Origin: Eledone cirrhosa
Lineage: Eukaryota
Direction: 5' to 3'
Assembly: GCA_964016885.1 (NCBI GenBank)
Contig: OZ024743.1
Location: forward strand, 288,114,001 to 288,178,000
DNA: 64,000 bases
Shown here in pieces: positions 1 to 64,000 of this stretch; position 1 is the stretch's first letter, and each line of letters opens with the position of its first letter. A model generated the notes under the pieces. That model searched no databases. It worked only from the letters and a program-made list of their open reading frames with translations, and had not been told where the DNA came from. The position numbers were made by a program, and so were the translations under genes.

Positions 1-1309
1 AATAATAATAATATTCATATCGATGATTACAAGAGAAGCAAGCAACACGTGATCATTAAGTAGCTCACCAAAGACACGATGGCGTTTTTAGAATATGGAA
101 AAACATGAGTAAGAAAGATTAGAAAAAAAATAATAATAACAATAACAAAATATTATAATAAAATATAACAGCAGATGTTGGAGATTGCTTTAAAATCTAA
201 TTCAACGGAAATATAATCTTTTCGTTATTTCTTTCATTAGAATTTGTAAAAATCTTTGATTCTCTGCTAAAGAACAGGCGTGTGTGTTTTTTTTTTTTTG
301 TCTTTTGATCTACTTTTTGTTCGTTAGGTTTTCTTTAATTTTACACCTTGACTGTATTTCACATATAAATGATAATTTTATAAATGCAAATTTAATTAAT
401 ATTTGATCAACTTTGTGTTCGAATCGTGTACGCAGGCATAGCTGAGTAATTGTGTGATGTCTTTGACAACTGACTTTACTATTGACTCAAGTTGACCCAA
501 GTTTTGTGAGTGGAATTAGGTTGACGGCAACTGTGTGGAAGTCCGTTGGATTGATTTAAAAGTGTAATGTAAAGACTCAGCCGTATCATATATTGTGTTA
601 CAATGATTCGGGCTTTGAGTTATGCTAATGCTAAATGCATCTGTGGAATATTCAACCACATACACGTTAATCTACGAGTACGACATAAGTTAATTGAACT
701 GTTCAATGCTCATCGTCGAAACCGATGATGGAGGACAGATTTTTTTCTGACAGTAGAATGATGAGATGAGGTAAGGCACTTAAATTAGCGAACACAGGTT
801 GGATTCCTTGTTGAGTCACCTTAATTCATTTAACCTCAGTTAATTGCAAAATATGAGATGTGTTATTTGCAGGGTGTTATATACAGGGTGTTCCTTAAAA
901 GGTTTCTCGACGAATCCATTGCTGTGGAAATATTTGGCTTTATTAGGTCCCCAAGCCACCTCACTGTACCGATCGCGATTGATTCACTTTTTAGCGTATC
1001 TCCCTCGTCATTCTCTGGGATAACGTATTTAACATTCTGTTCGCTGGGTCTGTGAATCAACAACAATAAAATAAAAACCATTATAAAAAAATCTAACGCA
1101 TTTGATGAAATAGATTTTTGAAGAAACACATTTTCAAACAAGAAGTATTCTTTATTTAATTTCTGGTTATGAATTATGAATATATACATTACTTTCTTCA
1201 AACATATGCTGCTATTGCTGGCAACCACTGACTCTCTCTCTCTCTCTCCCACACACACATATATATATAATGAAAAGAGGATGCACAGAAACTATCATAT
1301 ACTCTTCCT

Positions 1310-1990
1310 TCAGGTGAAAACCTTATGGCATCCAACAACACAAGAGACCTGGAAATAATTGTTGATAATAACTTTAGCTGGGCGATTCATATAAACAGCA
1401 AAGTTTACATGGCCCACAGGATGTGTTATTGGATTCTCAGAACTTTCCAGTCGGGAGATATCCACACCATTATCCTTCTCTTCTCTACAATCGCCCGGCC
1501 CTACGTTGAATAATGTTGTCCACTGTGGTCTTCTCATACGAAACAAAGTATTATGAAAACTGAAGCACTTCAAAGGTCAATCACAAAGGACTAGACGTTA
1601 TAACAGGAATTGACTGTTGGGGTCGACAAGAAACGCCCAATCTCTACTCTCTTCAACGCCACCGCGAGGGTTACATTATCTGCATGATGTGGAAAATATT
1701 CCATCAATATTGCCCAAATGATGTTGGTATCATCTTTAAATATACCTAAGGCTTGGGCCCCGTGCTGTCCGCCTAGAACAAAAGTCAAACTTGAATCTCA
1801 GAACAACATAATGGCATAATTATTTCACTTAAACTGGTCCCGCTCTCTCTAACATTACGCCAAAACACAGAAAAACAGAAGCAGATCCCATAATATTCAA
1901 AATGTCTCCAAGAAATTCCGAATAACCCCCCTACATCCGGATATGTCTCCGAAAACAATAACTCTTTACTTTAGTGGGCCATGGTGTCCG
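1310..1990 (+). mobile_element. Decayed CR1/L2-group LINE, RT C-terminal fragment
   Basis: Translates to TRDLEIIVDNNFSWAIHIN...WILRTF...LFSTIARPYVE*CCPLWS, the RDLG.../RP.LEY...W thumb region of CR1/L2-group ORF2. Has stops and frameshifts; boundaries approximate. Confidence 0.75.
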
Positions 1991-2097
1991 AATCATGATT
2001 TGAAAGACTTCGCCACGTGGTGCTATTAATTTAGACATGACCTGGGCCAATAACGGCCGAAACCTATCAAAGTGATCAAAGTTTATATAAATACACA

Positions 2098-2207
<110 letters not shown>

Positions 2208-2297
2208 AATATATATATATGTATGTATATGTAGGCGGTGAGTTATATTGTAGAACAATAAAAGTATGCATATATCAGATAAGAAGCACTCTATATG

Positions 2298-2336
<39 letters not shown>

Positions 2337-2639
2337 GTATTCGTGAGTGTGTGAATATATAAATGCATGCAAGTTTAGAAAAACAACAACATAAATCACA
2401 TATCATCCCACCTCCACAGAAACTCTAGTAAAATGAACGCCAATCATAATTAACAAAGAAAAAAACAGATACAATACTTAATCACTGTGTCCTCCCCTCA
2501 AATGGCAATTGCTTGTCATATCTAAGACGAGGATATACACTCATCAAGCCTGATGATGATGATCATGATGATGATGATGAGAATGACGGTGGTGCTGCTG
2601 CTGCTACTACTACTACTACTACTACTACTGATAATAATA

Positions 2640-3790
2640 ATTTTTTCTACTTTTGTAACAAGGCCAGCAATTACCACAATACATTACTGGTACTTCATTT
2701 TCTCGAACCCGTAAGGATGAAAGGCAAAGTTAACCTCAGCAGGATTTGAACTCAGAACGCAAATGGCCATGACTCTATGCTGCAAGGCATGGAGTCTGAC
2801 GCTCTACCGATACTGTCAATCCACAATAATAATAATTTCTAATTTGGGCACAAGATTAGTAATTAGAGAGGAGGCGTCGATCGATTTGACCTCAGTACTT
2901 GACTGATATTTTATTTGATCGCCACCCTGAGGGATGAAATTCAAAGTTACACTTCGTGGGATTTGAACTCAGAACAGAAAGTATCTGAACAAATACCACA
3001 TAAATGTTTCGAATTTGATTTCTACTATAGGTACAAGGCCAGCAATTTTGAGAGAGAGGAAAGTGCATTACTGGTGCTTTATTTTATCGACCTCGAAAGG
3101 ATGAAAAGCACAGCTAACCACGGTGGGATGCGAACTCAGAACGTAAAAGGCCGTAACTCTATACCACAAAGCATGTTATCCGACGCCCTACCGCTACAGC
3201 CAACCTTATAAGTGTTTCTAATATAAGAACACCTTCAATCAACTGAAAATGAATATCAGCAGCAGCAGCTGGCCCCTGGGCTGGGTGGCGGGGTTCAATT
3301 TGTAACGGTTTAGAGTACCTTCTTGTACTCTCGATCGCAAAACATCACACAAAACCAGGATAAGCTCCCGTCTGATGATCTCAGTTCAAGAAAAACTAAC
3401 CTGACATAGATTGAAATGTATACGCTTATAATCTACAGCGGTACATGACTGATATTTATTTATTTTATCGATCCTAGTGAGCACTGAATCCTAAACTTGT
3501 AAATTCTGGAATGATTTTAGGCTGAGTGGAGTCCGTAGAGATTTAAACTTAGAGGGTGATGTATTATAATAGTTTCTGATTTTGTCACAAGTCCAACAAT
3601 TTTAGAGGGAGGGGAGAGTAAAGTCGATTAAATCGACACCAGTGCATTACTGGTACTTTATGTTATCGACTCTGTAAAGATGAAAGGAAAGCTAAACTCG
3701 GCTGGATTTGAACTGAGAATGTAAAGGGGCGTAACTCTATGCCCAGAAAATATGTTTTCTGACGTTCTACTCATAATACCAATCCACCGC
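2640..3790 (-). mobile_element. Cluster of about 4 diverged copies of tRNA-derived SINE family A
   Basis: Repeated reverse-complement B-box (ggatttgaactcag), central domain (ttatcgacc...aaggatgaaaggcaaag) and 3' tail (ttctac...acaaggccagcaatt) at about 2643, 2836, 3018 and 3572. Confidence 0.8.
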
Positions 3791-4536
3791 CCGCTGTGAA
3801 GTACTATAATACGATATTGTAAGTATCTTTGTCAAAATTTCTGCCGTTTCTGCGTATGGTTAACAAGAGAAGATAAAAACAATTTTCAGCATGAGTGACT
3901 AGATATGGTCATTCGGTTTGCTAGAGATAGAAACCAAATCTCTTTTGAACATAACATTGACGCATTACATAATGTATTGCAGAAAATGACGGGGTGGTCA
4001 TGGTCAGAACGCCTTTTAACACATATTTGTTCACTATGAGATGACTAGGGACTAAATAACGATGACAACTGCACATAAATAAATGTAAAGCAGCCACACA
4101 CAGAAGCTTATGCACACGTGAACATAAATACAGCCCCTCACTCCCACACAAAGAGCTCCCCAACATATATGTATCTCTCTCTCATTCTCTTTCTCTTTAT
4201 ATATATATATATATATATATATAATTATGTGAATGAAGAATATCGTGCTGCGTTGTTGCGAACATGAACATATGAATAAAAATAGACCAAGAGATAAAAT
4301 GTCCTCATCAGTAGTCTGCTGATATCGTTGGTATTTCGACGCATTAAAGACTAGATACCTAAAATCAGTGCGAGCGATAACTCAATTAAGTTATCGGGAC
4401 AGTGGGAAAACATATATATAATATATTATAAACATTATATATAATATAATATATATACATTATATATAATATAATATAATTATTATATTATATATATATA
4501 ATGTATATAATATAATATAAGTATATATATATACAT

Positions 4537-4592
<56 letters not shown>

Positions 4593-5586
4593 CATACATT
4601 CACAGATACATTAGCATACAAAGTTACTAAAAGGCAGTCATATAAATGCATAACATATGCTGTCGTAGACATAGGTTGAAATATACAAGCGTACATTAAA
4701 ATCATGCGACAGTAACAGATATACGGACACACACGAACATTTACGAATTCATGCGAAAACATATGCTTGCATTTAAAGTGGTATATACACACAAATATTT
4801 ATACAAACAGGGTAAAAGGAAACGCATACATACATGCATAAACACAAATATACAAACTTACGTTTTAATGTGTATAAGTATACACCATACATAAATACAT
4901 TTATATATACATACATCCATATAGATATAAATAGTCATACATACACATATATATATCCATAAACATATACACAAAGACATGCACACATACATACATACAT
5001 ACATACATACATACATACATACATACATACATACATACATACATACATGCATAAACGGACCCCGGCAAAAAAGACGCAATTATACACACTTGCCGAATGT
5101 ACAAAACAATCACATACACGCACACACACACACACTCACACTCACACTCACATATACATACACACTCACACACCCACACGCACATATACATAAACACGCA
5201 CACACACTCACACAGACACACACACACATATACAAACACACACACAGACATGCGCGTACGCACACACATACATATATACACACATTTACCCCTATATTAC
5301 ACGTAGGGAAATACAAACACCAACGGGAACACACATACATCTCTACGCAAATACACACACACATACACACGCATACACATATACATATACAGACACATTT
5401 ATACGGCTTCCATTCATAATAGATAAACCTATGACAGATTTATTTTGGGACATCAAGTTGTCGGGCTTGAAAATTGAAACTGTCAAAACTTTTCTCTTTA
5501 CCGGGTCAATTTTCTGTTCTTTTTTTGTTGTGCGTGTGACGGCGGTGAGACACCTAGGGGGTGTAGTATTTTTAATAATAATTTTC

Positions 5587-5628
<42 letters not shown>

Positions 5629-5829
5629 ATAATAATAATAATAATAATAATAAGAACAACAACAACAGAATGAGGGAAAACTAATACAAACAACTACAAA
5701 ACATGAACGAAACAACAAAAAGTAAACAAAAAGTAAAGGAAAAGAAAAAAAACCCCAAAAAATTTTGTTTTTCTTGTTTTTTTGCTTCAAAGAAACCAAC
5801 AAATACAAAACAGAAACTGAAATGACAGA

Positions 5830-6805
5830 AAGTTACGAAGAAATAGAAGAATCAACCACAGAAATTCTGAAAGGGCTAAATTTTGAGCTATAAATCCGGT
5901 TGCGGCATGCCATGATAAAGCGTTAGTAAGAAAGGCCACTAACTGGCCAATAAAGAAAAAAACGTTGAGCAGAGTGGAAGAAGACAAGGGGTATACGTCA
6001 CACTGTCAACACTGGTAACTGGCACAAAAATGATACTGAATATTTATTTATTGTGACACAAGATCAAAACTTCCTAACCAGAAACCAACAAAGGCATATG
6101 ACTGCAGAATATGTAGACATAGGGAAGAAACAATTAACTACAGTGTCTCTGTCTTCCCAGTCTTAGTCCAGAAGGAATATATCTGCAAACATGTTAAAAC
6201 TGGAATGTACACATACTAGACGTTATGCCAGCATTACTACCAGAAAGGAGATGTCATTGGCATATGCCAGATAAAGGCTAAGGGAATGACAAAGCAACCA
6301 CACCCTGAGATATTCTCCGAGTACCGGTCGCTCTCTGACAGGTTTGCGGTCGTGCCCTCGGCAGTGGAGAGTTCTGGTGTCCTTGGTCCCCTACTTACCA
6401 CCATGGGCGCTGAGCTGGCCAGCCGCAGGTGTGAGCCTCGTGAGATGTAATGGCTTCTTCAGCTCATCTCCCTAACCATCTTCCGAGGAAACGCCTTCTC
6501 CGTTCTGTCCGCCGGGGCTGTGGGGCGGCCAACACATGGGACCACATTTGCTCATAATACAGAGAGATGGGGATGGCGAGAGAGATGGAGGCGGTGACAG
6601 TGGGAGTTCGGCTTTTCCGTATTCGGACGCATTGCACCTGTCATGTGGATCATGTGATATTTTTTCTATCTTTTACTACCCTTGCTTTTCATCCTCCCAA
6701 TTAGATTAAGACATATGCCAATAAACACAGACAAGGAGATCAATGCTAATCAACCAGATATCGTTGTCAAAGAGTCGGAAAAGAAATGCCTCGCAATTGA
6801 CTTAT
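5830..6805 (+). mobile_element. Decayed R4/Dong-like RLE LINE fragment, interrupted
   Basis: A QDQ..TRN-like segment near 6060 and MPINTDKEINANQPDIVVKESEKKCLAIDL at 6716-6805, which matches the PD..D restriction-like endonuclease motif. Confidence 0.6.
6315..6540 (+). mobile_element. CRE-like RLE LINE C-terminal fragment nested in the R4-like remnant
   Basis: GC-rich island translating to YRSLSDRFAVVPSAVESSGVLGP...WLLQLISLTIFRGNAFSVL, matching the F.P.AVE..G..G / IS....RGNA C-terminus of CRE-clade elements. Confidence 0.65.
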
Positions 6806-6829
6806 CAGTAACAGGACGACGACAATTTT

Positions 6830-7010
6830 GACTTTTGATTTAGGCACAAGGCCAGTAATTTGGGAGTGGAGAAATGAATTAAATCGACTCCAGTACGTGA
6901 CTGGTACTTTACTTTATCGATCTCAGGCAAAGCTAACCTCGGCGGATTTGAACTCAGAACGTAAAGGGCCGTAATTCTATACCGTAAAACTATGTCCAAC
7001 ACTCTACCAA
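6830..7010 (-). mobile_element. SINE family A copy
   Basis: Tail ggcacaaggccag, central domain and ggatttgaactcag B-box, all in reverse complement. Confidence 0.8.
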
Positions 7011-7115
7011 CACCAAGAAATAATATATGTAAAGTTTTAGTGTGTTTCTGAATGGCTAACACACGTATACACGCGCGTACGCATATACACACACACACGC
7101 ACACACACGCACGAA

Positions 7116-7192
<77 letters not shown>

Positions 7193-7697
7193 ACTTACGT
7201 ACACACACACATGTTATTCAATAAAGTTATGTTTCATACGAAATTTTAAAGAAGATAACTAGTCCTGCGAGAGTCTTATATTCAAAGAATTAATATAGCC
7301 TCTTTATTTAAACTATTGAGAACATCAGTCTGGCATTCTCGACTGCTACTGATACTCTGTGATGTGTTCACGGAGAAAAATAGAGAAAAATAATTTTTTC
7401 GTTGCGAAAAAATATTTTTACCCTTTGATAGCGAGGCTACCAATATGTCGATTGTATATAAACAATCAATATATGCTCTCATGTACACACCTATTAGGCT
7501 TAAACGCTGTCTTACGCTGCATGTACACGTGCATGTGAGTGTATGCTTATGTATGGGAGTATGTGCGTCTGTGTGTTTACGTGTGTGTCTGTGAATACTT
7601 GTATAGTTATGTATGGATGTACGTATGTACACGTTTGTATGTTTGGGTAAGTTGTATGTGGTTATTAGTCTATGTAATAGGTGTACATTATTTCTTC

Positions 7698-7878
7698 TGG
7701 ATTGGCAGTATCGTTAGAGGGTCAGACGCCATGCTTTCCAGCATAGTTACGTCCCTTTACGATCTGAGTTCAAATCCCGCCGAGGTTGACTTTGCCTTTC
7801 ATCCTTATGGGGTCGATGAAATAAAGTATCAGTCATGCACTGGGTAATTGCTGGCCTTGTGCCTAAAGTAGAAACAAT
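7698..7878 (+). mobile_element. SINE family A, near full length (about 180 bp)
   Basis: A-box tggcagtatcg, B-box gagttcaaatcc, central gactttgcctttcatcc...ggggtcgat, tail tgctggccttgtgcctaaagtagaaacaat. Confidence 0.9.
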
Positions 7879-8068
7879 TATTTCTTCGTAGTGTGTGCGT
7901 GTGTATCTGCGTGTCTGCGGATTCTTTATGTATACACACCCACACACACATATATATATATATATGCATATGTGTACACGTTAGTATGTTTTGGTGAGAT
8001 TATGTGGGAGTTGGTCGTCTGCGTATATAGATGTGTTTATGTACATACATATATATACATACATATAT

Positions 8069-8103
<35 letters not shown>

Positions 8104-8144
8104 GAGAGTAAAACAAAGAAGCCTTCAATACATCAAAAGTCTTT

Positions 8145-8189
8145 ATTAGCCGACAATGTTTCGTCCTATTAAGGACTCATCAGGCCAAT
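8145..8189 (-). ncRNA. Type I minimal hammerhead ribozyme (imperfect stem I)
   Basis: Minus strand reads attggc CTGATGA GTCC ttaata GGAC GAAAC att GTC ggctaat. Confidence 0.8.
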
Positions 8190-9727
8190 TAGAACAACAA
8201 GAAGTAATATCGGCAGATACAAGCCGGAAGCTCCGAAGAATATGGAGTGTACATACACTAAAGTATTGCAAAAATATATAATACAAATAATAAAAATATA
8301 TAATAAAAATAATAAAAATTACTAAGGATGTATATAACATTAAGAACCATATTACAAATATAGTCCAAAGCAAAAAACCTAGAGCTAAACAAAGGTGGTT
8401 ATATAGAGCAGGAATTATATATAATACAATGTAATATAATTTAATATACCTTTACCAACATTAAAATTACAATAAAAATCAAAAGGTACAATATGCATAT
8501 GTATATATGTGCGCACACGTACACACACATACACATACAACAATACACACATCCATCTTCAACTGCACAAATTAAACCTTATTAAGAGTTTGAATATAAA
8601 AATAAGCATGATATGAATGAAAATGATAATAATAATAATACTAATACATCTACCCAATATACATGAGGTAATAATATGATATAATTATAAGTAGCACATA
8701 TAATAAATAATAAACAATACAATTATATACTATATAATACAATATAATAGAATGGATAATCTCCGGTTAATTTACACAAACAATATAGATGTCACAATAA
8801 TAATATAATAATAATATACTAACATTTATAATATACAATATACTAACATTTATAATAAACAATATATAATGGTACTCAAGTTAACAAATCAATTCATACT
8901 GGGTTACAGAGTAGGTGAGGAAAAATAAATTGTACAATACCCCCAAAAAAATTTTGATGGTACAAAAAATATACAAACATCTTACATGATATATAAAGTT
9001 TAACATATCATAATGTTACATATAATTAACGGTAAGTAATAAGGATCAATATTACAATAAAAAATACAATATAATATAATATATTATATAAAATAAATTA
9101 ACATAATATAATATATAATTACTTATAATTACAAGGTTGGTAGACAGACATGTATATGGATGAGTGAGTAAGTGCCAGACAGTAAATATAATGCACAGTA
9201 GTATTACAAATAAAATGTAAAATATAAAATATAGAATAAATAAATAAATAGAATCAACCGGAAATTAAAAAAACAAAAACAAACGTATACATTTAGGTCT
9301 CACATGCAGTTAAGTAGTTAAGTAAAAACTAAGGAAATAACCCCGGTAAATGACTCGAAAACCCTATTTGATAAATTAATATTAAAAATATTTAAACTAT
9401 CCAATAAGGCAGTATAATATTAGCTATAGTTTAAGTAATTAAAGTTTATAAATGTTAATATTTCGTTACAAATGTTTATTAAGGTAAAGGTATATTAAAT
9501 TATATTACATTGTATTATATATAATTCCTGCTCTATATAACCACCTTTGTTTAGCTCTAGGTTTTTTGCTTTGGACTATATTTGTAATATGGTTCTTAAT
9601 GTTATATACATCCTTAGTAATTTTTATTATTTTTATTATATATTTTTGCAATACTTTAGTGAATGTACACTCCATATTCTTCGGAGCTTCCGGCTTGTAT
9701 CTGCCGATATTACTTCTTGTTGTTCTA

Positions 9728-9772
9728 ATTGCCCTGATGAGTCCTTAATAGGACGAAACATTGTCGGCTAAT
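9728..9772 (+). ncRNA. Type I minimal hammerhead ribozyme
   Basis: attgcc CTGATGA GTCC ttaata GGAC GAAAC att GTC^ggc(t)aat. Intact core; predicted cleavage after 9765. Confidence 0.85.
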
Positions 9773-10433
9773 AAAGACTTTTGATGTATTGAAGGCTTCT
9801 TTGTTTTACTCTCTTAATTTTTCGGCTATGTTTAACTACCTTGAGCTATACCTTTTACTGTCATTTCTATAATACGAAGAGGGTGTTTAACTCCAACACG
9901 CTCCAGTATTTTAGCCCTTATATATATATATATTTAGGTATATACATACATACATACATACACACACACATATATATAAATATATATATATTTATATATA
10001 TGTATGCGCGCGTGTGTGTGTGTGCATGTTTGTCTTGTAGGCCACCTCAACTCTGCAATTTTAATATATCAATAGCTATTATTTATTTTAATCTTTTCTC
10101 TAAGACTATAATTAATATGACGATTTCAGGGATTTAAAGAATTAAAGATTTAAGATAAACTTGCCTCCGTTTGAACATTATTAATAGAAGAACGAATTAG
10201 TTCCCTTCCTTTTCTAGTACTGATAAACGGGAATGCGTCCTATAAGTTATTTAACTACAAAGAAGTATTGCCGATATGACAGATATAATAATATTAATAT
10301 TTTCCTTCGTATTTAACGAATTTCTACCTGTTTTGACCTTTGCAAAGCAAAGCACCCTCTTTTTGCACTTTTTCCCTTGATATTTTAAAATATTTCCACC
10401 AATTTTAGTTTTTCTAGAACACACACACACACA

Positions 10434-10445
10434 TATATATATAAT

Positions 10446-10479
<34 letters not shown>

Positions 10480-10531
10480 ATATATATATAATATATATAT
10501 ATATAATATATATATATATATAATATATAAT

Positions 10532-10565
<34 letters not shown>

Positions 10566-10666
10566 ATATATATATAATATATATATATATAATATATATA
10601 TATATATAATATATAATATATATATATATATAATATATATATATATATATAATATATATATAATAT

Positions 10667-10721
<55 letters not shown>

Positions 10722-10743
10722 ATATATATATAATATATATATA
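10434..10743. repeat. Long interrupted (TA)n/(TAA) microsatellite, one of dozens in the window
   Basis: Direct reading. Confidence 0.95.
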
Positions 10744-10746
10744 AGG

Positions 10747-10932
10747 GTGGTGGATTGGCAGTATCAGTAGAGGGTAGGACGCCATGCTTTCCAGCATAGT
10801 TACGTCCCTTTATGATCTGAGTTCAAATCCCGCCGAGGTTGACTTTGCCTTTCATCCTTACGGGGTCGATAAAATAAAGTACCAGTAATGCACTGGGTAA
10901 TTTGCTGGCCTTGTGCCTAAAGTAGAAACAAT
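10747..10932 (+). mobile_element. SINE family A, full length
   Basis: ggtggtggattggcagtatc...gagttcaaatcccgccgagg...agtagaaacaa. Confidence 0.9.
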
Positions 10933-10983
10933 ATATATATATATAATATATATATAATATATATATATATATAATATATATAT

Positions 10984-11034
<51 letters not shown>

Positions 11035-11628
11035 TATATATATATCATATATATATATATTGCTTTCACTTAAGTGTGAAAGAGATCGAGTTAAAGGGAA
11101 ATTGAAAACAATAATTATTATTTTTCGGGAATATGAAAATATAATGACTAAGATGAATTTAAGAAGATAACTAATAGTTTAATATATACATGTAACACAC
11201 ACACACACACATACACACACACTTACAGATAACCACGCCAATATATATATATATATGTGTGTGTGTGTGTATTACTGAAGCTCATTATTCATAGACGCCA
11301 TCCGCAAAAGGTAATATTGTTAGTTTTGCCATATTTAATGGAGCGAAGTTCACAAATCTAATCCAAATATTGGTGGATATAGATATAGATAGATAGAGAC
11401 ATAAATATATAGAGATACAAAGCAGCTCAACTCCAGCTATGAGTTAAATATCCCCCAAAACACGCAATTGGCCAAGCATGGTGAGCCCGGTTCTACCCCG
11501 AAGATATGACCAACATCAAAAGTGGTGGAGGTCAAACTAGAAGGGATTCCTCCAACAGGAGTGAGAAACCCTGGATTGGATTGGAGTGAGCAACTAAATA
11601 GAGGAATATATAGATAGATCCTTATAGA

Positions 11629-11943
11629 CAGGGTAGGCTTTAAACCTTAGGGGGCCCGGGGCACTTCAGGTTTGGTGGTGGTGGTAGTGGGGGCTCATGC
11701 TAAAAAATTAGAATACACAGCAAGCCCCTCAATTTTACATATCAAAGTTATCTTGGTACAAGTAATTGGAATTGAAACATTATACATACAGGTATTAAAT
11801 AAAAAAAATGTTAACCATCCTAAAACTAAAAAGCCCAGCTGAGGGCACAAATAAATTGCTGCACCTGTCGCTGATGGGACGCCCTACTACATGGGACCCG
11901 GGGAATGTTCACCCCCTTCCCCCTTTCATTAAATCCGGCCTTG
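11629..11943. mobile_element. Non-autonomous hAT-like MITE
   Basis: Imperfect TIRs cagggtaggcttta / taaatccggccttg and an 8-bp TSD cttataga / catataga (7/8 match). Confidence 0.65.
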
Positions 11944-13454
11944 CATATAGATATATACATACACAGATATATACACACACACATACACACAAACATATAC
12001 AAGCATTGTGAAAATTTGAAATTTAAGATAACCATTATAATAGTCGATTACAATAAATAATAGTTGAAAGAATCGGACTGAGTATTTCTAGAGACGAAGA
12101 AATCTGTACGGAGGCACCTGGGAGGAATTGAACCCCCAAATCACTACGCTAAAGAGCCGCTGACCAGTAATTCCGTCGCACGCGCCACTGTTCTCTTTTT
12201 TCCGCCCATAGGGGGTCTTTATCTGATTTACTCAACTTATGTTTACTCTGATCGACTATTTTTATGGTAATTTTCGTTGGGAGCATACATTTCTAATTTC
12301 AAATTTTACCAATGCTTCTTAAGTCAACCGTTTTGTTTGCACCTCTAGCCACAGAGGGAATCTTCTAGAAAGACAGAACTGCTGTCCAGCGCATCTTACA
12401 GTAGTAGTTAACGCATTTGCCCGGCATCCGAGAGATAGGGGTTTCAACTTCCCACAGATACCTATGTTCACCTTTGTCCGTCTTCAGAGCTACGTTACTC
12501 TAGTTCCTCAACTACTATTTATAATGATCGACCATAAATTATGGGATGCTCACATTTCATATGGGGCTTTTAGGGTCAAAGAGGAGCGGGTTAATTTTCG
12601 TGAAATGCTACGTTACACGGATAAAAAAGCAGATACCAATTTCTGATAAATATTCTTCGTGTCAATCGACGATACTCAATTAGAACAATATGAAGCTTAA
12701 TATAAATATTGTTTTCTGTCTGTATTGAGCTGTAAAAATATTAATTATTTTTTCAAAATATTTGCGTAAAAACATGTTGTCAAATTTTAACTCAATATCT
12801 TGGATTGACTGTCAACCGCCTGGGTATCATACTTCTTTCCTGCAAAAATTAATTTTTAATCAAGAAATTATTGTACGCAGACACACATAATTTGCCTAAT
12901 AATATTGATTCGGGTGGAGGGGAAAGTCGATTATATCGATCTCAGTTCTATACTGGTACTTTATTTTATCGACCTCGGAAGGACGAACGGCAAAGTTCAC
13001 TCCAGCGGAATTTGAACTCAGAACGTAAAGAACCTGAACAAATACTGTTAAACACTTGTCTGACGCTCAAACGACTCGGCTAATCGAAAGTTCTTATTTG
13101 CTTAATAATATTTCAAAATATGCTTTAGCACCCGCTAAACTCACAAGGAGCCACAAAAGCCAGTGCTTGGTTGCTTTTATTCTCTAAAGTGGACAATGGA
13201 GAAGTTTGCCGTTGATACACAACCACTCGATCTCACATAACATCAACAGATGATCTTGTGTCTAGTCTCAAGAGTTACATAAACTCTGGTTGTATACAAG
13301 AAGATGGGTGTACACGTGACAGTGTGATTACGCAGTTCCAATATCGACCTCAGTACTTATTTACTGAAGTTTGTTACTTATTTTATCAATCTAATTTACG
13401 AGAGTCATAAGCAATCAGTAAACGTAAACACAGACACATATAGTACACTCACCC

Positions 13455-13616
13455 ACACATGGCGGGCTTCTACGCTCTTCCAAATTTCCCTTACAATGCA
13501 TTGGTAAATCCGAGTCTATAATAGAAGACATTGGCTCCAGGTGCTACGCAGTGTGACTGAACCCGAAACCACGTGCTTGCGAAGTGAATTCCTTAACCAC
13601 AGAACCATGCCTGCGC
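13455..13616 (-). mobile_element. tRNA-derived SINE family B
   Basis: Minus strand gcaggcatggttctgtggttaag...gggttcagtc. Related copies at about 431-545 and 60081-60240 (+). Confidence 0.7.
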
Positions 13617-15052
13617 GTCTATATGGACATAGATATATAGTACAAAATATTTCAACCGGTAGTTGATTTGCTAATTAGAACGTTAGATATTTATTCCGAC
13701 TCACAACTCTCTGAATTCAAATCCCGCCAAATTCCATCTTACCTTATATTCGAGGTCAATAACAATATTCCAATCTCGTTCTGATGCAGCCGTCACTATG
13801 GCTTGGACCACACAAGTAGGTATTGAAATTTAGACCTATAGAATATTTGAATTATTTGTTGCTCTATTACCAAGTAAAGGTACATGAACTGGTTGCTCTT
13901 GCTTTATGAAGACTATAAAATGAAGATATATGATTATTTGTACTCTTTAAGCAAATGTGAATGAATCCATAAATCCCTCTTTATAGTCAATTTCGACATT
14001 GTTGTTAACAGCTAATCTTTTGTGTGCAACAAATGAACGGTTACAATAGTACAGATAGAGGCTGTAAACTGGCAGATCCTTTAGAGCGTATAATAAAATA
14101 CCTTGCGGTATTTGTTATCTTTCATTGCACTCTGAGTTCAAATGTATCACCTCTTTTTATGGTCAATGTTGTTAAAAGTTAACCTTTCATATAATGAGCG
14201 AAAGTTAGCTACAAAAGTACGCAGAGTCGTTAGAACATAGGGCAAAATATCTTGTTATTCGTTCCGGCTCTTTCTCTTCTAAGTTCAAATACCACTCTGG
14301 CGTACGTGAGTGTAAACTTAATCCGCTGATTGACCTAACATCCTCACCAGGCTCTTGGGCATTTTCTATAAAGTCCACTGTGTTGCAATTATTTGGAAAA
14401 TAACTCCAATTTGATACCCTCCTCCAACCCCCCATCGCCTCCTCTGTCCATCCCACTAATCTTGGAAACCCTGAAAAAGAGTATCGGTACTATTCTTCTC
14501 TCCTTGTCGGATCGGTAAAAGAGCAATATTTAAACATAGATAAAAACCTCGTTCCGATTTATATTCGTAGTTTAAATTGTCACTGCTACTCATGGAGGTA
14601 GTGTAGGAATTTTGCATGAATAACATCCTTCATATTAAACTTAGATGTAGATGCAACAAGGACAAACGTTAAAAGATTTGCTTCAAAATCATGAATTTCC
14701 AGGATCAATCCCACTCTGCAGCATTTTGGTGAAGTATCATATATATATATATTTAGTTGTATGTGTGAAAGACTTATGTGTGAAATTGGGCACATAAACA
14801 AACAACACGCACACACTAACATACTCAAACACACACAAAAGAACACAAAAAACACACATAAACATAAACATATATTTACGCACACAAACATACACATGCC
14901 CATCTGAATACCATGAAACACAAAACAGAACGAATTGATGAACAAATTTTAAAATATCATTGTTTTTTTAAACCAACTTTCATAGAAATATCGATCAACG
15001 AAAACATAAAGAGACAATCGTACAAATACACACACATACACAAACGCACATA

Positions 15053-15144
<92 letters not shown>

Positions 15145-15442
15145 TTCAAATACCCAAACACAATGATGCAGTTAATGAAACAACACCAAACTTACTACCT
15201 TGTCTACGCCGACAAACAAAAACATCAACAATAGGCGGAATTATAAACGTTAATACTGATTAGAGTCAACATTAAAAAAAACTATATACTGCATACAAAA
15301 CACAATCTTCCAAAATAAAATCACTTATCTGAAGAGTGACGCGATGAACAAGAAGCTATTAAGCTATTCATCGACTCTGAAATGAAACAAGAAATAAAAT
15401 AGTGCTGCAAAAAATAAAAGCTTCTTCCATTATTATAACCAG

Positions 15443-15655
15443 TAATTGTTTCTACTTTTGGCACAAGGCCAGCAATTACCCAGTGCATTACTGGTACTTT
15501 ATTTTATCGACCCCGTAAGGATGAAAGGCAAAGTCAACCTCGGCGGGATTTGAACTCAGATCGTAAAGGGACGTAACTATGCTGGAAAGCATGGCGTCCG
15601 ACCCTCTACCGATACTGCCAATCCACCTGGCCTTGTGCCAAAAGTAGAAACAATT
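15443..15655 (-). mobile_element. SINE family A, full length, with an inverted second 3' end
   Basis: Full minus-strand copy 15443-15626, then a plus-strand tail tggccttgtgccaaaagtagaaacaatt. Flanked by the direct repeat attattataaccag. Confidence 0.9.
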
Positions 15656-15693
15656 ATTATAACCAGCAGAAAAACCACCCCTCGGGTGGTTTT

Positions 15694-16062
15694 TTGCTAG
15701 CATGTGTAGTGTGTATATTGATATTATACGCAAGTATATATGCATGTAGATATGATACATCAAATAAAATCGTAATTGATAATATACACAGAAATTCAAC
15801 GAAGACTCTATTACACTCTGTTATGTAATCAGTAACGTAATCCATGATACATTAAAAAAAGACGATATTATATATTTGTTAGCATGTGTGTATATTGATA
15901 TTATACGCAAGTATATATGCATGCAGATATGATCAAATAAAATCGTAATTGATAATATACACAGAAATTGAACGAAGACTGTGTTACACTGTCTTATGTA
16001 ATCAGTGATACATGTAATCTTATGTAATCCATGATACATTAAAAAAAGACGATATTATATAT
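15694..16062. repeat. Tandem duplication of about 180 bp
   Basis: The unit tagcatgtgt...gacgatattatata occurs at about 15694-15873 and 15876-16062. Confidence 0.9.
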
Positions 16063-16558
16063 AAACTGCATTAGGAGAAAATTAGTGACAGAAAGAAATA
16101 TATGAATATTTATTTAAACAATCTCTAACCGGAAGTGTTGATATTTTAAAATTTTAATAAAGTGAATCTTTAAATAAGTAATAAAATATATTTAATGAAC
16201 AGCCAGGAAATTTAGTAGATAAATTATGTAATATTCATTCATTAATCAGTAATCCAACTTATTTTACTAAGGGAATAACAAATTATAAACCATACGCAGT
16301 TCCGCGCTTCTTACTTTATTATACTTTAGAATCGGTCTGAGTTCAAATTCCGCCGGGGATAACTTTGTCTTTCATCTTTACATGGTCAATAAAATAAAGC
16401 ACCAGTAATGCACTGGGATAATTGCTGGCCTTGTGTCAAAAGTAGAAACAATTATTATAAATCTGGAACCACGACATGGAGTGTTTAAGATGGAACACAC
16501 CATAGATGATTGACCTAAAATATCAACAACAAATTACTATATATATATATATATATAT

Positions 16559-16652
16559 AACAAAGGAATTGTGGTAAGGAACCAAATGGACCATAACGCA
16601 CCAGAGTACTCAATACTTAGGGTAGTAGAGTGGATAATAGGAAAATGTTCAA
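16559..16652 (-). mobile_element. Solo tail of foldback family F1 in (TA)n
   Basis: aacaaaggaattgtggtaaggaaccaaatggaccataacgcaccagagtactc... is shared with 18829, 22263, 30886 and 55046. Confidence 0.75.
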
Positions 16653-17052
16653 TATATATATATGATGGCTGCAACTCGATTTCTATTAATCCCATCGCTT
16701 GATACTTAAACATGAGCATCATGTGCGTTGCTTTTTAAACCTGCTAGATACTGGCCCATCCCAGCATTGCAATGCATCACAGAAAATGTCACATATCAAG
16801 CGATGCCTCTGCTCGAAGCTTTTATAAGTGAGGAAAGTCTTTGCACGGGGCCAATCCCACTCTCTGAACATTGAATACATTTACCCCAAACGAACAACTG
16901 GTCTACATCATTGCAAACGAACACGCAGGTTTTATATCAGAATGGCATTCTCTTGAAGAGATGTTTTAATGAAGACTAGGAATCCCTCACACCACAAAAA
17001 AAAAAAAATTCTTTGTTGGATGGCTGTTGCCTCTCTTGAGTTTCCTCACACC

Positions 17053-17118
<66 letters not shown>

Positions 17119-17120
17119 GT

Positions 17121-17151
<31 letters not shown>

Positions 17152-17881
17152 CATACATAGAAAGAGAGAAAGAGTGAAAGAGAGCAAGAAAGACAGACTG
17201 ATTGACAGAGTGACAGGAAGAGAAAATAAGATCGTGTTAAATGATTGATACAGAAATAGAAATCCATAACGGCAAAAGCAAAACTATCAACAAAAGCAAT
17301 AAAACAATAAAAACAACAGCCATAAACAACAAATGAAAAGAAAAAAAGGGAAGGGACAACACGATAAATTAAGTCCCTCGGTTGTACGTAATTTCGGGTT
17401 CAAACTATTTCCAAATTTTCCAATAATGATCTGTGATCAAAAGTGATCTACAGTGATGATAATAATAATAATCCTAATGATAATAATAATCGTAATAATG
17501 ATAATGATGATGATGATCTATCTCACCTTCTGTGCCTTGTTTCACCTTGTGGACCATAGTCAAGTGTCATTTCAAAAATTTCCTTTGTGTAAAACAATTT
17601 CAATTTTCTCTGATTTTTCAATTTTAATTAAACAAAATGAACCACGAAACACATCTGACGCTCGTTCTTTCTGTCTTTCCCACTCATGCTGCTTTAAGCT
17701 ATCTTGTGTTGTTACAACAAAAGAGACAATTAAAGCAAAAATATTATAAAAATAACACATACGCACACTCACTTACATACACACATATATTCATAATAAA
17801 ATAATAAAATATACAAATAAATAAATACAATATTTAAATTAATAAATCCCAAATTATATATAATTATATACATATATGGGT

Positions 17882-17952
17882 GATGTGTTGGTGTAATGGT
17901 AGCACATTGGTCTGGATAACCAAAGATGTGGGTTCGACTCCCATGTATGTCA
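17882..17952 (+). pseudogene. tRNA-like cloverleaf (anticodon GGA); probable pseudo-tRNA or retroelement head
   Basis: D arm gtgt-aatggta-gcac, anticodon arm TTGGT-ctGGAta-ACCAA, T arm GTGGG-ttcgact-CCCAT. Acceptor stem mostly G.U, no long variable arm, T5 run about 10 nt downstream. Confidence 0.6.
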
Positions 17953-18070
17953 ATACTCATCTTTTTCCATTTCTCTGAGGGTTCTAAACCCCATTATCAG
18001 GCTAAAAATTTATTTAGTCAAAAATACGGTGAAAGCTTATATTTCTAATATATATATATATATATATATA

Positions 18071-18199
18071 GTAATAATAATAAATTTGAAGACTAAAATC
18101 TAAAGAGAGCTCGATAAGGATAAATATATATCAGATATATAAGAACCGTAGAGCAAATATTTATTAAAATAACAGATTAAAGTTTAATCTGTTATTTTA

Positions 18200-18205
<6 letters not shown>
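18071..18205. mobile_element. Foldback family F2 in (TA)n: 24-bp-arm hairpin plus about 85 nt tail
   Basis: tatttattaaaataacagattaaa-g-tttaatctgttattttaataaata. Tail gaagactaaaatc...ctcgata is shared with 24130-24198, 27266-27312 and 54835-54937. Confidence 0.7.
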
Positions 18206-18262
<57 letters not shown>

Positions 18263-18556
18263 GATAAATCTACCAAAATGTACGGTAGTGTCCAATCCGT
18301 ATGAAGAACTCAATGTAATCCGAATATCATGAAAAGAGATGTATTCAAAAAAATTTTTCGATGAAAATAATCTTTCATTCATAATATTCTTTCCATCCAA
18401 AACTGAAATCTACCTTCCTCTACCCCTAAATTAAGGTTCTATTACTACTATTTTACCATCTTGACCTTCACTATCTTTCTATAGGTCAATTCAAAATCTG
18501 TTCCCAAACAGACCTATTGTATTAAATCTTTGTTGTTTTTTTTCAATAAACAAATA

Positions 18557-18694
18557 TCATTATTTCTGAAGACAGCATATATATGTGTAGGTATGTATAT
18601 TCCTTCTGATAGTTTGTAAAAATCATACATAGATCTATATGATATGCATACCAACACTAACATATATATCCTAGAAACGATCGTAAAATGATGA
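18557..18694 (+). ncRNA. Type I hammerhead ribozyme with about 100-nt stem II
   Basis: Stem I tcattattt/aaatgatga (9 bp, one G.U), CTGAAGA at 18566, long imperfect hairpin, then GAAAC GATC GTA^ at 18674-18685. Confidence 0.75.
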
Positions 18695-18758
18695 ATTTTT
18701 TAATATAAGGAACTGTTTCTTTGTTTATTCATTATTCTTTGTTTATTCATTATTTTTA

Positions 18759-18828
<70 letters not shown>

Positions 18829-18830
<2 letters not shown>

Positions 18831-18921
18831 CGAAGGAAATGTGGTAAGGAACCAGGTGGACCATAACGCACCAAAGTACTCAATACTTAGGGTAGTAGAG
18901 TGGGTAATAGGAACTGGTTCC

Positions 18922-18926
<5 letters not shown>
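18829..18926 (-). mobile_element. Foldback family F1, minimal copy
   Basis: Family tail followed by the short hairpin taataggaac-tg-gttcctatta, between TA tracts. Confidence 0.8.
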
Positions 18927-18976
<50 letters not shown>

Positions 18977-19097
18977 TTCATTATGATTCCAGTTCCTCAG
19001 TGAAATAACAACCCAACCAGTAACTGGGCATATCAGAGTATTGACAAATTTATACACCTCAACAACATGTGTACTTGTCTCTACCACACTAATTCGG

Positions 19098-19152
19098 ACT
19101 GCCTAAAGAGGTCACAGCCAAAGATGGCTGTCACCGAAATATATATAGCAGT
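19098..19152 (+). ncRNA. Type I minimal hammerhead with G5>A core substitution (likely inactive)
   Basis: ACTGC CTAAAGA GGTcACAGCCA aaga TGGCTGTcACC GAAAT ATAT ATA^GCAGT, followed by aataaa. Confidence 0.8.
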
Positions 19153-19198
19153 AATAAACGAAGCCAAATTTTAAACATTTGACTTATTTATTTTATTT

Positions 19199-19249
<51 letters not shown>

Positions 19250-19528
19250 TATATATATATACACATATTGTCACTAAAAATGAAATATACAAACAAATAA
19301 TTGAAATAAAACAAAATATATATAAGCAAATTATATATAAATACATTCCTTATTTATATCTCCAAAATGGTTGAGGCACGTGTGTGCTTTTTCTCATTTT
19401 TACCAATCCTTCCGCTTCTCACTCTTTCTATTTTATCATTTATTTCTAATTTTATCCTGTTATTTCAAGCGTTAAACTAATATATTTCTTCAATGTTCTG
19501 CGTCGTTTGCTTTGTTATTTCTATTTAC

Positions 19529-19601
<73 letters not shown>

Positions 19602-19604
19602 CTC

Positions 19605-19646
<42 letters not shown>

Positions 19647-19829
19647 ATATATATATATATATATTGATTTCTCACGAATGAAACAGTTCTAGTTCTGTCG
19701 AAGCTTTTCTATATTAAAAAAAAATATATATATATACATATGTATATATACATAAAATAATAAAAATGAAGTAAATTAATAAATAAAAACGAATAGAAAG
19801 AAATATTTCTTCTTTTATTCTTAATAATT

Positions 19830-20340
19830 CTTTCTAACCTTGACACGAGACCAGCAACTTGAGGGCAGAGGAAAGTATATTATATCGACCATAGTACCTA
19901 ACTGTTACTTTATTTTAGCGAGCGGGAAAGCATCAAAGACAAAGTTGACTACGGCAGCATTTGAACTCAGAATTTAAGAAGTCGTAACTAAAGTAAATGC
20001 TGCAGATTATTTTATCTGCTGTTCTCTTAATGTCACCAATCAACCGCTCTCGTTTTCTATTAGGAATAATGGTTTCTTATATAGACACAAAGCCAGTAAT
20101 TTGGGGGAGGGGGAAAGTTGATTAAATCGACCCAGTACGTTACTGGTACTTTATTTTATCGACCGTATAAGGATGAAAGGCAAAGTTAACCTCGGCGGGA
20201 TTTGAACTCAGACCGTAAAAGGACCGTAACTCTATGCTGCAAAGAATGGCGTTCGACGCTCTACCGATACTGCCAATCCACCTCCATTTTTCTATTAGTA
20301 ATAATGGTTTCTTATATAGGCACAAGGCCAGCAATTTGAT
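19830..20340 (-). mobile_element. Tandem SINE family A copies
   Basis: Two copies plus a third tail. About 50 bp (ttttctattag.aataatggtttcttatatag.cacaa.gccag.aatttg) is duplicated at 20052 and 20287. Confidence 0.8.
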
Positions 20341-20426
20341 GTGAACGAGAAAGCCGACTATATAGACCACAGTTGCTGACTGGTATTTTACTTTAACGAT
20401 GATAATATTTATCATAATATTTTTTC

Positions 20427-20497
<71 letters not shown>

Positions 20498-20558
20498 AGA
20501 AGAAGAAGAAGAAGAAGAAGTGAATAAATATTATGATGAATACTACTACTACTACTAC

Positions 20559-20608
<50 letters not shown>

Positions 20609-20803
20609 TGCTAATGATGATATGGCTTTTGTTGTTGTAGTACTGTATTGTATTTTATTTTCATGTGGTATTTTCCTTTTGTTGATGTTGAAGTTTGCTG
20701 TTTGCTGTTTTATTGTTTCATCTATGACGCTAATAGCGAAAAGAATTACCTGCGGGAGATAGGGTGGAAGAGAACTGGGCGAAGGAAAAGATATAGGAAG
20801 ACG

Positions 20804-20889
<86 letters not shown>

Positions 20890-21019
20890 TAGATAGATAG
20901 ATAGAGAGAGAAAAAGAGAGAAAGAGAGAGAGAGAGAGATAGAAGAAGAAGAAGAAGAAGAAGAAGAAGAAGAAGAAGAAGAAGAAGAAGAAGAAGAAGA
21001 AGAAGAAGAAGAAGAAGAA

Positions 21020-21055
<36 letters not shown>

Positions 21056-21211
21056 GAAGAAGAAGAAGAAGCATGATAATATTTTGTATATTTTTTTCTT
21101 TTCCTAAGTTATAATAATAATAATTAAAGTTGCGAAGACAAGAATTTACAAATTGTTTTAAACAAATTTTCGAACCATTTTTATTTATTTATTTCATTAA
21201 TTTTTCTTACT

Positions 21212-21251
<40 letters not shown>

Positions 21252-21261
21252 TTATTTATTT

Positions 21262-21293
<32 letters not shown>

Positions 21294-21589
21294 TAATTAA
21301 AGGTAGAAACGTGGCTGAGGAATTGCGTGAGTGGGAACAGGAGGATTTGTTGAGGTGAGAAGGTGTGTGTTTTTCTGCGTTTGGTATTTTTATATTTTGG
21401 CAGTGGTGTGTGTATGAAGGAAAGCAGGGATAAGCGGGGGGGGGGGGGGGGACACACACACACAAAGAATATTACAAAAGAAGCAGTTTGTTAAAAGAAA
21501 TATTCTGTTGATTTTCTCTTTTTATATTTATTGTGTTTTTATGGGAATTATGAGAGACGTGGGATGAAAAATACAATATTATTTATTAT

Positions 21590-21770
21590 AATGGTAGTAT
21601 CGATAGAGGGTCAGAGACCATGCTTTGTAGCATAGAGTTACGCCCCTTTACGGTCTCAGTTCAAATCCCGCCGATATTAACTTTGCCTTTCATCCTTATC
21701 GGGTCGATAAAATAAAGTCCCACTAATAGACTAGGATAATTGCTGGCCTTGTGCCAGAAGTAGAAACAAT
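21590..21770 (+). mobile_element. SINE family A
   Basis: A/B boxes, central domain and tail as in other copies. Confidence 0.85.
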
Positions 21771-21939
21771 TATTATTATATATAATGATTTAATTTATCG
21801 GCCACAAGGGCCAGCATATAGGGGACATAATAATGTCAATGATAGTAGATTCTAATTACACACACACACATACTCACTCACAAACACACATACATATGTG
21901 TGCACTTATATCTTTCGATGACTTCCTTTCTATATATCC

Positions 21940-21984
<45 letters not shown>

Positions 21985-21985
<1 letters not shown>

Positions 21986-22203
21986 CGTTTCTGAATTTGT
22001 TTAGCAAGATTCTTTATCTGAAATCGTGTGTTGAAACCGATATTGTTATACTTTGGGAGGGTCATGTTGCCAATAAGAAACACACGCACCAGTTGCTTTC
22101 ACTTCAATTTATTATAATAAATTTATAAATTTATTATAATAAATTGAAGTGAAAGCAACTGGTGCGTGTGTTTCTTATTGGCAACATGACCCTCCCAAAG
22201 TAT

Positions 22204-22211
<8 letters not shown>
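21985..22211. mobile_element. pLTR-derived perfect palindrome (86-bp arms) plus about 55 nt tail
   Basis: 22040-22125 is the exact reverse complement of 22126-22211. Sequence (gggagggtcat; aaatcgtgtg..gaaac) is homologous to the pLTR end and tail of the 35.6-38.1 kb PLE. Confidence 0.9.
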
Positions 22212-22251
<40 letters not shown>

Positions 22252-22262
22252 TATATGTATAT

Positions 22263-22478
22263 ATAGGAAAAAGTATGAACCTGACGGCAGAGCTCAAGCC
22301 GTTTCGACGGCTATTTCTGGACTCAGACGGCTATTTCTGGAGTCCAGAAATAGCCGTCGAAACGGCTTGAGCTTTGCCGTCGGGTCATACTTTTTCCTAT
22401 TTCCCACTCTACTACCCTAAGTATTGAGTACTCTGGTGCGTTATGGTCCATCTGGTTCCTTACCACAATTCCTTGTTA
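22263..22478 (+). mobile_element. Foldback family F1
   Basis: About 60-bp arms (ataggaaaaagtatga...tcatactttttcctat), then a tail of about 78 nt ending ccttgttata. Confidence 0.85.
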
Positions 22479-22491
22479 TATATATATATAT

Positions 22492-22671
22492 CGTTATACT
22501 TGGGGAGGAGGTGGGGGGGGGGTCATATTGTTGTAATAATATTGCCAGAAATAATAATAGAACACACTCACTGTTTGGTTGGTTTTCGCTTCTGTATCTT
22601 TTATATCTCCATAGTTAATTTATTTGGCAATCAATGTTTATCATTGTTTTATCATCGGTTAAAAAATACAG

Positions 22672-22710
<39 letters not shown>

Positions 22711-22795
22711 ATCAAAGTTCTTTCGTCGCACATCTGCAACATCATCAGTGGTACTATTATCTTTCCTTCCATTGTATTGTAATGTCTACGTCATT
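22492..22795 (-). mobile_element. Solo pLTR of the 36-kb PLE family, with HHR-like core at 22721-22748
   Basis: Homologous to 35611-35900. Minus strand has CTGATGA T GTTGCA gatg TGCGAC GAAA. Confidence 0.85.
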
Positions 22796-22805
22796 TATAT
22801 ATATA

Positions 22806-22888
<83 letters not shown>

Positions 22889-22893
22889 TGAGA

Positions 22894-23132
22894 GGTAGTA
22901 CATTGGAAGGTAATATCCGTAGTGGTAGAGCACTCAATCCATGGGACGAGTTAGGTAGAAGTGGTTACACAACAGTTAGTTCACCATACCGAGAACAATT
23001 GTTTCACCTTAGCGGACCCTCAGCTCGTAATGGACATGATTATACGGAACATGTCCATTAGGAGCTGAGGATCCGCTAAGGTGAAACAATTGTTCTCGGT
23101 ACGGTGAACTAACTATTGTGTAACCACTTCTA
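22894..23132. mobile_element. Foldback family F3 with an HHR in each arm
   Basis: Arms 22956-23038 and 23050-23132, tail 22894-22955. Right arm reads gag CTGAGGA TCC gctaa GGT GAAAC AATT GTT^ctc. A short relative lies at 31092-31210. Confidence 0.8.
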
Positions 23133-23400
23133 TATATATATATATATATTTATATGAGTCCCGGGTTCAAGAGAAAAAAACTCTTTTTAGAAATATAGAC
23201 AATAGTACAATGACACAGATAAAACACACTCAAGTACCCCCCCCCCTCCTCACACACTCATATATACGAACACCCACCCATTTCAAGGTTCATTTATTCT
23301 AAGTAAACAAAAGGGTTTATGAGTGATTGATAATAGTTGTGAAGGTGGTGGAATTTGTAATAACAGCCATGACATATATATATATATATATATATATATA

Positions 23401-24110
23401 GTGTGGTGGCTCTACGGAATTTAATATCCTTGATCATCTTGAAGAGGTCTTCCTCAAATGGTTGGAGTAGGCTGTTGGTGGGTGGTGTCTTATTCGTTTT
23501 GAAGCCGAACTTCTCATCATTGGTAGATGCTACATCAGGGTTGTCGAGGAAGAAGGCCCTCCATCTAATTCGCTTGATGAACTCGTCGGTACGTCTGATG
23601 AGTGTTTTTAAGTATAGTTTCCTTGGAGGGATAGGGATGTTCTTCAAGGAAATATCAAGGTCGAGTTTGGTCAGCATGGTTTCTTGATGATGGTTATAAG
23701 GGGCACAGAGAGTGCTAAAATGTACGTTATTCCGGGTTGAATCGGAGGTAACCACAGTAAGTAAGGTACTCAATACATAGCAGAGTATAACAGTTTTAAT
23801 ATAGATGAGATTCTACAGGACTAGAACTGTTTCATTCATTAGAAATCATCAGGAATCTGGGTATCAAAAAATAAATATGGTATTTATAGGTCTCTACAAG
23901 TGGTAGGAGAGGGTGGGGAGTGGGATGGGTGCAGGTCATTGGTTGATAGAAAAGGGAATTCATTAAAAGCTAATTCTACAAAGCTATAGTTAATTTTTAT
24001 TTTTATTTATATTTATTTATGTTTTTAGAGTAACAAAGGCAGACAGAATTCTATAAACAGGTTCCGGATGGCATACCATTCCTTGTCAATAAGTTTCTCT
24101 TAAGCTAACA
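23401..24110 (-). mobile_element. PLE fragment (Neptune-like): pLTR with HHR running into the ORF N-terminus
   Basis: MLTKLDLDISLKNIPIPPRKLYLKTLIRRTDEFIKRIRWRAFF...KFGFKTNKTPP resembles PLE ORF N-termini. Cut off by (TA)n at 23401. Confidence 0.75.
23808..23858 (-). ncRNA. Type I hammerhead ribozyme, intact
   Basis: AGATTC CTGATGA T TTC taat GAA T GAA ACAG ttctagtc CTGT A^GAATCT: 6-bp stem I, 4-bp stem III, GUA triplet. Confidence 0.9.
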
Positions 24111-24203
24111 GATATATATATATTATATATTTGATATATATTTATCCTTATCGAGTCCGCTTTGGATTTTAGTCTTCACATTTATTTTTATTACTATATA
24201 TAT

Positions 24204-24251
<48 letters not shown>

Positions 24252-55397: not shown

Positions 55398-55883
55398 ATA
55401 CATGCACATATATATATATATATATGTACGTATGGGTTTGCCGAACATTTATTATAATGTTCGGTTTGTTTGTAAACAAACAGCCTGAATTACGCCGTAC
55501 AGTGTTCAGGCAACCATCGTCGCCTTTTTGTTCAATACTGACACAGGAACGATGTACTAGTTTCAAGCTTATTAGCTATCGTCAGCATCGTATACCTTTC
55601 TGTCAGATGGTTTCATTATGCATATTAACGGCTGAGCAGCCTAATTTGCATATCGAGTGAGTTAGTCGGCCGGGCGCACCGAAAACGATAAATAGAAAAA
55701 AATGAAACGAAATTTCATTTCTCACTCTTTGTACGGCTGATACTTAAGTGTAAGTATGTATGTACACGCACATGCATATATGTATACAGACGTACAGTAG
55801 TATGTATATATATATACATACATGCACACACATATATATATGTACGTATGGGTTTGCCGGACATTTATTATAATGTTCGGTTT
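55398..55883 (-). mobile_element. Second locus of the retrozyme-like family (417-nt unit plus terminal redundancy)
   Basis: Homologous to 27410-27870. gtacgtatgggtttgccg.acatttattataatgttcggttt recurs at 55426 and 55843. Confidence 0.8.
55550..55590 (-). ncRNA. Type I minimal hammerhead ribozyme
   Basis: Identical to 28063-28103. Confidence 0.9.
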
Positions 55884-56092
55884 ATTAATTCAACTATAAC
55901 AATTATTATGTAAAATATTGATTGTTTTTTGTAGTTGATTTTTTTTTGTATTAAAAAGTCTGAAAATACTTTTATACATCTTACAATAATATTTATAAGA
56001 TCCTTTATAAAATAACAATTATATAATCTAATTACATTTCAACGATAATTTATTATTAATATATATCATGTTGCCTTAAAAAAATATTAAAT

Positions 56093-56540
56093 TAGACCTG
56101 AAAAATGCGCAAGCTCAAAAGAGCCACAGCATGTTATAATAAACCTTCAAAAGTGTGGCACTAGAGTTGTTGCTCAAAAATATTGTAATCATTATCTATC
56201 GTACACTCTGTGGCACCCTTTTATAAAAAAGAAACACATAACGAACTCAAGACGACACGATAATTATTTAAGTAAATTTATAATATAGAATTCGGTTTAA
56301 GTGCATTTCGTATTAATCATTACTAAACATCTAATATGAGATAATAAACATTAGCTTAAATAATTATCGTGTCGTCTTGAGTTAGTTATGAGCCTCTTTT
56401 TTTATAAAAGTATGCCACACCACACAGTGTACGATAGTTAATGATTACAATATTTTTTAGCAACGACTCTAGTCCCACACTTTTGAAGGTTTATTATAAC
56501 ATTCTGTGGCTCTTTTGAGCTTGCCCATTTTTCAGGTCTA
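56093..56540. repeat. Diverged foldback with about 180-bp arms and about 80-bp spacer
   Basis: tagacctgaaaaatg.gcaagctcaaaagagccacag...acgataattatttaag (56093-56272) mirrored at 56354-56540. Confidence 0.85.
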
Positions 56541-56560
56541 GTATATATATATATATATAT

Positions 56561-56835
56561 GGAAAAAAGATGAAATCGAAAATGCAACTGGAGTCTTTTA
56601 AAAAATATAAATATATTTATTTGGTTCTTTTACCGGTTTCGCAGTTCTTCTGCTTTTCAAAAGTAGAATTTAGATGGAGGGTTTGTGGGTTTTCTCACAT
56701 CTCAGATGTATTTATGTTTTAAAGAAAAAAACCTGTTGCATTTTCGATTTCATCTTTTTTCCTTATACCTTCACTCGTGTAGGACACCTCGGTTATATTT
56801 TTCATTTTGTAAAAAAAAAAACCTCCCTTTCTAAT
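56561..56835. mobile_element. Foldback insertion: 28-bp arms plus about 70 nt tail, with decayed HHR
   Basis: ggaaaaaagatgaaatcgaaaatgcaac / gttgcattttcgatttcatcttttttcc. Minus strand cttt TGAAAA GCAG aagaa CTGC GAAAC CG GTA aaag. Relative at 30710-30851. Confidence 0.75.
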
Positions 56836-57317
56836 AATATATATATATATACCTGGTAAAGCATTGAATAGATAAATATAAAGAATAAAGATGTGTATTC
56901 CTGAATAATCAGGAAGTGACTTATTCTGTTAAGTCGAAAGGATTAACAGAATGTAACGAAAAGCAAAGAAAAGGATTCAATAACAACAATAGCAGCAGCA
57001 GCAGCTACGGTAAGTCGATCTATGTATGTGAGACGAAAGCATCACTTACAGTAACAACAAAAACGGAATGTGCGTGTATAAACATACATAGATACAAATA
57101 CATAGAAGCGCGCACACACACTACTATATGTAGATATGCTTTTATTATTATTTTTTGTTTTTAGTACACACACACATACATATATATAAGCGGGGGCTGG
57201 ATCAGTGAAAAAAAGTAAGCTTTATATATATATACCCTGACCACTGAAATGTGCATAGTGTTTGCACCAATGAATAATTAAGGAAATTCAACATTTTTGG
57301 CCTCCTGTAATTTCACG

Positions 57318-57447
<130 letters not shown>

Positions 57448-57696
57448 TTATTTTGTATCTATTTCGTAAAATTCTTGATGTGAAACCATGTGCTGAAACA
57501 GAGACTGTTATAATTTCGGCGTGACATGCTGTCAATAAAAACACACGCATCAGTTGATGTTACTCTTCAGTTGATTAATTGATCCATTTACTATTTAATC
57601 CATATTATTTTTTGTCTTTTTTCGTTATTTCTCACCGAGTTTGTTTTCCCACTTTGACGTCACTTTCTCTCTCTTTAATATATATATATATATATT

Positions 57697-58410
57697 TGTT
57701 TTGCGAGGTTTTTTTATATGAAATCGTGTGCCGAAACAAATATTGTTATACTCGGGGAGGGTCATATTGTTGTAATAATATTGCCAGAAATAATAACAGA
57801 ACACACTCACTGTTTGGTTGGTTTTCGCTTCTGTATCTTTTTATATCTTCACAGTTAATTCATTCGGTCCTCAATGTTTATCATTGACTGACCAACGGTC
57901 AAAGGTAGGGATATAAATACATATATATAGTCTAACAGATCAAATAAAAAATGGCGTAGACATACAATACAACAGGAGGAACACAATAGTACCACTGATG
58001 ATGTTGCAGATGTGCAAAAAAAGAATTTGTTAGGCTATATATATGTATTTATATCTGTATTTTTGAGCGTTGGTCAGTCAATGATAAACATTGAGGACCG
58101 AATGAATTAACTGTGGAGATATAAAAGATACAGAAGCGAAAATCAACCAAACAGTGAGTGCGTTCTGTTATTATTTCTGGCAATTGGCAGTATCGGTAGA
58201 GAGTCGGACGCCATGCTTTGAAGCACAGAGTTACCTCCCTTTATGATGTGAGTTCAAATCCCGCCAAGGTTAACTTTGCCTTTCATCCTTACAGGGTCGA
58301 TAAAATAAAGTACCAGTAATACACTGGGATAATTGCTGGCCTTGTGCCAAAACTAGAAACAATTATTTCTGGCAATATTATTACAACAATATGACCCTCC
58401 CCAAGTATAT
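57697..58410 (+). mobile_element. pLTR-only insertion of the 36-kb PLE family (inverted arm with tail plus body), interrupted by a SINE
   Basis: 57697-57903 is antisense pLTR with tail. About 57935-58410 is sense pLTR. Confidence 0.9.
58185..58361 (+). mobile_element. SINE family A with 15-bp TSD
   Basis: TSD attatttctggcaat at 58170-58184 and 58362-58376. Confidence 0.95.
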
Positions 58411-58527
58411 CTATATATACTTGGGGAGGGTCATATTGTTGTAATAATATTGCCAGAAATAATTGTTTCTAGTTTTGGCACAAGGCCAGCAATTATCCCA
58501 GTGTATTACCGGTACTTTATTTTACTG

Positions 58528-58558
<31 letters not shown>

Positions 58559-58838
58559 GTAGAGGTTATATTTAATTTGTTGGGATACAAGCAAAATATT
58601 GTTATAACTGATATAAAGCACTCAACAAATTATTGGAGTAAAAATACAATATATTAACAAATGGAAACTGTATTTATAACACCATATTTATTTCATTTTT
58701 TCAGGGTATGTCAATATTTATTTATAAAACTAACCTATATTATATTTTATCTGATGAAAGCGCACCATAGTTTGCCTTGGTGGCCCTTGAAATAGATATG
58801 GTTTTATAAATATAGTTTCCATTTGTTAATATATTGTA
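58559..58838. mobile_element. Foldback insertion: about 50-bp arms plus about 85 nt tail, with HHR-like core
   Basis: About 58646-58695 vs 58788-58838. CTGATGA AAG.GCACCA...TGGTGGC.CTT GAAA at 58751-58792; stem I not evident. Confidence 0.7.
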
Positions 58839-59310
58839 TATATATATATATATATTTATACAGAGTACCCCTGCATTCGCGGTCCCGGTTATCCCAAGAA
58901 TTTTCCTTAGAACCTAACTAATATCTTCCGCGATTTTTTAATGGCTTTTTTCGTCGCAATATATATATTATTTCACACCTTTTAACGCTAAATTATGAAT
59001 AACAATTTACCGTGTTTACCGGCCTATATTTTACGTTACGTTTTTAGGTTTATAGGCAGGATTAGACGCCATGCTTTGCAGCACAGTTACGTCCCTTTAC
59101 GAGTTAACTTTGCCTTTCATCCTTACGGGTCGATAAAATAAAGTAACAGTAATACACTGGGATAATTGCTGGCCTTGTGCCAAAAGTAGAAACAATTACT
59201 ATACGAGACGTCCAATATTCGTGGTTTTTCCCCTCTTCCCGGGTGCTCTAGGAACATGAGCGGTCGGGTGAGTGGGTGATTATTTGAGACCCGAGATTAT
59301 ATATATATAT

Positions 59311-59497
59311 AATTGTTTCTACTTTAGGCACAAGGCCAGCAATTATCCAGTGCATTACTGGTACTTTATTTTATCGACCCCGTAAGGATGAAAGGCAAAG
59401 TTAACCTCGGCGGGATTTGAACTCAGACCGTAAAGGGACGTAACTATGCCGGAAAACATGGCGTCCGACCCTCTACCGATACTGCCAATTCACCGCC

Positions 59498-59498
<1 letters not shown>
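59311..59498 (-). mobile_element. SINE family A, full length (a deleted + copy lies at about 59050-59197)
   Basis: Close match to other copies. Confidence 0.9.
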
Positions 59499-59585
<87 letters not shown>

Positions 59586-59595
59586 AAAGCAGCAT

Positions 59596-59650
<55 letters not shown>

Positions 59651-60381
59651 TATATATATATTTGTGTGTGTGTGTGTGTGCGTGCGAGTGTATGTGTTTT
59701 GTGTTTTATATGCGAGCGCGTGTTAGTATTGAAGGAAGAGAGGAATCATGTGAGGGAGTGGTTGGTAGAAGGACTGTATTAGAATAACAAGCGAAAAAGA
59801 GAGGGTTACAAAGTAGTGCGATAGGATTAAAGAGAAGCTGAACAACCTTACATGCCACTATCTTGTGATAAATGACAAGTTTCCATGAAAATCAAGATTT
59901 ACCAGACTTCCGCTTTTAAATGAATTCTAGATATGAGAAAAATTTTCCCCTTCATTGTACTCGAAATTCTTAAGAAGACTCACCGGAGTTTGGCACATTC
60001 CAACATTAACACGATTCTAGACAGTTGGATAAATTGAAAAAAAAAAACTATACCAGAACCTGATTAAATTTACATTACATGCGCAGGCATGGTTGGGTGC
60101 TTAAGAAGTTTGTTTCACTACCACGAGGTTTCGGGTTCACTCCACCTGCGAACCACTTTTGGCAAGTGTTTTCTACTATAGCTTCGTGTTGACTAATGTT
60201 TTATGAGGGAAATTTGGTAGATGGAAATTAAACACGCCTGTCAAATCTCTCTCCCTCTCTCTCTCTATATATATATTTCTTTCTCCCTCTCTATCCTTCT
60301 CTGCTTGAAATCTGTTGTCTTCAAACCTGGAGAAAAAGGGCTCCGCCAGGTGTAACCAATGCTCTAGAAAGCCGTATGTTG

Positions 60382-60474
<93 letters not shown>

Positions 60475-60893
60475 TGTGTGTGTCTGATGGTAGCTACGAT
60501 GCTTCCATAGGCGGTATGCCGGTTGAGCACTCTATGATCTTACAGAACAGAGTATGATATAATATAAAACGAAAAATAAGTGATGCATCTGAACTCAATT
60601 AATTGTATTACAATTGTTTCGCCGGCTGACAGCTCGAGACACGATCATTGTGTGAATCTGTCTGATTCTGGATCTGCAGGTTCGATGGACACGTCTAATG
60701 ATTTCGGAGCAAATTCTCTCACTGGGGTGTTAGCGTCAAAAACATCTTCTTCGCGCATCCTGTTATTGGCTGCTGCTTTTCTACGACATCGTAAATCTGA
60801 CCAACAGGTGTCAATTCGACTGACCATCAGGTGTCCCTTTCTGTCACACTTCGATGAATTACTACTGGGTTTGGTAGAACACACGTCCACGCG

Positions 60894-60997
<104 letters not shown>

Positions 60998-61069
60998 TAA
61001 CAACATCCGTACGCATAGACTCCCGCTATACACACACACTTAAGTAGAACATATATAAAAAAAAAGTTA

Positions 61070-61520
61070 TACCACTATTGGCCGCTAAATGTTTCTCTCT
61101 AAAAATGAAAGGCAGACTGTATGATGCCTGCATACGAACAGCAATGTTACATGGCAGTGAGACATGGGCATTGTGTGCAGAGGAGCTACGCAGACTGGAG
61201 AGGAACGAAGCTTGCATGCTCTGTTGGATGTGTAATAGTAATTAATATACGTGAACGGCAAAGCATAAATGAACTAAGTGAGAAATTAGGAATAAGAGGG
61301 ATCAGATGCTGTTTACTCGAGAGAACACTACGTTGGTATGGTCACGTGATGCGCATGAAAGACGACAGCTGTATAAAAATGTGCAGGGCGATCAAAATTG
61401 ATGGAAGCTCCGGAGTAGGTATAAATTCCGACCTTACACACTTACACCTCTCCAAGACAATGTCACTGGACCGAGATCTTTGGCGTTACGCACTAATACA
61501 GAAGACCCGCCTTGCCTAAG
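61070..61520 (+). mobile_element. RTE-clade LINE ORF C-terminal fragment (frameshifted)
   Basis: KGRLYDACIRTAMLHGSETWAL...LERNEACML, then IRCCLLERTLRWYGHVMRM: the YG.E.W and LRW.GHV.RM motifs. Confidence 0.85.
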
Positions 61521-62150
61521 TACAAAGCGAAACCTACAGTCAGTAGGCACCTCTTAAACAAAAATACACCCCATCCCACAACCCCTACCCCCACCCCATC
61601 TACACCACCCCTTTCTCTGTAAAGTTATGTTGGTACCACAACATCCGGTCGTAAATAAATGAAGTCGTCTAGGTGACACGACAAAAAAAGACACAGTCCA
61701 TGCTGTAATGTGGTTGTGTATGTAACACGGTAAAAACCTCCCAGTCCACACTGTAAACGTGGTTGGTGTTAGGAAGGGCATCCAGCTGTAGAAAACCTGC
61801 CAGACAGTCCAATACGAGCAAGACAACTGACCTTGCCTCAAGTGGGACAATTCCCGTCTAAACCCATGCTAGCGTGGAACATAGATGTTAAACGATGATG
61901 ATGATGATGATGGTATGCATGCTTGGTCCCATAACTCCATAGGGCATTGTAGGTGTGCCATATCAACATACGGATTTTCTAGAGCATTGTTGAAACCTGG
62001 CGGAGCCCTTTTTCTCCAGGTCTGAATAGAACAGATTTCTAACAGAGAAGAATAGAGAGAGAGAGAGAAATATACAAGAGGAATAGACCCCAATACTAAA
62101 CAGGTACTTATTTTATCGATCTGGAATGGAAGAAAGACAAAGTTGACCCC

Positions 62151-62224
<74 letters not shown>

Positions 62225-62396
62225 ATATACAGATTAATTGATATACAAAATGTCAACGCACAGTACGATAACCACTAGATGTAAATTTGGCGGGAAATTA
62301 CCAAAAACAGATCTCACTCACAAACAATAATGTTATGGATACAACTTGTTTTTATATCTTGCAAATAAATAACATAGAATCAAGTATAAATATAAT

Positions 62397-62582
62397 AATT
62401 GTTTCTACTTTTGGCACAAGGCCAGCAATTACCCAGTGCATTACTGGTACTTTATTTTATCGACCCCGTAAGGATGAAAGGCAAAGTTAACCTCAGTGGG
62501 ATTTGAACTCAGAATGGCAAGGGCCGTAACTCTATGCGTCAAAGCATGGCGTCCGACCCTCTACTGATACTGCCAATCCACC
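62397..62582 (-). mobile_element. SINE family A, full length
   Basis: Close match to other copies. Confidence 0.9.
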
Positions 62583-62699
62583 AATAATATTACTTAGATA
62601 ACATTAGCAATATATATATATATATACCTCCATGCCATAGATCCTTACATCCTGAGGGAGTATGTAGGGTGAGTAAAACATTAGAAGACAATCCAAATC

Positions 62700-63450
62700 T
62701 AGGTCTTAAACTAGTCAAATTCTTCCAGAAATGGAAAGAGAAGGAAAGATGGAGGAAGTGAGAAAGGTATACTCAAGAAGAATCGATTCCAAAACTGCAA
62801 CATAAGGGCTTGAAGTGGCTCTGTTCTATGAACGTTAGATAGGGAGTGGCACTTGTACGCCAACATAATAGTTAGCGACATGAAATTTCATATTTGCCAC
62901 AAAATTGTATATGACATTGTTCACCAGAATATCTTTTTCCCTTATTCGTGACATAAGTATCCTAGCTTGCTATTGATAGAGAGATTATATATTTCTGTGT
63001 GTTTTATACATTATCCAGGGTAGTTTATGGTTGGGTATTATGCATGCCTTGCTCTGTTTCACGAAATACTCGATAACATATTTATGTAGTTTATAGCCGA
63101 TTTACAATTGGTTCAAACAATGCATTCTTTGTATGATTTGTATTTCTAGTTATGCGTTGTGTTGTATGTTTTGCGTTTAACGTGTTTCTATATTGTTCTG
63201 TATATCGTTCTACATATGATATACATATCTGAAGCGACTAAAATTAGTAGTTTTTTTTTTTAGTACTTCTTTTGTTGAGGAGAATCTAAAGGATTCTCGC
63301 AATGTAGAAATTGTATAACCAACTTTATATATCTATACGTATATTTACAGGATTTCGTTATAGGTTTGTTTTTGTAGTAGCTCTTGTGTTGTTTCTTGTT
63401 ACATCTAAAACCACAGTTGTTGATTTGCTTTGAAATTTAGTTAAAACTAT
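62700..63450 (-). mobile_element. Strongly decayed PLE thumb/GIY-YIG region
   Basis: Minus-strand fragments ISTLRESFRFSS and NNVIYNF...NYYVG. Many disruptions. Confidence 0.4.
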
Positions 63451-63631
63451 GGGAAATGAAAATTTAAGCATATGTAAACGCACTGACTACAGTACACACC
63501 TTTTCGTTCTTTATTCCAAATACATATATTAACTTTTACTTACATATAAGACACACAGAGGTCTATACGATTTTGCTTTTTCTGTCTCTTTCTGCTCCAC
63601 GACGAAAGTCTTACTAAATCTTACAGCATCT

Positions 63632-63794
<163 letters not shown>

Positions 63795-64000
63795 CATGTT
63801 CACATACACACGCAAACTCAGGTGTATATAGACGTGCTACAGAACATGCTCACGTGTGCATGTTAGAATAGCTGGACACTCACAGTAAAGTGACCAGTGA
63901 AAAAAACTTGGTACATCTACATATGTATACGTGTGTGTATTCATATGCATACTAGTATTTCAGTATACATATGTGGATGTACATTTTTAACTTAATTGTT

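Follow-up and report, generated by a model that had tools for sequence, protein, structure and literature searches.

A 1.16-turn copy of a hammerhead-bearing repeat in Eledone cirrhosa and the probable Penelope-type footprint of its family

In the window, that is, the whole 64,000-nt stretch of DNA that was analysed, a copy of a retrozyme-like unit lies inside another repeat, here called the host repeat. The features of this locus, and a sister locus of the same family in the window, are the following.

55300–55397: host repeat, left part
55397–55886, predicted RNA on the minus strand: retrozyme copy of 1.16 turns, running through unit positions 27 to 448 and then 1 to 96 on the plus strand
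55397–55470: redundant stretch, first copy; at the left junction 1 nt (C) is common with the host repeat
55549–55591, minus strand: type I hammerhead motif, read from the sequence
55630–55661: most conserved 32-nt box of the unit (unit 285–316)
55688–55690, plus strand: site B of the two family start sites (unit ~344), located inside this copy, a putative start of reverse transcription
55688–55750: 63-nt "tail" between sites B and A
55751–55753, plus strand: family start site A (unit ~407), also internal in this copy
55817–55886: redundant stretch, second copy, which is the start of the next turn; at the right junction TTT(ATT) is common to the copy and the host repeat
55881–56550: host repeat, right part
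27395–28523: sister locus, about 1.7 turns on the plus strand followed by 0.88 turn in an inverted arm whose end is near site B

Mapping against the 448-nt unit at 27436–27883 showed that the copy consists of one 416-nt turn and about 70 nt of the next, the period being set by unique anchors at 55426 and 55842. The first-pass annotation had described a 417-nt unit followed by a direct repeat of its first 60–70 nt. This redundancy is real, and its two stretches differ by four substitutions and one 4-nt change within a TA tract. The end had been placed at 55883, which is fair given that the last 3–6 nt (55881–55886) are common to the copy and the host repeat. The indels reported relative to the 27-kb locus are also present, as deletions of 8 and 22 nt and smaller changes. 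None of the other spacers compared carries the 22-nt deletion. Inheritance from a common master was rejected, since this deletion and those of other copies differ in their breakpoints.

The copy is 3.5% diverged from its closest relatives and no open reading frame of at least 120 codons lies over it. It carries a single hammerhead, so that release of a monomer from it is impossible; two consecutive hammerheads define an active copy in a 2026 preprint (10.64898/2026.07.22.740005). Two or more tandem hammerheads are found at the 27-kb locus, which is flanked by TA/TG and TC/TA tracts, and at other loci. Neither a TA flank nor an inverted arm is present at 55397–55886, and the left end of the copy matches neither family start site; 33 of 198 family segments fall into the same class. 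Among contigs from three sequencing runs of one sample, none spans the copy. Altogether, the copy is likely a decaying dead end.

In the predicted hammerhead, stem I pairs 55591–55586 with 55554–55549, and the core motifs are CUGACGA (55585–55579) and GAAA (55564–55561). Stem II has 4 bp with a U.U at its base, stem III is a 2-bp palindrome (ACUAGU), and cutting would occur after GUA, between 55555 and 55554. At the Rfam gathering score no hammerhead was found in 55397–55886: Hammerhead_HH9 reached 19.4 bits (E 0.05), below the cut-off of 52. The call is thus based on the core motif and the helices read from the sequence. miRNA matches obtained in Rfam at a relaxed threshold corresponded to TA/TG simple sequence and were discarded. 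The fold of the whole unit is more stable than those of 100 shuffled versions (z −5.6), and the minimum free energy structure of the isolated monomeric motif contains no full hammerhead (z −0.70).

The identity of this hammerhead to the one at 28 kb, already pointed out in the first-pass annotation, holds over 56 nt (55543–55598 and 28056–28111). The same region differs from the two other hammerhead copies at the 27-kb locus, and the chance of two copies being identical across 46 nt at the observed rate is about 9%. From the identity it had been proposed that conservation of the ribozyme suggests selection, and a comparison of substitution density between the hammerhead and the rest of the unit bears this out only in part. 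Total changes are lower in the hammerhead, both among copies picked outside it (5.9% against 6.5–10.9% elsewhere) and in a third set of 60 loci picked by their B end (4.2% against 6.0–7.8%). However, when subfamily columns are removed, the copy-private changes are alike, with 2.4% in the hammerhead and 2.3–3.2% elsewhere; in the third set the respective values are 3.2% and 2.6–5.0%. Since private changes are as frequent in the hammerhead as in the rest, genomic copies decay neutrally. What supports the claim is that subfamily differences spare the invariant catalytic core. They concern N7 (41 C, 33 U), loop II, H17 (66 A, 10 U) and a single pair of stem I (G.U 45, U.G 19, A-U 4, C.U 4). The core is intact in 58 of 75 copies chosen outside the ribozyme. 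Polymorphic columns number 5 of 46 in the hammerhead and 55 of 278 elsewhere, a difference that is not significant alone (P 0.22). Constraint on the hammerhead is thus visible only between subfamilies. This pattern suggests that a functional motif is probably maintained in the source elements, whereas genomic copies degenerate.

The surroundings of the copy tell more about how this particular locus arose. At 16 of 18 other host-repeat loci (two of the loci compared, L139 and L143, are the same place), both flanks are joined by 356–415 nt that are missing at 55397–55886. The flanks are therefore one other repeat, joined elsewhere, and the redundancy holds no host DNA. A local tandem duplication including host flank, which the first-pass annotation had named as the finding that would speak against its reading, was looked for, and no host flank lies in the redundancy. 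Comparison with the empty site revealed no target-site duplication. The host repeat itself gave 812–909 first-look candidates and contains an inverted repeat of about 470 nt (56084–56550).

We suggest that the right end of the copy is likely the point of 5′ truncation, and that the left end likely reflects a deletion, at or after insertion, which would have removed the start site together with about 380 nt of the host repeat. It is possible, if somewhat doubtful, that the copy is instead filler DNA captured at a double-strand break, independently of an endonuclease. Microhomology would have primed it on retrozyme RNA or DNA, and the same event would have deleted the host sequence. Such an origin would concern this locus and not the family. 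It would suit a copy which has neither family start site, no TA flank and no target duplication, which lies where 356–415 nt of host repeat were lost, and whose junctions have microhomologies of 1 nt and 3–6 nt. Against it, a single later deletion accounts at once for the absence of the start site and of the host DNA. As with other far ends, the host DNA at the right junction is AT-rich, and the copy is as diverged as its relatives, which leaves time enough for trimming.

To place the locus in a wider context, we turned to the family as a whole. A 32-mer from the hammerhead has 3,827 exact matches in the 3.0-Gb genome, and a 32-mer from the box outside the hammerhead has 6,369, with no match for the reversed control in either case; the family thus has a lower bound of 6,369 exact anchor matches. 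Its copies are dispersed over many contigs, and its units, about 415–510 nt long, are non-coding. For mapping we used 130 loci, namely 30 best hits, 50 picked by the hammerhead and 50 by the box. The third set, picked by the B end, was reduced to 59 loci after L194 was dropped (it has no B end near the edge). Apart from the 30 best hits, all loci were sampled within the initial 103 Mb of a single contig and represent a small part of the family. After overlaps were removed, the two anchor sets comprised 94 insertions with 143 segments. Copies longer than one unit make up 59 of these 94 insertions, in sets that favour long copies, and 15 of the 59 B arms; two or more turns are present in 11 of the 94. 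One long array, L125 (774–6239), has 8 anchors in tandem and an inverted arm of 2 turns, and its units differ chiefly by private changes (5–23 each in 437 columns). An overlapping duplicate alignment of L125 was excluded from the rare-allele and mosaic analyses and included in the strict analysis of ends and turn divergence, the subfamily assignment and the nearest-neighbour distances.

When starts and ends were plotted on the unit, as the first-pass annotation had proposed, the starts proved to be fixed at two sites 63 nt apart and the far ends scattered. Among the 143 segments, the ends corresponding to the RNA's 3′ end (the plus-strand starts) fell at unit 341–380 in 58 cases and at 381–440 in 63, and the opposite ends lay all round the unit. 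A strict classification of 198 segments gave 73 B ends, 68 A ends, 22 within TA, 2 doubtful and 33 other. In the raw junctions both start sites are preceded by (TA)n: a TA-repeat flank accompanies 45 of the 73 B ends and 33 of the 68 A ends. Genome-wide, there are 2,420 exact junctions of (TA)n with site B and 2,026 occurrences of the read-through form. Far ends lie within 10 nt of the predicted cut in only 2 of 141 A or B arms and 2 of the 59 arms of the B set, and 28 of the latter read through the cut. Had a linear cleaved monomer been the template, ends should pile up at the ribozyme cut, and they do not.

The inverted arms follow an equally regular pattern. Inverted junctions are head to head in 62 cases and tail to tail in 2. 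When the outward ends were assigned by position alone, a looser classification covering 43 pairs, 40 were A+B, 3 A+A and none B+B. The strict motif test of 60 head-to-head pairs yielded 34 A+B, no A+A, no B+B and 26 with an unclassified end. From the other direction, 35 of the 59 B-end copies have an inverted arm, whose end is strictly A in 21, ambiguous within TA in 6, other in 8 and B in none. In 8 of the 59, all with an inverted arm, the B arm stops at unit 388–406, where the A arm starts, which hints that both primers were on the same RNA. The two arms usually belong to one subfamily, being 4.6% apart against a median of 8.8% (29 pairs), with L014 as an exception. A young autonomous Penelope family of the same genome shows the same TA target and one long and one short end at four head-to-head loci (L151, L155, L167 and L181).

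The 32-nt box lies outside the ribozyme, on the 3′ side of site B on the RNA. It contains no subfamily column and is conserved at least as well as the hammerhead. Inside it, at 55644–55651, is ATTTGCAT, which we take to be the octamer motif. The box is partly retained in a distant family. Similarity to the unit is seen in two distant hammerhead repeat families, L186 1974–3958 (69% over unit 259–377) and L257 149–1075 (65% over about 247 nt). Both TAATTTGCATA and the sequence of site B are retained in L186, suggesting a common signal. The protein-binding region of the Penelope-like element PAc occupies a comparable position relative to its starts, and by this analogy our guess is that the box might serve in binding of the reverse transcriptase or as a promoter.

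By every feature that could be tested here, the family belongs to the metazoan non-LTR retrozymes, with cutting predicted from the motif. We regard it as very probably a non-coding, non-LTR retrozyme bearing a Penelope footprint. For the locus, our preferred reading, with a probability of about 0.6, is a decaying retrozyme copy written by a Penelope-like reverse transcriptase, likely round a reiterated monomer RNA and most probably a circle. Transcription of tandem copies would proceed on the hammerhead strand; a monomer would be excised by two hammerheads and closed into a circle by a ligase. A Penelope enzyme would then nick (TA)n on both strands, and cDNA would be primed at two fixed internal sites, at B on one strand and at A, 63 nt further, on the other. 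The cDNAs would differ in length, and many of them would pass the ribozyme junction and exceed one full turn. Head-to-head copies would result when the two cDNAs are joined, and single copies when one is lost.

How the turns of one insertion resemble each other bears on the choice between a circle and a multimer. Consecutive turns differ by 4.3% at non-CpG sites (406/9,438), about twice the private rate. Rare alleles are shared between turns at 22 per 7,995 sites (2.8 per 1,000; 6 of the 22 come from L115) and between opposite arms at 19 per 9,915 (1.9 per 1,000), that is, 12–17 times more often than among same-subfamily copies elsewhere (0.16 per 1,000). Of 37 turn pairs, 36 are not mosaics of two subfamilies, the exception being L115, whose turns come from two. 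Only L014 was counted as having arms from two subfamilies, because the apparent arm mosaics in L023 and L028 are separate neighbouring insertions and that in L102 is an alignment slip. No two insertions share three or more ordered between-turn differences. Distances within an insertion relative to those to the nearest neighbour were set aside as a test of the template; they are uninformative, since the neighbour is chosen as a minimum. Many subfamilies contain multi-unit copies. With internal starts, each round of copying from a linear template would lose about one turn, so that such subfamilies would need a step that restores length. Taken together, the shared rare alleles, the scarcity of mosaics and the multi-unit subfamilies favour a reiterated monomer as the template, which was probably circular rather than linear.

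A competing explanation keeps the same element and a Penelope-type enzyme and assumes that the template is the uncleaved linear transcript of a long young tandem array, with a hammerhead that is slow or serves another step. Read-through of the cut site in 28 of 59 arms is equally expected under it. The predicted ribozyme fold is weak, the motif has a 2-bp stem III and a U.U in stem II, and in PMC11167929 uncleaved RNA was the dominant substrate of PAc in vitro and cleavage was dispensable. Moreover, arrays of 8 or more units exist, as in L125, and might act as linear masters; there is one mosaic insertion (L115), and shared alleles can also be obtained by local duplication or conversion. This explanation nevertheless appears unlikely to us, because it has to face the excess of insertion-specific rare alleles, the want of insertions with common ordered differences, the expected shortening of linear copies in each generation and a catalytic core spared by subfamily changes. 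Far less probable is that the unit is no more than a pseudo-LTR, the remnant of an autonomous Penelope element after 5′ truncation. The end structure and the position of the hammerhead relative to the 3′ end are as in the autonomous family. Yet the tandem units run head to tail with no open reading frame between them, 64 flanks past the far ends have no common continuation (the few pairwise matches start in differing contexts), and no pseudo-LTR homology was found to two young Penelope families, the best alignment being TA simple sequence. The least probable origin is a DNA-level satellite or local duplication, produced by slippage or unequal exchange and carrying an incidental hammerhead. TA-rich simple sequence in the unit and the existence of arrays would fit it, but the repeat copies here are 416 nt apart, non-adjacent and without host flank, and the family is spread over many contigs, its ends are fixed and polar, and it shows A+B inversions. 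It was ruled out for the family by the fixed strand-specific ends and for the locus by the empty-site comparison.

Within the preferred reading of a monomer template, a more specific and more tentative version may be considered, in which the family records Penelope integration on circular RNA. A dimeric reverse transcriptase would hold the circle by the conserved box, prime at B and A on opposite strands and roll past the ligated ribozyme junction. If true, it would explain together why pseudo-LTRs are inverted, why the tail is on one side and why copies are in tandem, and it would provide genomic evidence for animal retrozyme circles as a template of transposition. Circular templates for over-unit copies have already been proposed (PMC4209133, PMC7229834). 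The first-pass annotation had likewise stated that copies longer than one unit fit reverse transcription on a circular or multimeric template. This fits the family, including its read-through into the next unit, but is overstated for the copy at 55397–55886. That copy is a poor witness, as its left end is no family start and some 360–415 nt of host repeat were lost. Its length of 1.16 turns says little, given that it begins at neither family start site and stands in place of about 380 nt of another repeat.

Metazoan non-LTR retrozymes have been proposed to be non-autonomous derivatives of Penelope elements (10.64898/2026.07.22.740005). As described there and in PMC7229834, they share with our family the non-coding tandem unit, a range of 150–450 bp, a single type I hammerhead in each unit, dispersed copies by the thousand from monomers to multimers, a self-paired fold and co-occurring Penelope elements. 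A 2-bp helix III and a U.U at the base of helix II are likewise described for the axolotl HHR_Amex2. For metazoan retrozymes, expression, cleavage and circles have been demonstrated, whereas for the family presented here they are predictions. In the same preprint 8 of 9 retrozyme dimers did not cut, so that a motif does not equal activity. Relative to the parts of these papers on which we draw, our data contribute counts: two fixed starts, TA targeting and A+B inversions.

Penelope-like elements that bear an endonuclease offer the closest parallel for the ends. For PAc, two internal starts of reverse transcription bound the tail, both strands are cleaved and the target is AT-rich (PMC11167929). 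Partial tandems, inverted 5′-truncated copies, a tail often at one end and (TA)n targets are described in PMC8557442. Like PAc, Naiad, Neptune and others, our family has partial tandems, 5′ truncation, an inverted 5′ arm and a one-sided tail. It also resembles Penelope-like elements in its two internal starts, AT or (TA)n target and hammerhead with a palindromic helix III upstream of the starts (PMC11167929, PMC8557442, PMC4209133). It differs in having no open reading frame, a tail of 63 nt instead of 30–40, and an element that as a whole is the repeat unit; the frame for reverse transcriptase and GIY-YIG that autonomous elements carry between pseudo-LTRs is present neither in the copy nor between units. 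Chlamys-type non-autonomous elements such as MRC1 are protein-free too, with multi-copy head-to-tail insertions forming pseudo-LTRs (PMC8557442). In that description, however, they have no canonical hammerheads and their 3′ end resembles that of partners, and no such partner was found here in the two Penelope families. Plant LTR retrozymes (PMC7229834 and the 2026 preprint) are also hammerhead-bearing non-autonomous retroelements, and circular RNA is a feature of the plant elements. The 1.16-turn copy mimics an LTR layout. Still, plant elements have a type III hammerhead, LTRs, PBS/PPT and 4-bp target duplications, none of which was seen here (PBS/PPT judged by eye), and in our hammerhead, unlike type III, helix I is the open helix.

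We found no published study in which the ends of retrozyme insertions are mapped or A+B pairs counted, though supplements or Repbase may hold the family; the main text of the octopus repeat paper PMC13282606 makes no mention of ribozymes. The locus itself is ordinary; what merits attention is the statistics of the family's ends. With its 445-nt unit inserted thousands of times, the family provides a countable record of Penelope-type insertion, in which two start sites serve one strand each and the turns appear to be copies of a single monomer. It makes testable the origin of inverted pseudo-LTRs with their tail, and the use of circles as templates. A short RNA and intact Penelope enzymes encoded in the same genome suit such tests.

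Two young Penelope-like families are represented in the window. On the minus strand, 36131–37957 is a 5′-truncated copy of a very young autonomous family, with reverse transcriptase and, at the C terminus, a GIY-YIG-like region; all 72 scored matches are 99–100% identical and there are 45,693 first-look candidates. Its full open reading frame has 1,217 codons, its pseudo-LTR of about 630 nt carries a minimal hammerhead, and three alternative 3′ ends adjoin (TA)n. At 23294–23852, also on the minus strand, lie a hammerhead motif and the start of the open reading frame of the second family, which has 758-codon open frames and many copies 99–100% identical. Elsewhere, at L161, a young Penelope copy sits within an array of the retrozyme family, apparently in its internal TA tract.

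Other repeats in the window deserve a brief description. Inverted 358-nt repeats, 93% alike, surround about 1 kb at 8099–8456 and 9483–9818, and each contains a canonical-looking hammerhead, with cores at 8183 (minus) and 9734 (plus). A run of N at about 44660–44860, an assembly gap, lies within simple repeats. A short element with an internal inverted repeat occupies 55048–55219 between two (TA)n tracts, and related pieces occur at 16.5, 18.8, 22.2–22.5 and 30.9–31.1 kb. Finally, a tRNA-like sequence at 17882–17952 on the plus strand (Rfam 52.8 bits) may be a gene or the head of a SINE.
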